61,706 nucleotides of DNA from Candidatus Amesbacteria bacterium GW2011_GWC2_45_19 (GCA_001001555.1 LCKS01000001.1:18360-80065); one strand, 5' to 3'. Shown: positions 1 through 61,706, numbered from the stretch's first letter. Numbers and translations: made by a program. The notes: generated from the letters alone by a model not told the origin.

Positions 1-121
1 TCTCATCTAGCTTTACATAAAACCACTGTCCTGGAACATATTTCATTTCTTGCTCCGGTTGTAACCTGAACGACTTTATATCTTTTGCTTCATCGACAAT
101 CTCTATAATTCTAGCTATCAT
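1..121 (-). CDS. 5' end of an FNR-like FAD-binding oxidoreductase (partial, runs off the window)
   Basis: Reverse-strand ATG at 121. It reads MIARIIEIVDEAKDIKSFRLQPEQEMKYVPGQWFYVKLDE..., which resembles the FAD-binding barrel start (..F.L....PGQ(F/W)..V) of ferredoxin-reductase-type proteins. Only about 40 codons are visible. Confidence 0.3.
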   Translation of the reverse strand, partial: MIARIIEIVDEAKDIKSFRLQPEQEMKYVPGQWFYVKLDE

Positions 122-163
122 GATTATGATTTTACTATGAACTGCGAACGGAGGTGAGCTTTT

Positions 164-328
164 ATGTGTTACAACTGCGGGTGTGAGTTGCCCCATGGCG
201 ATATGGGCCATCCTCAAAATATTACCGATAAAACTTTCGAAGAGGCGGCCAAAGCCATGGATCAAAGCGTGGAAGAAGCCAAAAAGGAAACTCTCAAACT
301 TCTGCAAAAACAATTAGGAGAAAAATAA
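164..328 (+). CDS. small (54 aa) Cys/His-rich protein, absent from the ORF track because it is under 60 aa
   Basis: GGAGGTG Shine-Dalgarno 6 nt upstream of the ATG at 164. Translation: MCYNCGCELPHGDMGHPQNITDKTFEEAAKAMDQSVEEAKKETLKLLQKQLGEK, stop TAA 326-328. It has an N-terminal C-x2-C-x-C-x3-H-x3-G-H cluster followed by an amphipathic helix. Confidence 0.55.
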   Translation: MCYNCGCELPHGDMGHPQNITDKTFEEAAKAMDQSVEEAKKETLKLLQKQLGEK

Positions 329-395
329 CAAACGTTGTGTTAATCCGCTTTTTCCGCGGCCGTGAAGAAATGGGATTAACTGGTAGTGTAAATTG

Positions 396-986
396 TTAAA
401 ATAGGCTGGATTGTTTGGCGGCTGCTGCCTCTTTCGGGTACGAGAAATCTACTTCCACCCGCCGGGCATTGTTCCATTTGTCAGTAAACTTTAGAAACCT
501 ATTTTTAATAGCGAAGTCATAAATATCCCGGGTAATTGCCACATCCGCCTCGCAGTATTTTTGCAAAAGTGCTAAGCTCTCCGGATCGCCTTTTTTAAAA
601 TACATTACCGCATTGGCCCCGGAATCAATTTTTTCCGTACCCAAAGTGTCTCTGGCAATGGCATTCAAAGAAGCTCCCCGTCCGCTATTCACAAGCTTGA
701 TTCTCTCCAAAATATCAAAGTGGGGCAGACTGGCAAAATCTGCTGGGGCGTATGGTTTCATGGCCGGGATATCAAATCCCAACGTATTAAAGCCGATTAT
801 CCGGTCCGCATCCCGGAATAGTTTCCACATTTGATCGAAATCTTTTTCCCAAAAGCTGTGCATCCGGGACTCTTTTTCATTTCTCCAATACACTGACACG
901 ATAGACACTCCCAATTTTCCCGGATCGTTGCCGCTGGTTTCATCAAACCAACTCTTAGTCTCCGCGTCCCAGAACACTTCAAACAT
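396..986 (-). CDS. RNase H-fold 3'-5' exonuclease-like protein (YprB/PolB-exo-like)
   Basis: 196-aa ORF. The pattern of acidic motifs (VSIVSVY.., IIGFNTLGFDIP, YCEADVAITRDIY) is typical of ribonuclease H-like domain exonucleases. Confidence 0.55.
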   Translation of the reverse strand: MFEVFWDAETKSWFDETSGNDPGKLGVSIVSVYWRNEKESRMHSFWEKDFDQMWKLFRDADRIIGFNTLGFDIPAMKPYAPADFASLPHFDILERIKLVNSGRGASLNAIARDTLGTEKIDSGANAVMYFKKGDPESLALLQKYCEADVAITRDIYDFAIKNRFLKFTDKWNNARRVEVDFSYPKEAAAAKQSSLF

Positions 987-1004
987 GACCCAATTGTAAT
1001 ATAA

Positions 1005-1145
1005 TCAAAGTGCTGCGTTGATCTTTCCTTTGTCAAATCCGAGAATGTTCACCGTCGTTCCGTCGTCTTTGACGATATGTGTGCAGGGAGCCAGAAAGGT
1101 GAAGATGCCGGCGATAAAAGCCGGAATAATAAGCGATAAATCCAT
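1005..1145 (-). pseudogene. CcdA N-terminal remnant (46 codons) joined to a thioredoxin-like C-terminal tail
   Basis: Reverse-strand ATG at 1145. MDLSLIIPAFIAGIFTFLAPC matches the first TM helix and active-site Cys of CcdA. It then continues THIVKDDGTTVNILGFDKGKINAAL*, which looks like the end of a TlpA/thioredoxin fold. It lies directly downstream of dsbA-like. Confidence 0.4.
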
Positions 1146-1201
1146 AATCAATTTATAATTTTTTTAACCCGCTCATCGTTTCCGGCATTGAAGATTTTAT
1201 T

Positions 1202-1933
1202 TTAGTAACTTGCGCTAAGGAAGGCATCAATGGCCGTTTTGAATTGATCAAATGGTAACGCTCCCGGGATAAGTTTGGTCTGGCCGGTTTTGGTGTCCAA
1301 CAATATGTTGCCGGGAGTACCGGTCACTCCCGCCTGGCTACCGGCAGCGATATCATCAGCAACATGTTTGGTATATTTTCCACTGTCGAGACAATTCTTG
1401 AAACTGTTTTCGTTTAGCCCGATTTCTTTAGCCAGTGGAACCAATTTATCCAGGGCAAACCCGGTGCCGTTTGAAGTGGTGCGCTCAAAGAGAGCATCGG
1501 CGTATTTCCAAAAGGCATCATTGCCTCCCAATTCATTGGCACATTCAGTCGCTTCCGCCTCTTTTTGGGCATTGGCATGAAAAGAAAGCGGGAAATGCCT
1601 GAATACCCAAGCAACTTGTCCATTGTACGTATCTACTATTTTTTGGGCGGTGGAGTGAAAAGATTTGCAGAACGGGCATTCGAGATCCGAATACTCGATC
1701 AAAAGCACCCGGGCATTTCTGTCTCCCCGCACATGATCCTCTTCCTTTAGCTTTTCCACTCCATCAGCATTTCCAAACCCCTGTGGGGCATTATTGTTAA
1801 CATTGGCGGGTTGAGAAGTTGTTTTTGATACGCCTTTTTCTAAAAACTGAACTTTTGTAAAGAGCGATCCGATAAAGAACGAAGCGATAATGAGAATCAC
1901 TACTAAAACGGCGGTAAGGTTAAATTTAATCAT
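1202..1933 (-). CDS. DsbA-family thiol:disulfide oxidoreductase, membrane-anchored
   Basis: 243 aa. N-terminal TM helix and a thioredoxin fold with a CPFC active site (LIEYSDLECPFCKSFH). Confidence 0.8.
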   Translation of the reverse strand: MIKFNLTAVLVVILIIASFFIGSLFTKVQFLEKGVSKTTSQPANVNNNAPQGFGNADGVEKLKEEDHVRGDRNARVLLIEYSDLECPFCKSFHSTAQKIVDTYNGQVAWVFRHFPLSFHANAQKEAEATECANELGGNDAFWKYADALFERTTSNGTGFALDKLVPLAKEIGLNENSFKNCLDSGKYTKHVADDIAAGSQAGVTGTPGNILLDTKTGQTKLIPGALPFDQFKTAIDAFLSASY

Positions 1934-2010
1934 ATTAAGTAATTACGCAATTGTTAAAAGTATAGTGCCCCCTCTAAATGATTGTCAAGGGAATAGAGGT
2001 GGGATAAAGC

Positions 2011-2040
2011 TTGACGGATCCCCCCATGGGGGACTAACAT
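2011..2040 (+). promoter_or_regulatory. sigma70-type promoter with an embedded CsoR-type C-tract/G-tract dyad
   Basis: TTGACG (2011-2016), 18-nt spacer GATCCCCCCATGGGGGAC, TAACAT (2035-2040). The ATG of the next gene is at 2047, 6 nt after the -10. It is nearly identical to the site at 4846-4875. Confidence 0.6.
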
Positions 2041-2046
2041 AAACTG

Positions 2047-2871
2047 ATGAACCCTTTGATTGGCGCTTCGGTTGTCACCTCTTTTGTTGCCGGTGGCGCG
2101 GCCCTTTTTGCCCCCTGTTGTATCGGAGTCCTTTTGCCCACTTATTTAGGATCGGTATTCCGCCAGAGGACAATGGTGTTTTTTATGACTTTCGTTTATT
2201 TTTTAGGTTTGCTGACGGTGTTTTTACCGATTGGCCTGGGATTCTCGCTGGTGAGTGTAGTTTTGAGTCAATACCATAATCTCCTGTTTTCCATAGGAGC
2301 TGTTTTTATGATTTTGCTGGGTATTTTTCTGCTGGCCGGAAAGCATTTTTCCCTGCCCTCGCCTGTCCATCCGCAAGTATCTAAATACACCATCGCCTCT
2401 ATTTTTGTTTTGGGAATCTTTTCCGCTATTGCTACCACCTGTTGCGCTCCGGTTCTGGCCGGCGTACTGGCTGTTTCCACTCTGGCCGGCTCACTGACTT
2501 TGGGCGGACTATATACTCTAAGTTATGTTTTGGGAATGGTCTTTCCCCTGTTTTTGGTGGCGGCCTTTTTGGATAAGACTAATGTCATTAAAAAGCTGCG
2601 GATATTCCGCCACAGTTCCGGCTTGATTGCCGGACTGACCTTTGTTATTTTTGGCTCATACGTTCTCTACTTAAGCCTGACTAACCAATTACAGATGCGT
2701 TCGGATGCCCAATTCCGGGCTATTCTTTGGCTGGCCGGAGTTAATCGGACGGTGTCGGGTTTAATCAGTCCCGCGACCCAGGTCCTGGGGACAGTGCTGG
2801 TGGTGACGGCTACATTATTGATTATCTTCATTGCTATAAAGCAATTTCGGGAAGGGAGGTGGAAATTATGA
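2047..2871 (+). CDS. CcdA/DsbD-type transmembrane thiol-disulfide electron-transfer protein
   Basis: 274 aa, polytopic. Cys motifs lie in TM segments (LFAPCCIGVLLPTY, ATTCCAPVLAG). Confidence 0.55.
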   Translation: MNPLIGASVVTSFVAGGAALFAPCCIGVLLPTYLGSVFRQRTMVFFMTFVYFLGLLTVFLPIGLGFSLVSVVLSQYHNLLFSIGAVFMILLGIFLLAGKHFSLPSPVHPQVSKYTIASIFVLGIFSAIATTCCAPVLAGVLAVSTLAGSLTLGGLYTLSYVLGMVFPLFLVAAFLDKTNVIKKLRIFRHSSGLIAGLTFVIFGSYVLYLSLTNQLQMRSDAQFRAILWLAGVNRTVSGLISPATQVLGTVLVVTATLLIIFIAIKQFREGRWKL

Positions 2872-3476
2872 AAGCTCAAAATTGGGTACTTATCTTGATA
2901 GCTGGTGGTATTCTCATATCGCTGATTGTTCTTATTACCCGTTCTCCGGCCGCGCCGGTTACACCCGTGGATGACCATCATAAATCTCAACCCACCAATA
3001 ACGCGGTGTTTGAGAACTTGTTGAATAAACCGGCCCCGGATTTTTCTTTGGTGGACTACGATGGCCGGACTGTCAGCCTCAAATCTTTGCTTGGGAAAAA
3101 CGTCTTGCTGTTTTTTAACGAGGGCCTGATGTGCTACCCGGCCTGCTGGGATCAGATTGTGGCCTTTGGCAAAGACGCGAGCCTAAAACAAGCCGGTGTG
3201 ACAGTTCTAAACATTACGGTTGATCCCAAACCCCAGTGGGCAGAAGCAATTGCCAAAATGCCGGAATTGGCCACCGCCACCGTTATATTTGACCAGGACA
3301 AAAAAGTGTCCTCTGCCTACGGAGTCTTGACGCTCACCTCATCCATGCACCGGGGCCAGTTTCCGGGTCATTCATATGTTTTGATTGATAAAACCGGAGT
3401 GGTGAAGTTTGTGTGGGACGATCCGCAAATGGCCATCAGGAATTCCGAGTTATTGGCCAAAATTAACGGTTTGTAA
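2859..3476 (+). CDS. membrane-anchored redoxin (AhpC/TSA-TlpA-like thioredoxin fold)
   Basis: 205 aa. TM anchor, then FSLVDYDGRTVSLKSLLGKNVLLFFNEGLMCYPACWDQ (C-x3-C). It overlaps the upstream gene by 13 nt. Confidence 0.6.
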   Translation: MEIMKAQNWVLILIAGGILISLIVLITRSPAAPVTPVDDHHKSQPTNNAVFENLLNKPAPDFSLVDYDGRTVSLKSLLGKNVLLFFNEGLMCYPACWDQIVAFGKDASLKQAGVTVLNITVDPKPQWAEAIAKMPELATATVIFDQDKKVSSAYGVLTLTSSMHRGQFPGHSYVLIDKTGVVKFVWDDPQMAIRNSELLAKINGL

Positions 3477-3484
3477 AGTAGCGT

Positions 3485-4084
3485 ATGGAATACGGTTATG
3501 GTCAATGGATTTGGGTTGTTGCCATCGCTATTTTATTTCTTTATTTCTTGAAAGAAGTTTTTAAGCCGCAAACCCCAACCGATTGGACCACGTACCGGGG
3601 GATGGGGGCGTTTTTTGTGGCTCTGTTTGCCGAAATGTACGGGTTTCCTCTGACTATTTACATACTTACTTCACTTTTTGGACAGAAACTAGGACTGGAT
3701 TTTTCCCATAACTCTGGGCATATTTTGGAGAGTTTGCTGGGGTCAACCGGAGATCCGCATTTCAGCCTGTTTCACATCGTGGGAAATTTGCTGGTGGGAG
3801 CCGGTTTTATTTTGATCGCCGTTTCTTGGAAAATTTTGTACGCAGCAGTAAAGGCCAAAAAAATTTCCCGCACCGGCCCGTACAAGTATGTCCGACACCC
3901 GCAATACATCGGTTTTTCGTTAATTATTTTGGGATTTTTACTGCAATGGCCGACTATAATTACTTTAATCATGGCTCCTTTCTTGCTCTGGCGCTATGCC
4001 AAGCTAGCTAGAATCGAGGAAGGGGAAATGGTAAAAAAGTTCGGCCAGCAATATTTAGATTACAAATCGCAGACTTACTCATGA
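3485..4084 (+). CDS. isoprenylcysteine carboxyl methyltransferase (ICMT/PEMT) family membrane protein
   Basis: 199 aa. Carries TGPYKYVRHPQYIGFSLIILG and EEGEMVKKFGQQYLDY, the hallmark C-terminal motifs of the ICMT family. Confidence 0.7.
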   Translation: MEYGYGQWIWVVAIAILFLYFLKEVFKPQTPTDWTTYRGMGAFFVALFAEMYGFPLTIYILTSLFGQKLGLDFSHNSGHILESLLGSTGDPHFSLFHIVGNLLVGAGFILIAVSWKILYAAVKAKKISRTGPYKYVRHPQYIGFSLIILGFLLQWPTIITLIMAPFLLWRYAKLARIEEGEMVKKFGQQYLDYKSQTYS

Positions 4085-4782
4085 ATTTTGATTACGCTTA
4101 TCTTATTGCCAGTATTTTTTTACTCCTAATTTGGCTCTTTCTATATTGGCTTTGGCTAAAACCCCAATCCCGTCAGAAAATGCTTCTGGTGAGCTTAGTC
4201 ACCGCTCCGCTTGGGCTGACCGAGCCGTTTTTTGTGCCATCATACTGGTCGCCATTTACTCTTTTTAATTTAGCCGGGAAGACCGGATTTGATCTGGAAA
4301 GTGTTTTATTCTCTTTTGCCGTAGGCGGGGTGGCTGCTGTTTTATACGAAGCAATTTGGGGAGCAACCCGCAGGAAAGTTTCGGTCCACGAGCAGCATCA
4401 AGGCCGCCATCGCATTCACAAATTCGTCCTTATATCGCCGGTTATCTCGTTTTTGCCGCTGTATTTATTTACTCCTCTTAACCCGATTTATTCGTCTATT
4501 TTGGCCATGACAGTGGGAGCAGTGGCCACTTGGTACTGCCGGCCAGATCTTGTCCGGGCCATGCTGGTAGGGAGTGTTTTGTTTCTCGCTCTATATTTCG
4601 TAGTGTTTTTGATAAGTTTTGTCTGGCTATTTCCCGGGTATGTCCCGGCGATTTGGAATTTACCCGCCATATCAGGAATTTTGGTGGCTGGCGTCCCGGT
4701 GGAGGAGTTATTATTTGCGGCCTCCCTGGGCGCGATGTGGAGTAGCGTCTATGAGCATTTCGGGTGGTACCGATTTTCATAA
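4081..4782 (+). CDS. polytopic membrane protein with a lycopene-cyclase-type domain
   Basis: 233 aa. ATGA overlap with the upstream gene. The C-terminal GVPVEELLFAASLG resembles the PxEE(x)2F motif of CrtYc/d lycopene cyclase domains. Confidence 0.4.
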   Translation: MNFDYAYLIASIFLLLIWLFLYWLWLKPQSRQKMLLVSLVTAPLGLTEPFFVPSYWSPFTLFNLAGKTGFDLESVLFSFAVGGVAAVLYEAIWGATRRKVSVHEQHQGRHRIHKFVLISPVISFLPLYLFTPLNPIYSSILAMTVGAVATWYCRPDLVRAMLVGSVLFLALYFVVFLISFVWLFPGYVPAIWNLPAISGILVAGVPVEELLFAASLGAMWSSVYEHFGWYRFS

Positions 4783-4845
4783 ACACTTATGAATAGCGCA
4801 ATTATAAAGGGCATAACGGCCGCACTAATTAAAAAAAATTAAAGC

Positions 4846-4875
4846 TTGACCGATCCCTCCAGGGGGGATTAGAAT
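4846..4875 (+). promoter_or_regulatory. sigma70-type promoter with an embedded CsoR-type dyad (autoregulatory site of csoR)
   Basis: TTGACC (4846-4851), 18-nt spacer GATCCCTCCAGGGGGGAT, TAGAAT (4870-4875). ATG at 4882, 6 nt after the -10. The geometry is the same as at 2011-2040. Confidence 0.65.
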
Positions 4876-4881
4876 GGTCCT

Positions 4882-5130
4882 ATGTATGGGGATACTATTC
4901 ACAGGCTAAAAATTGCCAAAGGACATCTGGACAAAGTTATCCGTATGGTCCAGAATGGTGATTACTGCATAGATATCTTGACGCAGTCCCAGGCCGTTCA
5001 GGCCGCTTTAAAAAAGGTGGACGCCATAATTTTAGAGAATCATCTTAAAACTTGTGTCACCGACGCCGTACGCGGCGATAAAAAAGACCAGGCCATAGCC
5101 GAAGTTATCAAAGTGTTTAAGAAAAAATAA
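4882..5130 (+). CDS. csoR: CsoR/RcnR-family (DUF156) metal-sensing repressor, Cu(I)-type ligand set
   Basis: 82 aa. RLKIAKGHLDKVIRMV...YCIDILTQSQAVQAALKKVDAIILENHLKTCV, with the C...H-x3-C ligand pattern of Cu(I)-sensing CsoR. Confidence 0.85.
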   Translation: MYGDTIHRLKIAKGHLDKVIRMVQNGDYCIDILTQSQAVQAALKKVDAIILENHLKTCVTDAVRGDKKDQAIAEVIKVFKKK

Positions 5131-5624
5131 TGAGTTCCAAAGTTATTATCATCGGAGCAATTGTTACACTTGCCCTGCTCTTCGGTGGGCTATTTTTCCT
5201 GTCCCGTCCCCAGCCTAAAGTTGCGGTCAATCCCCAGGCCACCGGCCAATTGACCGCCGGCGAGTCGTTTTATGATTTCGGTTCAGTTTCCATGGCCAAA
5301 GGCCTGGTCTCCCGCAAGTTTACTCTTACCAACTCTGGCACAGTTTCTGCCACCGTTACTAAAATGTTCACTTCTTGTATGTGTACCACAGCCAAATTAA
5401 CCTTCGCCGGCCAAAGCTGGGGCCCGGTTGGCATGCCCGGCCAAACCGCAATTCCCAATCTCGCAGTTCAGGTTGATCCCGGCCAAGAAGCCGTTGTTGA
5501 AGTTACATTTGATCCGAACGCCCATGGGCCAGCGGGGGTAGGGATCATTGAGCGCCAAGTGACTATTGAACTCAACGGCCAGTCTCCGCTACAGTTATCT
5601 TTTAAGGCCTCTGTCACACCATGA
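5130..5624 (+). CDS. DUF1573-domain exported protein
   Basis: 164 aa. TM/signal anchor, then FYDFGSVSMAKGLVSRKFTLTNSGTVSATVTKMFTSCMCT, the DUF1573 signature. Confidence 0.6.
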   Translation: MSSKVIIIGAIVTLALLFGGLFFLSRPQPKVAVNPQATGQLTAGESFYDFGSVSMAKGLVSRKFTLTNSGTVSATVTKMFTSCMCTTAKLTFAGQSWGPVGMPGQTAIPNLAVQVDPGQEAVVEVTFDPNAHGPAGVGIIERQVTIELNGQSPLQLSFKASVTP

Positions 5625-6403
5625 GCTCTAAACTCAAGACTCTAATTTTCGCCTCCTTGATTTTGCTTCTGGTATTTCTTTTCTTCCGCTTTACTCCTGG
5701 CGGCACTCAACTTCTCTGGACAATCAGCCGCAGCGGCCAGTGGCTCCTGCCGCTGGTTATCATTTCTTCTCTTATAGACAGTATCAATCCCTGCGCTTTT
5801 TCTATTTTGCTTCTGACTATCGCTTTTCTCTTTAGCTTGGGGAGGTCCCGTACCGAAATTTTCAAAATCGGCGGCATATATATCTTGGGAATTTTTGCCG
5901 TCTACATTCTTATTGGCTTAGGCCTGCTTCAGGTCATGCATTTATTCAACACTCCCCATTTTATGGCCAAAGTCGGCGCCTTTTTATTGCTGGGCTGGGG
6001 TGGCCTAAATCTTATCAACCAATTCTTCCCCAAATTCCCTATTAAGCTCAAAATTCCTGCTTTTGCCCATTCTCGCATTGCCGCTCTCATGCACCGGGCC
6101 ACTCTGCCTGCCGCTTTCGCCTTAGGGGTGGTGGTAGGTTTATGCGAGTTCCCTTGCACCGGCGGGCCATACCTCATGGTCTTGGGCCTGCTGCACGACC
6201 GGGGCACTTATACTTCGGGCCTGGGGTACCTTCTGCTCTATAACCTGATCTTTATTTCTCCTTTGGTGATTATTTTGGGTTTGGCTTCCCAGCCCGAACT
6301 GCACTCCGCCGTCAAGTCCTGGCGCCGGGCCAATTCCTCCCGTCTGGAGCTGGTGGGTAATCTCTTGCTAATTGCTCTGGGTTTAGTTATTCTGGCTTTA
6401 TGA
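5621..6403 (+). CDS. CcdA-like (DsbD_2 family) transmembrane thiol-disulfide protein
   Basis: 260 aa. IDSINPCAFSILL and LCEFPCTGGPYL motifs. ATGA overlap with the upstream gene. Confidence 0.6.
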   Translation: MSSKLKTLIFASLILLLVFLFFRFTPGGTQLLWTISRSGQWLLPLVIISSLIDSINPCAFSILLLTIAFLFSLGRSRTEIFKIGGIYILGIFAVYILIGLGLLQVMHLFNTPHFMAKVGAFLLLGWGGLNLINQFFPKFPIKLKIPAFAHSRIAALMHRATLPAAFALGVVVGLCEFPCTGGPYLMVLGLLHDRGTYTSGLGYLLLYNLIFISPLVIILGLASQPELHSAVKSWRRANSSRLELVGNLLLIALGLVILAL

Positions 6404-7302
6404 AAACCTGGTACATTCCCTTACTTCTGATTATCGCTGCCGGGTCATTTGTTATGGGAGCCTCTTATAATTTTGATTTTTCCGTGTCCCGCAAACCCTT
6501 TCTTTCCCGCTTTTTCTCTCTCAAACCGACTCCCGCTCCCGCCACCCCAGTAGTCGACCAAAATCAGGTTCTGCCCGAAGCGGGGGTAGTTCTACCCGTT
6601 GTCTGGAAAGATCTAGGGTTTCAGCTGACTAAACTGGGAGTTATCAACCGGACCAAATTCGACGAGATTTACGCTCAGCGGGGTGGCCTAGGCGCAGACG
6701 CCAAACTTCTGGAATCGGCGGACAACACTTCTATCCGGATTACTCCCCAAAACTCCAACCTGATTCTCAATTTACTGTGGGCTTTTGGTCTGGCAAATAA
6801 AAATTCAGCCCTTGATGCCGGCCCTATGGTGGATAAGCAATACGGCGGAGCGGGCAATTTTGCCTCTACCGGCGGCTGGACACTGGCCAAAGGTGACGCC
6901 ATGGCATATTATTCCAAATACAAGTTGGTTCCACTGACTGCCGAACAAGACGCACTGGTGGCCTCCGTTGCCAAAAATATCTACCGGCCCTGCTGCGACA
7001 ACTCCACTTACTTCCCGGACTGTAATCACGGCATGGCCATGCTGGGTCTGCTGCAGCTTCTGGCCGCCAACAACGTTTCCGAATCGGAGATGTACAAAAT
7101 CGCTCTGCAGGTCAACGCCTACTGGTTTCCGGATACTTACTTAACTCTGGCCAAATATTTCGCTACCCAAAACATTGCCTGGGATAAAGTTGATGCCAAA
7201 GAAGTTTTGGGAGCCGCTTATTCCAGCGCTTCCGGCTACCGTCAGATTCTTTCCCAAGTTCAGCCCGCCTCCGGCTCCGGCGGTGGGGGCTGCGGAGTAT
7301 GA
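6400..7302 (+). CDS. exported/anchored protein of unknown function with a Cys/His cluster
   Basis: 300 aa. N-terminal TM helix. Carries YRPCCDNSTYFPDCNHGMAMLG and a C-terminal SGSGGGGCGV. I do not recognise the family. Confidence 0.5.
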   Translation: MKTWYIPLLLIIAAGSFVMGASYNFDFSVSRKPFLSRFFSLKPTPAPATPVVDQNQVLPEAGVVLPVVWKDLGFQLTKLGVINRTKFDEIYAQRGGLGADAKLLESADNTSIRITPQNSNLILNLLWAFGLANKNSALDAGPMVDKQYGGAGNFASTGGWTLAKGDAMAYYSKYKLVPLTAEQDALVASVAKNIYRPCCDNSTYFPDCNHGMAMLGLLQLLAANNVSESEMYKIALQVNAYWFPDTYLTLAKYFATQNIAWDKVDAKEVLGAAYSSASGYRQILSQVQPASGSGGGGCGV

Positions 7303-7340
7303 CCATATTTGGATGATGAGGAATGGCGGGCTGTTTCCTG

Positions 7341-7370
7341 TTGACATTGAATACTCCCCGGGGGTATTAT
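7341..7370 (+). promoter_or_regulatory. consensus-like promoter with a textbook CsoR box
   Basis: TTGACA (7341-7346), 18-nt spacer containing ATACTCCCCGGGGGTAT (7351-7367), TATTAT (7365-7370). Confidence 0.7.
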
Positions 7371-7373
7371 GTA

Positions 7374-7614
7374 ATGAAAGGTATGAAAAAGAATTTGAAA
7401 AAAAGAGCAATTCACCGTCTAAAAATATTGGGAGGGCAAATCAGGGGCCTCCAGAAGATGATCGAGGAGGAAGAATATTGCGTTGCTATCCTGCAGGGAT
7501 TTAGTTTTGGAGAATCATCTGTCGACGCACGTTATTGAACAGATAAAAGCCGGTAAAGAATCAAAACCGATTGAAGAAATTTTGGCAATTTATAAGTTAG
7601 CCAAGAAGAAATAA
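7374..7614 (+). pseudogene. second CsoR/RcnR-family gene, disrupted by a short internal deletion plus frameshift
   Basis: Frame 0 reads MKGMKKNLKKRAIHRLKILGGQIRGLQKMIEEEEYCVAILQ and then runs into a stop at 7536. A different frame from about 7495 reads [39 protein letters not shown], stop 7612-7614. About 11-12 residues of helix 2 are missing relative to the csoR at 4882. Confidence 0.6.
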
Positions 7615-7624
7615 TCAATTTTTT

Positions 7625-9922
7625 ATGGAACATAAGCCATTTTTAGTTGAGGGAATGCATTGCGCCAGCTGCGCAAAGAATATTGAGAATTTTTCCCGGG
7701 CACTCCCGGGGGTAACATCAGCGGCGGTTAACTTTGCCACGCAAAAAGGCGCCGTCTCTTTCGATGAAAATATTACCGGCATTGAAATTATCGCCAAGGG
7801 CATTACCGATGCGTTGGGATATAAGATCACTCCCATGGCGGAAAGAGATCCGGAAGAAGAAAGCCGTGCGTATCAAAAAGAAATCAGGCAACAGCGAAAT
7901 TATACGATTTTCTCCTGGCTTTTGGCTATTCCGATTATGCTGGGAACATTTCGGGAATATTGGATCATCAGCTCGTTCTCGCCGGCATTTTTGGCAAATA
8001 GTTACGTGATCTGGCTGTTGACAACACCGCTCATGCTCGGGCCCGGCCGGCAATTTTTTATAGGGGCGTATCGCGGGCTAAAGCACGGCTTCACTGACAT
8101 GAACCTTTTAATTGCCACCGGCACCGGCGCCGCATATCTTCTGGGCGTTGTCAACACGCTTTTTCCCAATATCGGATTCGGCGGTAAAGAAGTGGCCTTT
8201 TTTGAAACGGCAGCCCTCCTGACCGCCTTTCTTGTTCTAGGGCGATATCTTGAAATCTTAACCAGAGGCAAGGCATCGGAGGCGATTAAAAAATTGATGG
8301 GGCTGAAAGTGAAGACCGCCAGAGTTATGCGCCGCGGCAGCGAACAGGAAATTTCTATAGAGGAAATTAATGTTGGCGATCTGGTAGTAGTCAAGCCCGG
8401 AGAAAAATTTCCCGTCGACGGTGTTATTCGCAAGGGTTATACAGCGGTTGATGAGTCGATGATTACCGGAGAGAGCCTTCCGGTGGAAAAGAAGCAAAAT
8501 GACGCGGTTATCGGCGCCACCATCAATATAACCGGCTTGATTTGGTTTGAGGCAACGAAAATTGGCAAGGACACGATGCTGGCGCAAATTATTCAATTTA
8601 TTGAAGACGCCCAACTGGCCAAACCGAAAATTCAAAAATTAGCCGATAAAGTTTCCGGCAATTTTATTTTGGTCATTCATATTCTGGCTCTGCTCGTCTT
8701 TCTCTTCTGGTTTTTTGTCGGCTACAGCGCTTTTTTCACGCCCGGCGCCAAGTTTCTGCTTTCCAGCATTGCCTTATCCGCGGTACCGGGGTCGGTTTTT
8801 GCCGTATTATTGAGCATCACCGTATTGATTATTTCCTGTCCCTGCGCGGTGGGGCTGGCCACACCCAGCGCCATTGCCGCCGGCACGGCTAAAGGCGCCC
8901 AATACGGCATTTTAATAAGAGGGGGCGACGCTTTGGAGCGGGCCTCAAAAGTTGATACGGTAGTTTTGGATAAAACCGGCACGTTAACCAAAGGTAAACC
9001 CGCGCTGACAAATATATTAAACGTCGGATCGCTGGACGCGGATCAAATATTGCAAATAGCCGCCTCGGCCGAAAAAGGATCAGAACATCCCTTGGGCGCG
9101 GCCATGGTAAAAGCCGCTCTGAAAAAGAGTTTGGTTTTAGACCCGATTTCTCATCTGCAGGCGATTCCGGGCCACGGCATCGAAGCCGTTTTGGACAGAG
9201 GAAAGAAAATTTACCTGGGTAATAGGCAATTGATGAATGCTCAAAAAATTATATTGAGCGCCTCTGTTGAAAAGAAGATGCAAAAACTGGAAGGAGAAGG
9301 CAAAACAGCCATGATTTTGGCCGTGAACGGAACGGTTGAGGGGTTGATTGCGGTCGCCGATACATTAAAAGAAAATTCGCTGACGGCGGTTTTGGCCTTA
9401 CAAAAGATGGGGTTCAAGTTGTTGATGCTGACCGGTGATAACCAGCGTACCGCTCAGGCCATTGCCGGACAAATAGGTATTCAAAATGTCTTGGCGGAGG
9501 TCTTGCCGGCAAACAAAGCGTTAGAGATAAAAAAACTGCAGCAACAGGGAAGCGTTGTGGCCATGGTCGGCGATGGCATCAATGACGCGCCGGCCCTCAC
9601 CCAAGCGGATGTCGGCATTGCTATCGGCAGCGGTTCCGATATTGCCAAAGAAGCCGGACAAATAATCTTGGTTAAAGAAGATTTGAGAGATATCATTAAT
9701 GCGCTTGATTTGAGCAAAAAAACAATGAGAAAAATAAGAGAGAATCTTTTTTGGGCGTTTATATATAACGCCTTGGGCGTCCCGCTTGCCGCCGGCGTAT
9801 TATTTCCGTGGTTTAAGTTTTTGGTGAGTCCGGAACTGGCGGCTTTATTTATGGCTTTTAGTTCCGTCTCGGTCACCTTAAACACCCTGCTTTTACGACG
9901 GTACAAATTTAGATATTTATGA
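7625..9922 (+). CDS. copA: Cu(I)-exporting P1B-type ATPase
   Basis: 765 aa. N-terminal HMA domain ([12 protein letters not shown]), TM CPC motif ([11 protein letters not shown]), [17 protein letters not shown], and YN...P plus MAFSS in the last TMs. Confidence 0.9.
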
Positions 9923-10098
9923 AAAAAAACTCAAGAAACTTAGTCATTTCTTTAGCAACGGCCGTTCTTTTCAGCTTTTTATTTATTTTTGTGGCCAATA
10001 ACAAACAAGGAGTGGCAACATTTGATATCTCTTTAGGTACGGCATGGGTTTTCCTTTTATCTCTGATCGTCGCCTTATCTTTAGCGCAAAGGAACTAA
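9919..10098 (+). CDS. 59-aa two-TM membrane protein (below the ORF-track cutoff)
   Basis: The ATG at 9919 overlaps the copA stop (ATGA). [59 protein letters not shown], stop 10096-10098. Confidence 0.4.
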
Positions 10099-10100
10099 TT

Positions 10101-10910
10101 ATGATTCAAGTCAAAAAAGCTTCCGGAGATTTGGAACCATTTTCCGAAGAAAAAGTCATTCACTCTCTGCAAAAAGCCGGGATGGATCAGGCGGTGATAA
10201 GCAAGATAGTAACTGATATAAAAAAAGAACTTTATGAGGGGATATCTACCCAGAAAATTTACTCGTGTATTTTTGAGCTTCTCAAAAAGGAACAATCCCT
10301 TTCGTCAGGCAGATATAGTCTCAAAAAAGCGATTATGGACCTGGGCCCCACCGGCTTTCCGTTTGAAAAATTTGTGGGAGAACTTTTAAAACATAACGGG
10401 TATCAAGTAGAAACCGGAGTGCACGTTTCCGGCCGTTGTGTGACGCATGAAATTGACGTTGTAGCCCAAAAAGACACCCAGCGTTTTATGGTGGAGTGTA
10501 AATTCCACAATCAGCCGGGGACACGGTCCGACGTCAAAGTAGCTTTATATATCAAGGCCCGGTTTGACGACATAAAGGCAACTTTCAATCAAGCCTGGCT
10601 GGTGACCAACACCAAGCTCACGTCCGATGCTATCCAATACGGTGCATGCACGGGCATGCAGCTCGTCGGCTGGAGTTATCCGGCCTCCGGTTCACTGCAA
10701 GATCTCATTGAACGTTCAGGGCTGCATCCGGTGACGTGTCTGACATCTTTGTCCCAAAAACAAAAACAAACACTTTTATCTTCGGATATCGTGTTGTGCC
10801 GGGATGTTGCAACTGCCAAGCAGGAAGTTCTTTTGTCGCTTGCCTTATCCGACGAACAAAAAACCAGGTTATTTGCGGAGATTAGAGCAGTCTGTCGTGT
10901 CAATCTATGA
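10101..10910 (+). CDS. ATP-cone domain fused to an Mrr-type restriction-endonuclease-fold domain
   Basis: Start moved to MIQVKK (10101). ATP-cone: IQVKKASGDLEPFSEEKVIHSLQKAG. Nuclease fold: FEKFVGELLKHNGYQV...HEIDVVAQKD...VECKFH (D-(E/Q)xK-like). Confidence 0.65.
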   Translation: MIQVKKASGDLEPFSEEKVIHSLQKAGMDQAVISKIVTDIKKELYEGISTQKIYSCIFELLKKEQSLSSGRYSLKKAIMDLGPTGFPFEKFVGELLKHNGYQVETGVHVSGRCVTHEIDVVAQKDTQRFMVECKFHNQPGTRSDVKVALYIKARFDDIKATFNQAWLVTNTKLTSDAIQYGACTGMQLVGWSYPASGSLQDLIERSGLHPVTCLTSLSQKQKQTLLSSDIVLCRDVATAKQEVLLSLALSDEQKTRLFAEIRAVCRVNL

Positions 10911-13063
10911 TCATGTATACCTGTCCAATGCATAAAGAAGTGATGTCAGATAAACCGGGATCTTGCCCAAAGTGCGGGATGACGTTAGTTCCGGCAGGCC
11001 AACACGGAATGAATTCTTGGGAAAAGTTCAAAATGAGTATGACCATGGCCATGGGCATGGAGCATGGAGGTTTAGCCGGACGGGAAATGGCCAAGCTGAT
11101 GGAAGAAGATATCAGAAATAAATTTTTCTTCGCCCTGATCCTTTCTCTTCCCATCATTGCCTACTCGCCGTTGGGTGTTCAGGTATTAAAACTTAATCTA
11201 CCTTCACCCATCCCCATTCCCTGGCTATTATTTTTGATCACCACTCCGGTTTTCTTTTATTCCGGCTGGATTTTTCTTTACTCCACTTATAAAGCTTTGC
11301 AGGCAAAAACACTGAATATGGCGGTTCTTATTGCTGTGGGAATTACTGCCGCCTATGCGTTTAGTGTTCTACTTACTTTTCTGGGTAATAGTGATTCCTA
11401 TTATGAAGCGGCGGCCCTTTTAATTACATTTGTTCTTTTCGGGCACTGGATGGAGATGAAATCACGCCGGGGCACTACCGATGCGCTGCAAGCACTTTTT
11501 GATCTGGTTCCGCCACAGGCCAGACTATGGAAAGACGGGAAAGAGACATTAGTACCTACATCTGACGTAAAACTTGGTGACATTTTGATTCTCAAACCTG
11601 GCGACAAAGTGCCGGTGGACGGTGAGATTGTTGAAGGCGAAACGGCTATTGATGAATCCCTGGTTACCGGAGAATCCCTCCCCGTTGCCAAAAGTGCCGG
11701 TGACAAGGTGATCGGAGGTTCAATTAACACTTCAGGATCGGTCAAATTTAAGGCTACTAAAATCGGTGAAGATACCGCACTGGCCCAGATTGTAAAGATG
11801 GTCGAGACTGCCCAGAACTCCAAAGCTCCGGGGCAAAAAATCGCTGATCGGTTTGCCAGATATTTAGTCATAGTGGCTGTTGGCGGAGGATTACTCACTT
11901 TTGCAGTTTGGTTTTTCATTTTGGGCCAGCCGCTGCTGTTTGCCCTGACCTTTGCTATCTCCACCATAGTTATTGCCTGTCCGGATGCTCTAGGCTTGGC
12001 TACCCCGACCGCAGTGGCAGTAGGTACCGGCTTAGGAGCTAAGCACAATATTTTGATTAAAGATGCTCCGACACTCGAGCAGGTTTCAAAAATCCAAGCG
12101 GTGGTGATGGACAAGACCGGCACTCTCACCGAGGGCAAACCCAAAATTACTGATGTGGTGGCCGCAAAGGAATTCACCCAGGATCAGATCATCCAGCTGG
12201 CAGCCTCTGTAGAGGTAAAATCTTCCCACCCCTTGAGTAAGGCAGTTTTAGAGAAAGCAGAAGCGGAGAGGCTTGTCCCGGGCGAAGCCGAAGGATTCAA
12301 AAACCTGGCCGGTCACGGCGTTGAAGCGATAGTTGACGGTAAACATGTACTCGTCGGCACTGTGAAACTCATGAACGACTGGAAAGTTAATATTGAACCT
12401 CTGCAAAAAGATATTGACCGGCTTCTATCAGAGGGAAAAACTATTATGATTTTGGCAGTTGATAAAAAGATCGCCGGAGTAGCCGCCGCCTCTGATCCGG
12501 TGAAGGAAAATGCTAAGCACGCTGTTACCAGGATGAAAGAATTGGGACTGGAAATAGCTATGATTACCGGAGATAACAAAAAAACTGCGGAAGTCATTGG
12601 AAAGCAACTCAATATTGACAGAATTTTCTCCGAAGTTCTGCCTGAAGACAAAGCTTCATACGTCAAAAAACTGCAAAACGAAGGCAAATTTACCGCCATG
12701 GTCGGCGATGGAGTGAATGATGCTCCGGCCCTGGCTCAGGCAGATATTGGCATTGCCATTGGTGCAGGGACTGATGTGGCCATCGAAACGGCTAAAGTCG
12801 TTCTGATGAAGTCAGACCCTGCTGATGTGCTGCGGGCTATTAAACTCTCCAAAGCGACCGTGCGCAAAATGAAACAAAACCTTTTCTGGGCTTCGATTTA
12901 TAATTTACTGGCTATTCCGGTAGCCGCAGGCGTTCTCTATCCTGCTTACAACATTTCGCTTCGTCCGGAGATTTCAGCCCTGCTGATGAGTGTTTCCTCA
13001 ATTATCGTGGCCACGAATGCAGTTCTTTTAAATCGGGCTGAAAAGGATTTGATAACCATATGA
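10907..13063 (+). CDS. P1B-type heavy-metal ATPase, CopB-like, with an unusual CPD transmembrane motif
   Basis: 718 aa. N-terminal YTCPMHKEVMSDKPGSCPKCGMTLVP metal-binding motif and a Met/His-rich stretch (MSMTMAMGMEHGG). TM motif IACPDALGLATP (CPD at 11978-11986). DKTGTLT, GDGVNDAPAL. Confidence 0.85.
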   Translation: MIMYTCPMHKEVMSDKPGSCPKCGMTLVPAGQHGMNSWEKFKMSMTMAMGMEHGGLAGREMAKLMEEDIRNKFFFALILSLPIIAYSPLGVQVLKLNLPSPIPIPWLLFLITTPVFFYSGWIFLYSTYKALQAKTLNMAVLIAVGITAAYAFSVLLTFLGNSDSYYEAAALLITFVLFGHWMEMKSRRGTTDALQALFDLVPPQARLWKDGKETLVPTSDVKLGDILILKPGDKVPVDGEIVEGETAIDESLVTGESLPVAKSAGDKVIGGSINTSGSVKFKATKIGEDTALAQIVKMVETAQNSKAPGQKIADRFARYLVIVAVGGGLLTFAVWFFILGQPLLFALTFAISTIVIACPDALGLATPTAVAVGTGLGAKHNILIKDAPTLEQVSKIQAVVMDKTGTLTEGKPKITDVVAAKEFTQDQIIQLAASVEVKSSHPLSKAVLEKAEAERLVPGEAEGFKNLAGHGVEAIVDGKHVLVGTVKLMNDWKVNIEPLQKDIDRLLSEGKTIMILAVDKKIAGVAAASDPVKENAKHAVTRMKELGLEIAMITGDNKKTAEVIGKQLNIDRIFSEVLPEDKASYVKKLQNEGKFTAMVGDGVNDAPALAQADIGIAIGAGTDVAIETAKVVLMKSDPADVLRAIKLSKATVRKMKQNLFWASIYNLLAIPVAAGVLYPAYNISLRPEISALLMSVSSIIVATNAVLLNRAEKDLITI

Positions 13064-13467
13064 ATGGCGTAATTATAAAAGGATTATTGGCGACACTTAT
13101 TCTTCTCGCATTTTATTTCACTATCGTTGTTTTGGTTTCGGGTTGGAGTTTTGCCCAGGATCAGTTTCGCCAATTCTGGTACTACGTTGTTACTTTGGCA
13201 ATAGGATTTGGTGTTCAGGTCGGGCTCTATAGTTATTTTAAGACGTTAGGAAAAGTGCTGGCTGTATCCGGGACGACCTCGACTGCGGCCATGGTTTCCT
13301 GCTGCGCTCATTATTTAGTGAATGTTTTACCAATTTTAGGAGCAGTCGGAATTATTACAGTCATTTCCCAGTACCAGATACAACTATTCTGGATAGGGTT
13401 GGCGTTTAATTTTGCTGGAATTGGATATATGCTGTATCAAGTTAGGAATTTTACCAAAAAGCCATGA
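13060..13467 (+). CDS. 4-TM membrane protein with an intramembrane CC pair
   Basis: 135 aa. ATGA overlap with the ATPase. Carries TSTAAMVSCCAHYLVNVLPILG. Confidence 0.45.
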   Translation: MNGVIIKGLLATLILLAFYFTIVVLVSGWSFAQDQFRQFWYYVVTLAIGFGVQVGLYSYFKTLGKVLAVSGTTSTAAMVSCCAHYLVNVLPILGAVGIITVISQYQIQLFWIGLAFNFAGIGYMLYQVRNFTKKP

Positions 13468-13835
13468 AATATATCGTCCTGGTTTTAATACTTATTGTGG
13501 GGGGACTTTTGCTGTCATCCCGCTTCAAAACGCAAGAAAAAAAAGTTGCCCCGCTAACAGTGGAAGTTTCGCCCCAGGATCCATCATTTTCCAGTCAATT
13601 ATGGAAATTTGGTGTCTCTCTCGATACCCACTCGGGCGACTTGAATCAGGATTTAGTAAAAATTGCTACCCTGAGAGACGATAAAGGTAAAGTTTACCGG
13701 CCCATATCTTGGGAAGGCGATCCGCCTGGGGGACACCATAGAAAGGGCACACTTTCATTTCAATCGGTTAATCCCAAACCCGCCCAAATCATTTTACAAA
13801 TCGAAGAAAGGAAATTTATTTGGGATATTAAATGA
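13464..13835 (+). CDS. small anchored/exported protein, unknown function
   Basis: 123 aa. N-terminal TM helix. His-rich patch PPGGHHRKG. Overlaps the upstream stop. Confidence 0.4.
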   Translation: MKYIVLVLILIVGGLLLSSRFKTQEKKVAPLTVEVSPQDPSFSSQLWKFGVSLDTHSGDLNQDLVKIATLRDDKGKVYRPISWEGDPPGGHHRKGTLSFQSVNPKPAQIILQIEERKFIWDIK

Positions 13836-13853
13836 AAAAGGAGGTGAGAATTA

Positions 13854-14120
13854 ATGAAGCATGAACCAAACGCCACCGCCAATGCAGCAGCCGTAACTGT
13901 TGCAGTGGTTTATATCGTGTGCCGTGTAGCCATTGTTCTTTTCCCGGACCTGGTGATGACTATTGCCCAAGCGTGGTTTCACGGCCTTGAATTAAGCAAA
14001 GTCTCCGGATGGAATCTATCCCTGGGCTCATTTATTTTGGGCCTGGTTACATCTTCCGGAGGAGCCTGGCTGGTTGGCTATCTTTTTGCCAATGCCTATA
14101 ACTACTTTGTCAAAAAGTAA
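13854..14120 (+). CDS. small 2-3 TM membrane protein, unknown function
   Basis: 88 aa. Strong AAAGGAGGTGA Shine-Dalgarno upstream. Confidence 0.45.
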   Translation: MKHEPNATANAAAVTVAVVYIVCRVAIVLFPDLVMTIAQAWFHGLELSKVSGWNLSLGSFILGLVTSSGGAWLVGYLFANAYNYFVKK

Positions 14121-14167
14121 GTCGGGGTCTTGCCTACCTGGCGTGTAAACGGTAAAATATTCTTTGC

Positions 14168-14653
14168 ATGGACGAGGATAAATTCAAACAATTACTGGCT
14201 AAAGTTAAGCAACTTCAAGCCAACGGTGGTTACGACCTGTCTTTGGAAGAGGATTTGAGTATTGCCGTTATGAATCTGATTAGTCTGGAAGAACATTTTT
14301 ATTTTACCTCCCAGAAGACCGGCCAGCCGGATTATTTAGATTTACTGCAGCAAACCCGCGAGGTCAGAAAACAACTTCTGGCCAAGATGATCCCCGTCAA
14401 CGAAGGGGAGACTTGGTGTATTTCTAAACACTTGCTGGCTGCTACCATGCGCCTGATTGAAGTCGGCACCAAATACCGGACAGACGGTAAAAAACAGGAA
14501 GCGAATACATCTTTTACTCAAGCATATAAAATTTACTCACTCTTCTGGGCCGTCCGCTTGAAACTCCTAGATCTCAAAGGCGTCAGAAAATTAAAAAAGC
14601 CGGTTTCGGTCGAGGATTTGGTTAATCAATTGGTAGATTGCTGTCAGGAATGA
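14168..14653 (+). CDS. hypothetical cytoplasmic protein (C-terminal CC pair)
   Basis: 161 aa. No family recognised. Ends ..QLVDCCQE. Confidence 0.4.
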   Translation: MDEDKFKQLLAKVKQLQANGGYDLSLEEDLSIAVMNLISLEEHFYFTSQKTGQPDYLDLLQQTREVRKQLLAKMIPVNEGETWCISKHLLAATMRLIEVGTKYRTDGKKQEANTSFTQAYKIYSLFWAVRLKLLDLKGVRKLKKPVSVEDLVNQLVDCCQE

Positions 14654-14994
14654 AATATTTAATAATTGCCATAGTTCTAATTTCTAGTCTCTATTTTCTA
14701 GTTTCCCGTAAGCCACAGGAAATAAAAAATTATGACCAGTTCGCTCAATGCCTGGCCGAAAAGAAACTCACCATGTACGGAGCTTACTGGTGTTCCCATT
14801 GTCAAAACGAAAAGAAGATTTTTGGAGATTCTTTTAAATACGTGCCTTACGTGGAGTGTACCCAAGAGACCAAGCTTTGTTTGGACAAGGGAGTCAACGG
14901 CTACCCAACTTGGATAGACGCATCCGGTCAAAAATATGAAGGGGAGCAAGGACTTTTAGGTTTATCTAAAATCTCCGGCTGCCCACTGCCATGA
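14650..14994 (+). CDS. membrane-anchored thioredoxin-like protein (VKOR-associated Trx-domain type)
   Basis: Start moved to MKYLII (ATGA overlap). GAYWCSHCQNEKKIFG...YVEC...C...GYPTW matches the thioredoxin-like domain fused to bacterial VKOR homologues. Confidence 0.6.
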   Translation: MKYLIIAIVLISSLYFLVSRKPQEIKNYDQFAQCLAEKKLTMYGAYWCSHCQNEKKIFGDSFKYVPYVECTQETKLCLDKGVNGYPTWIDASGQKYEGEQGLLGLSKISGCPLP

Positions 14995-15665
14995 ATTACA
15001 CTGTTCCGTTGACTAGACCCATGATACTTCTCATTGTGGGTGCCGCGCTGGCCATCGGTGTCATCCGCGTCACCTTTCTATCTATCTCCAAAGCCCAGTC
15101 TTTCGCCGGCTGCCCTGCCGACCTGTCCCAAACTGGCGTTGATCCCACCCAGACAGTGGCCATGTGGAACAATCTCCCAATTCGTCCTCTGACCGCACTG
15201 GCTGAAACCCTCTCCGAATCTCAGAAAAAGGTTCTAGGTAGTTCTGCCGATGAAAAATGGATCGAAGTGGACTTGTCTGATCAGAAACTCATCGCCCATC
15301 AGGGCGACTCTATCTTCTTGGAAAGCTTAATTTCCTCCGGGTTGTGGGGCAAGACCCCGCCGGGAGAGTATGCTATCTGGTATAAAATCCGGGCTACTAA
15401 AATGGAAGGCGGTAATCGGGCCACCAACACCTACTATTATCTACCCAACGTCCCCTATGCCATGTTTTTTAAAGGCGATTTTGGCATCCACGGCACTTAT
15501 TGGCACCAAAATTTTGGTAAACCCATGAGTCATGGTTGCGTCAACGCCCCTACTCCTATCGCTGAAAAGTTATTTTATTGGACGGATCCCGTTCTTCCCG
15601 ATGGCCAGTGGGCCATCCGGGCCACGAACGCCAATCCCGGTACCCGCGTCGTCATCCATGAATAA
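14991..15665 (+). CDS. L,D-transpeptidase (YkuD family)
   Basis: 224 aa. HGTYWHQNFGKPMSHGCVN catalytic His/Cys motif. Confidence 0.8.
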   Translation: MNYTVPLTRPMILLIVGAALAIGVIRVTFLSISKAQSFAGCPADLSQTGVDPTQTVAMWNNLPIRPLTALAETLSESQKKVLGSSADEKWIEVDLSDQKLIAHQGDSIFLESLISSGLWGKTPPGEYAIWYKIRATKMEGGNRATNTYYYLPNVPYAMFFKGDFGIHGTYWHQNFGKPMSHGCVNAPTPIAEKLFYWTDPVLPDGQWAIRATNANPGTRVVIHE

Positions 15666-16116
15666 TTTAATAATCTTTTTTGCGGACTATGCTATCTTTC
15701 TTCTCTTCGCTTTGCTCCCCGTCTTGTGGCTTAAGAAAAAACGGGAAATGGTTCTCCACGCCGTTATTAGCGCTTTTATCGCCTGGCTGATCGGCAAATT
15801 CTTGAAAGATTTTTTTGCCGTTCCCCGTCCTTACTTGGTAAATAGCACCAGCCCTCTGGCGGGCCATTTTTCCAATGGGTCTTTTCCCAGCAATCACACC
15901 ACCGCCGCCTTCGCTATCTCTGTCTCCATTTTTTTGCACCAGCACAGATGGGGGATTCCCCTCATCATTTTTAGCTTGAGCATAGGTATTAGCCGGATTT
16001 TGGGTGGGGTGCATTATCCATTAGATGTCTTGGGTGGCGTAATCATCGGTAGCTTAGTCGCGTGGCTCACTTACCGCTTGCACGTCCACAAACTCCTTGA
16101 CAGGTTATCACTCTAA
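15658..16116 (+). CDS. PAP2-family phosphatase (undecaprenyl-diphosphatase-like)
   Basis: Start moved to MNNLIIFF (15658). The ORF-track start at 15532 lies inside the upstream gene. Carries PSNHTTAAFA and GGVHYPLDVLGG motifs. Confidence 0.75.
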   Translation: MNNLIIFFADYAIFLLFALLPVLWLKKKREMVLHAVISAFIAWLIGKFLKDFFAVPRPYLVNSTSPLAGHFSNGSFPSNHTTAAFAISVSIFLHQHRWGIPLIIFSLSIGISRILGGVHYPLDVLGGVIIGSLVAWLTYRLHVHKLLDRLSL

Positions 16117-16135
16117 ATGCTAGACTGCTAAGAAT

Positions 16136-18523
16136 ATGGACTACCCTGTTATTGCTCTGCGCGAGGGCGTCGTTTTTCCCCACACCGATGCCGTCCTCAC
16201 TTTTGGCCGGCCCAGGAGCAGCGCCGGTATCCAGGCCGCATTTGCGGCTGATAAACGGGCCGTTTTTGTGGCTCAGCGCCAGCCGGTAGCCAACCCCGAA
16301 CCCCAGGATCTGTACGAGGTCGGCACTCTGTGTGTCATTGAACAAGTTGTTTCGTCCGGTAACGAATTATTCGCCGTGGTCCGCGGCATCAGCCGGGTCA
16401 AACTTGGCCCCATTTCCACTCTCGATCCGTTTTTTGTGGCTACTGCCGAGCCCCTCCCTGAACCTCAAATTCCATCTCCCGCCCAAGTTAATCTCTCCAG
16501 ACAAATCATCTCCGAGTTTAAAAAAGCTTTTGATTTAGGCAAATCCATGGATTTTCTGGTTTTTATGCGCCTGATGTCCGGGGTGTCTGCCGCCGAATTG
16601 TCTGATCAAGTTGCCAACTCTCTGGACCTGGCCACCGCCGTCAAGCAGGAACTTTTGCAAACTCTATCCGTCAACGACCGCCTGGAAAAAGTTCTCCAGT
16701 ATTTATCTCACGAGGTCAAAGTTATGGACCTGGAACGTTCCATTGCCACCAAAACCCAGGCTAAATTTGAGCGCAACATGCGCGAGCAGATGCTGCGCGA
16801 ACGCAAACGCACTATCCAGGACGAGCTGAAAAAATTGGGTTCGGATGAGACGGAAGAAGATGAAGACAGCGACCTGGGCGACTTAAAACGCCGCATCAAA
16901 GCCGCTAAGATGCCGGCGGAGACCCGCAAAAAAGCCGAGAAAGAGCTCTCCCGCCTATCCCAAATGAATCCCAACAACCCGGAAAGCAATTACATCCGGA
17001 CTTACTTAGATTGGCTGGCAGACATGCCTTGGGCCAAGCTGTCGCCCAATCATGTGTCTATTTCTTCCGCCGCCAAAGTCTTGGACACCGATCACTATGG
17101 CCTGAAAAAAGTCAAAGAACGGATTGTGGAGTATCTAGCTGTCATGAAACTGCGCCAACGTCAACAACCATCAACTATGAACCAACAACAGTCGCCCACT
17201 ATTTTGTGTTTCGTCGGCCCTCCGGGAGTGGGCAAAACTTCTATCGGTAAATCCATTGCCCGGGCTCTGGGCCGCAAATTTGTCCGCATTTCTCTGGGGG
17301 GCATCCGCGACGAAGCCGAAATTAGAGGCCACCGGCGGACTTACGTCGGGGCTATGCCGGGGCGTATCATTCAGGGCATAAAAAATGCCGGCACCCGCAA
17401 CCCGGTCTTTATGCTGGACGAAATTGATAAATTGGGAAATGATTTCCGCGGCGATCCGTCTTCGGCCCTTCTGGAAGCTCTGGACCCGGAGCAAAACAAC
17501 CAATTTTCCGACCATTATCTGGAAGTCCCCTTCGACCTGTCTCAAGTTATGTTTATTACTACCGCCAACATGCTGGATACCACCCCTCCGGCTCTGCGCG
17601 ACCGTCTGGAAATTATCGCTTTTCCCGGCTACACCCTGGACGAAAAACATCACATCGCCTCCGATTATTTATGGCCCAAGCAAGTTGTCAACGGGGGCCT
17701 CTCTAAAACTTTGAAAATCGAAACCGCGGCCATCAAAGAAATTACCCGCCGCTATACCCGGGAAGCCGGCGTGCGCGACTTGGAAAGAAACCTGGCCAAA
17801 ATTGTCCGCAAATTGGCCCGTCAAGTGGCCGGCCGCAAACGCATATCTCATATCATTTCATCTGCCGATGTGCGCAAATACTTGGGAGCCCACCGTTTCC
17901 CCGAGACTTTGGCCGAAAAACAGGATGAAGTAGGTATGTCCACCGGTCTGGCTTATACCGAAGCCGGCGGAGATATTTTGTTTATCGAAGTAGCTCTCAT
18001 GCCCGGTAAGGGCGAGCTCAAACTCACCGGCCAGCTGGGAGATGTGATGAAAGAATCCGCCCACGCCGCCTATTCCTACATCCGTTCCCGCTGGTCTAAA
18101 TTAGGGCTGAAAGAAGATTTTTACAAAAAGACCGACGTCCATATCCACGTTCCCGAAGGGGCTACTCCCAAAGACGGACCGTCGGCCGGCATTGCCCTGG
18201 CCACCGCCCTCATTTCCGCTTTCACCAAAATCCCCATCCGTAGGGATACGGCTATGACTGGAGAAATTACCTTGCGCGGCCGGGTGCTGGAAATTGGCGG
18301 AGTCAAGGAAAAAGTTATTGCCGCCCACCGCGCCGGCATCACCCGGGTCATTCTGCCTAAGGAAAACAGGAAAGATTTATTGGAAGATGTGCCGGCTACG
18401 GTCAGAAACGAAATGGAGTTTTTCTTCGTTTCCCATCTGGACGACGTGCTTAAATTAGCTCTGCGTCTGTCCTCTGCCAAATCCGCTCCTTCCACCCGCC
18501 CCTATCTCACCGCCATCGCCTAG
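16136..18523 (+). CDS. lon: ATP-dependent Lon protease
   Basis: 795 aa. LON N-domain, Walker [10 protein letters not shown], and protease Ser motif KDGPSAGIA. Confidence 0.95.
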
Positions 18524-18548
18524 TCTCCACAAGACAATTTACATTTTT

Positions 18549-18562
18549 AATGCGGTCGCATT
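18549..18562. repeat. AATGCGGTCGCATT dyad, copy 1 of 3
   Basis: The same 14-mer (one central-position variant) recurs at 46946-46959 and 47572-47585. Each copy lies just after a plus-strand stop codon and is flanked by A/T runs. Confidence 0.6.
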
Positions 18563-18657
18563 ATTTTTGTAAAATCCCTGTGAACGTTTTTGAACAAATT
18601 CGAACGTATTTCAAAGAATCGTGTTAGCTCGCCTCGCTCCGCTCGGCTCGCAATGTT

Positions 18658-18695
18658 GCGCGGCGCCCCCACCCGCCGCGCTTCCGTTATTTTTT
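18658..18695 (+). terminator. GC-rich hairpin plus T-run, candidate lon terminator
   Basis: GCGCGGCG-cccccacc-CGCCGCGC (8-bp stem, 18658-18681) followed by ttccgTTATTTTTT. Confidence 0.5.
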
Positions 18696-18729
18696 GCGCG
18701 CGCGATTTTATGCTTGTTTCGCAAACAAT

Positions 18730-19131
18730 TTACCTAAGCAATCTAGTGTCAATAGGAGCTTCTTTTTTACCACGGTATTGTTCAGAGAGTTTGCGGGCCA
18801 TAGCTGAAATATCTTGCGGAGAAAAACCAGTCGCTTTTGAAAAAAGAGCTTCTGCCTTAAGAATTGCTTTACCAGCTTTTTTTATAGTTCCAGATCGATT
18901 GCCGGGTAAGTTAAAAATACGCATCTGTTCACGCCAGGCAACATAATAATGTCCAGCTTGTCCGTCACCCAAGCCGAAAAAAGTTTCATTAACAGTTACA
19001 TGTGATATTCCTGTGTCTGTGTCGCCAAATGCAGTAAACCACTCCATTGGTGGTTCACGTCTGAAGTCTCCAAGTTCTACTAACCCCATATTATTGCAGT
19101 ATATCATAATACACGAAAATCGAAAAAGCAA
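18730..19131 (-). CDS. orphan hypothetical protein (start uncertain; MGLVELG at 19089 is possible)
   Basis: 133-aa ORF in an A+T-rich gap between lon and tRNA-Glu. I recognise no motif. Confidence 0.3.
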   Translation of the reverse strand: MLFRFSCIMIYCNNMGLVELGDFRREPPMEWFTAFGDTDTGISHVTVNETFFGLGDGQAGHYYVAWREQMRIFNLPGNRSGTIKKAGKAILKAEALFSKATGFSPQDISAMARKLSEQYRGKKEAPIDTRLLR

Positions 19132-19195
19132 ATCTTAAATAACACTTGTTTTTATACTTTGTTTTTTGGTATATTGTAAATGGAACCAACCTGTG

Positions 19196-19269
19196 AGAAT
19201 TGTCTTTTTTAATGGCGCAATCGGACAATAGGAAGACAATTCTTGTTGATTCCACCGGGTTGCGCCATT
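19196..19269. other. interleaved inverted repeats (pseudoknot-type order A-B-A'-B'), candidate structured RNA
   Basis: A agaattgtctt (19196-19206) pairs with A' aagacaattct (19233-19243). B aatggcgcaa (19211-19220) pairs with B' ttgcgccatt (19260-19269). An extended -10-like TGGTATATT sits at 19167-19175. Confidence 0.3.
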
Positions 19270-19355
19270 TAAGTTATAAAAGTTCTTTAAAATTTTTGCG
19301 TTTTTCTTCATTCTTTTTATACGGCGACTCTCAGCGAATTTGAATTATGCCTTTG

Positions 19356-19391
19356 CAGCGCTGTCTGCGGAGGGGGGCGCAGCCAGCGCTG
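19356..19391. other. 13-bp GC-rich hairpin next to the tRNA-Glu 3' end
   Basis: CAGCGCTG-t-CTGCG / loop gagggggg / CGCAG-c-CAGCGCTG. No adjoining T-run on either strand. Confidence 0.5.
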
Positions 19392-19421
19392 AACCCAATC
19401 CGCTTTCGATTTCCAAAATAG

Positions 19422-19494
19422 TGACTCCACCCGGATTTGAACCGGGGTTACCAGGATGAGAACCTGGTGTCCTAGGCCTCTAGACGATGGAGCC
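19422..19494 (-). tRNA. tRNA-Glu (anticodon CUC), CCA not encoded
   Basis: The reverse complement GGCTCCATCGTCTAGAGGCCTAGGACACCAGGTTCTCATCCTGGTAACCCCGGTTCAAATCCGGGTGGAGTCA folds as a cloverleaf. It has a 7-bp acceptor stem, a GTCT/GGAC D-stem, a CCAGG/CCTGG anticodon stem with loop TTCTCAT, a 4-nt variable loop and a CCCGG/CCGGG T-stem with TTCAAAT. Confidence 0.9.
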
Positions 19495-19508
19495 GGACGA
19501 CGGGGCCA

Positions 19509-19537
19509 TTGACAAGTAATTTATACCAAGGTATTAT
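19509..19537 (+). promoter_or_regulatory. near-consensus sigma70 promoter for greA
   Basis: TTGACA (19509-19514), 17 nt, TATTAT (19532-19537). Confidence 0.65.
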
Positions 19538-19567
19538 ACCGCAGTACCAGCAATTTACACCCCAGTT

Positions 19568-19594
19568 GCCGAGCCAAAACTCGGTTCTTTTTTT
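19568..19594 (+). terminator. terminator-like hairpin plus U-run inside the greA leader
   Basis: GCCGAG-ccaaaa-CTCGGT followed by TCTTTTTTT, ending 7 nt before the greA ATG. Confidence 0.35.
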
Positions 19595-19601
19595 CAAAAA
19601 C

Positions 19602-20060
19602 ATGAATAGCAAAATGCTCATTACCCAAGCCGGTCTGGATCAGCTCAAAGCCGAACTGAATCAGCTTGCAACCACCCGCCGGCCGGCCTTGGTCGAGCGG
19701 CTGACTCTAGCCCGGTCTATGGGAGATTTGTCGGAGAATTCAGATTATCAATCAGCTCATGAGGACCTGACCTTTGTGGATGGGCGCATGGCCGAGCTGG
19801 AAGACCTGATTAAATCCGCCCAAATCGCCAAACCAGCGAGCAACGACGCTATAGATATTGGCCACTCCGTTACTGTCAAGATCAATTCTCGCAACGCCAC
19901 CTTTCACATCGTCGGTGAATGGGAAGCCGATCCCAAACAGGCTAAAATCTCCCATTCTTCTCCATTAGGCCTGGCCCTGATGGGCAAAAAGGTTGGGGAT
20001 AAAGTGGAAGTGGCCGCCCCGGCTGGTAAGTTGGTTTACAGCATCGTTGCCATCAGTTAA
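19602..20060 (+). CDS. greA: transcription elongation factor GreA
   Basis: Start moved to MNSKMLITQAGLDQLKAEL. Coiled-coil N-domain with the RSMGDLSENSDY acidic tip, and a C-terminal FKBP-like domain. Confidence 0.9.
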   Translation: MNSKMLITQAGLDQLKAELNQLATTRRPALVERLTLARSMGDLSENSDYQSAHEDLTFVDGRMAELEDLIKSAQIAKPASNDAIDIGHSVTVKINSRNATFHIVGEWEADPKQAKISHSSPLGLALMGKKVGDKVEVAAPAGKLVYSIVAIS

Positions 20061-20069
20061 ACTTGGGGC

Positions 20070-21524
20070 ATGAGCAATTCCCGTCTGGAAGAAATCCACA
20101 GAATCCGGCTGGATAAACTGGCTAAATTACGCGATCGGGGTATCGATCCATATCCTCCCAAATCCTCGTTTTCTTTAATCTCTATTGCCGCAGTTCGCGA
20201 TGCCCAAGGGAAAACTCTGGCCGTAGCTGGCCGCATCTGGCGCTGGCGGGAACATGGCAATGTTATCTTTGCCGATTTGCGCGATTCTTCAGGTCAAATC
20301 CAGCTGCTTTTTCAGAAGAGGAATCTAGAAAAAAATTTTGATCTCTTAAAACTGTTCGACGTAGGTGATTTTCTGGCGGTTCAGGGTGAAGTCATCAAAA
20401 CTTCGGCCGGCGAAATCACGGTTGATGTAGCCAAATTCGAGCTCCTCTCCAAATCTCTCCGCCCTCTTCCCGACGACTGGCACGGTCTTAAAAATGTCGA
20501 GGAACGCTATCGTAAAAGATACCTGGATCTGCTCCTCAACCCGGATACCCGGCATAGATTTAACGTGCGCACCGTCGTTTTCAAAGAAACCAGGCACTAT
20601 TTAGACAAACTGGGGTTTAAGGAAGTGGAAACTCCCGTTTTTCACCCCCTTTACGGCGGCGCCAATGCCCGGCCTTTCACTACCCACATGCAAGCCCTGG
20701 ACACCGATTTTTATTTGCGCATCGCTTTTGAACTGTATCTCAAACGCCTGGTAGCCGGCGGCTATGATAAGGTTTACGAAATAGGACGGGATTTTCGCAA
20801 CGAAGGCATTGACCACTCCCACAATCCGGAATTTACCATGATCGAATGGTACGAAGCCTATGCTGATTATCACCGGGTCATGGATGTCACCGAAGGCCTG
20901 TTTAAGCATTTAGCCGCAAAAATCTTTGATAAGACCCAAATTCAAGTCGGGGATAAAACAGTCGAAATCGGCCACGCCTGGCCTCGCATCGCCATGTCCG
21001 ATCTTCTAGCCCAAAAACTAGATTTAGACGTCGAGAAACTCGACGCCCAAGCCTTAACCGAATTTTGCCGGACGCATAAATTAGAACTGGTGTGGGGAGA
21101 AACCAAAGGCCAGTTAATCTTTGAAATATTTGACAAACTCATCTCCAAAGATTTGATCGAGCCTACTTGGGTCATTGACTATCCGGCCGATGTCAGCCCA
21201 TTATCCAAACCTCACCGCACTAAGTCCGGCTGGACAGAGAGATTCGAAGGCTACATCGGCGGCCGGGAAATCTGCGACGGCTGGTCCGAGCTGACTGATC
21301 CTCAAGTTCAACGCCAGCGCTTTGAAATTGACACCAAAATTGCCCGCAAAGACAAATCGGAGGCCCAGCAAGTGGACGAAGATTTTCTGGAAGCCATGGA
21401 ATATGGTATGCCTCCCATGGGCGGCATCGGCATCGGCATGGATCGGTTGGTCATGTTTTTCACCAATACCTGGAGCCTAAAAGAAGTTATTCTCTTCCCC
21501 ACATTAAGACCAGAAAACAAGTGA
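20070..21524 (+). CDS. lysS: lysine--tRNA ligase, class II
   Basis: 484 aa. OB anticodon-binding domain plus class II motifs (FRNEG, GMPPMGGIGIGMDRL). Confidence 0.95.
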   Translation: MSNSRLEEIHRIRLDKLAKLRDRGIDPYPPKSSFSLISIAAVRDAQGKTLAVAGRIWRWREHGNVIFADLRDSSGQIQLLFQKRNLEKNFDLLKLFDVGDFLAVQGEVIKTSAGEITVDVAKFELLSKSLRPLPDDWHGLKNVEERYRKRYLDLLLNPDTRHRFNVRTVVFKETRHYLDKLGFKEVETPVFHPLYGGANARPFTTHMQALDTDFYLRIAFELYLKRLVAGGYDKVYEIGRDFRNEGIDHSHNPEFTMIEWYEAYADYHRVMDVTEGLFKHLAAKIFDKTQIQVGDKTVEIGHAWPRIAMSDLLAQKLDLDVEKLDAQALTEFCRTHKLELVWGETKGQLIFEIFDKLISKDLIEPTWVIDYPADVSPLSKPHRTKSGWTERFEGYIGGREICDGWSELTDPQVQRQRFEIDTKIARKDKSEAQQVDEDFLEAMEYGMPPMGGIGIGMDRLVMFFTNTWSLKEVILFPTLRPENK

Positions 21525-22072
21525 ACACTCAGCCTTATAAAAAACTTTTTACATATTGGTACTCCTTAATAATCTACGACCTGGAGATTGAGTTTACTAA
21601 AAAATATATTTCCAGCTGGAAATTGCATGAACAAATGGATGGCGCCGCCCGTTCGGGAAAGCAAAATATAGTTGAGGGATCAGATTCGCTGAAAACTAGC
21701 CTGAAAACCGGAATAAAGCTCACAAACGTAGCCAAAGCTTCGATAGAGGAGCTGATAGGAGACCTAGAAGACTTTTTGCGGCAAAGAAAGCTTCAGATGT
21801 GGGATAAGAACGACCCCCGGGTCCTAATTATTAGAGAAAAATACTCAACAATCGTAAGTAACTTAAGTAACTTAGGAAATATCGAAAATGAAAAATGGGA
21901 ACTTCCCGATGATCCAGAAGAAGCCGCTAATTTACTCTTGACCCTAAGTCACATTGCTACATATCTTTTAAACAATCAAGTCGATGCACTGGAAAGAAAA
22001 CATATTACTGAGGGTGGTTATACAGAGAAACTCTATGAACAAAGACAGAATTATCGTAATTTACATAAGTAA
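21521..22072 (+). CDS. four-helix-bundle protein (23S rRNA IVS-protein family) with a C-terminal extension
   Basis: 183 aa. QMDGAARSGKQNIVEGS core motif of the family. Confidence 0.5.
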   Translation: MNTQPYKKLFTYWYSLIIYDLEIEFTKKYISSWKLHEQMDGAARSGKQNIVEGSDSLKTSLKTGIKLTNVAKASIEELIGDLEDFLRQRKLQMWDKNDPRVLIIREKYSTIVSNLSNLGNIENEKWELPDDPEEAANLLLTLSHIATYLLNNQVDALERKHITEGGYTEKLYEQRQNYRNLHK

Positions 22073-22084
22073 CTTAAGTATCTT

Positions 22085-22611
22085 ATGAACTTAAATCGTG
22101 ACCAGGCTTGGAAGCTTCTCACTGAGAAAATGCAGAACCAGAATCTGCGCCGGCACTGCTTGGAGGAGATGAAGAGAAATGGGGCATAGTCGGCCTGCTC
22201 CACGACGGCGATTATGAGTTTACTAAGGAAGACCCTGGAAATCACGCCAAACTTATGGCCAATTGGGTGCGGCAACTGGGCGAAACGGACGCCGAATTAT
22301 TAGAGGGTATCGAGTCCCACGGCTGGTTTCATCAGGGAAAACAGGCCCAAACCCAAATGCAGTGGGCGCTATATTGCTGTGATGAACTCACCGGCCTAAT
22401 CGTTGCTAGCGCCCTCGTTCTTCCCTCCAAACACCTATCCGACCTATCCGTCCAATCTGTCCTAAAGAAATTTCCCCAGAAATCCTTCGCCGCCGGGGTC
22501 AAGCGCGAAGACATCCAGATGTGTGAAGAAAAGTTAGGTATAAATCTGAAAGATTTTGTGGGTATCGCCCTCTCTGCCATGCAGCAAATTGCTTCTGAAG
22601 TTGGACTATAA
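22085..22611 (+). pseudogene. HD-domain phosphohydrolase gene with an internal deletion plus frameshift
   Basis: The ATG at 22085 reads MNLNRDQAWKLLTEKMQNQNLRRHCLEEMKRNGA* (stop 22187-22189). The other frame, open from 22126, continues ..GGDEEKWGIVGLLHDGDYEFTKEDPGNHAKLMANWV.. to 22611. About 13 residues between the first His and the HD dyad are missing. Confidence 0.55.
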
Positions 22612-22619
22612 TCAAGCTC

Positions 22620-23237
22620 ATGGATACAGAATTTGAAGCGAAGTTTTATCCCGTAGATAAAGAAAAGTACCGACAGAAATTGAAACTTATCGGAGCTCAC
22701 TTAGTCATTCCCGAAAGAAAAATGCGCCGGTCACTAATCGATCGCAGGTTTCACCCAGAATTTAAATGCGACTATATCAGAGTCAGAGACGAAGGAAACA
22801 GTATTAGATTAAGCGCCAAAATACACGCCCAAGTGAAAGGCAAAATGAGTGACCAAAAAGAAGTCGATGTTCAAGTTAGTGATTACGACAAAACCCTTGA
22901 GATTTTTAAAGCCATGGGGTACCAGCCCGAACTATATCAGGAAAGTCTACGCGAAACCTGGGAGTATGGGAACGCAGAGATTGTTATCGATATTCGACCT
23001 GGATTAGATCCGTATTCGGAAATCGAAGCCCAATCCGAAGAAGAGGTTAAAGACATCGCCCAAAAACTTGGGCTTGATTGGAACAAAAAAATTATTACTA
23101 CAGTGGTTGAAATATATGCCGAAGTTTATCGCTTGAGTATAAGTAAAACTCTCAAAATGCTTTCAAACATCACTTTTGAAAACAACCCATTCGAAAAATT
23201 GACAAAACATTCTATAACCAACTCACAAAGTACTTAA
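22620..23237 (+). CDS. CYTH-domain protein (triphosphate tunnel metalloenzyme / class IV adenylate cyclase-like)
   Basis: 205 aa. N-terminal EFEAKF (ExExK) motif and alternating charged beta-strand pattern. Confidence 0.6.
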   Translation: MDTEFEAKFYPVDKEKYRQKLKLIGAHLVIPERKMRRSLIDRRFHPEFKCDYIRVRDEGNSIRLSAKIHAQVKGKMSDQKEVDVQVSDYDKTLEIFKAMGYQPELYQESLRETWEYGNAEIVIDIRPGLDPYSEIEAQSEEEVKDIAQKLGLDWNKKIITTVVEIYAEVYRLSISKTLKMLSNITFENNPFEKLTKHSITNSQST

Positions 23238-23335
23238 TTTTGTCCAAATCGCTCTCTCCGTCATGCGATCTGTTACACTCGAAATCGGGCTTTAGGACAT
23301 GACACAACCGACCATACTCGCATATTTACATTTCT

Positions 23336-23351
23336 GTACGCTATAGCGTAC
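23336..23351. repeat. perfect 16-nt palindrome GTACGCTATAGCGTAC within a 38-nt imperfect dyad
   Basis: TTTACAtttctGTACGCTATAGCGTACatttgTGTAAA (23325-23362), inside the 366-nt non-coding gap upstream of serS. Confidence 0.6.
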
Positions 23352-23603
23352 ATTTGTGTAAAAACTTGTTTTGCTACACAAATAAGCTTATGACAATATC
23401 TTCTGCAACGTGAGAACACCTGTGATATACTATTGACATCTCTATGGACGACACTTATTGAAACGTAAAAGGCGCTTGAGGAGTAATTCCATACTCCGAT
23501 GCTGATCAGGGTAGCAACTGGTCCGGGTGGTTTTCGTAAAAAACCTAAATCGAGCACTTAACTTCAGCTGGCACCTCTCAGGGCGGAAGTATACAATAAT
23601 CAT

Positions 23604-24842
23604 ATGTTAGATATTAAACTCATTCGCGAGCAGCCTGACTTGGTGCGCCAGGGAATACTGGACAAGGGTTACGACCCGGTAGTTTTAGACGAGGTCATTA
23701 AATTAGACAAACAACATAGACAGATGTTGGTAGAAACGGAGAATCTGCGGGCCACCAGAAACAAGCTGACCAAAGACCAAATTGGAGAGGGGAAAAAACT
23801 TAAACAACAACTCAAAGATCTGGAGCCGAAATTAAAAGACGTTGAAGAAAAGTTAATTGAGAAATTAAACCTTATTCCCAATCCGCCGTTGCTTTCGGCT
23901 CCCAAAGGTAAAAACGAGAAAGACAATGTGGAGGTGCGCACATGGGGTCAGCCCCGTAAATTCGATTTTACCCCCAAAGACCATCTGGAGCTGGGAACTT
24001 ACTTGGGAATTTTAGATTTTGCCACCGGAGCCAAAGTTTCCGGGTCCCAGTTTTACTTTTGGTACGGCGATGGGGCTCTCCTTGAGTTAGCGCTTGTCCA
24101 CTTTGCGTTCGATTTACTTAGCAAAGAAGGATTTATCCCTGTTATCACTCCCGACTTAGCTAAAGCTCGTTACTATCTGGGAACAGGTTATATGCCCAAA
24201 GGCAACGAAGCCCAGACTTACAAAATTGAAAATGAAGATCTTGGTTTGATCGCTACGGCGGAAGTAACTTTAGCCGGAAAACACGCCGACGAAGTCATTC
24301 CAGAAAACCAACTGCCTCTAAAATATATCGGATATTCCCACTGTTTCCGCCAGGAGCAGGGAGCCTATGGCAAATACTCCAAGGGCTTGTACAGAGTGCA
24401 TCAATTTACCAAAGCCGAAATGTTTGTTTATTGCCTACCCGAAGATTCGGATAAATACCACCAGCATATTCTGGCTATGGAGGAAAAAATTTATCAACAA
24501 CTGGGTTTGCCGTATCGCGTCTTAGAAATGTGCACCGGAGACCTGGGTGCTATGGCCGCCAGAAAATTTGACATTGAGGCTTGGATGCCCACCCGCGGTG
24601 AATACGGCGAAGTGACCTCTACTTCCAACTGCACTGATTATCAAGCTAGAAACCTCAACATCCGCTTCAAACGCAAAAATGGCGAAACAGATTACATTCA
24701 CATGCTTAACGGTACGGCCATTGCCACCTCCCGCACGCCCTTGGCCATTTTGGAAAACTATCAAAACCCCGACGGCTCGGTTACCATTCCCGAAGCTCTC
24801 CGCCCCTATATGGGCAAAGACAAAATAGTTCCCAAGAAGTAG
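23604..24842 (+). CDS. serS: serine--tRNA ligase
   Basis: 412 aa. N-terminal coiled-coil arm plus a class II core (HCFRQE, TSNCTDYQARNL, NGTAIATSR). Confidence 0.95.
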   Translation: MLDIKLIREQPDLVRQGILDKGYDPVVLDEVIKLDKQHRQMLVETENLRATRNKLTKDQIGEGKKLKQQLKDLEPKLKDVEEKLIEKLNLIPNPPLLSAPKGKNEKDNVEVRTWGQPRKFDFTPKDHLELGTYLGILDFATGAKVSGSQFYFWYGDGALLELALVHFAFDLLSKEGFIPVITPDLAKARYYLGTGYMPKGNEAQTYKIENEDLGLIATAEVTLAGKHADEVIPENQLPLKYIGYSHCFRQEQGAYGKYSKGLYRVHQFTKAEMFVYCLPEDSDKYHQHILAMEEKIYQQLGLPYRVLEMCTGDLGAMAARKFDIEAWMPTRGEYGEVTSTSNCTDYQARNLNIRFKRKNGETDYIHMLNGTAIATSRTPLAILENYQNPDGSVTIPEALRPYMGKDKIVPKK

Positions 24843-24851
24843 AATCAACTC

Positions 24852-26648
24852 ATGCCTTCCTCCTGGAAACGGTTTTTCTATACCTATAAACAGATTATTG
24901 CTCTGGCTTACCGGGTCAGTCCCTCTTTGCTCATTTTGGTCACGTTATTAAACTCCTTCTGGGGTCTAACCAATCTACCGGTTCTATACATTAACAAGAT
25001 ATTAATCGATGTCGTCATTTCCAGTCTGGGTAAGCCTGACTGGTTAGTTTATTTAAAGCCTCTAATTCTGCTTATCGCTTTGAGATCGGTTATTGAGCTC
25101 ATTAGATCGGTTATGTCCAGATACAGTTACCGGCTGGGAAATAATCTGACCAAGCGCATTTCCGCCAACATGGACATAGTATTGGGAGAAAAACTTAACT
25201 CCCTCGACATTTCCACTCTAGAATCCTCAGATTTTCAAGACAAGTATAAAAAAGTTGAACGGGAGGCCAACCAAAGAGTTTGGGGCATGATAGATTCTCT
25301 CTCAGAAGTACCTAACGCCTTCTTTACCATAATTTCAGCCATTATTCCCATAATCTCATTCAATCCTCTTATTGGTTTGGCGGTAGTATTGGTTCGTATT
25401 CCTGAAGCGGTTGTCAACGCTAAGCTGGCAAAAAAAGAGTATCAAGATCTGGATAAATTGAATTTCAAATATCGATTATGGGGATGGATAAACTATCACT
25501 TAACCAATTCCAAACACTATTACGAAAACAAAATATTGGGAAACACTTTGCACCTGACACATAAAATGCAAGACCTTCAGCAAGAAGTGCTCGACCAAGA
25601 CTACCGGCTAGGCATGACCAGAGCCACTCATCGAAGTTTAGCCGATATTCCCAACTTTCTCCTTTCCTCTGGCCTAAATCTATATTTCTTCATCTTGGCC
25701 ATTATGGGCAAGATAACTTTAGGCCTGGCTCAAATGCTGTACTATGCGTCGGCCACTTTGGGCGCCGGTTTTGGCCAGCTCTTTAACAATGTCTCCACGG
25801 TTTATGAAAATTATTTGTTCGTTTCAGACTTCACCTGGTTTTTAGGCCTCAAACCGGCAAATCCATCAGGTCACCTGACTCCAGACAAAAAGTATAAAGA
25901 GGGAATCGAATTTCAGAATGTATGGTTTAAATATCCCAACTCCCCCGATTGGACACTTAAGGGGCTTAGTCTCACCATCAATCCCCAAGAAAACATTGCC
26001 CTAGTGGGTGAAAACGGGGCCGGTAAAACCACCACCATTAAACTCTTGTGCGGTTTTTACCCTCCCAGCAAAGGAAAGATTTTGGTAAATGGTCACGAAA
26101 TTTCCAAATACTCCGCCGACAAATACACTCAAACCTTGGGAGTACTTTTCCAGGACTTTAGTGAATATCCTTTTACCGCCCGTGAAAGTATTGGCTATGG
26201 AAACATTGCCCACCTCGATAATCTAAAAGGCATAAAACAAGCCGCAAAACAAACCGACGTCCACGATTTTATAGAAAACCTGCCGCTTAAGTACAACAAT
26301 CCTCTGACTAAGGAGTTTGACAAAGGCATAGAGCCTTCCAAAGGCCAATGGCAGCGCATTGCCTTGGCCCGAACCTTGTTTCGAAAATCCCAAGTGGTTA
26401 TCCTTGACGAACCCACCAGCAATGTAGATCCCAAAGCCGAAGAGGAGATTTTTGACAAGATCATCAAACTTACTCAAAAGCAGATTTTGATGTTAATTTC
26501 TCATCGTTTCAGTACCGTCCGCCGGGCGGACAGAATTCTGCTTCTCGAAGGCGGGAAAATCACCGAACAGGGAACCCATGACCAGTTAATGAAACTAGAT
26601 CAAAAATATGCTCGGCTTTTCCACCTTCAGGCCAAAAGTTATCAGTAA
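24852..26648 (+). CDS. ABC exporter, fused permease/ATPase (MsbA-like type)
   Basis: 598 aa. Six-TM N-domain, Walker A GENGAGKTT, signature-like SKGQWQR, Walker B VILDEPTS. Confidence 0.85.
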   Translation: MPSSWKRFFYTYKQIIALAYRVSPSLLILVTLLNSFWGLTNLPVLYINKILIDVVISSLGKPDWLVYLKPLILLIALRSVIELIRSVMSRYSYRLGNNLTKRISANMDIVLGEKLNSLDISTLESSDFQDKYKKVEREANQRVWGMIDSLSEVPNAFFTIISAIIPIISFNPLIGLAVVLVRIPEAVVNAKLAKKEYQDLDKLNFKYRLWGWINYHLTNSKHYYENKILGNTLHLTHKMQDLQQEVLDQDYRLGMTRATHRSLADIPNFLLSSGLNLYFFILAIMGKITLGLAQMLYYASATLGAGFGQLFNNVSTVYENYLFVSDFTWFLGLKPANPSGHLTPDKKYKEGIEFQNVWFKYPNSPDWTLKGLSLTINPQENIALVGENGAGKTTTIKLLCGFYPPSKGKILVNGHEISKYSADKYTQTLGVLFQDFSEYPFTARESIGYGNIAHLDNLKGIKQAAKQTDVHDFIENLPLKYNNPLTKEFDKGIEPSKGQWQRIALARTLFRKSQVVILDEPTSNVDPKAEEEIFDKIIKLTQKQILMLISHRFSTVRRADRILLLEGGKITEQGTHDQLMKLDQKYARLFHLQAKSYQ

Positions 26649-27219
26649 ATTTAAATCCAGATACAGCGGGGATATCGAAGTTCGCCAGGGGTGGGGATAT
26701 AAATATGTGGCCACGGGCAATTTGACTCAAAGCGGGGGAATTGTGGCCGATGTCTGGCGCCCTATTCTTAAAAAGGTTAGTCCTTTTGAGGCTAAGTGGC
26801 TAATTTTGGGGCTAGGGGCTGGCACCGTGGCCAAACTTATTCCCCAACCCGCCCGCATCACCGGCGTAGAAATCGACCCAGTCATGATCAGCATCGGCAG
26901 CCAATATTTCGACCTTGACAAAATTCCCAATCTCAAAATCGTTCGTCGGGATGCTATGAACTATATACCCAAAACTCAAGAAATCTTTGATTTCGTTCTG
27001 GTAGATTTATATCTCGGTGATAAATGCCCTGAATTTTTATACACTCCAAGGTTTCTAAACAAGCTAAGTAAAGTGGGGAAAATAGTAATTTTCAATCATC
27101 TTTTTTACGACGACGTCAAGCGCCACAAAGCCGAAGAGTTGGTAAATAAACTCAAAGCTATTTTTCCAGATATTCACTTGCATAGAGTATTAACCAATCT
27201 GATGATTATCTGTTCGTAA
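26608..27219 (+). CDS. spermidine-synthase-like SAM-dependent methyltransferase-fold protein
   Basis: 203 aa. ILGLGAGTVAKLI...GVEIDP...VDLY pattern. The start is uncertain because it overlaps the ABC gene by 41 nt. Confidence 0.5.
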   Translation: MLGFSTFRPKVISKFKSRYSGDIEVRQGWGYKYVATGNLTQSGGIVADVWRPILKKVSPFEAKWLILGLGAGTVAKLIPQPARITGVEIDPVMISIGSQYFDLDKIPNLKIVRRDAMNYIPKTQEIFDFVLVDLYLGDKCPEFLYTPRFLNKLSKVGKIVIFNHLFYDDVKRHKAEELVNKLKAIFPDIHLHRVLTNLMIICS

Positions 27220-27252
27220 ACAGGTATAATCTTGGAACTAACTCCTGACATT

Positions 27253-27277
27253 CCCCTCTCTTAGATTAAGAGAGGGG
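27253..27277 (+). promoter_or_regulatory. perfect 11-bp hairpin immediately upstream of the secA ribosome-binding region
   Basis: CCCCTCTCTTA-gat-TAAGAGAGGGG, followed by taGGGGTGAgttatt ATG (27293). Confidence 0.5.
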
Positions 27278-27292
27278 TAGGGGTGAGTTATT

Positions 27293-30200
27293 ATGTTTGG
27301 ATTTTTGAATAAATTCCTCGATCTCAACCAAAAAGAAATCGACCGTCTCAATTCCAGAGTTGATCAGGTAAATTCTTTTACCGCCAAATTCAAAAAGCTC
27401 AAGAAAGACGAAGATTTTGCCGCCGAAACCGCTAAATTCAAAAACCGTCTGGCTGACGGCGCTACTCTGGACGAATTACTGCCCGAAGCATTTGCGGTAG
27501 CCAGAGAAGCTTCCGACCGGGCTATCGGCCTGCGTCCATTTGATGTCCAGCTCATGGCTGCCGCTGCTTTCCATCAAGGCCAGATCGCCGAGCAAAAAAC
27601 CGGCGAAGGTAAAACTCTCTCCGCTGTCCCCGCTCTTTATCTCAATTCTCTATCCGGTAAAGGCGCTCACCTGGTTACCGTCAACGATTATCTGGCCCGC
27701 CGCGACGCCGGTTGGAACGGCCCCACTTTTTATTTGCTGGGCCTGTCTGTAGGCATCATTGTTCACGAACAATCTTTTATCTATGATCCTAAATATTCCG
27801 ACCCCACTCATGGGGACGACCGGCTGGCTCACCTGCGCCCCGTCACCCGCCAGGAGGCTTACCGGGCGGATATTACTTACGGTACTAACAATGAATTTGG
27901 TTTCGACTACCTGCGTGACAATATGGTTGGGACGTTGCCGGATATGGTTCAGCGCGGTCATCATTTTGCCATCGTCGATGAGGTGGACTCAATTCTTATT
28001 GACGAAGCCCGCACCCCGCTGATTATTTCTGCCCCCGATACCGAGCCTACCCAGAAATATTATGAATTCGCTAAGCTGGTAGACCGGCTTTCTGCCGATA
28101 CGGATTATGTGATTGATGAAAAACACCGCACGGCGAACCTTAATGAAGCCGGCCTGAGCAAAGTCGAAGGCCTGCTAGGAATTACAAATTTATATGAAAA
28201 AGATTTTGAGACAGTGCATCATCTGGAAAACGCCCTCAAGGCCCGGACCCTATTTTTGCGCGACCGCCATTACGTAGTCCGCGAAAACCAAGTAGTTATC
28301 GTCGATGAATTTACCGGCCGCCTCATGCCCGGCCGCCGCTGGTCGGAGGGCATCCATCAGGCAGTGGAGGCCAAAGAAAATGTCGTTATTCAGCAGGAGT
28401 CCAAGACTCTGGCCACCATTTCTTTCCAGAATTACTTCCGGCTCTACGCCAAATTAGCCGGCATGACCGGTACGGCCGCCACCGAAGCCGAAGAATTCAG
28501 AAAAATTTATAAGCTGGATGTGATTGTCATTCCCACCAACCGCCCCATGATCAGGGCAGACCACGCGGATATTGTTTACAAAACCACCCGGGCCAAATAT
28601 TCGGCTCTGGCCGAGGAAATCGGCCGCCTGCACGCCACCGGCCAGCCGGTATTGGTGGGTACCACTTCTATTGAGAAAAACGAAATCGTGGCCGAGCTTC
28701 TTAAGAAAAAAGGGGTGCCCCACGAAATTCTCAATGCCAAAAATCATGAGCGGGAAGCCCAAATCATTGCTGAAGCCGGTCGTAAAGAGGCCGTGGTTAT
28801 CGCCACCAATATTGCCGGCCGCGGAGTAGATATTATCTTAGGCGGCAGACCGCCGGAATCTCAAAATAAAAAAGCTCTGGCTAAATGGCAAAAAGATCAC
28901 GATGAAGTAGTCAAGTTAGGGGGCCTGCACGTCATTGGCACCGAGCGCCATGAATCCCGGCGTATCGATAACCAATTGCGCGGCCGTTCCGGCCGCCAGG
29001 GCGACCCCGGCTCCACCCGTTTCTATCTGGCTTTGGATGATGACATCATGCGTATTTTTGGCGGCGAACAGGTGGCCAAAGTTATGACTATGCTCAAAAT
29101 TCCCGAGGATGAACCTATTGAGCACGGTATGGTCAGCCGCTCCATTGAACAGGCCCAAATTAAGGTCGAAGGCTTCAATTTTGATGCCAGAAAGCACGTG
29201 GTGGAATACGACGACGTCATGAACAAACAGCGCGAGATCGTCTATGGCCTGCGCAAGCGCGTTCTTTCCGGAGCCATCTCGGAATCTGAAATTATTTCTA
29301 ATATCCAATCTTTATTATCTAATATCGTCAAGTCTTACGCTCCCCGCGGTATCGTCGAGTCAGAAGTCCTGCCCATTGTTTCTGCCTTAGTTGAAATTGT
29401 CCCCTTTGACGATGATTCTCAAAAGGCCATCTCTCAACAGTTTAAACAGTCGGTGGTAGCAGAAGAAATCATCACTTCAATTAATCAAATTATTGCCGAC
29501 GCCGTCACCCAGCGTAAATCCCAAGTGGGCGAAGAAGTCTGGAAGGAAATTATTAAGTACGCCTATCTCTCGTCCATCGATAATTTGTGGATTGATCATT
29601 TAGATGCGGTTGACGATATGCGCGAAGGCATAGGGCTTCGCGGCTACGGCCAGCGCGATCCACTGGTAGAGTACAAAGGTGAGGCTTTTTCTATGTTCGA
29701 GCGCCTCATGGCCCAAATCGACTCCGAATTTGCCAAGCGCCTCTTCAGAATTCAGGTTGGAACTCAACCGGCCTCTACCCCTATCCCCACTACCAATCTC
29801 ACTACCCACCACCCACAACCATCAACCCCGTCTTCAGACAACAATGACTTTCTCACCGCCATGCAATCTTTGCAGAAAACCAGTGCTGAAAACGAGCACA
29901 AAAAGCTCGGCCGCAACGATCCCTGTTGGTGCAAAAGCGGCAAAAAATATAAGATTTCTAGCCTGGCAATTGCGAAAGGGGAGAGGATTCCCGCCAAGTA
30001 CACTTGTGACGGGGACAACGTCAATCCGCCCCTGGAAATTTCCGGCGTACCTGCCACGGCCCAAAGCCTGGTTTTGACCGTTGACGATCCCGACGCCCCC
30101 GCCGGTATCTGGAACCACTGGCTGATGTGGAACATTGATTCTCAAACTACTCACATCGCCGAAGATTCAGTTCCCGGCGGGGCTGTGGTGGGAGTCAATG

Positions 30201-30391
30201 ATTTTGGAACTAATAACTACGGCGGTCCCTGCCCGCCCTCCGGAACCCACCGCTACTTCTTCAAAATTTTCGCCCTGGACACGATACTTAATCTGCCCTC
30301 TTCCTGTAAACGCGGCGATCTAGACGCCGCTCTTTCTGGCCATATAATTGACAAAAGTGAGTTGATGGGTAAATATTCTCGCAGTGACTGA
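27293..30391 (+). CDS. secA: preprotein translocase ATPase SecA with a C-terminal PEBP/YbhB-family domain fused in frame
   Basis: 1032 aa. DEAD motor (MAAAAFHQGQIAEQKTGEGKT, DEVDSILIDEARTPLIIS), and HWD/HSD domains. The C-terminal Zn-finger start GRNDPCWCKSGKKYK then reads straight into ISSLAIAKGERIPAKYTCDGDNVNPPL...DDPDAP...GTHRYFFK. Confidence 0.9.
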   Translation: MFGFLNKFLDLNQKEIDRLNSRVDQVNSFTAKFKKLKKDEDFAAETAKFKNRLADGATLDELLPEAFAVAREASDRAIGLRPFDVQLMAAAAFHQGQIAEQKTGEGKTLSAVPALYLNSLSGKGAHLVTVNDYLARRDAGWNGPTFYLLGLSVGIIVHEQSFIYDPKYSDPTHGDDRLAHLRPVTRQEAYRADITYGTNNEFGFDYLRDNMVGTLPDMVQRGHHFAIVDEVDSILIDEARTPLIISAPDTEPTQKYYEFAKLVDRLSADTDYVIDEKHRTANLNEAGLSKVEGLLGITNLYEKDFETVHHLENALKARTLFLRDRHYVVRENQVVIVDEFTGRLMPGRRWSEGIHQAVEAKENVVIQQESKTLATISFQNYFRLYAKLAGMTGTAATEAEEFRKIYKLDVIVIPTNRPMIRADHADIVYKTTRAKYSALAEEIGRLHATGQPVLVGTTSIEKNEIVAELLKKKGVPHEILNAKNHEREAQIIAEAGRKEAVVIATNIAGRGVDIILGGRPPESQNKKALAKWQKDHDEVVKLGGLHVIGTERHESRRIDNQLRGRSGRQGDPGSTRFYLALDDDIMRIFGGEQVAKVMTMLKIPEDEPIEHGMVSRSIEQAQIKVEGFNFDARKHVVEYDDVMNKQREIVYGLRKRVLSGAISESEIISNIQSLLSNIVKSYAPRGIVESEVLPIVSALVEIVPFDDDSQKAISQQFKQSVVAEEIITSINQIIADAVTQRKSQVGEEVWKEIIKYAYLSSIDNLWIDHLDAVDDMREGIGLRGYGQRDPLVEYKGEAFSMFERLMAQIDSEFAKRLFRIQVGTQPASTPIPTTNLTTHHPQPSTPSSDNNDFLTAMQSLQKTSAENEHKKLGRNDPCWCKSGKKYKISSLAIAKGERIPAKYTCDGDNVNPPLEISGVPATAQSLVLTVDDPDAPAGIWNHWLMWNIDSQTTHIAEDSVPGGAVVGVNDFGTNNYGGPCPPSGTHRYFFKIFALDTILNLPSSCKRGDLDAALSGHIIDKSELMGKYSRSD
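29953..30391 (+). other. PEBP (YbhB/YbcL, Raf-kinase-inhibitor-like) domain portion of the SecA ORF
   Basis: IPAKYTCDGDNVNPPL, LTVDDPDAPAG, WNHWLMWNI and PPSGTHRYFFKIFAL are the conserved PEBP motifs. The domain is nearly full length. Confidence 0.75.
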
Positions 30392-31505
30392 ACCACTGGC
30401 CTCCCGTATCCGTCCCAAAACTTTGGCTGAATTTATCGGCCAGCCGCATTTAGTTGGCTCTGATAAACCTCTGCGCGTGGCTATCGAAAATCAGCACCGC
30501 TTCAGTTTTATTCTCTGGGGTCCGCCTGGCTGCGGAAAAACCACTCTGGCCCGTATTTACGCCGCCGCTCTCAACGCTCCACTGGTAGAAATTTCCGCCG
30601 TCTCGGCCGGCAAAGACGATATGCGCCGGGCTGTAGCTCACCCCGGCACGGTTCTTCTCATTGATGAAATCCACCGCTTCAACAAAGCCCAGCAGGATTA
30701 CTTATTGCCATACGTAGAAGATGGGACAATTTTACTCGTCGGCGCCACCACCGAAAATCCCAGTTTTGAAATCATCTCCCCCCTATTGTCTCGTTGTAGA
30801 GTTTTTGTACTCAATGAATTGTCCGAAATAGAAATGAGTAAAATTATTGATCGAACTAAAATAAAGATCGATAAAGAAGCCAAAGATTGGTTAATAGCAA
30901 TGGCCAATGGCGACGCCCGCCAAGCCCTAACCATGATCGAAAACACTCAAGGATTGTATAAAAAAATTACCGTCACCAATCTCAAAAACGCTCTTCAATC
31001 CAAACACCTGCGTTACGATAAGCTTGGCGAAGAGCACTACAATATTATTTCGGCCTTTATCAAAAGCATGCGGGCCGGCAACCCCGACGCCGCACTATAT
31101 TATTTGGCCCGCATGGTAGATTCCGGAGAGGATCCATTATTTATTGCCCGGCGGATGGTAGTTTTTGCGTCGGAAGACGTAGCCTCGCCCACGGCTCTGG
31201 TAGTGGCCAACGCCGTCTTCCGGGCTTGCGAGACCGTGGGCTATCCGGAGTGCCAGGAAAATCTAGCCGCCGGAGCCGTTTACTTAAGCCAAGCCAAAAA
31301 AGACCGCTCCGCTTACACCGCCTACATGGCTGCCCTGGCCGATGTCAAGCAATACGGTAATCTCCCCATTCCTCTCAAGCTCCGCAACGCCCCGACAAAA
31401 TTAATGAAAGACTTAAATTATGGAAAAGATTATCAGATGTACAAAGATCCTGATCTCCTGCCAGAAGAATTAAAAGGCAAAAAATATTATGAAACTAAAT
31501 CTTGA
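30384..31505 (+). CDS. rarA: replication-associated recombination protein A (AAA+ ATPase)
   Basis: 373 aa. GTG start overlapping the secA stop. LRPKTLAEFIGQPHL, GPPGCGKTT, DEIHRFNKAQQD, and the MgsA C-terminal domain. Confidence 0.85.
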   Translation: MTEPLASRIRPKTLAEFIGQPHLVGSDKPLRVAIENQHRFSFILWGPPGCGKTTLARIYAAALNAPLVEISAVSAGKDDMRRAVAHPGTVLLIDEIHRFNKAQQDYLLPYVEDGTILLVGATTENPSFEIISPLLSRCRVFVLNELSEIEMSKIIDRTKIKIDKEAKDWLIAMANGDARQALTMIENTQGLYKKITVTNLKNALQSKHLRYDKLGEEHYNIISAFIKSMRAGNPDAALYYLARMVDSGEDPLFIARRMVVFASEDVASPTALVVANAVFRACETVGYPECQENLAAGAVYLSQAKKDRSAYTAYMAALADVKQYGNLPIPLKLRNAPTKLMKDLNYGKDYQMYKDPDLLPEELKGKKYYETKS

Positions 31506-31511
31506 CAAAAA

Positions 31512-31528
31512 TTAACAAACATTGTTAA
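31512..31528. promoter_or_regulatory. candidate toxin-antitoxin operator palindrome
   Basis: TTAACAA-aca-TTGTTAA lies between TTGACA (31502-31507) and the antitoxin ATG (31540). Confidence 0.45.
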
Positions 31529-31539
31529 ATATTCACAAT

Positions 31540-31809
31540 ATGGCTACTTTAACCATCTCCTTACCGTCTCAATTCATCACTCGAATTGACGCCGAGATTA
31601 AAAGTCAGGGCGCTACCCGCTCGGAATTTTTTCGCGCCTTGCTAAGAAAGTATTTTTCCAATGAAATTAAATTTGAGCCTTTTACACCGAGACCGTTGGA
31701 TGAAATGAAGGTTGGGATGTTGAAAACTGGTAAGTACAATAAAAAATTCGTAGATAGTGTGATTAAGGGTCTATCAAGATCCTCCTTTTATGCGAATAAA
31801 TCCGCTTGA
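31540..31809 (+). CDS. ribbon-helix-helix (CopG-family) antitoxin
   Basis: Start moved to MATLTISLPSQFITRIDAEIKSQGATRSEFFRALLRKY, the RHH signature. Confidence 0.7.
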   Translation: MATLTISLPSQFITRIDAEIKSQGATRSEFFRALLRKYFSNEIKFEPFTPRPLDEMKVGMLKTGKYNKKFVDSVIKGLSRSSFYANKSA

Positions 31810-32038
31810 TCCTGAATTTAATAAGTATTTATCGAAACACAATCTTTCAAAGAAGTTTAATAAACAACTCAATTTGTTTTTAAACAATCCCAACCATCCT
31901 TCTTTGAATACAGAAAGGCTAGAACCAAAACAATATAAGCTTTATTCTTTTCGTATAGACCGTAAATACCGAGTTGTGTTTTTATTTTCCGAACCAGATT
32001 TGATTGAAGTAGTCGAAATCAACGATCACTACCGATGA
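31790..32038 (+). CDS. RelE/ParE-superfamily type II toxin
   Basis: 82 aa. Overlaps the antitoxin by 20 nt. Carries ..HPSLNTERLEP..YKLYSFRIDRKYRVVFLFSEPDLIEVVEINDHY. Confidence 0.65.
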   Translation: MRINPLDPEFNKYLSKHNLSKKFNKQLNLFLNNPNHPSLNTERLEPKQYKLYSFRIDRKYRVVFLFSEPDLIEVVEINDHYR

Positions 32039-32161
32039 CGTCAGAAGAATTGATTGGTACAATTGTGTCACGATCGTGGATTTGTTAAAAATTTAATTCT
32101 TGAAACTTGAAATCGGAGATAACTCAAAATATACTAGGGACATGTTAGGAAGTGATAAATA

Positions 32162-32650
32162 ATGAAGTTAACTAAAATCGATTTTTCTAAGTTTAGTTAT
32201 CCTCTAAAAGTCCTGCTCGAAGGGAATACTGACACCTGGTATTCTCTGCTATCGGTTATCGAGGATCTGACGCCGCAACAGCTCGTTTATAAACATCCCA
32301 ACTACGCACAACGCTGTATTGCGGAGATGATTAACCACGCCCTGGATACTCAGTACGGCTTTTATACCCAAAACTTAGTGCTGGGGCAATCTTATCAGCC
32401 ACTATACGCGGATTTGCCCGGGACAGTAACTGAGGCCCAGAAACGAATTGCCGAAACGTTTGCCAAGACTGTCGAGGTGTGGAAGAGTTTGCAACCCAAG
32501 GACTTCATCAAAGAAATCAAAACCGAGTGGGGTCAAACTTTAGCCGGCGAGCTGGCTTTGTTTCAGTCGATTACCCACACCCACTATCATGTGAGTGAAG
32601 TTTGTTTTCTAAGAGGCTTGGGGGGTTTCCCAACCAAAGTAATGGGCTGA
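32162..32650 (+). CDS. DinB-family (DinB_2) four-helix-bundle metalloprotein
   Basis: 162 aa. INHALDT and HTHYHVSE His triad pattern. Confidence 0.55.
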   Translation: MKLTKIDFSKFSYPLKVLLEGNTDTWYSLLSVIEDLTPQQLVYKHPNYAQRCIAEMINHALDTQYGFYTQNLVLGQSYQPLYADLPGTVTEAQKRIAETFAKTVEVWKSLQPKDFIKEIKTEWGQTLAGELALFQSITHTHYHVSEVCFLRGLGGFPTKVMG

Positions 32651-32655
32651 CACTT

Positions 32656-33636
32656 ATGACTAACGCAAAGCGTTTGCATCGGGTAATAAGGGAAAAAATT
32701 GTTCCCACCACCCCATTTAACTTTGACGCCACTTTTCATAAACCGGCGCATTTTTCTTCGGGGGACAATTTTTGGGAACCTGGTATTAGGTGGCAGACCT
32801 TTCGTTGGGCCAAACAAGATTTGGGGGTCATTTTTAAAAGTATCGGGACGGTAAAACAACCCAAAATAGCCATCAGAATTTATAGTCAGGAAAAACTAAC
32901 CGCGGATTTTGTTAATAATTTTGTTAAAGAGATAGTCTATCGTTACCATCTGGATTTAGATTTAACCCCATTCTACAAAGAGTTTTCCGAAGATAAAGTC
33001 TTAGGTCCAGTGATTAGAAAAATGAATGGAATGCGGCCGGGTCACCAAGACTCGCTTTATGAATATTTAATTATCGGTATTGTTCTTCAAAACTGTACTG
33101 TTCGCCGATCAATCCAAATGATGCAGGTTTTATTTGAGAAATGTGGCACGCTTTTGGAGTTTGCTGGTCAAAAACTGTGGTGTTTTTGGGAACCGGGAAG
33201 ACTAAAGACTGTCACGGAAGAAGAACTAAGAGCTCTAAAAGTTGGCTATCGGGCTAAGTTTATCAAGAAAATCGACGAGCAATTTGCCAATGGACTTATC
33301 GACGAATTCGAGTTGAGGAAAAAAGATTTACAAACTCAAAGAAGTGAACTTCTAAAACTTTATGGGATCGGTCCGGCCACGGTTTGGTATTTATTATTTG
33401 ACGTCTTTCACCATTGGGACTTTTTTGATCATGTCTCTCCTTGGGAGCAAAAGATTTATTCTAAAGTTTTCTTTGATAAAGATCCGGAGAATCCCGTCCC
33501 GGTAGAAAAACTACTCAAACACTTTGAAAAGTTTGGCAAATACAAACAACTGGCCGTGCACTATATTTGGGAAGACTTATGGTGGAAACGAAAAAATGAA
33601 AATATCCCTTGGTTAGAAAAACTAATCAGGGTATAA
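32656..33636 (+). CDS. HhH-GPD-superfamily DNA glycosylase-like protein (AlkA/Ogg-like)
   Basis: Start moved to MTNAKRLH. Helix-hairpin-helix LKLYGIGPATVWYLLFDVF. Confidence 0.5.
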   Translation: MTNAKRLHRVIREKIVPTTPFNFDATFHKPAHFSSGDNFWEPGIRWQTFRWAKQDLGVIFKSIGTVKQPKIAIRIYSQEKLTADFVNNFVKEIVYRYHLDLDLTPFYKEFSEDKVLGPVIRKMNGMRPGHQDSLYEYLIIGIVLQNCTVRRSIQMMQVLFEKCGTLLEFAGQKLWCFWEPGRLKTVTEEELRALKVGYRAKFIKKIDEQFANGLIDEFELRKKDLQTQRSELLKLYGIGPATVWYLLFDVFHHWDFFDHVSPWEQKIYSKVFFDKDPENPVPVEKLLKHFEKFGKYKQLAVHYIWEDLWWKRKNENIPWLEKLIRV

Positions 33637-33637
33637 T

Positions 33638-34111
33638 TTGAATATGGATCTAAATAAATTAAAGGAATTTGTAGATAAAGCGGCAGCAGCAACATACGCT
33701 GGAGGCGGGAAAGAAGAAGAAAATCCCCCAAGACCGGGATTTAAAGAGTTAGTATACATAGATGGAGACTGGAATTACCGAGACAGTTATATCGGTTTTA
33801 CGCGTTCGCGCGGAATGGAAGTGGTGCGGTACAAGGGGACACCAGTTTGGTCCACATCCTATGGCGGCGGCATGATCAAAGACAAAGAAAATTTAGCCAA
33901 ACAAACGTTTGATTTTTTGAAAAAGGCTATGCAGGCCAAAGACCCAAATATTTTTTCAGCCCGTGGTCAATCAGATTTTAGAGAAGATAAATATGAATAT
34001 AAATATTCCCAGGATGGGAATATAGAAGAATTTAATGGATATGAAGAAATTTATTATCAAGGCGAATTGGTCTTTTTCCACAGAATTATTGGCGGAGTCA
34101 TAAATTATTAA
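33638..34111 (+). CDS. DUF5680-like protein
   Basis: 157 aa. AATYAGGG...YIDGDWNYRDSYIG...PVWSTSYGGG matches my recollection of DUF5680. The true start may be the ATG at 33644. Confidence 0.4.
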   Translation: MNMDLNKLKEFVDKAAAATYAGGGKEEENPPRPGFKELVYIDGDWNYRDSYIGFTRSRGMEVVRYKGTPVWSTSYGGGMIKDKENLAKQTFDFLKKAMQAKDPNIFSARGQSDFREDKYEYKYSQDGNIEEFNGYEEIYYQGELVFFHRIIGGVINY

Positions 34112-34113
34112 TT

Positions 34114-34593
34114 ATGGATAAAAAGCTGCGGCAGGCGACAATATGTTTACTAAGAAAAAATGACGAAGTTTTATTAGCTATGAAAAAGCGGGGATTTGGA
34201 GTAGGGAAATGGAATGGAGTGGGTGGAAAAGTTAAAGAAGGGGAAACCGTTGAGCAAGCCGCTATTCGTGAAACTCAAGAGGAAATTGGAGTGACCCCGG
34301 TTGCAATAGAACAAGTAGCGGTGTTAGATTTTCGTTTTCCAGATGTTCCGGCTGAAAAAAACTGGGATCAGCAAGTCGTAGTGTTTATATGTAACGAATG
34401 GACAGGCGAATTTGCGGAATCTGAAGAAATGTTACCCAAGTGGTTCAAAATATCAGAAATTCCGTATGACCAAATGTGGTCCGATGATGTTTTCTGGATG
34501 CCCAAAGTTTTTTCCGGCCAAAAAGTTAAAGCCGAATTTATTTTTTCTGGGGAGGGGAAGTTGAAGGAGCATAAATTTAAGGAGCTTGTTTAA
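34114..34593 (+). CDS. NUDIX hydrolase (MutT-like)
   Basis: 159 aa. Nudix box GGKVKEGETVEQAAIRETQEEIGV. Confidence 0.85.
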   Translation: MDKKLRQATICLLRKNDEVLLAMKKRGFGVGKWNGVGGKVKEGETVEQAAIRETQEEIGVTPVAIEQVAVLDFRFPDVPAEKNWDQQVVVFICNEWTGEFAESEEMLPKWFKISEIPYDQMWSDDVFWMPKVFSGQKVKAEFIFSGEGKLKEHKFKELV

Positions 34594-34618
34594 AATAGTT
34601 AAAAGTGGTAAAAAATAG

Positions 34619-35050
34619 ATGATGGATCAGAGAGTTTTGGATTTATTAGCTAAAGAGAGAGTCAGCCTGCTGGCGGTTTGCCTGCCGGATGGAACTTGTC
34701 ACTCCGCTGCCATGCACTTCTCCCATATTTCCGATCCGCCGACAATTTATATCCAGACCGAAAATACCAGCAAAAAAATGCAGGGACTAAAAAACGGCCA
34801 GCCAATAGCCGCGTCTGTCGTCGTCGGTTTTAATGAACAGGAGATGAAAACCTTGCAAATGGATGGTCAAATTCAGCTTGTTACTGACGTCTCTAAACTG
34901 CCCGCTATCCACCAAATTCACTATGCTAAGCACCCCCACGCCGAGAAATACAAAAATGACCCCGGCACTGTCTTTTTAGCTTTCACTCCCACCTGGTACC
35001 GCTACACCGACTACAAAACTGATCCCGCAACGTATGTTTACTCTTCCTGA
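34619..35050 (+). CDS. pyridoxamine 5'-phosphate oxidase-family (split-barrel FMN-binding) protein
   Basis: 143 aa. Its size and pattern are typical of the PNPOx-like general stress protein fold. Confidence 0.45.
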
Positions 35051-35603
35051 TTTGCCATATCCTACCAATGCCTTGGAGCCGTTTATCGACACCCAAACCA
35101 TGGAAATTCATCATGGCAAGCACCATGCCGCCTATGCCAAAAACTTAAATGACGCCCTCCCGGACAAAACTGAAGTTGATCTAGAACAAATTCTCCGCAC
35201 TACCGATAATCCTAAAGTCAGAAATAATGGGGGAGGGCATTACAACCACTCCCTTTTTTGGCAAATCATGTGTCCTGCGACCAAATCCGGCCAGCCGGAA
35301 GGCAAATTAATAGAATTACTAAATTCAACTTTTAGCGATCTGCCTACTTTCAAAGAGAAATTCGGCAGCATCGCTCTCGGCCGTTTTGGCAGCGGTTGGG
35401 CGTGGTTGACCGTTAAGGGGGGTCAACTGACTCTCGAAGATACGCCCAACCAAGATTTACCGTCAGGCACACCCATTTTGGGCCTGGACGTTTGGGAGCA
35501 TGCTTATTACCTCAAATATCAGAACCGCCGCGCCGATTACATCGCCGCCTGGTGGAATGTGGTCAATTGGCCAGAAGTTTCGCGCCGTCTAGCTTCAAAC
35601 TGA
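35034..35603 (+). CDS. Fe/Mn-family superoxide dismutase
   Basis: 189 aa. [22 protein letters not shown], and DVWEHAYYL. Confidence 0.9.
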
Positions 35604-35660
35604 TAGTATCTTATCGTTTTGTGTCTTTTCTTATCGGATATTATCGTATATTATCATTTT

Positions 35661-36629
35661 ATGGACTTGAGCCAGTATAAGTGGGAGATAACCCCAGACA
35701 TCCAAAACAAGCTGCAAGAGGTAGAAGTTTTTAAGAAAGTATTTGAAAAACTACCCATACTTGAGTCTACAGCCAAAATAATCCGCCGCAGATCAATCTT
35801 AAACAGCGCAGTCTCCTCCGCTCAAATTGAAAGTATCCCCTCCACAATCCAATCTCCGCGGAAAGAAGGCAAAAATCTTCAAATGGCCTACGAGTGGATA
35901 TATTCTGGTCGGGACCTACCAGATTTATCCGTAAACATCATCAAGGATTTGCACGCCAGAGTAATGCGTGATTTATTCGGATCAGCAGGACAGCTACGTA
36001 TAGAACCTTGGGCGGTTTTTAACGAGGCTGGCATGGTTATTCATCTAGCCCCTCTTCACACCCGTCTTCCTAAGCTTATGCAAGAATACATAAGCTTTAT
36101 TAATAAGCTCTCAGACAACGCTTGCGTACAAGCAGCAGTCTCTCAGTTTATTTTTGAAAAAATTCATCCATTTGCAGATGGCAACGGCAGGACAGGCAGA
36201 CTGATATCTGCTTATGTACTACACCAGTTGGGCTTCAGCCTGAGCGGCCTGGTTCCGATAGAGAAGTATATAAACCAGCACCGCAGTTGGTATTATCGGA
36301 CACTGGAACCGAGTCATAATTGTACTGAATTCACCGTTTTTTTTATCGAGGCCATAATCACCCAAGCCAACCAAACCCTGGAAGAAATAAAGAACCCAGA
36401 TCTGGAAACGCCAGAGGGTAAATTATTACCCAGACGAAGGGAAGTATTTGAAACGATTAAGGATCACCCAGAAAGCACTTTTGATTTTTTACACCGGCGC
36501 TTTATTGGCTTAAATTCTCTGGTCCTTCATCGTGATTTACAGCATTTACAAAAAATCGGTCTTATCAAAAAACTGGGATCTACCCGTGGGGCTGTTTACG
36601 TTGCTGTCTCACCCGATCCAAGTGCGTAA
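35661..36629 (+). CDS. Fic-family protein (AMPylase-type)
   Basis: Start moved to MDLSQYKW. Canonical HPFADGNGRTGR motif and a C-terminal wHTH-like tail. Confidence 0.85.
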   Translation: MDLSQYKWEITPDIQNKLQEVEVFKKVFEKLPILESTAKIIRRRSILNSAVSSAQIESIPSTIQSPRKEGKNLQMAYEWIYSGRDLPDLSVNIIKDLHARVMRDLFGSAGQLRIEPWAVFNEAGMVIHLAPLHTRLPKLMQEYISFINKLSDNACVQAAVSQFIFEKIHPFADGNGRTGRLISAYVLHQLGFSLSGLVPIEKYINQHRSWYYRTLEPSHNCTEFTVFFIEAIITQANQTLEEIKNPDLETPEGKLLPRRREVFETIKDHPESTFDFLHRRFIGLNSLVLHRDLQHLQKIGLIKKLGSTRGAVYVAVSPDPSA

Positions 36630-38385
36630 GCAATTTTTTGCGCAGACGCAGGGAGTGCGGAGTAATTTCTAAAAGTTCATCGTCTTCAATAAAATCTAAA
36701 GCCTGCTCAATACTCATCACCAGTGGAGGAGTTAGTCCGACTTTAATCTCCTTTACCGACTGGCGCATATTGGTCAGGTTCTTTTCCTTCGTTACTGAGA
36801 TTTCCATATCATTCTCTCGGCTGTTTAATCCCACAACCATGCCCTCGTACACTTCGGTTCCCGGGCCCACAAACAATATGCCCCTCTCCCAGGCGTTTTC
36901 CAGGGAGTAGTTGGACGCTTTTCCCCGGTCAAATGAAACTAGCACTCCGTTACGTAGTTTTTCCAGCGCTTCTCCCGCTGCCTTATACCCCAAGCTCAAA
37001 GTATTAAATAGTACCGTGCCTTTGGTTTGAGTCAGGAGGATATTTCTAGCCCCCATCAAATTTCTCTGGGAAATTTCATACACCATGCGGGTATTTCCTT
37101 GCCCCTCGGCTGTCATGTCCACCAGCATGGCCCGCCGGCGTCCCATTTCTGTAGTCACCGCCCCCACACGTTCATCTGGTACATCAATGGTCACTTCTTC
37201 ATAAGGTTCTGTTTTATCTTTCAAAATTACTTCCGGTTTAGAAACTTGTATTTCGTACCCTTCCCGGCGCATGGTTTCCAGGAGTATTGCCAAATGCAAC
37301 TCTCCCCGTCCCACCACTTCGAAACTTCCTCCGCCAATCTCCCTGATGCGCAGTCCCAGATTCTTCTCCTTTTCCAGTTCCAATCTCTCTCCTAACTGCC
37401 GGCTGGTGACAAACTTGCCGTCTTTTCCGGCAAACGGGGAAGTATTGGCCCCCAGCGTTATTCTCAAAGTGGGTTCGTCTATTTTCATTTGCGGCAGGGC
37501 CTCCGGGTTGGCCGGATCAGCTATAGTTTGGCCAATTTCAATATTTGGTGCTCCGGCAATTCCCACGATGTCTCCTGCTACTGCTTCTTCTACTGGCACC
37601 CGTTTGATTCCCTGGCTAACGAACAATTTTTCTACTCGAAATGTCCCCAGTTTTTTCTCTGGTGTCAATTGAACAACATTTTTACCCGTAGCTAACTTTC
37701 CCCGCCTGATTCTCCCAATGCCGATTTTTCCCAAATGCGGATCGTAATCCAGTGTGGACACCAGCATTTGCCCTGGTTCTTCCAGGTTCTGTACGGCATT
37801 CGGGACTTCCGCGAGAATCAAATCAAACAACGCGCTCAGGTCGGTCCCTACGCGATTAAGGTCGGACCCTGAACGCCCCTCCCGGCCTATCGCGTATATC
37901 ACCGGAAAGTCTAAATGTTTGTGGTGAGTGGCTAACTTCAAAAATAATTCCTCAGTTTGCGCCAGCACCTCTTTGGGTCTGGCGTCTTTGCGGTCGATCT
38001 TGTTAATCACCACAATAATTTTTAATCCGGCTTCCAGGGCCTTTTTAAGCACAAATCTGGTTTGAGGCAAAGGTCCTTCGGCCGCGTCCACAATTAACAG
38101 GGCCGCGTCCGCCATGTTTAACACCCGTTCCACTTCGCCGCCAAAATCTGCGTGCCCCGGAGTATCGATGATGTTTATTTTTACTCCTTTATAAGAAACT
38201 GCCGTGTTTTTAGCCAAAATCGTGATGCCCTTTTCTCGTTCCAGGGGATTAGTATCCAAAATGGTCGTTTGGCTCATTTCCGCTTCATTGGCCCGGAAAG
38301 TATGGGTCTGCTTCAGCATCCCATCCACCAGAGTTGTCTTTCCGTGATCCACGTGGGCTATAATAGCGATATTACGTATGTCCAT
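36580..38385 (-). CDS. typA: translational GTPase TypA/BipA
   Basis: 601 aa. [22 protein letters not shown], and EF-G-like domains. Confidence 0.95.
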
Positions 38386-38878
38386 AAACGCGGATTATAG
38401 CTCAAAAATCCTGCACTTTCTTCTCAAAAGAAGCGGTGGAGACTACGAAGCCGCCCGCGAGGCCGTGCAGGAAACTTGGGTAGCCGCTCTCAAGTCATAT
38501 CGTACTTTCCGCCATAAAAGCAGCTATTTTACTTGGCTGTGCAAAATCGCCCTTAATAAACTGGCCGATTATTACCGCGGCCAAGTCCGTCACCAATCCC
38601 ATTTTGTAGTTCCGGCGGTAGAAAAGTTTAACTCCATTTTTGATCCTTCCCTCTCTCCAGATGAAAAAGTTGCCTTAGACGAATTGCGGGCCAAGGTTAA
38701 CGCTTGCCTTAATCTTCTCCCATCCGAATATCGCCAACTCCTGCAACTCCGTTACTATGAGCAACTGACAAATCGGGAAATTTGTCTCCGGCTCAAGCTT
38801 TCGGCTAGATCTCTCGAAGGCAAGCTTTACCGGGCCCGCAAAGCTTTCAGCCTATATTTCACAATCGCCAAGGCCTGA
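38378..38878 (+). CDS. ECF-type sigma-70 family factor (short N-terminus; start uncertain)
   Basis: 166 aa. Region 2 (ETWVAALKSYRTFRHKSSYFTWLCKIALNKLADYYR) and region 4 (LPSEYRQLLQLRYYEQLTNREICLRL). The ATG overlaps the typA start head-to-head. Confidence 0.6.
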   Translation: MSINADYSSKILHFLLKRSGGDYEAAREAVQETWVAALKSYRTFRHKSSYFTWLCKIALNKLADYYRGQVRHQSHFVVPAVEKFNSIFDPSLSPDEKVALDELRAKVNACLNLLPSEYRQLLQLRYYEQLTNREICLRLKLSARSLEGKLYRARKAFSLYFTIAKA

Positions 38879-40356
38879 TTCAAAATCTCATTTGCCGGTA
38901 ACTTTTTCAACGCCTCAATTAAAAATTTTTCCGTCTCCTCGTCTTTGTCTAACTTCAGTTTAACCACGGCCAAGTTCTCATAAGCCAGATAATAATCCGC
39001 TCTTTCCAAACCTTGCTCATACAAAGATTTAGCGGTTTGTAAATCTCCTCCCCGCTGGTAAATCGCCCCCAAATTGTTATAAGCAAACCACCACCTGGGC
39101 TGCAGTTTTATAGACTTTTCAAAATGTCCTCTGGCCTCGTCTAATTTTCCGATTCTAAACAGTTCTACGCCATAATTATTTTCCAATTCATAACTAGGCG
39201 GAGAATCTTTTATGGCCCTGCCGTACAAAATCAAACCATTCTTCCAATCTCGATTTCGGGCCATAGTTCTGATTCCTAAACCCAGGACGATGATTATCAG
39301 TCCGTACACACAATATTTACCCAGTTTTGTTATTGGATACAAAATTAAACCAATCACTCCAATCATAGGGAAATACAGCCATGTTTCGTCAATAGTTCCG
39401 TCCAACGGATAAATATTTAATACCGCCCCCAAAGACAACCCCATCCACATCACCCCAAACCAATATTTTTTAGATCTATATTTAAGGCCCAGCCACAGCA
39501 GACTTCCGGTCAGGCCTATCATTATCAATCCCCATCCCCAAAATCTGGGGTCTTGCCAATTCTCGACCACCCAATGCTGGGAGATTGTCAATTTGGCCGG
39601 CCAGAATACCAGTCTCAGGTAGTTCCCCAGTTCCGCAGGGACCGTCATCAGTCTTTGGGCCAAAGTAGCCTGGGTAATCGGGGCCAAGTCCAGTTTGGGA
39701 ATGCTAATTCCTGCTGCCAGCCGCAGTATTAAATACGCTCCAACCGCTATCAAAACGGCCGTTGCTCCAACCCCTCTCTGGTTCTTTTTACCAAACCACC
39801 ATCCATAGATTAAAACAATTGGCACGGCGGCGATAGCCGACTCCTTGCTAAGCAGCGCCAACCACACACTAATTCCCACTGTCCAATTCCTTCCCCACGC
39901 CCACAGCGAGACAAGGATAAATAAGGTGTACAGAGCGTCTCCGGCGCTGGCTGCATACACTACGGTTTTAGATATTCCTGGGTGCACCGCAAACAGCAGT
40001 CCTCCCCAACCGGCCCACTTTTCTTCCATCCATCTGGCCAGCAATTTATATATCAATACCGCGCTCATCAGGTGGATCGCTATTTGAGCCAAGTGGTATC
40101 CCCAGGCATGCAGTTTAAATACCGAGTACACCAGCATGTAATAGACAGTTACTACCGGCCGGTAAAACCCCTTAGCCAATCCGGCCCCGCCGGAATAAAA
40201 AGTTCCGGCTCCAAACGCCTGCCCGATATTGCCCACTGATCTGATGATGGGATTATTTACTATTTGCTCTTCGTCGTCCCACACAAACCCATTAAACAAG
40301 CTGTTAAAATAAACTATCATCCCCGCTGCCAAAATAATTAAAATCCATTTGCTCAT
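38827..40356 (-). CDS. polytopic GT-C-like (PMT_2/ArnT-type) membrane protein with C-terminal TPR repeats
   Basis: Start moved to MSKWILIIL. About 11 TM helices, then TPR motifs (AYNNLGAIYQRGGDLQTAKSLYEQGLE..). Confidence 0.6.
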   Translation of the reverse strand: MSKWILIILAAGMIVYFNSLFNGFVWDDEEQIVNNPIIRSVGNIGQAFGAGTFYSGGAGLAKGFYRPVVTVYYMLVYSVFKLHAWGYHLAQIAIHLMSAVLIYKLLARWMEEKWAGWGGLLFAVHPGISKTVVYAASAGDALYTLFILVSLWAWGRNWTVGISVWLALLSKESAIAAVPIVLIYGWWFGKKNQRGVGATAVLIAVGAYLILRLAAGISIPKLDLAPITQATLAQRLMTVPAELGNYLRLVFWPAKLTISQHWVVENWQDPRFWGWGLIMIGLTGSLLWLGLKYRSKKYWFGVMWMGLSLGAVLNIYPLDGTIDETWLYFPMIGVIGLILYPITKLGKYCVYGLIIIVLGLGIRTMARNRDWKNGLILYGRAIKDSPPSYELENNYGVELFRIGKLDEARGHFEKSIKLQPRWWFAYNNLGAIYQRGGDLQTAKSLYEQGLERADYYLAYENLAVVKLKLDKDEETEKFLIEALKKLPANEILNQALAIVKYRLKALRAR

Positions 40357-40965
40357 ATGAAACATCTTACCGCATCCATAGCCCATCTTAAAAAAGACCC
40401 GGTTTTAAAAGCCCTAATTGATCAGTTTGGCCCCATAAACTATAAACCTCCCTCGGACCGCTTTACTAACTTAGTCAGTGAAATCATAGGCCAGCAACTT
40501 TCAAGCAAAGCCGCGGATACCATTTACAGCCGATTTTTGACTCTTTTCCCAAACAAAAAATTCACCCCCAAACTTATCTTGGACCTACCCTTGGAAAAAT
40601 TACGTGGTATCGGTACTTCTTGGGCTAAGGCCAGATCTTTACATGATCTTTCTCAAAAAATTCTGGACAAAACCATTCAACTGGACAAATTGGATTCGTT
40701 ATCTGATGAAGAAGTAATTACGCATCTTACCCAAGTCAAAGGCATTGGCCGCTGGACTGCCGAAATGAAACTGATGTTTACTCTACAGCGCCCCGATATT
40801 CTTCCCCTAGACGACGTGGGTATCCAAAACGCCTTTGTTAAACACTACGGCCTCAACCGCAAACATAAAAATTTGCAAAAAAAAATGCTCAAAATAGGGG
40901 AATCTTGGCATCCCTATCGCACAGTAGCTTGTTGGTATTTGTGGAAAAGCCTGGATAATAAGTAG
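40357..40965 (+). CDS. DNA-3-methyladenine glycosylase II-like (HhH-GPD)
   Basis: 202 aa. IIGQQLSSKAA, LTQVKGIGRWTAEM, PLDDVG. Confidence 0.75.
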   Translation: MKHLTASIAHLKKDPVLKALIDQFGPINYKPPSDRFTNLVSEIIGQQLSSKAADTIYSRFLTLFPNKKFTPKLILDLPLEKLRGIGTSWAKARSLHDLSQKILDKTIQLDKLDSLSDEEVITHLTQVKGIGRWTAEMKLMFTLQRPDILPLDDVGIQNAFVKHYGLNRKHKNLQKKMLKIGESWHPYRTVACWYLWKSLDNK

Positions 40966-40978
40966 TAAAACCATCCCC

Positions 40979-42001
40979 ATGTCAGATAAAGTTAAACAAT
41001 TAGCCCCTATTATCTGGTCCGAAATTCAAAAAGCGAAACATATCTTATTTCACTGCCATCCCGGCCCAGATGGGGATAGTATAGGAGGAGCATTGGGAAT
41101 GATGCATACACTTCGGAACATTGGAAAAGAGGTCACTGTCATTATGGGAGATTCAGAACCCCCACCCACGCTTGCTTATTTACCAGGATTTGATCAGATA
41201 GTTATTAATAATTGGTCTGAATTAGATTTATCCAAATATGATCTTTTTATTAGTCAAGACTCTTCTGATTTAAGCCAAATCACCAAAAAGATGGAGGTCA
41301 AATTCCCAAATCATATGCGAGTAGCGGTCATAGACCACCATGACACAAATAGGGGATATGGACACGTGAATTTAATTGAACCTCTGTATCCATCTGTCTG
41401 TCAAATCGATTATGAACTGTGTAAAGAATGGGATATTGAAATACCCCTCGATGGAGCTGCGTGCTTTTTTGTAGGTATATATACAGATACGGGGGGGTTT
41501 AAATACCCAGCCACTTCCCCTGGTACATTTGAGGCAGCAGCAGATTTAGTATCCATATATCCTGATTTTCATAAACTTATTTTCATGCTAGAGAACAACC
41601 ATGAACCCGAACAAATTAAGTTTATTGGTTTGGCCTTGTCGAAGATCGAACTTTATTTTGAAGGAAAGGTAGCCATTTCAGCCGTACCTTATGAAGAGCT
41701 TAAAAAGCAGGGTATACAGGAAGTTCATACAGAAAAAGCTCAAGTTTCAGAAATGCTCAAATCGGTTAAGGGTTGGGAAATAGGGGTGAGATTTACAGAA
41801 GCCGAGCCAGGGGTTGTCACTATAAGTATTCGTACTAGAGATGCAAATAAATACGACGTAAGTAAAATTGCAGTGGCAACAGGATTTGGAGGAGGACACA
41901 TGTATGCCGCCGGAGCTACTTTTAAAATGCCATTTAACCAAGCAAAAAAACACCTTTTGCAAACCATTCAAAAAGTCTACCCCGACCTTGGCCAACCGTG
42001 A
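40979..42001 (+). CDS. nrnA: DHH/DHHA1 phosphoesterase (NrnA-type oligoribonuclease/pAp phosphatase)
   Basis: 340 aa. HCHPGPDGDSIG, VIDHHDTN, GFGGGHMYAAG. Confidence 0.75.
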   Translation: MSDKVKQLAPIIWSEIQKAKHILFHCHPGPDGDSIGGALGMMHTLRNIGKEVTVIMGDSEPPPTLAYLPGFDQIVINNWSELDLSKYDLFISQDSSDLSQITKKMEVKFPNHMRVAVIDHHDTNRGYGHVNLIEPLYPSVCQIDYELCKEWDIEIPLDGAACFFVGIYTDTGGFKYPATSPGTFEAAADLVSIYPDFHKLIFMLENNHEPEQIKFIGLALSKIELYFEGKVAISAVPYEELKKQGIQEVHTEKAQVSEMLKSVKGWEIGVRFTEAEPGVVTISIRTRDANKYDVSKIAVATGFGGGHMYAAGATFKMPFNQAKKHLLQTIQKVYPDLGQP

Positions 42002-42037
42002 TAGTACAGGAGTTGATATAGGGTATATAATTAACGT

Positions 42038-42307
42038 ATGACAAAGAAAATCGTACAAAAAGTTTTAAGGTACAACGCCGTATTTGAGCCTTGCGAAGAG
42101 GGAGGTTTTACTGTGACTGTTCCCAAGCTCCCCGGTGTGGTTACCGAAGGAGATACTTTTGAACAGGCGGCGGCGAATGTAAAAGATGCTATCGAAGGAT
42201 ATCTCTTAGTTCTTCAAGAAGACGGAGAAAATGTTCCTGAGCCGGATGCCGAGAGTTTCACTGCCCCCATTGACATCGACCTCTCAAAATTAAGGTTTGC
42301 CGTCTAA
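42038..42307 (+). CDS. hicB: HicB-family antitoxin
   Basis: 89 aa. YNAVFEPCEEGGFTVTVPKLPGVVTEGDTFEQAAANVKDAIEGYL. Confidence 0.75.
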   Translation: MTKKIVQKVLRYNAVFEPCEEGGFTVTVPKLPGVVTEGDTFEQAAANVKDAIEGYLLVLQEDGENVPEPDAESFTAPIDIDLSKLRFAV

Positions 42308-42310
42308 AAC

Positions 42311-42514
42311 ATGTCCCGACTGCCCAGTCTCAAGCCCAGGGAAGTGCTGAAAATTTTACGTCAGAATGGTTTTGTAGAGAAAAGACAGGTTGGGAGCCAC
42401 AGGCAGCTTTTTCACCCAGCAAGTAAATTACGCGTAACCGTACCAATTCATAACCGGGATTTGAAACGCAAGACGTTAATTAGTATCCTTAGACAGGCAA
42501 AGGTAGATATATAA
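42311..42514 (+). CDS. hicA: HicA-family toxin
   Basis: 67 aa. LKPREVLKILRQNGFVEKRQVGSHRQLFHP. Confidence 0.75.
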   Translation: MSRLPSLKPREVLKILRQNGFVEKRQVGSHRQLFHPASKLRVTVPIHNRDLKRKTLISILRQAKVDI

Positions 42515-42518
42515 GCAT

Positions 42519-42863
42519 ATGTTTGGATTTTTATTTAAGGTGGCTTTTGTTGCCGTGCTGGTGGTCGGGGTGTATGGATATGTTTCTATGAAGAGGGGAT
42601 CGATGCCCAAAATCCCCACTTCTCTGTCCGAAATCAAATCTCAAATTAAGATTCCGGCTATTCCTGCCATTAACCCATCTCAGGCTGGCAAAGTGATTAG
42701 CGATACCCTGGACGCTTTCGTTACCCACCCCGGCCGGAACTTAGGCCCGGTAGTTTTGGGCGTCAGGGTGACCAACGAAAGTTTGGGAGTCATTACTGAC
42801 ACTCTTCTGAAGCTCAAACCCGACCAGCTTCAGCAAATCAGAAACGTCGTCTGTCAACCATGA
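42519..42863 (+). CDS. hypothetical membrane-anchored protein
   Basis: 114 aa. One N-terminal TM helix. ATGA overlap with prfB. Confidence 0.4.
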
Positions 42864-43894
42864 CCGATATTGAATCTCAACTGGACGACCTTTCGGCCCG
42901 CCTGGAAAAAATTAAAATTAAACTGGATCCTGATCAGCGCGCCGAGCAAATCCGCGAGTTGGAAGCCAAATCGTCCCAACCGGATTTCTGGTCTGATCAA
43001 CTAGCCGCTCAAGCGGCCATGAAGCGTTTGTCTGCATTGCAAAAAGAAGAAGATGAAATAAACCAGCTGGCCGGGGAGATTGCCCGGGGCAGTGACCTGC
43101 AGAAAATTTCCCAAAAATTGGCCAAGCTGGAAATTAAGACTTTCTTAAATGGCCCTTATGATAATCACAACGCTATTTTGTCTATTCACGCTGGTCAAGG
43201 GGGCACCGAAGCTATGGACTGGGCCTCTATGCTTCTGCGCATGTATTTGAGATTCTGCCAAAATCGGGGTTGGGATGTAGAAATAGTGGACCAAGCCCCG
43301 GGAGAAGAAGCCGGATTAAAGTCTGTAACCGTAACTGTAACCGGTTCATATGCCTACGGCTATCTGATTGGGGAGCGGGGGACACACAGGCTGGTCCGTC
43401 AATCGCCCTTCAACGCCGACGCTCTGCGCCAGACCTCCTTTGCCCTGGTAGAAATTTTGCCGGAGTTGGAAGAGTCGGACGCCGGCGACATCGTATTAAA
43501 GTCCGACGACGTCCAGTTTGAAGCCTACCGGGCCACCGGTCACGGCGGCCAGAATGTGAACAAAGTTTCTACTGCCGTCAGGCTGACTCACAAACCCACC
43601 GGCATTTCAGTAGCCTGCCAAACTCAGCGCTTTCAGGAGCAAAATAGAAAAATTGCTTTGTCTCTTCTCAAAGCCAAGTTGTGGCAGCTGGAACAGGAAA
43701 AGAAAACCGCCGAGACCAAAAAACTAAAAGGCGTATACAAAACCGCTTCTTGGAGTAATCAAATCCGCTCCTATGTTCTCCATCCCTATAAGTTGGTCAA
43801 GGACTTGCGTACTGGAGTGGAAACTTCCCGGGCAGAAGCTGTGTTGAACGGGGACCTGGACGAATTCATCGACGCCGAGGTTATGCTATACTAA
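42860..43894 (+). CDS. prfB: peptide chain release factor 2 (single uninterrupted frame)
   Basis: 344 aa. SPF (RQSPFNA) and GGQ (GHGGQNVNK) motifs. Confidence 0.95.
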
Positions 43895-43898
43895 GGCC

Positions 43899-44294
43899 AT
43901 GTCCCTTTCCCCTAAAGTTTGGCTGTCTGTACTTATTGTTCTCATCGTACTTTTGGGTATAGGAGCCGGTTATTTACTCTTCCGCGCTTCTCCTCCCCAG
44001 ATCGCGGGCACCACCACTGGAGCCATGATCAAAACCGCTACCGAAGTCGGTTCCACCGATACCAAAACTTTTCGCGATTCCGCAGCCGGTATTCTCAAGA
44101 AAGACGGGTTGAATGGAGAGGGTACGCATCATCTAGTGCTGGACAGCAACCCCAAAAATTCTGCGTATCTCATTTCTTCAGTCGTCGACCTGGACGAATT
44201 TGTGGATAAGCACGTCGAAATTTGGGGAGAGACATTCAAAGGTTCTAAAGCTCCTTGGCTCATGGATGTGGGCCGCGTCAAAATTATCGAGTAA
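43899..44294 (+). CDS. hypothetical membrane-anchored protein
   Basis: 131 aa. An N-terminal TM helix followed by a soluble domain. Confidence 0.4.
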   Translation: MSLSPKVWLSVLIVLIVLLGIGAGYLLFRASPPQIAGTTTGAMIKTATEVGSTDTKTFRDSAAGILKKDGLNGEGTHHLVLDSNPKNSAYLISSVVDLDEFVDKHVEIWGETFKGSKAPWLMDVGRVKIIE

Positions 44295-44299
44295 AGCAC

Positions 44300-44956
44300 A
44301 TGATTTCTGCCCAAAAACTCACCAAAAAATTCGGTAATATCCTGGCTTTGGACGCCGTTAGTTTTGATATTGCCCCGGGGGAATTCGTTTTTCTTACTGG
44401 CCCGTCCGGCTCCGGTAAAACCACCGTTTTGCGCTTAATCATGCGCGATCTCAAACCGGACGCCGGTAAACTGGTGCTTTTTGGCCCGGCCAAAATTCAC
44501 GAGTACCGCCGCACTATTGGTACCGTTTTTCAGGATTTTAAACTTCTTTTGGACAGAAATGTTTATGAAAATACCGCTCTCCCTCTGGAAATTATGGGCG
44601 CCGCCGCGGTGGATATTGACAAAGCGGTCAAAAAAGCCCTTGAGCTAATGGGTCTTACTGCCCGGACTGACCTTTTCCCGGCTCAGCTTTCCGGCGGGGA
44701 GCTGCAGCGGGCCGCTTTGGCCCGGGCCATTGTCGCCCGCCCCAAACTTATTCTGGCCGATGAGCCCACCGGTAATTTAGACCCCAAGACCGCCCGGGCC
44801 ATCGTCAACCTCCTCACTACTCTCCACTCACAACTCCAGACCACAATTATCATGGCCACTCACAACGCAGATATTGTTAACCACCTGGACCGGCGGGTTA
44901 TTTCTCTGGACGCCGGTAAAGTTATTAAAGACACCCCCAAAGGCAAATATGATTAA
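44300..44956 (+). CDS. ftsE: cell-division ABC ATPase FtsE
   Basis: Start moved to [40 protein letters not shown]. Confidence 0.9.
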
Positions 44957-45827
44957 ACATCTCCCGCTGGCTTGGCAGCGCATCCGCCGCTCACCGTATC
45001 AAGCTTTGGCTGCCGTTTCTATTATGACCATGTCCCTCTTTTTGGGCAGTGTATTTTTTTTGCTGGCCGCCGGTTCCCAAGCCGTTCTGACTTATTTTGA
45101 GACCCGTCCTCAAGTCAACGCTTTTTTCAAATCTGACCTGGTTCCTACTCCCCAAGCCGTAGATCTCATTAAGACCAACCTACAAGCGACTAACCTGGTT
45201 GCAGATGTGAAATATATTTCTAAAGAAGAAGCCCTCAAACTTTACAAAGAACTCAACAAATCAGATCCGCTGCTTCTGGAGGCCGTCACCGCCAACATGC
45301 TCCCGGCTTCCATTGAGGTCTCAGCCAAAAACCCGGCCGACCTCAAGCCCATCGCCGAACTGCTTAAAGTCCAACCGGATATTGATGACGTCCGTTTTGC
45401 CGAAGACATCGTTTCCCAGCTGGCTAAATGGACCAGTTCCGTCCGCCTCATCGGCTTCTCTTTGGTCGGTTCTCATCTGATCATCACTTTCATCATTATC
45501 CTTCTCATAATTAGCATCAAAGTGGCCAACCGCCGGGACGAAATTGTTCTTCACGAACTGCTGGGGGCCACTTCGGGTTACATCAGCACCCCTTTCGTTT
45601 GGGAAGGAATTATTTATGGAGTTACCGGCGCTTTTATCGCTTGGGGCGTCTCCTATCTAATTTTGCTGTACAGCACCCCCTTTTTAGCGGGCTTCTTAGC
45701 CGGTATTCCCATTTTGCCCGTCTCTCTTTGGTTCATGTTCTCCCTCTTGGGTGGGGAATTGCTTTTGGGCGCCGTCATAGGTGCAGTTGGAGGATTTCTG
45801 GCTGTCCGGCGGTTCCTAAAAGTATGA
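44949..45827 (+). CDS. ftsX: cell-division permease-like protein FtsX
   Basis: Start moved to [14 protein letters not shown], overlapping the ftsE stop. Four TM helices plus an extracytoplasmic loop domain. Confidence 0.85.
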   Translation: MIKHLPLAWQRIRRSPYQALAAVSIMTMSLFLGSVFFLLAAGSQAVLTYFETRPQVNAFFKSDLVPTPQAVDLIKTNLQATNLVADVKYISKEEALKLYKELNKSDPLLLEAVTANMLPASIEVSAKNPADLKPIAELLKVQPDIDDVRFAEDIVSQLAKWTSSVRLIGFSLVGSHLIITFIIILLIISIKVANRRDEIVLHELLGATSGYISTPFVWEGIIYGVTGAFIAWGVSYLILLYSTPFLAGFLAGIPILPVSLWFMFSLLGGELLLGAVIGAVGGFLAVRRFLKV

Positions 45828-46927
45828 GAAAACTAATTTTCCTTCTCACTTTTGCTCTCTTGCTCTTCCACTCTCCGGCTTTTGTTTTTGCTGACGCTTG
45901 TATTTCCTTACCACTCGGTCAGGAAAGAGAAGACTGTTACCAAAAAATCTTAGATACCCTTGGCTCACAAGCTAATACGTTAGCTGGTCAAATTGCATTT
46001 TATGACACCCAGATAAAACTGGTTTTATCAAAAATAACTCAAACAGAAGGTCAAATAACATCCATCTCCTCCAAAATAGAATCATTGGAACAAAAGCTCC
46101 AAGACCGGTCACAGCTTTTAGAAAAACAAATTGTTCAAACATACAAAAAGGGCGGATTAGACCCTTTTGAAATCTTTTTTTCAGTCAATAACTTTTCAGA
46201 TTTGCTGTCCCAGGTTAAATATTTGCAAACTATCCAAGCCAGTAATCGTAAATTTCTCTATGACACCCAGACTGTTCAGACAAGTTACGCCCAGCAAAAA
46301 AAGTTGATAGAAGAATCTCGCAAACGTCTCCAGACCCAAAAAACTACCCTGGCCAATTTACGGGCCGATCGGGACAATCTTCTGCGCCAGACTAAGAATT
46401 CTGAAGCCATTTACCAAAAACTACTCGAACAAGCCCGGCTTGAATATGAGGTTATTCAAAAAGCGCTTATTGCTGGAAAAAAAGAGGGTCCAGTTAAAAA
46501 GGGTGATCCAATCGCAATTGTTGGTAATTCAGGATATTGGGCGCCTGATCCACGACTGGGTTGTTCTACGGGTAAACATTTACATTTTGAAGTCCGGGTG
46601 AACGACGATTGGGTCAACACCGAAACATATCTCAAAAACACGACCGACAAATGGGGGCTGAATATTGGCTCCGGCAATTGGGATTGGCCCATTAAGGGCA
46701 CAATTGGGATTACTCAACGCTACGGCAAAACCGATTACTCTTACGTGTATAAGTATAGCGGGGGGATTCATACCGGTATAGATATGGTTTCCAATCAAGA
46801 CGTAGTCTATGCTGTAGCCGACGGAACTCTATATTCTTATACCGGCAAATGCGGTCCGGCCGATCTGAACATCAAATATATCGACCACGGCTCCGGTCTC
46901 AAAACTCTCTACCTGCACGTCCAATAA
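45824..46927 (+). CDS. M23-family peptidase with an N-terminal coiled coil (EnvC/PcsB-like partner of FtsEX)
   Basis: Start moved to MRKLIFLLTF (ATGA overlap). Long coiled coil, then HLHFEV and GIHTGIDM..DHG..LYLHV LytM motifs. Confidence 0.8.
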   Translation: MRKLIFLLTFALLLFHSPAFVFADACISLPLGQEREDCYQKILDTLGSQANTLAGQIAFYDTQIKLVLSKITQTEGQITSISSKIESLEQKLQDRSQLLEKQIVQTYKKGGLDPFEIFFSVNNFSDLLSQVKYLQTIQASNRKFLYDTQTVQTSYAQQKKLIEESRKRLQTQKTTLANLRADRDNLLRQTKNSEAIYQKLLEQARLEYEVIQKALIAGKKEGPVKKGDPIAIVGNSGYWAPDPRLGCSTGKHLHFEVRVNDDWVNTETYLKNTTDKWGLNIGSGNWDWPIKGTIGITQRYGKTDYSYVYKYSGGIHTGIDMVSNQDVVYAVADGTLYSYTGKCGPADLNIKYIDHGSGLKTLYLHVQ

Positions 46928-46930
46928 TCT

Positions 46931-46959
46931 ATCATTAGCAAATAAAATGCGATCGCATT
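46931..46959. repeat. 29-nt repeat ending in the AATGCGATCGCATT dyad (copy 2)
   Basis: atcattagcaaataaaatgcgatcgcatt compared with 47557-47585 atctttagcaaataaaatgcggtcgcatt: 27 of 29 positions are identical. Confidence 0.65.
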
Positions 46960-46980
46960 AAATATGCTAAACTTTATTCA

Positions 46981-47550
46981 GTGAATGCAAAAAAAGTTCG
47001 GGCCGGGATTAAAGCTCTTTTATCAGCCCTGAATACAAATTTTGACTGGATGTTGATTCCTTCAAGATCAGGAACGGTCAGGCGCATGCACACGATTCAT
47101 TACACCAGCTTCGAAGCAGAATTCAGCAAATTCTATCCTAGCAGCGTTTACGGGGGAATGAACACTTTGCGCCGTAGCGGCCTGGTTGAATTTCGGGAAA
47201 CTCCCCAGGGAACCGAAGTCCGGATTACCGACGCGGGCCGGACGCAAGTTCTTAAATATCAGTTAAGTAACTTACAAATCGAGCCGCAGAAAAAATGGGA
47301 TAAAAAATGGCGGTTAATATTTTTTGATGTGGAGGAAATGAATAGATCCAAACGGAACCGTTTTCGGGAACTGCTTTTGGGATTAGGACTCAAGCCCCTG
47401 CAGCGCAGTGTTTTTGTTTACCCATATCCTTGTTACAATGAAATGAAGTTCATCCGTGAAGTTATAGGAGTTCCGCACGGAGTTAAATTAGTAACGGCCG
47501 AAGAAATAGAAAACGATGAGGAATTAAGGGTCATCTTTAAACTCGATTAA
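46981..47550 (+). CDS. PaaX-like / wHTH transcriptional regulator with a Cas2-fold-like C-terminal domain
   Basis: 189 aa, GTG start. LRRSGLVEFRETPQGTEVRITDAG (wHTH), and KKWRLIFFDVEEMNRSKRNRFRELLLGLGLKPLQRSVFVYP. Confidence 0.45.
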   Translation: MNAKKVRAGIKALLSALNTNFDWMLIPSRSGTVRRMHTIHYTSFEAEFSKFYPSSVYGGMNTLRRSGLVEFRETPQGTEVRITDAGRTQVLKYQLSNLQIEPQKKWDKKWRLIFFDVEEMNRSKRNRFRELLLGLGLKPLQRSVFVYPYPCYNEMKFIREVIGVPHGVKLVTAEEIENDEELRVIFKLD

Positions 47551-47556
47551 CCATTT

Positions 47557-47585
47557 ATCTTTAGCAAATAAAATGCGGTCGCATT
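47557..47585. repeat. 29-nt repeat ending in the AATGCGGTCGCATT dyad (copy 3)
   Basis: See 46931-46959. The two copies bracket the regulator gene at 46981-47550. Confidence 0.65.
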
Positions 47586-47617
47586 TTAATTGTCAATATT
47601 GTTATTAAACTAAAGGA

Positions 47618-48865
47618 ATGATAAAGTTTTACCAAATGAAGTGGTGGGGAATTGCATTACTGCCTTTCTTTTTTTGTCCACTTAAAATTTATGCCTCGAT
47701 TGGAATAAATGAGTTTCAGGTCGAACCCTCGGGATCAAGTCAATGGATTGAACTTTATAACTCTGGACCTGATTCACAAGATATATCAGGTTGGTTTATT
47801 GACGATGATGGAGGTACAACAAAGTTCACAATTCCCACAAATACAGTATTAACCCCCAATGCTTGTATGTCGTTTCAAAGTGGCAGCTTTTTTTGGAATA
47901 CTGCTTCGGGCGACAAAGCTAGGTTGTTGTCTGGTGACACTATAATTGATGAATACCAATATTCTAGTAGTCCTGGAAATAATGTATCGTTTGGTAGATT
48001 ACCTGACGGAACTGGTGGCTGGACCACTTTCAGTAATCCAAGTAGAGACAAATTAAATAATACTAACACCTCTTGTTTATCTTTACCTACACCCTCACCA
48101 TCTTCAACTCCATTATCAACTCCCTTGCAAACACCAGCTGTTTCCCCGACTCCAACACCCAATGATTACTCAAATTTATCCATTTCAGAATATCTGCCAT
48201 ATCCAGATAGTGGAAATGAATGGGTAGAAATCTATAATGGGAATGATTCTGAAGTGAATTTGTATGGTTGGTTTGTCGATGATGTTGCTGATGGTGGTAG
48301 TGCACCGATAGGCATTTCTGGAACAATCAGCGCCAAAACTTATAAGCAATTTTATTTGTCCGACTCATTTCTTAATAATAGTGGAGACGATGTTCGATTG
48401 TTGAATGGTAGTAAAATTGAAAAAAACAAAACATCATTTTCTGCATCAACTAAAGCGAAATCCTGGTCAAAAGATAGTTCAGGCAACTGGTGTCAAATTG
48501 ATCCAACACCCAATTCCTCCAATCCTAGTTGCCCAACACTCACATCTGCCCCTTCGCCTTCGGCTTCGACAGGCACAAACACCCCCAAACCCAGCCCTAC
48601 TCCAAAATCTAGCTCGACCCCCACCTCTACTCCAACAGCCAAACCCTCTCCCACGCCAAGCATATCACCCCCTACCCTCCCCCCTCTTACTTTAAGAGGG
48701 GGGACCGAGGAGAGTGATATTAAGGAGACTCCGACCGTTCTCTCTTCTTCCACCCAACGCAACATCAATTTCCCAGCCATCGCCCTGATCGCCGTCGGCG
48801 GGATTGTCTTTATCGCCTCCGTAGGCCTTATAATCAGAGGGTATGTCCATCCGCCGCCGGATTAA
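47618..48865 (+). CDS. surface protein with two lamin-tail domains, Pro/Ser/Thr linkers and a C-terminal TM anchor
   Basis: 415 aa. INEFQVEPSGSSQWIELYNSG..ISGWFIDDDGG and ISEYLPYPDSGNEWVEIYNGN..LYGWFVDDVADGG (LTD signature). PTPSPSSTP-type linkers. C-terminal hydrophobic helix. Confidence 0.7.
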   Translation: MIKFYQMKWWGIALLPFFFCPLKIYASIGINEFQVEPSGSSQWIELYNSGPDSQDISGWFIDDDGGTTKFTIPTNTVLTPNACMSFQSGSFFWNTASGDKARLLSGDTIIDEYQYSSSPGNNVSFGRLPDGTGGWTTFSNPSRDKLNNTNTSCLSLPTPSPSSTPLSTPLQTPAVSPTPTPNDYSNLSISEYLPYPDSGNEWVEIYNGNDSEVNLYGWFVDDVADGGSAPIGISGTISAKTYKQFYLSDSFLNNSGDDVRLLNGSKIEKNKTSFSASTKAKSWSKDSSGNWCQIDPTPNSSNPSCPTLTSAPSPSASTGTNTPKPSPTPKSSSTPTSTPTAKPSPTPSISPPTLPPLTLRGGTEESDIKETPTVLSSSTQRNINFPAIALIAVGGIVFIASVGLIIRGYVHPPPD

Positions 48866-49223
48866 ACATTGGCTACCCACTCTGGCCTGGGCAATTCTCA
48901 TTTTCTCCTTTTCCTCTCAACCCACGCTCACCGCCAACCAAGTTTACTGGCAGGACTTCGTTATCAAAAAATCTGCCCACCTCTTCGTTTACGCTGTCCT
49001 GGCGATACTAATTTACCGCTCGCTCAAACTTACCTCCCGCTTTTCCAAATTATACTTATTCCTTTTCACTTTAATTCTAGTAGTCTTATACGCCGTTTCT
49101 GATGAATTCCATCAAACTTTCAGTCTCGGTCGCACTCCCACCCTGCGCGATGTCTTCATTGACATCGCCGGGGGTTTGACAGGACTTATAGTAAAGACTA
49201 AAATCGGCTCCAGTGCCCCTTAA
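48843..49223 (+). CDS. VanZ-family membrane protein
   Basis: 126 aa. Four TM helices and an SDEFHQ motif. Confidence 0.7.
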   Translation: MSIRRRIKHWLPTLAWAILIFSFSSQPTLTANQVYWQDFVIKKSAHLFVYAVLAILIYRSLKLTSRFSKLYLFLFTLILVVLYAVSDEFHQTFSLGRTPTLRDVFIDIAGGLTGLIVKTKIGSSAP

Positions 49224-52200
49224 GAAGCTTTTCAGCTTCCTGCTCTCCTTCCTCCTTCTTTTCCAAGGCAATGCTTCCTATCTGGTAGCTTTTGCCCAAG
49301 AAGCCACCGAATCTGCTACCCAAACCGTTGTTGAACCAACTCCAACCCCCACCCCTTCGTCCACCCCTGCCCCCGAGCCGACTTTGGACCCCAATCTTAT
49401 TCCGATTCCTGTCCCCACCCCTATCCCTGAATGGCAGACAATTGATGGCGTGGACATCACTACTAGCCCGATCACTGAAGGTCACGCATATCGATTCCGG
49501 GACACAGCAGTCACGGTGACTTTTACCAAAGTCACTCAGTCCGCCCCTCTCAGAATAAAAGAAGTCCAAGTTGGTGACGCCACGGGCTACGACATTACTT
49601 CAGACATGCCCGACGGGAGTTTTATATACGACTTGACACTTCCTAACCCTAATCCAAACCAAGAAGCCAAGGTCCAGTATTCTGAAGACGGCCAAACTTA
49701 TCAAGAATTGCCAGCGGAAGAACAAAACAACATTTTTGTTATCAAGAATCTGGACCATTTCACTATTTTTATAGTCCGCCCAGATACTCCAACAGATGAT
49801 GGTTCGTCTACTACTAATGATTCTTCCGGAGGAACGGTCTGTGTGGTAGGTTCCGGCTCAAACAATTGTTACCAAACTATCCAAGCTGCTGTAGACGCTG
49901 CGTCCGCTGGTGACCAGATTAAAGTAGCGGATGGAACATATTCGGATCCAGTCTCCATCGATAAACCTGGACTGACCATTTCTTGTTCCGGTACCGGCGC
50001 GGAAATCAATACTAATGGAGACATAGGCCTTTCTCTTCTGCCTGGCGCGGACAACACTACCATTGAAAACTGTTTAATTACCGGAAATGGTGACGGCATC
50101 AATTTAAACGGCGTGACCGGAACCACTATCCGCAATAATTCCATTACCGACAATTCCTACGTTACTAGTGGCATTTACATCATCGACTCTTCAAGTGTCA
50201 CCATTTCCAACAACACCATTTCCAACAACCAGATGGGGATAGACATTACTGAAACAGAAGAGGGAAATTCGTCAGATATTGTCATCAGCGGCAATATTTT
50301 TGATTCCAACAGTGATTACAATATTTTTAACAACTCTGTCAGTGAGGTAACAGCTACCGGCAATGACTGGATGACTACTGACGGCTCAATTGTCAAAGAA
50401 TATATTTACGATTACCTAGACGACGAATTTCTGGGCTTAGTTTCCTACGACACTACCGACCCAGTTGCCAACGCGGGACCTGACGTAGTAACTGGTTTGG
50501 AATTTGTCCAAGACGGATCGGGAAGCAGTGACGAGTACAAAATCGACACTTACTCCTGGTCCCAAACCTCCGGTCCCGGGACTGTCATTTTCGGATCGCC
50601 CGACTCCGATTCCACAACAATCTCAGCGGATATTGACGGTGATTACACCATTGAGTTAATAGTCACCGATTATCAGGGTAATTCCAACACTGATGAGTTT
50701 TTGCTAACATGGGACACAACCGCTCCGGTTTTAGCTGAAGTAACCCCTGTTTCTACGCCTACTAATAACCCCACCCCCGGCTATACGTTCAATTCCGATG
50801 AAAGCGGAAGTATTTCATATGGGGGATCCTGTTCCAGCGTTACAAGCTCTGCGGCCGCGGTAGATAATACGATAACATTCAACTTCCTGCCAGACGGGAC
50901 ATATTCAGACTGTACGATAACAGTTACTGATTCGGCTGGAAATCCAAGTGATCCTTTAAGCGTGAGTACTTTCACTGTTGATACTCAAGATCCTGTTTCT
51001 TCATTTAGTTCTCCTGCCGATGGCAGTTTTTGGAACGAGCCAATTGAAATTTCCGGAAGTTCGACTGATGTCCCAGATACAACTGTTGATTACGTTACTT
51101 TATCTTATTCCATCTCAGGAGAAGATGATTGGTATGAGATAACTGAAATCACAAACGACTCTTTAGACGAGCCTTTTAACTGGAATTATAATTGGGAGCC
51201 GGAAGATGGTGAGGACATCTACGATATCATGGCTGAGGCTACCGATACGGCGGGAAATACTGAATCAAGTCCAGTTGTGGAGGAAGTGACCTATGACGTT
51301 ACGGGGCCTTCCGTAACCGATATATCAATTTCTCCTGATCCTACCAATCATGCTCCATCAATCCTGGCATTGGCAGAAGATTTTTTGAGTATAATCGCTT
51401 CGGCGATTTTCCAAGTCGACGATTCGGACTTTAGCGATCCGTTGCCGCTCTCTGCCTTCGACGGTGACTTTGATTCTCTCTCTGAATATTTTTTTGCCGA
51501 CGAATATAACGGCATGCCTTATCCTGGTGAAGGACTTCATACCTTATATGTTGGAGCATATGATTTTGCGGGAAATTTCGGTTTTAACTTTGCCTCTTTT
51601 ACAGTAGACACATTCTCTCCGGAATCTTCTTTTAGTTCACCTGCAGAAGGAAGTATTTGGAGCTCATCAATCGATATATCAGGCTCATCCAACGATGAGA
51701 CAGAGGATACTGTTGATTATGTTCAACTTTTCTATAGAGAATCAGTAGGAGAGGATGAAGAAGAAAATGAATGGACAGAAATTGATACCGATTTCGAGAA
51801 TGGAGGTACGCAGCCCTTACAAAATACAGGAGGCGGCAATCCTTTTGAATGGAACTTTGATTGGACTCCTTCAAGCGATGGAACTTTTGACATAAAAGCT
51901 GAAGCGACTGATACGGCAGGCAACACCGAAACGAGTCCGGTGGTAGAAAACATAACGTATGATACTACCGCACCTACAACGCCAGTCGCCGACCCAGCGG
52001 CAGGTGATTATATGAGTGACCAATCGGTGACTTTGGCTAGTTCCGACAGCTTGAGCGGTGTGGATAAGATTTACTACACGACGGACGGCTCCACGCCGGA
52101 CAAGACTAAAACGGAATACACCGGTACCCCAATCACGGTAGACAAAGACATGACAATTAAAGCCATTGCCTACGACAAGGCCGGTAACGCTAGCGATGTT

Positions 52201-53082
52201 TTGGAAGCAGTTTATGGAATTGCGCCAAAAATATCAGCAGAAGCTTCCTCAGAGGTAACGTCAACATCTACAACCATCACTTGGACCACAGATGATCCTT
52301 CGACGTCTCGCGTGATTTATGATATGGTATCACACGGAGAACTTGGAGCCGCACCAAATTATGGTTACGCAAATTCGACAGTAGAGGATTCAACGAAAGT
52401 TACGGCCCACAGCGTAGATATAACCGGGCTGACAGCGGGGACCACTTATTATTACAGAACCATTTCCCACGGATCGCCGGAAGCGGTTAGTGAAGAAAAG
52501 AGCGTTACAACTACCTCCTCTTCCTCTTCTTCCAGTTCCAGCAGTAGTGGAGGAAGCGGAACGTCAGCAGCCAGCGCTCCTTCCTGCAACGATACCAAGC
52601 CTGGTAGCGCTCCGGTTCTTCTGTCTGCTGTCTCTGCAGGAGCCAATAGCGTCACCTTAACTTGGTCCAAGGCAACCAGCCCGGTGACCTATTATTTAAT
52701 AGCTTACGGCTTGGGAACGGGTCAGCAACAGTACGGAAATCCGAATGCGGGTGATTCTAATACCACGTCTTATACAGTTTCCGGCTTATCCGGAGGAACA
52801 ACGTATTACTTTAAAGTCAGGGCCGGTAATGGTTGCGCTCCTGGAGAATTCTCAAATGAGCTGTCGGTCAGACCTACCGGCGGTGTAGTTACCGCCGTTC
52901 CAGAGGGCTTTGCGGTAGGGGTTTTGGGAGAAAGTATTGAAGAAGTAAAAACCGTTGAACCTACCCCCTCTCCGGGAATCAAAGGGATTAGCACCCCCAA
53001 CTTCAATTGGTGGCTGATCATCATCCCCACCGCACTTTTGGGTCTCCTTATCTCTGGACTTCTGCTCCGACGTCGCACATAA
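49213..53082 (+). CDS. giant (1289 aa) surface protein: signal peptide, right-handed beta-helix, PKD/Ig-like modules, FN3 modules, poly-Ser linker, C-terminal TM plus RRRT tail
   Basis: Parallel beta-helix repeats (NTTIENCLITGNGDGINLNG..IRNNSITDN..ISNNTISNNQMGIDI). Two tandem Ig-like modules ending ..EATDTAGNTE(S/T)SPVVE. FN3 modules (TTYYYRT.., TTYYFKVRAGNGCAPGEFSNE). Tail WWLIIIPTALLGLLISGLLLRRRT. Confidence 0.75.
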   Translation: MPLKKLFSFLLSFLLLFQGNASYLVAFAQEATESATQTVVEPTPTPTPSSTPAPEPTLDPNLIPIPVPTPIPEWQTIDGVDITTSPITEGHAYRFRDTAVTVTFTKVTQSAPLRIKEVQVGDATGYDITSDMPDGSFIYDLTLPNPNPNQEAKVQYSEDGQTYQELPAEEQNNIFVIKNLDHFTIFIVRPDTPTDDGSSTTNDSSGGTVCVVGSGSNNCYQTIQAAVDAASAGDQIKVADGTYSDPVSIDKPGLTISCSGTGAEINTNGDIGLSLLPGADNTTIENCLITGNGDGINLNGVTGTTIRNNSITDNSYVTSGIYIIDSSSVTISNNTISNNQMGIDITETEEGNSSDIVISGNIFDSNSDYNIFNNSVSEVTATGNDWMTTDGSIVKEYIYDYLDDEFLGLVSYDTTDPVANAGPDVVTGLEFVQDGSGSSDEYKIDTYSWSQTSGPGTVIFGSPDSDSTTISADIDGDYTIELIVTDYQGNSNTDEFLLTWDTTAPVLAEVTPVSTPTNNPTPGYTFNSDESGSISYGGSCSSVTSSAAAVDNTITFNFLPDGTYSDCTITVTDSAGNPSDPLSVSTFTVDTQDPVSSFSSPADGSFWNEPIEISGSSTDVPDTTVDYVTLSYSISGEDDWYEITEITNDSLDEPFNWNYNWEPEDGEDIYDIMAEATDTAGNTESSPVVEEVTYDVTGPSVTDISISPDPTNHAPSILALAEDFLSIIASAIFQVDDSDFSDPLPLSAFDGDFDSLSEYFFADEYNGMPYPGEGLHTLYVGAYDFAGNFGFNFASFTVDTFSPESSFSSPAEGSIWSSSIDISGSSNDETEDTVDYVQLFYRESVGEDEEENEWTEIDTDFENGGTQPLQNTGGGNPFEWNFDWTPSSDGTFDIKAEATDTAGNTETSPVVENITYDTTAPTTPVADPAAGDYMSDQSVTLASSDSLSGVDKIYYTTDGSTPDKTKTEYTGTPITVDKDMTIKAIAYDKAGNASDVLEAVYGIAPKISAEASSEVTSTSTTITWTTDDPSTSRVIYDMVSHGELGAAPNYGYANSTVEDSTKVTAHSVDITGLTAGTTYYYRTISHGSPEAVSEEKSVTTTSSSSSSSSSSSGGSGTSAASAPSCNDTKPGSAPVLLSAVSAGANSVTLTWSKATSPVTYYLIAYGLGTGQQQYGNPNAGDSNTTSYTVSGLSGGTTYYFKVRAGNGCAPGEFSNELSVRPTGGVVTAVPEGFAVGVLGESIEEVKTVEPTPSPGIKGISTPNFNWWLIIIPTALLGLLISGLLLRRRT

Positions 53083-53091
53083 TAATCCTTG

Positions 53092-53271
53092 ATGTGGAAA
53101 TTCCTGCGCCATCTGTTTTTTCCTCACGAATCCAATAATCAGCGGGCCAAAATCTTGCATCCCTCCGGCCTGGCTTTAATAATCGGTATCTTCGTCGTCT
53201 TCCAACTAACCATTTTCTGTCCGGGTTCAGGGCAGATAAGGGGCAGCTTCACTTTTGGTAGGGTAATGTAG
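53092..53271 (+). pseudogene. displaced 5' fragment of a CAP-domain gene (paralogous to the start of 60644-61495)
   Basis: MWKFLRHLFFPHESNNQRAKILHPSGLALIIGIFVVFQLTI compares with MLKFLRHLFFPHDSNNQRAKFLHPSSLVVTIGLFIVFQVTINQLTI. It then diverges and stops. Confidence 0.7.
53098..53213 (+). repeat. left copy of a diverged direct repeat bracketing the island
   Basis: aaattcctgcgccatctgttttttcctcacgaatccaataatcagcgggccaa...tcttccaactaaccat aligns with 60650-60780. I count roughly four-fifths identity by eye. The right copy carries a 12-nt internal duplication. Confidence 0.75.
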
Positions 53272-53289
53272 TATAATCCCATAGTTAAT

Positions 53290-53313
53290 TAGCCCAAGAT
53301 GGGCTAGTTTTTT
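53290..53313 (+). promoter_or_regulatory. leader hairpin plus U-run directly before the ATG at 53317
   Basis: TATAAT at 53272-53277, then TAGCCCA-aga-TGGGCTA (53290-53306), GTTTTTT, act, ATG. No Shine-Dalgarno. Confidence 0.45.
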
Positions 53314-53316
53314 ACT

Positions 53317-54132
53317 ATGGGCAGAAAATTTTTTATTACATTTGTATTATTGCTTTTATCCTTTTTCCTCGCTCCACGACCGATATATGCTGTTAGCACT
53401 GAAACTTGTGAAGACAACAGTCCCACAGGCAAGCCGGTGCTCACTTCAGCCGTACCAGGAAAAGATAGTGTCACACTAACCTGGACAGAAGCTCAAGATC
53501 CAGTAACCCATTATCTTATTGCTTATGGTAGATCAGAAACAGAAATAGAGTATGGTAATCCGAATGTAGGAGGAAGAAGAACCACTACCTATACAGTTGG
53601 CGAGCTCACAAAAGGAGTGAAATATTATTTTAAGGTACGTCCTATAAACGGTTGTAGACCAGGTGATTTTTCAAATAAACTTCCTGCAACTCCCGGTGTT
53701 ATTGTTAAATCTGGTGTTACTAGGGGAAGAGTTGCAAATATACCCAATTTATCAATTTATAAACCAGTACTTGGAGCAAGTGTATCAGCAACATCTTCAG
53801 CAAAGGTGGAGGTAAAAACACTAGCTCCTTCAGCTATAACCGTCGCCAAATGTACAATGTGTATAAGTTGGCAATTATTAATTACAGAAGCAATACTTTT
53901 GATCTTGTTTTTCTATCTTGCAGAGAAAAATACTTTCTTAAAGCCAATTTTTTCCATAGCGATTCCAACCGTAATATATATTTTGTTTTGGGAGATTAAC
54001 CAAGCATGTCCGCAAAATGGATTTGCCTGTAAATATTTCCTTCCACTTGAAGTAATCATCTTTATAGTTATTGAAATTGCTTACAAAAACATAAGCTATA
54101 AAACAAAGGAAAGAAAGAATAACTTATGTTGA
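53317..54132 (+). CDS. signal-peptide FN3-module protein with a multi-TM C-terminal region
   Basis: 271 aa. The FN3 module CEDNSPTGKPVL..VTLTW..HYLIAYG..YYFKVRPINGCRPGDFSN is paralogous to modules at about 52576-52880 and about 59676-59960. The C-terminal half has 2-3 TM helices. It overlaps the synthase start. Confidence 0.65.
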   Translation: MGRKFFITFVLLLLSFFLAPRPIYAVSTETCEDNSPTGKPVLTSAVPGKDSVTLTWTEAQDPVTHYLIAYGRSETEIEYGNPNVGGRRTTTYTVGELTKGVKYYFKVRPINGCRPGDFSNKLPATPGVIVKSGVTRGRVANIPNLSIYKPVLGASVSATSSAKVEVKTLAPSAITVAKCTMCISWQLLITEAILLILFFYLAEKNTFLKPIFSIAIPTVIYILFWEINQACPQNGFACKYFLPLEVIIFIVIEIAYKNISYKTKERKNNLC

Positions 54133-57038
54133 ATACAATAATCAATAATGTTGGGTTTATCTTTAACAGTGCCGCCTTTTATTCTCAGCAATATTTTGAT
54201 AGATACTCATTTTTAGTTCCTCTTGGAGTAATCGGAATATGGCGATGGTCTGTCTGGATGATAAAAGAGGTTATTGGGCTTCATTACCGTCCTAAAACAA
54301 AGGAATATAATGCAAAAGTCTCCTTGGTGATTCCTGTCTATAATGAGAATCCGCAAGTATTTACACAAGCTCTTAACTCGTGGAAGAAAAATAATCCATC
54401 AGAGATAATTGCGGTAATTGACTATACGGATTTGACGTGCATTGAAATTTTTAAGAAATTTAAAGAGACCTTTTCGGGTGCTAAACTTATTATTACTAAA
54501 ACTCCCGGGAAACGGCCGGCTTTAGCAGATGGGATTAAAGTTGCAAAAAGTGAAATTGTAGCCTTGGTTGACAGTGATACAATTTGGGATGATAATGTTT
54601 CAAGAAATGGTCTTCCCCCTTTTGTTGATCCTAAAGTGGCAGGGGTTGCTACATACCAAAGCGTTTTGCAGCCTAAAACTTTTGCACAAAAAGTTTTTGA
54701 TATACAGCTTGATTTGAGATATAGACATGAGTATCCATTCTTAGCCGCTTCGGGAGATGCTCTTGTTTGCCTCTCTGGGAGAACGGCATTTTACAGGCGT
54801 GAAGTTATTACTCCCATGCTTTCTGATTTAGTAAATGAGAAGTTCATGGGAGTACCGGTTATTAGCGGTGATGATAAAAGATTGACATACCTTGTGCTCG
54901 CAGCAGGATGGAAGGTTGCTTATCAAAGTACATCTCACGTTTATACGCCTGGGATGGCAGAACTGGGTGCATACCTTAAACAAAGACTGCGTTGGACAAG
55001 AAACAGTCTTCGTGCTGATTTGTCAGCAATCTTTAACGGATGGCCTATTCGGCATCCCGCTCTTCTCTTTTTTCAAATTGATAAGTTCCTTCAGGGCTTT
55101 GTGGTAATTTTAAGCCCCATTTATTTCTTTGTATCGATCTATCTTCATCTATGGATAGCTGCGTTCGCAATTTTTTGTTGGTGGTTTATCAGTAGAACTA
55201 TAAAGTTGTATTATCCCCACCTTTCTTATAAGCCCAAAAATATTGTTATTTTACCCGGATATGTGCTCTATACATTTCTTGCCGGGATACTTAAAATTTA
55301 TGCACTTTTTACACTCAATACTCAAGGCTGGATAACACGCTGGGATAAATCAAGGTTACCTCAGTTTAGATTACTTCTAGCGGCCCCTTCCTATCTTGCT
55401 ACTTTATCAGTTGTCTTGTTTCTTACATATGGAGTTTATATTTATAAAGAACACACATATTTAATTCCAAAATCACAAAGAGAACAATTGCTGGCAAGTG
55501 CTTTGCCCAGTATTCAAGCAGATGTTATTGCAAGTAGCGCAGTTTTAGGAGAATCAACATTAGCCCAAAAGGAGTTGTTTACTAATCGCTATGAAGCAAA
55601 AGGAAACGAAAATTTTATCGAGATATCCAATAAATTCGGAGTTGATGTAAACCAATTATATTATGCAAATATGGCCAAAGCACCAAATAGAAATATTACA
55701 CCAGGGACAATTTTATCAATCCCAGGAAAAGATATTCAACTACAACCAAATACTTCTCTTACCAAACTAACATATTCGACTAACCCTATAACCGTCCAAC
55801 ATGATAAAAAAACAAATACTCTTCTGGTTACAGGAAGGGGTAGGCAGATAACTCTAAAAGATATTGTGAGCAATGGAGGGAAGAGTTATTTAGAAGAAAT
55901 TTCATCAAAAATCTGGCTTGCAAAAGCTACAATTTTTCTTTCGGACGGTATTACTTTGAGGCTTGACAAAAACGAAGTAGAATGGCTTAAACTCGAGAGT
56001 AATAAAAAAGGATTTGTAATGCTTCGTTCTCTAAATAGCGACATTATTATTAACGGAGTAAAAATAACTTCTTGGGATACCGAAAACAATGATTACGATA
56101 AAGAACTCAAGGATGGAAGAAGTTTTATTATGGTAAAGGATAATTCAAGAATGGATATTTATTCATCCGAGCTTTCTTATTTAGGTTATCCAACTTCGTC
56201 AGATATTGCCGCATCTCCTTACGGTGTTTCTTGGAAGCTAAGTAACCTCAAGTTAAAAAAAGAACTTCTTACTGGAGAAGTTATCAACAGTAAATTCCAC
56301 CATAATTATTTTGGTGCTTACACTTATGGGGCAACTGGTATGCTGTGGAAGGGAAATGAATTTTATGAAAATGTAAGGTATGGGCTTGACCCCCATGATG
56401 ATTCCAATGGTTTTTTGGTGGAAGATAACATTGCCAGAGATAATGGTTCGCATGGTATTATTTTTTCGAAACGCAGCATGTACAATACGGTTCGTAATAA
56501 TATCTCCTACAATAATAAATTGCACGGGATAATGCTTCATGAAAAATCTGACTTTAATATAATTGAAAATAACACCGTAACCGGCAATACAAGCGGAATT
56601 GCCCTCTATCGTTCAAGTAACAACATTGTTCGCAACAACACCATAGCAAACAATAGACATGGAGTAAGGGCAAATGCAGGTTCAGAGGGTAACATTGTGC
56701 AGAATAACAGCATAACGGGAAGTGGATTATATGGAATTTATTTCTATGATAAGGCGAATAACAATTCTGTTTCAAATAATACATTTGAATATAACGACGT
56801 AGGAATTTATATTAAATCAGACTCAAATAATATTAGTAAGAATTCTTTAATAAATAATGCTGTTGGAGTTTACTTCCAAGATCAAGCTTCGAACAATGTC
56901 TTAGCTGACAATCAAATTAAGCAAAGCGGTATTTATGGAATTTATACAAAAGTTGCCAACGAAGTGAGCAATATTCTTGGGGTCAACGATTTATATAGAA
57001 ATCGTAAAGATGTGGCAGGGATGAACGAAGCAGATTAA
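54126..57038 (+). CDS. processive GT2 polysaccharide synthase (Alg8/HasA/NodC-like) fused to LysM and a right-handed beta-helix, C5-epimerase-like (AlgG-like) domain
   Basis: 970 aa. LVIPVYNE, VDSDT, SGDDKRLT, QRLRW (54981-54995). Several TM helices. LysM module (IEISNKFGVDVNQLYYAN...GTILSIPG). Beta-helix repeats (NNISYNNKLHGIMLH..IENNTVTGNTSGIAL..VRNNTIANNRHGV..) with a DPHD motif (56388-56399). Confidence 0.7.
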   Translation: MLNTIINNVGFIFNSAAFYSQQYFDRYSFLVPLGVIGIWRWSVWMIKEVIGLHYRPKTKEYNAKVSLVIPVYNENPQVFTQALNSWKKNNPSEIIAVIDYTDLTCIEIFKKFKETFSGAKLIITKTPGKRPALADGIKVAKSEIVALVDSDTIWDDNVSRNGLPPFVDPKVAGVATYQSVLQPKTFAQKVFDIQLDLRYRHEYPFLAASGDALVCLSGRTAFYRREVITPMLSDLVNEKFMGVPVISGDDKRLTYLVLAAGWKVAYQSTSHVYTPGMAELGAYLKQRLRWTRNSLRADLSAIFNGWPIRHPALLFFQIDKFLQGFVVILSPIYFFVSIYLHLWIAAFAIFCWWFISRTIKLYYPHLSYKPKNIVILPGYVLYTFLAGILKIYALFTLNTQGWITRWDKSRLPQFRLLLAAPSYLATLSVVLFLTYGVYIYKEHTYLIPKSQREQLLASALPSIQADVIASSAVLGESTLAQKELFTNRYEAKGNENFIEISNKFGVDVNQLYYANMAKAPNRNITPGTILSIPGKDIQLQPNTSLTKLTYSTNPITVQHDKKTNTLLVTGRGRQITLKDIVSNGGKSYLEEISSKIWLAKATIFLSDGITLRLDKNEVEWLKLESNKKGFVMLRSLNSDIIINGVKITSWDTENNDYDKELKDGRSFIMVKDNSRMDIYSSELSYLGYPTSSDIAASPYGVSWKLSNLKLKKELLTGEVINSKFHHNYFGAYTYGATGMLWKGNEFYENVRYGLDPHDDSNGFLVEDNIARDNGSHGIIFSKRSMYNTVRNNISYNNKLHGIMLHEKSDFNIIENNTVTGNTSGIALYRSSNNIVRNNTIANNRHGVRANAGSEGNIVQNNSITGSGLYGIYFYDKANNNSVSNNTFEYNDVGIYIKSDSNNISKNSLINNAVGVYFQDQASNNVLADNQIKQSGIYGIYTKVANEVSNILGVNDLYRNRKDVAGMNEAD

Positions 57039-57130
57039 ATGATACTTGCACCTTTTTTAAAAAAGTGTAACATACCATAACATACATCTTCATCTAGCTG
57101 CCCCAGGGTGAATTTCTAAGAGGAAATAAT

Positions 57131-58042
57131 ATGATAAAACCATCAATTTGTATTGTAGGTCCTGGAATTGTTGGGCAAGCAACGGGGAAAGTTTTGGTAG
57201 AAAAGGGAGTAAGGGTGGGTTTTTTGGGAATTGTAAAAGAACAAATTGAAAAATTAAAAAAAGAGAGTTACAACGCATTTACAAAGGATGAGATTCTTAA
57301 CGGGAGTTATGATTTTGACATAACAATGTTTACTGTCCCGACTTTCACAGTGAATGGAAGAATTGACCTAAGTATCCTTGAACAAGCATCGGTGGATTTG
57401 GGAAAGCGCCTTAAACACTTCAGGAAATATCATTTAGTTGTAGTTAAAAGCACTGTTCTCCCGGGCACAACAGAAGATCTTGTTATTCCTACAATAGAGA
57501 AATACTCAGGTAAAAAGGTCGGAAAAGACTTCGGTGCGTGCATGAACCCCGAATACCTTCGACAAGAAACTTCTTATAACGATACCCTAAATCCCTGGAT
57601 AATTTTAATTGGAGAATACGATAGGAAATCCGGTGACAGGCTTGAATTGATATATAAAAATAAATTCGATTGTCCATTGTTCAGGTGCGAAATTAAAGAG
57701 GCCGAAATGCAAAAATATATCCACAATATTTTTAATGCAACAAAAATTACCTACTTCAACGAAATGCGTCAAATTGCAAATAACCTGTGTATCAATGCCG
57801 ATAAAATCTTCAAATATTCCGCGATAAGTTGTGAAGGAATGTGGAACCCAAACTATGGAATAAAGAACAAGGGACCATTTGACGGGAGCTGTCTTCCGAA
57901 AGACATACAGGCGTTTTGTTTTTGGGCACAAACCAGTGGGTTTAACGCGTCTTTATTAAAAACAGTTATTGATGTAAACAATAAACTTGCTAGCAAGCTA
58001 GGTCTTCACGAATTCAGCTTCAAAAGCAGAGATATCTTATAA
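57131..58042 (+). CDS. UDP-glucose/GDP-mannose 6-dehydrogenase-family enzyme, short form (303 aa)
   Basis: ICIVGPGIVGQATG Rossmann motif, VVKSTVLPGTT, MNPEYLRQE, and catalytic-Cys motif DGSCLPKD. It ends before the usual C-terminal nucleotide-sugar-binding domain. Confidence 0.7.
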   Translation: MIKPSICIVGPGIVGQATGKVLVEKGVRVGFLGIVKEQIEKLKKESYNAFTKDEILNGSYDFDITMFTVPTFTVNGRIDLSILEQASVDLGKRLKHFRKYHLVVVKSTVLPGTTEDLVIPTIEKYSGKKVGKDFGACMNPEYLRQETSYNDTLNPWIILIGEYDRKSGDRLELIYKNKFDCPLFRCEIKEAEMQKYIHNIFNATKITYFNEMRQIANNLCINADKIFKYSAISCEGMWNPNYGIKNKGPFDGSCLPKDIQAFCFWAQTSGFNASLLKTVIDVNNKLASKLGLHEFSFKSRDIL

Positions 58043-58069
58043 AGGTATAATTTGCTTATCTAGCCCGCA

Positions 58070-58963
58070 ATGCGTTATAAAATTAAGGTAATGAATACTG
58101 AGCAACCCCCGGACAATTTATTGAAAGGGCATAAAATTCCTTTGTGGCTCATGGCATCTATTTTGCTGATTTTTATAGCCATAATTATTCGTTTTATTTC
58201 CCCAAAAGTATATTTGGAGACTAATACAAATGTGGTCGATACAAATTCTACCAAGAAACCAGCGCCCTCATTACTACCTACTGAAGTTATCTACCCCTCA
58301 CAAGTACTCAATCTCACTAATTGGAAAATAACAATCCCAACTATTACTTCCGGAGATGCAATAGAAATAAAACAGCCGCGATTGGCAACTTACAACCTTA
58401 ATCCTTGGTTTACAGTTTTGCCAGAAGAAAACGCAGTACGTTTTAGGGCTGCGGTGAATGGTGCAACGACAAGCGGTTCAGGTTATCCCCGCTCAGAGCT
58501 TAGAGAAATGGTCGACAATGGCAAGACAAATGCGAGCTGGCCCTCGAATGAAGGAACACATACTATGTTTTTAGACCAAGCAATCACTGCTGTACCAAAA
58601 ACCAAACAAGATGTAGTAGCGGGGCAAATTCACGATAACAACAAAGACATTATTGTGGTGCGACTTAATTATCCCACTCTTCACGTCAGGATTGATAGAA
58701 CAAACGTCTATACATTAGATTCTAACTATACGCTTGGAAAAAGATTTACTGTTAAGTTTGTAGTTAGCGATGGTTTGACCAAAGTCTATTACAACAACGG
58801 TATTGATCCTGTATATACTCTTAACAAAAGATATTCAGACGCTTATTTCAAAACAGGTGTTTACACTCAGTCAAATTGTAGTAAGGAAGGTTCTCCCTCT
58901 CTCTGTAATGACAACAACTATGGTGAAGTCATTGTTTATCAAGCAGCGGTCACGCATCAGTAA
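58070..58963 (+). CDS. membrane-anchored polysaccharide lyase family 7 (alginate/polyuronate lyase)
   Basis: 297 aa. N-terminal TM helix. The three PL7 signature blocks are present: YPRSELRE, AGQIHD, AYFKTGVYTQS. Confidence 0.75.
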   Translation: MRYKIKVMNTEQPPDNLLKGHKIPLWLMASILLIFIAIIIRFISPKVYLETNTNVVDTNSTKKPAPSLLPTEVIYPSQVLNLTNWKITIPTITSGDAIEIKQPRLATYNLNPWFTVLPEENAVRFRAAVNGATTSGSGYPRSELREMVDNGKTNASWPSNEGTHTMFLDQAITAVPKTKQDVVAGQIHDNNKDIIVVRLNYPTLHVRIDRTNVYTLDSNYTLGKRFTVKFVVSDGLTKVYYNNGIDPVYTLNKRYSDAYFKTGVYTQSNCSKEGSPSLCNDNNYGEVIVYQAAVTHQ

Positions 58964-58984
58964 TTACCAATAACAACGAAACAA

Positions 58985-59013
58985 TTGACAAATTAAAAAC
59001 CGTACAATATAAT
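58985..59013 (+). promoter_or_regulatory. consensus sigma70 promoter
   Basis: TTGACA (58985-58990), exactly 17 nt, TATAAT (59008-59013). Confidence 0.7.
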
Positions 59014-59018
59014 GCCTC

Positions 59019-59052
59019 AATTAACTGCCCTAAGGGCAGTTAATTGTTTTTA
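59019..59052 (+). promoter_or_regulatory. 12-bp perfect leader hairpin plus U-run directly before the ATG at 59056
   Basis: AATTAACTGCCC-taa-GGGCAGTTAATT (59019-59045), then GTTTTTA, tac, ATG. It starts about 6 nt after the -10, so it would be 5'-terminal on the mRNA. No Shine-Dalgarno. Confidence 0.5.
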
Positions 59053-59055
59053 TAC

Positions 59056-60096
59056 ATGAAAAAATTATTGACGGCTTTATTCTTAATAGTTTTTGCGGCA
59101 GGTTTACTCTTTATAAAACTCTCCCCTACTCTTGTAAAAGCAGATACAGGAGCGCCCGTAACAATAACAGCTACATACAATTCAAGTACAGGACAATTAA
59201 ATGCTTCAGGCTCCTATGCTTGGGAGGAATGTGAACCCGGCGAAGAGACAAACATTCTAGGATTTGCCCTTTTTATAAATGGCGGAACTCCTGCCATTAA
59301 TGATAGTAATGCTTTAGATGGATCCTCAATGCACCTTGCAAATAGTGGAAATCCTTGCACAACAACACCCGATAATTGGGTAGACAATAATCATGTTTTA
59401 TCTTCTGCCCCCGCAAATGTTTGTGTTGTTGTTTATGATGTAAGAGTTGACGATTCGGCGGATCCAGGAGGTATTCATTCTTTAATCGGAGCAGGCGGGG
59501 ATTATAATACAGATAATTCTTGGAATTTCAATGGCAGCTCTTATCTGGAAGGGTCTTGTACTGCTCCAGAAGTTATAACACCGACAGAAACACCCACGCC
59601 TGCTCCTACTCCAACACCCACGCCGACACTCTCATTGAGTAATGGTCCAATTGGTGGCTCTAATGGAGGCGGATCAACTCAATGTACCGATGCTAAACCG
59701 GGAATACCGGGATTACTTTCTGTAAACAAGAATAGCTCCTCTACTGCCGTTTTGGCTTGGTCACTAGTTTCGTCTGCCACAGATTACTCTATCCTATATG
59801 GTCTATCTTCTGGAAACTATATCTACGGAGTGCCAAGGACAGGGAATACTGATCACTACACTGTTGGCAGTTTGAATCCTGGTGTCAATTACTACTTTGC
59901 CGTAAAGGCTGTAAATGGGTGCACTCCCGGAGATCCTTCAAATGAGAGATCCACAGGATCAGATAGAGGCCAAGTGTTGGGAGCTTCAACTATGGCTGCC
60001 ACTGGAATTGCAGATCAGCTGGTAATGGTAACGGTGTTAGTAATGGGAGTATTGATAACAGTAAGATCGGGGTATGCGTACGCGAAGGCAAAGTAG
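59056..60096 (+). CDS. secreted protein: unknown Cys-containing N-domain, PT linker, FN3 module, C-terminal TM plus basic tail
   Basis: Start moved to MKKLLTALFLIVF. TPTETPTPAPTPTPTPT linker. FN3 module CTDAKPG..VLAW..YSILYG..YYFAVKAVNGCTPGDPSN. Tail VLGASTMAATGIADQLVMVTVLVMGVLITVRSGYAYAKAK. Confidence 0.65.
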   Translation: MKKLLTALFLIVFAAGLLFIKLSPTLVKADTGAPVTITATYNSSTGQLNASGSYAWEECEPGEETNILGFALFINGGTPAINDSNALDGSSMHLANSGNPCTTTPDNWVDNNHVLSSAPANVCVVVYDVRVDDSADPGGIHSLIGAGGDYNTDNSWNFNGSSYLEGSCTAPEVITPTETPTPAPTPTPTPTLSLSNGPIGGSNGGGSTQCTDAKPGIPGLLSVNKNSSSTAVLAWSLVSSATDYSILYGLSSGNYIYGVPRTGNTDHYTVGSLNPGVNYYFAVKAVNGCTPGDPSNERSTGSDRGQVLGASTMAATGIADQLVMVTVLVMGVLITVRSGYAYAKAK

Positions 60097-60634
60097 GCAC
60101 CTGGTAAGAATGGCAGTGGGGATAGTAATTGTGGTGTTTTCGATTTGGTATCTAGGTTACAGCCAGGGAGTTTTATCATTTAAAACTACACCTCGGGAAA
60201 CTGTAAAAACAGTAAGGTCAAGTCCGCCAGCAGAATTAAAAATACCTAATGCTAAAATAGATTTAAGACTAGACGGAGGTATAATTGAGAACGGAATTTG
60301 GCAAATTTCAGCTAAGGGTGGGTCGTATCTGGTCACAGGGGCTTATCCGGGTGAGGGGGGGAACATAATAATTTATGGACATAACAAATGGAATATTTTG
60401 GGTAGACTAAAGACTGTCACAAAAGGCCAGGCGATAATATTGGTAACTCAGGAGGGAAAAGAGCATAAATATCAAGTAGAAAATGTAATGGTGGTGAGTC
60501 CAAATGAAATAGAAGTAGTTGAACCAAGAAATAATGAGATATTAACAATCTATACGTGTACGGGGTTTTTGGACAGGTTGCGATTTGTGGTAGTAGCCAC
60601 CCCCATTGACTCTGAAATACAAAAGCCGCAATAA
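60074..60634 (+). CDS. sortase-family transpeptidase
   Basis: 186 aa. TM anchor. Catalytic His (NIIIYGHN), Cys (LTIYTCTG) and Arg (RLRFVVVA) in canonical order. Confidence 0.8.
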   Translation: MRTRRQSRHLVRMAVGIVIVVFSIWYLGYSQGVLSFKTTPRETVKTVRSSPPAELKIPNAKIDLRLDGGIIENGIWQISAKGGSYLVTGAYPGEGGNIIIYGHNKWNILGRLKTVTKGQAIILVTQEGKEHKYQVENVMVVSPNEIEVVEPRNNEILTIYTCTGFLDRLRFVVVATPIDSEIQKPQ

Positions 60635-60643
60635 TGGGTAGTA

Positions 60644-61495
60644 ATGCTCAAATTCCTGCGCCACCTGTTTTTTCCTCACGACTCCAATAATCAGCGGGCC
60701 AAGTTTCTTCATCCTTCATCCCTGGTTGTGACCATCGGTCTTTTTATCGTCTTCCAAGTAACCATCAACCAACTAACCATCAACTACCCGCAAATATTAG
60801 GTTACGCTTCCCAGATATCCCCCGAAGAAATAATTCGCTTGACCAATATTCAACGCACATCCTCTGGCCTATCTGAAGTCGAACTGAATTCTCAACTTTC
60901 CGCCGCCGCCGCCCAAAAAGCCGCAGATATGATTGCCCGTGATTATTGGGCTCATGTCTCGCCCGTAGGCACCCAGCCCTGGAACTTTATTACCCAGGCC
61001 GGCTACTCTTACCGCTATGCCGGTGAAAACCTGGCCCGGGATTTTTCCGACGCCAAATCCGTCGTCGACGCTTGGGTAGCTTCTCCTTCGCACCGGGAAA
61101 ATCTGCTCAATTCCCGGTATCAGGACATTGGAATAGCTGTTATCGATGGCCAACTTGAAGGCCGGGAGACCACTCTGGTGGTGCAATTTTTTGGCGCTAA
61201 ATTATCTGCCGCCCCCAGCGTGAGTTCAGTTTCTACTTCCATTGTCAAACCGGTCTCCGCCGCCACCTCTCCGTCTACTATGAACTATGAACCAAGAACT
61301 ATTTCTCCCTTTGATGTGACGAAGGCCGTTTCTCTGACACTGCTCATCATTTTTGTGACCGTTTTAGTTATCGACCTGGTAGCTGTGTATCAAAAGAAGA
61401 TCACCCGCTGGACCAGTAAAAGTTTTGCTCATCTGTTATTTATGTTAGCCTTATTAATAGCCGCCTTTATTATTTCCAAAGGCCAAATACTATGA
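60644..61495 (+). CDS. CAP/SCP/PR-1-like (YkwD-type) domain protein with N- and C-terminal TM helices
   Basis: 283 aa. LSAAAAQKAADMIARDYWAH...YAGENLA...VDAWVASPSHRENLL...IGIAV. Confidence 0.75.
   Translation: MLKFLRHLFFPHDSNNQRAKFLHPSSLVVTIGLFIVFQVTINQLTINYPQILGYASQISPEEIIRLTNIQRTSSGLSEVELNSQLSAAAAQKAADMIARDYWAHVSPVGTQPWNFITQAGYSYRYAGENLARDFSDAKSVVDAWVASPSHRENLLNSRYQDIGIAVIDGQLEGRETTLVVQFFGAKLSAAPSVSSVSTSIVKPVSAATSPSTMNYEPRTISPFDVTKAVSLTLLIIFVTVLVIDLVAVYQKKITRWTSKSFAHLLFMLALLIAAFIISKGQIL
60650..60780 (+). repeat. right copy of the direct repeat bracketing the island
   Basis: See 53098-53213. Confidence 0.75.
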
Positions 61496-61706
61496 CCTTC
61501 GAACGTGATTTCGCCCATCACCCGCTCCACTATTTCGTTCTGTTGTGTATTCTTCTGGTTGGCTTATGGGGCATTTTCTGGTTCGACTATCACCGCTTTC
61601 TCCAGCTGGGGATACTGGTCAGCATGGCCGTCTCTTACGTAGTTTGGGGGGTGGTTCACCACGCCCATCATCGGGACTTGCATATCAAAATTGTCTTTGA
61701 ATATTT
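61492..61706 (+). CDS. His-rich membrane protein (partial, runs off the window)
   Basis: ATGA overlap with the CAP gene. MTFERDFAHHPLHYFVLLCILLVGLWGIFWFDYHRFLQLGILVSMAVSYVVWGVVHHAHHRDLHIKIVFEY.. Confidence 0.45.
   Translation, partial: MTFERDFAHHPLHYFVLLCILLVGLWGIFWFDYHRFLQLGILVSMAVSYVVWGVVHHAHHRDLHIKIVFEY

Follow-up and report, generated by a model that had tools for sequence, protein, structure and literature searches.

A single-chain GT2 synthase, LysM and AlgG-like protein from Candidatus Amesbacteria that, with two neighboring genes, looks like a minimal pathway for an alginate-like polymer

Candidatus Amesbacteria bacterium GW2011_GWC2_45_19 encodes a protein in which a GT2 synthase, its membrane channel, a LysM module and an AlgG-type beta-helix are joined in one chain, and from their sequences this fusion and two neighboring genes look like an uncharacterised, minimal route to an acidic polymer resembling alginate. 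The identities of the domains, their fold, the conserved motifs, the linkage of the genes and their distribution are direct observations; coordinates are those of the window, the whole 61,706-nucleotide stretch of DNA analysed, and all features lie on its + strand. On balance we lean towards a self-contained synthase-dependent exopolysaccharide machine that polymerises, exports, holds at the wall and C5-epimerises a polyuronate, most likely an alginate-like one. The sequences tentatively suggest beta-1,4-mannuronan partly converted to guluronate as the polymer.

In the mechanism we propose, for a host cell thought to be without an outer membrane, the short AlgD-like dehydrogenase encoded downstream would supply a uronic-acid donor, and the GT2 domain would polymerise this nucleotide-activated uronic acid in the cytoplasm and push the chain through its own membrane channel, of the hyaluronan synthase (HAS) type. 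The LysM beside the chain exit would hold the C-terminal part of the protein at the peptidoglycan, and some residues would be C5-epimerised as the chain passes through the groove of the AlgG-type beta-helix, with His757 abstracting the proton, Tyr752 positioning a water proposed as the proton donor, and Lys782 neutralising the carboxylate. A membrane-anchored PL7 lyase may then trim or release the product. The CPR/Patescibacteria and the Chloroflexota, in which the fusion occurs, are generally considered to have no outer membrane.

The fusion gene (54126–57038) is a single uninterrupted open reading frame with an ATG start, coding for 970 aa. Two N-terminal membrane helices (aa 3–46, 54132–54263; helices 2–26 and 28–51 in the structure model), equivalent to HAS TMH1-2 and seen in the hydropathy profile and in the low K+R content of loop 21–27, precede the cytoplasmic GT2 (GT-A) catalytic domain (aa 60–300, 54303–55025; Pfam Glyco_tranf_2_3, E 9e-28). 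These are followed by a transmembrane helix pair (aa 311–366, 55056–55223), equivalent to HAS TMH3-4 in the HAS alignment and the model; an interface helix (aa 370–395) and cytosolic gating loop (aa 396–414), together at 55233–55367 and placed by the HAS alignment; and a single last transmembrane helix (aa 415–440) with a polar helical extension (441–459), at 55368–55502, predicted from hydropathy, the model and K+R densities to lead the chain outside. The remainder consists of the LysM domain (aa 487–533, 55584–55724), identified by Pfam, family matches and the model, and the right-handed beta-helix (aa 556–967, 55791–57026; Pfam Beta_helix, E 9e-53). A prior sequence-only reading had proposed this open reading frame and its sub-features, and all lie where it placed them: the hydrophobic helices put at about 55050–55450 span 55056–55445 overall (aa 311–440), the LysM put at 55584–55725 ends at 55724, and DPHDDS at 56388–56405 (aa 755–760) is exact. 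Its view of the fusion as polymerisation plus modification is supported as far as computation reaches. The structure model has a pTM of 0.63, and its inter-domain geometry is uncertain.

The synthase half carries DSD149 (54570–54578), GDD248 (54867–54875) and QRLRW286 (54981–54995), all invariant among 35 homologues, and QxxRW is present in 58/58 fusions. Its closest solved relatives are the class I HAS enzymes, both by sequence (E 3e-15, far beyond chance) and by fold (TM 0.6–0.65). The family profile scores 80–84 bits against HAS and about 97 bits against NodC, the latter (97.5 bits) below the NodC equivalog cut-off of 550 bits. We rejected the synthase as an Alg8 orthologue: Alg8 (24% identity, E 1e-9) scores 55–67 bits against the 80–84 of HAS, and a homologue of Alg44, the PilZ co-polymerase, is absent both from the window and from 79 loci.

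As far as TMH5, the helices come in the same order as in HAS. In the gating loop G-W-I-T-R-W (55326–55343), W402, T404 and R405 are invariant, and W402 aligns with the gating-loop Trp W491 of XlHAS1; the low pLDDT of the loop is as expected of a mobile element. This W-x-T-R loop is cytosolic in HAS (PMC11750622). It is followed by one transmembrane helix in the fusion versus two in HAS, giving 2 + 3 helices rather than the HAS layout of two helices at the N-terminus and four at the C-terminus with both termini cytosolic, and the TMH6 position is predicted to be taken by the extracytoplasmic extension. Loop K+R densities across the 35 homologues obey the positive-inside rule (0.17–0.29 in predicted cytosolic loops, 0.02–0.10 in predicted outside loops). 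Because a single helix follows the cytosolic gating loop and the loops obey this rule, LysM and beta-helix are predicted to lie outside the membrane, and HAS homology, helix count and charge distribution thus agree with the topology that the sequence-only reading had put forward. Sequence and model together argue strongly for an extracytoplasmic C-terminal part.

The top match of the beta-helix is AlgG by sequence (E 5e-36), NCBIfam (6e-40) and fold (7e-19), again far beyond chance. AlgG, the comparison that had been suggested, is also the best structural match, with Foldseek aligning the domain to 4nk6 at a TM of 0.69 normalised to AlgG, over all 424 AlgG residues; pLDDT is mostly >90 in this region. 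The family profile scores 154 bits against AlgG and 156–164 bits against Pseudomonas AlgG, and a sequence search among solved structures gave relatives that are all mannuronan C5-epimerases. The NCBIfam AlgG model NF038177 matches at 137 bits over positions 121–426 of 519, below its equivalog cut-off of 700 bits, and on this basis the domain is an AlgG homologue and no equivalog. In the motif YGLDPHDDS (56379–56405), Y752, D755, H757 and D758 align column for column with AlgG Tyr314, Asp317, His319 and Asp320. The AlgG Arg345 position is occupied by K782 (35/35), followed by an invariant R783, such that the positive charge is kept and the residue differs; the adjoining NNISYNN (aa 791–797; 56469–56516 with K782/R783) matches N-N-[KR]-S-[YH]-x-N of AlgG. 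Nine residues of the active-site region (Y752, G753, D755, H757, D758, D759, S760, K782 and R783) are invariant in 35 sequences down to 51% identity, and YG.DPHD is found in 54/58 fusions. The catalytic roles of Tyr314, DPHD and Arg345 in AlgG are known, with Arg345 neutralising the substrate carboxylate (PMC4444821, PMC4436075), and these papers bear out the statement in the sequence-only reading that DPHD is essential. We infer with moderate confidence, from these alignments, that the beta-helix acts as a C5-epimerase.

Two genes directly downstream, one for an AlgD-like dehydrogenase and one for a PL7 lyase of the G type, had been missed by the sequence-only reading and strengthen its case. 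The first (57131–58042) codes for a nucleotide-sugar 6-dehydrogenase of 303 aa (family length 284–353 aa) that ends where AlgD reaches about residue 310, and it departs from the three-domain architecture of AlgD, a GDP-mannose 6-dehydrogenase, in the absence of the C-terminal nucleotide-sugar-binding domain. It retains Cys, Lys, Asn and Asp as catalytic residues (C254-LPKD258, K195 and N199 invariant). AlgD is its best match among solved enzymes (37% identity to P. syringae AlgD), at 226 bits, whereas UDP-Glc dehydrogenases score 187 and at most 140, a margin of only 39 bits over an archaeal UDP-Glc dehydrogenase, and the best named NCBIfam match is the archaeal UDP-glucose dehydrogenase AglM. 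Because the nucleotide-binding domain of AlgD is missing, the substrate is not readable from homology. The second gene (58070–58963) codes for a membrane-anchored PL7 lyase (Pfam Alginate_lyase2, PF08787, 2e-38, 133 bits versus a cut-off of 29.7); the PL7 family also includes glucuronan lyases. The encoded protein is 48% identical to the polyguluronate lyase 1uai (E 7e-60), and the motifs RXEXR, QXH and YXKAGXYXQ are represented by RSELR141, QIH186 and YFKTGVYTQ259, the last with Thr for Ala. Exceptions to the QIH rule are known in PL7 (PMC8618178). A strong terminator-like hairpin with a 13-bp stem (59018–59046) follows. No further Pseudomonas alg genes are present here, with homologues for 3/12 alginate proteins only, and no AlgA-like gene for GDP-mannose supply lies near any locus examined.

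Upstream, a gene (53317–54132) that shares its last 7 nt, at the stop, with the start of the synthase gene codes for a protein with a signal peptide, an fn3 domain (Pfam fn3, 2e-10) and three C-terminal transmembrane helices; it directly precedes the fusion in 10/50 loci, the named ones all Microgenomates, and is a possible accessory subunit. A terminator-like hairpin upstream of the operon (53287–53309) is weak evidence, such sites being no commoner than in shuffles. The region is a low-GC island flanked by direct repeats, the left copy (53098–53213) duplicating, in truncated form, the 5' end of a CAP-domain gene and the right copy (60650–60765) lying inside the start of the intact gene (60644–61495); the copies are identical at 97/115 positions, with a local alignment score of 130 versus a shuffle maximum of 27.

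It is possible, and in our judgment unlikely, that the same machine makes another polymer, with UDP-sugars going into a GlcA-containing chain (hyaluronan-like, glucuronan or cellubiuronic-like) and the AlgG-fold domain converting GlcA to iduronic acid or modifying another uronate; the product might contain GlcNAc, with LysM binding to it. The nearest characterised synthase relatives, HAS and NodC, use UDP-sugars and Alg8 is more distant, the dehydrogenase has an uncertain substrate and AglM as its best named match, and the GDP-mannose genes were not found nearby. A synthase gene paired with a 6-dehydrogenase gene is also the layout of the has/cps3 operons (streptococcal hasA-hasB; type 3 capsule). 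Against this, three independent components, the AlgD-like dehydrogenase, the AlgG-like beta-helix and the PL7 enzyme resembling a polyG lyase, fit alginate chemistry, and we know of no AlgG-fold enzyme that acts on GlcA. In addition, the gating-loop Gly of HAS, which is essential in CvHAS (G455A inactivates; PMC11750622), is Ile in the fusion.

It seems improbable that the beta-helix works chiefly as a lyase, or that it is bifunctional like AlgE7, which is both lyase and epimerase (PMC4444821, PMC8824271). Cutting or release of the chain would then set its length, and its composition would not be tailored. The possibility was raised in the sequence-only reading, and with this fold both epimerases and lyases abstract the proton at C5 and have similar catalytic sites (PMC4444821, PMC8824271); because of this shared mechanism the sequence is compatible with lyase activity (PMC4444821). 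Epimerisation by AlgG also lowers the molecular mass of alginate (PMC4436075), a further point in favor of cleavage. However, no lyase is among the solved sequence relatives found, the proposed proton-donor Tyr is invariant, and the second gene downstream already codes for a dedicated PL7 lyase, as does a gene within 8 kb of the fusion in 15/50 loci, so that there is less need of another.

The LysM module is weak in the fusion protein itself (20.0 bits versus the Pfam PF01476 cut-off of 20.9), is matched at E<=1e-3 in 29/35 family members (best 1e-11), and has the beta-alpha-alpha-beta LysM fold in the model at 487–532 (strand 487–490, helices 497–504 and 508–515, strand 529–532). By suggesting wall attachment it lends something to a very doubtful reading in which the beta-helix has no catalytic role and serves as a guide or as a scaffold spanning the wall, shielding the chain and leading it across the peptidoglycan, as AlgG in Pseudomonas has a structural role that does not depend on its activity. 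Alginate is still produced, and the polymer protected, when AlgG is catalytically dead (PMC4436075). The strict invariance of the nine residues and the presence of YG.DPHD in 54/58 fusions instead indicate selection on the active site itself.

The fusion is common, with 58 full-length examples among species-representative genomes of CPR/Patescibacteria and Chloroflexota and >120 clusters at 90% identity. Database entries carry generic names only, with no informative annotation found, and our literature search found no paper describing the architecture, which answers the database search that had been proposed. The short dehydrogenase gene lies <=300 bp from the fusion in 41/50 assessable loci, and the pair also occurs in Chloroflexota. 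A separate AlgG-like gene is found near a GT-only gene in 7/8 loci, and natural split versions include P0137 and those of some other genomes (L063, L080, Caldilineaceae). The latter could speak for the fusion as an assembly or gene-calling artefact of two adjacent genes, which is effectively refuted by the uninterrupted reading frame, the full-length fusions in independent species-level genomes, the cluster count and the conserved linker of TMH5 and LysM.

A bolder version of the alginate-like reading, to which we give rather less than even chances, is that CPR/Patescibacteria and Chloroflexota make genuine alginate (mannuronate/guluronate) through a two-gene core, the fusion and a GDP-mannose dehydrogenase truncated by loss of its nucleotide-binding domain and perhaps active while docked to the synthase, evolved independently of Pseudomonas Alg8-Alg44. 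If true, alginate synthesis would have arisen a third time in evolution, and the system would be a candidate origin of the 'alginate-like exopolymers' in wastewater sludge, where Caldilineaceae are common; with alginate as the product, the family would also provide further epimerases and a way of making alginate in hosts that have a single membrane. Acidic, possibly gel-forming exopolysaccharides are predicted for filamentous Chloroflexota and for CPR bacteria, a group in which the biology of the surface and the attachment to hosts are little understood. The dehydrogenase without its nucleotide-sugar-binding domain is an enzymological puzzle. More generally, the fusion bears on the open question of how polymerisation is coupled to polymer-level modification in alginate and other synthase-dependent polysaccharides. 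In Pseudomonas this coupling rests on a fragile multi-protein envelope complex, whereas here synthase, channel, wall anchor and putative epimerase are on one chain, a compact system open to expression, reconstitution and imaging as one protein, with natural split versions for comparison.

The fusion shares features with several known systems. With the secreted Ca2+-dependent AlgE-type epimerases (AlgE4 2PYG, AlgE6 5LW3) it has in common the beta-helix fold and a DPH(D/E) motif, but these are far more distant (35–43 bits), have R-modules that the fusion lacks, and act after secretion, away from the membrane. Like class I HAS (CvHAS 7SP6, Xenopus HAS1 8SMM) it combines a GT-A domain bearing DxD, GDD(R) and QxxRW with interface helices and a gating loop that has Trp, Thr and Arg, builds the channel from its own helices and needs no co-polymerase, and its gene adjoins a 6-dehydrogenase gene as in the streptococcal hasA-hasB operon. 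It differs in having about 20% identity, a W-I-T-R-W rather than W-G-T-R/S-G loop, no TMH6 and a C-terminus predicted outside and bearing two extra domains, and in its neighbor being AlgD-like, unlike HasB. AlgG of Pseudomonas and Azotobacter (PDB 4NK6, NF038177) is likewise a right-handed beta-helix, about 30% identical across some 310 aa, with the YG.DPHD.S motif, the basic-residue position and the N-N-x-S-Y-x-N segment, and works outside the cytoplasmic membrane, as predicted for the fusion, on a chain from a GT2 synthase. However, AlgG is a soluble subunit of the AlgK/AlgX/AlgE scaffold, whereas the fusion domain is covalently joined to the synthase through a transmembrane helix and LysM, has Lys for Arg345 and carries extra C-terminal coils (aa about 880–967). 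Relative to the Pseudomonas machinery (AlgD, Alg8-Alg44, AlgK, AlgE, AlgG, AlgX, AlgL, AlgIJF and AlgA), the PilZ/c-di-GMP co-polymerase, outer-membrane pore, TPR scaffold and acetylation system are absent, the lyase is PL7 rather than PL5, and the dehydrogenase lacks the C-terminal domain. The functional logic is nonetheless the same, in that a 6-dehydrogenase would provide the donor, a GT2 enzyme would polymerise it, an AlgG-type domain would epimerise the chain outside with a lyase alongside, and polymerisation and modification would be physically coupled.

The fusion protein, 970 aa in length, is encoded by a single unbroken open reading frame (54126–57038, forward strand), and all of the sub-features that the sequence-only reading had described are found where it placed them. 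These include a GT2 core (residues 60–300; Pfam Glyco_tranf_2_3, E 9e-28), hydrophobic helices (residues 311–440; 55056–55445), a LysM domain (residues 487–533; 55584–55724) and a parallel beta-helix (residues 556–967; Pfam Beta_helix 9e-53, NosD 1.5e-40) with the DPHDDS motif at exactly 56388–56405. The LysM domain scores slightly below the Pfam cut-off in this protein (20.0 against 20.9 bits), is matched in 29 of 35 members of the fusion family at E<=1e-3 (best 1e-11), and has the beta-alpha-alpha-beta LysM fold in the AlphaFold model (residues 487–532). An assembly artefact is ruled out by the recurrence of the fusion in many genomes.

The synthase half carries the signatures of processive GT2 enzymes (D149-S-D, G248-D-D and Q286-R-L-R-W), which are invariant across the 35 homologues at identities down to 51%. 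Its similarity to class I hyaluronan synthases (HAS) is evident in sequence (E 3e-15, with the alignment extending across the membrane region), in the family profile (80–84 bits) and in fold (TM 0.6–0.65); NodC is the top NCBIfam model, at 97 bits against a cut-off of 550. Alg8 sequences from Pseudomonas alg operons score 55–67 bits with the same profile, and the P. syringae protein is 24% identical (E 1e-9), a match weak enough to rule out orthology with Alg8. These scores make the synthase a separate clade of processive GT2 enzymes, orthologous to neither HAS/NodC nor Alg8 and somewhat nearer to the former.

The AlphaFold model of the fusion (mean pLDDT 87) has elements corresponding one to one to those described for Xenopus HAS1 (XlHAS1; PMC11750622). 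Two N-terminal helices (residues 2–26 and 28–51) precede the GT domain (65–300) and its QxxRW helix (280–304), followed by a transmembrane helix pair equivalent to HAS TMH3-4 (311–339 and 343–366), an interface helix equivalent to IFH3 (370–395), a low-confidence loop containing G-W-I-T-R-W and equivalent to the HAS gating loop (396–414), and one long helix equivalent to TMH5 plus an extension (415–459). The gating loop of HAS enters the cytosolic active site (PMC11750622), and W402 of the fusion aligns with its Trp491 in XlHAS1. The HAS chain then re-enters the cytosol through TMH6, whereas the fusion has a single helix after the loop. Mean lysine plus arginine density among the 35 homologues is 0.17–0.29 in the inside loops of the model versus 0.02–0.10 outside. 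Three independent lines thus predict an extracytoplasmic position for the C-terminal 510 residues, and we strongly infer that the GT domain, the channel, LysM and the beta-helix follow one another from the inside of the cell to the outside. The G-W-I-T-R-W motif itself (residues 401–406; 55326–55343) has isoleucine, at least 90% conserved in the family, where HAS has a glycine whose replacement by alanine inactivates the Chlorella virus enzyme CvHAS (PMC11750622); the family thus has its own variant of a loop that is critical for function.

The beta-helix is of the AlgG type. AlgG is its top sequence match (4ozz/4nk6, E 5e-36), scores 154 bits with the family profile, is also the top curated match (NF038177, E 6e-40, though at 137 bits against an equivalog cut-off of 700), and is the top fold match for the entire fusion (4nk6, E 7e-19, TM 0.69 across the whole of AlgG). 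That DPHD is essential in AlgG, as stated in the sequence-only reading, is borne out by the literature: epimerization by P. aeruginosa AlgG needs the motif, and its D324A mutant yields pure polymannuronate (PMC4436075). The motif histidine is thought to take the C5 proton, an arginine neutralizes the carboxylate, and Tyr314 holds a water proposed as the proton donor (reviewed in PMC4444821). In an alignment of the fusion family with seven Pseudomonas AlgGs, AlgG Y314, D317, P318, H319 and D320 correspond to Y752, D755, P756, H757 and D758 of the fusion, all invariant or nearly so, and NNISYNN of the fusion is the counterpart of the AlgG segment N-N-[KR]-S-[YH]-x-N. AlgG R345 is replaced by K782, a lysine in 35/35 members and followed by an invariant R783. 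We infer with moderate confidence that the beta-helix epimerizes C5 of uronate residues in the nascent chain.

The fusion sits in a compact block of genes on the same strand. Downstream, after a 92-nt gap, is a short dehydrogenase gene (57131–58042), whose product belongs to the UDP-glucose/GDP-mannose dehydrogenase family but consists of just the N-terminal and the central domain. AlgD is its top solved relative (E 1.5e-39; 37% identity to the P. syringae protein), with a profile score of 226 bits against 187 and <=140 for UDP-glucose dehydrogenases. The protein retains all of the catalytic residues, including NPEYLRE, K195/N199 and the Cys254 nucleophile, but lacks a ~20-aa insert of the AlgD NAD domain and stops at the start of the nucleotide-sugar-binding domain, which is missing in its entirety; the length is consistent, at 284–353 aa in this protein and 52 homologues (related loci L001–L081 and L163). 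Unbiased clustering of the locus neighbors found no separate gene for the dehydrogenase C-terminal domain or for a co-polymerase. After a further 27 nt there is a PL7 lyase gene (58070–58963) whose product has an N-terminal membrane anchor, the motifs RSELR, QIH and YFKTGVYTQ, and 48% identity (E 7e-60) to 1uai, a polyguluronate lyase; in PL7 enzymes QIH usually, but not always, accompanies G or MG preference (PMC8618178).

Upstream of the fusion is a gene (53317–54132) whose stop and the start of the synthase gene overlap by 7 nt. Its small product has a signal peptide, followed by an fn3 domain and, at the C-terminus, three transmembrane helices. It could be an accessory subunit, and lies immediately upstream in 10/50 assessable loci, all Microgenomates where named. 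No genes for GDP-mannose or other sugar-nucleotide synthesis were found in the window, where the open reading frames at 35.6–48.9 kb encode housekeeping or surface proteins, and an Rfam scan found no riboswitch or known regulatory RNA around the operon. Terminator-like hairpins at 53287–53309, upstream of the operon, and 59018–59046, after the PL7 gene, lend weak support to its boundaries, because counts in the promoter and terminator scan were not above those in shuffles.

In a large protein collection, clustering at 90% identity gives more than 120 clusters of full-length fusions, which are 52–85% identical to the window protein; clustering at 50% gives about 13–15 fusion clusters amid stand-alone versions of either half. 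The architecture is common in CPR and Chloroflexota, but its public names are generic only. Species-representative genomes yielded 58 full-length fusions, carried by Levy-, Roizman- and Daviesbacteria, WWE3, and Moran-, Falkow-, Andersen- and Nomurabacteria, and, at 39–43% identity, by Caldilineaceae and Ardenticatenaceae. Many carriers are metagenome-assembled genomes titled 'uncultured Gammaproteobacteria', 'Bdellovibrionales' or 'Saccharibacteria' (L005, L006, L009–L013, L043, L047 and others). These labels are probably wrong, and the first two are treated as unreliable, because the loci resemble those of Microgenomates and Parcubacteria (fn3 proteins, a sortase, a 0.9-Mb contig).

The short dehydrogenase gene is within 300 bp of the fusion in 41 of the 50 loci, and also adjoins it in a Caldilineales genome; a PL7 lyase is within 8 kb in 15. 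In 7/8 loci where a gene of the synthase clade codes for the GT alone, AlgG-like proteins, often giant, are encoded separately within 8 kb, and the fusion also occurs in split form (L080; P0137), a pattern of fusion and fission which argues that both activities cooperate. Across loci L072–L079 (Caldilineaceae), L052, L053, L059 and L070, GT-only synthases adjoin one or two very large AlgG-like beta-helix proteins (1200–1400 aa), extra stand-alone AlgG-like genes occur at some fused loci, and DPH[DE] is retained in only 12 of 21 separate beta-helix reading frames. Some genomes (L002/L003, L022) have tandem fusion paralogues, 50–67% identical to the window protein with a short dehydrogenase between them, which suggests that one organism may have a pair of synthase-epimerases whose product patterns differ. 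Only two other neighbors were recurrent in the clustering, both absent from the window and possibly further glycan-processing enzymes: a membrane-anchored protein of ~408 aa that matches Beta_helix weakly (26 related loci; e.g. L068:9583-10749) and a ~456-aa BNR/sialidase-like repeat protein (15 related loci; e.g. L029:5637-7016).

Directly established are the identity of the domains, their fold and conserved active sites, the linkage of the genes and the phyletic spread. The polymer is tentatively assigned as mannuronan/guluronan, because for three components (dehydrogenase, epimerase domain and lyase) the nearest characterized relatives belong to alginate metabolism. That of the synthase lies outside it, and nucleotide specificity is not readable from a dehydrogenase without its nucleotide-binding domain. 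We give somewhat better than even odds to the overall model, a synthase-channel-LysM-epimerase machine with an alginate-like product. The same machine could instead make a GlcA-type polymer, which we consider unlikely. A beta-helix acting mainly as a lyase is improbable; its solved sequence relatives other than AlgG are the mannuronan C5-epimerases AlgE4, AlgE6 and 8xfq/8ja4, with no lyase among them. A purely structural role is very improbable, with YG.DPHD present in 54 of the 58 full-length fusions of species-representative genomes.

The operon lies within a 7.4-kb block (53217–60640) with a GC content of 0.38, versus 0.45 and 0.48 in the flanks; it also contains genes for a sortase and a surface protein. 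A direct repeat lies at its two edges (53098–53213 and 60650–60765; 97/115 identical, alignment score 130, with 27 as the highest score among shuffles), and the left copy duplicates, in truncated form, the 5' end of a CAP-domain gene at 60644; this island-like arrangement suggests acquisition or movement through recombination. Three protein genes and a neighboring sortase gene occupy 49213–53082 (where the C-terminus of the product is concerned), 53317–54132, 59044–60096 and 60074–60634. The three proteins share a similar Cys-bracketed fn3 module, after which comes a C-terminal membrane anchor, and the one of 1289 aa additionally has beta-helix, PKD and Ig-like domains; together they resemble the sets of surface proteins typical of CPR bacteria. 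Two genes upstream of these, unrelated to the fusion, encode a protein of 189 aa with a PaaX central/Cas2-like domain (46981–47550) and one of 415 aa with lamin-tail domains (47618–48865).

When all twelve P. syringae Alg proteins were compared by tblastn with the window and 79 related loci, matches were limited to AlgD, AlgG and, weakly, Alg8; Alg44, AlgK, AlgE, AlgX, AlgL, AlgI, AlgJ, AlgF and AlgA gave no hits, and their absence rules out a diverged copy of the Pseudomonas alg operon. The literature search found nothing relevant on the fusion or on alginate genes in CPR or Chloroflexota, and the fusion is absent from an operon survey (PMC7112194) and the epsSMASH preprint. We do not regard the fusion as a new category, because its parts come from known families and it follows the logic of the alginate system. 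The unusual features are the coupling within a single chain, the truncated dehydrogenase, and the confinement of the fusion, as far as the labels are reliable, to lineages regarded as being without an outer membrane.
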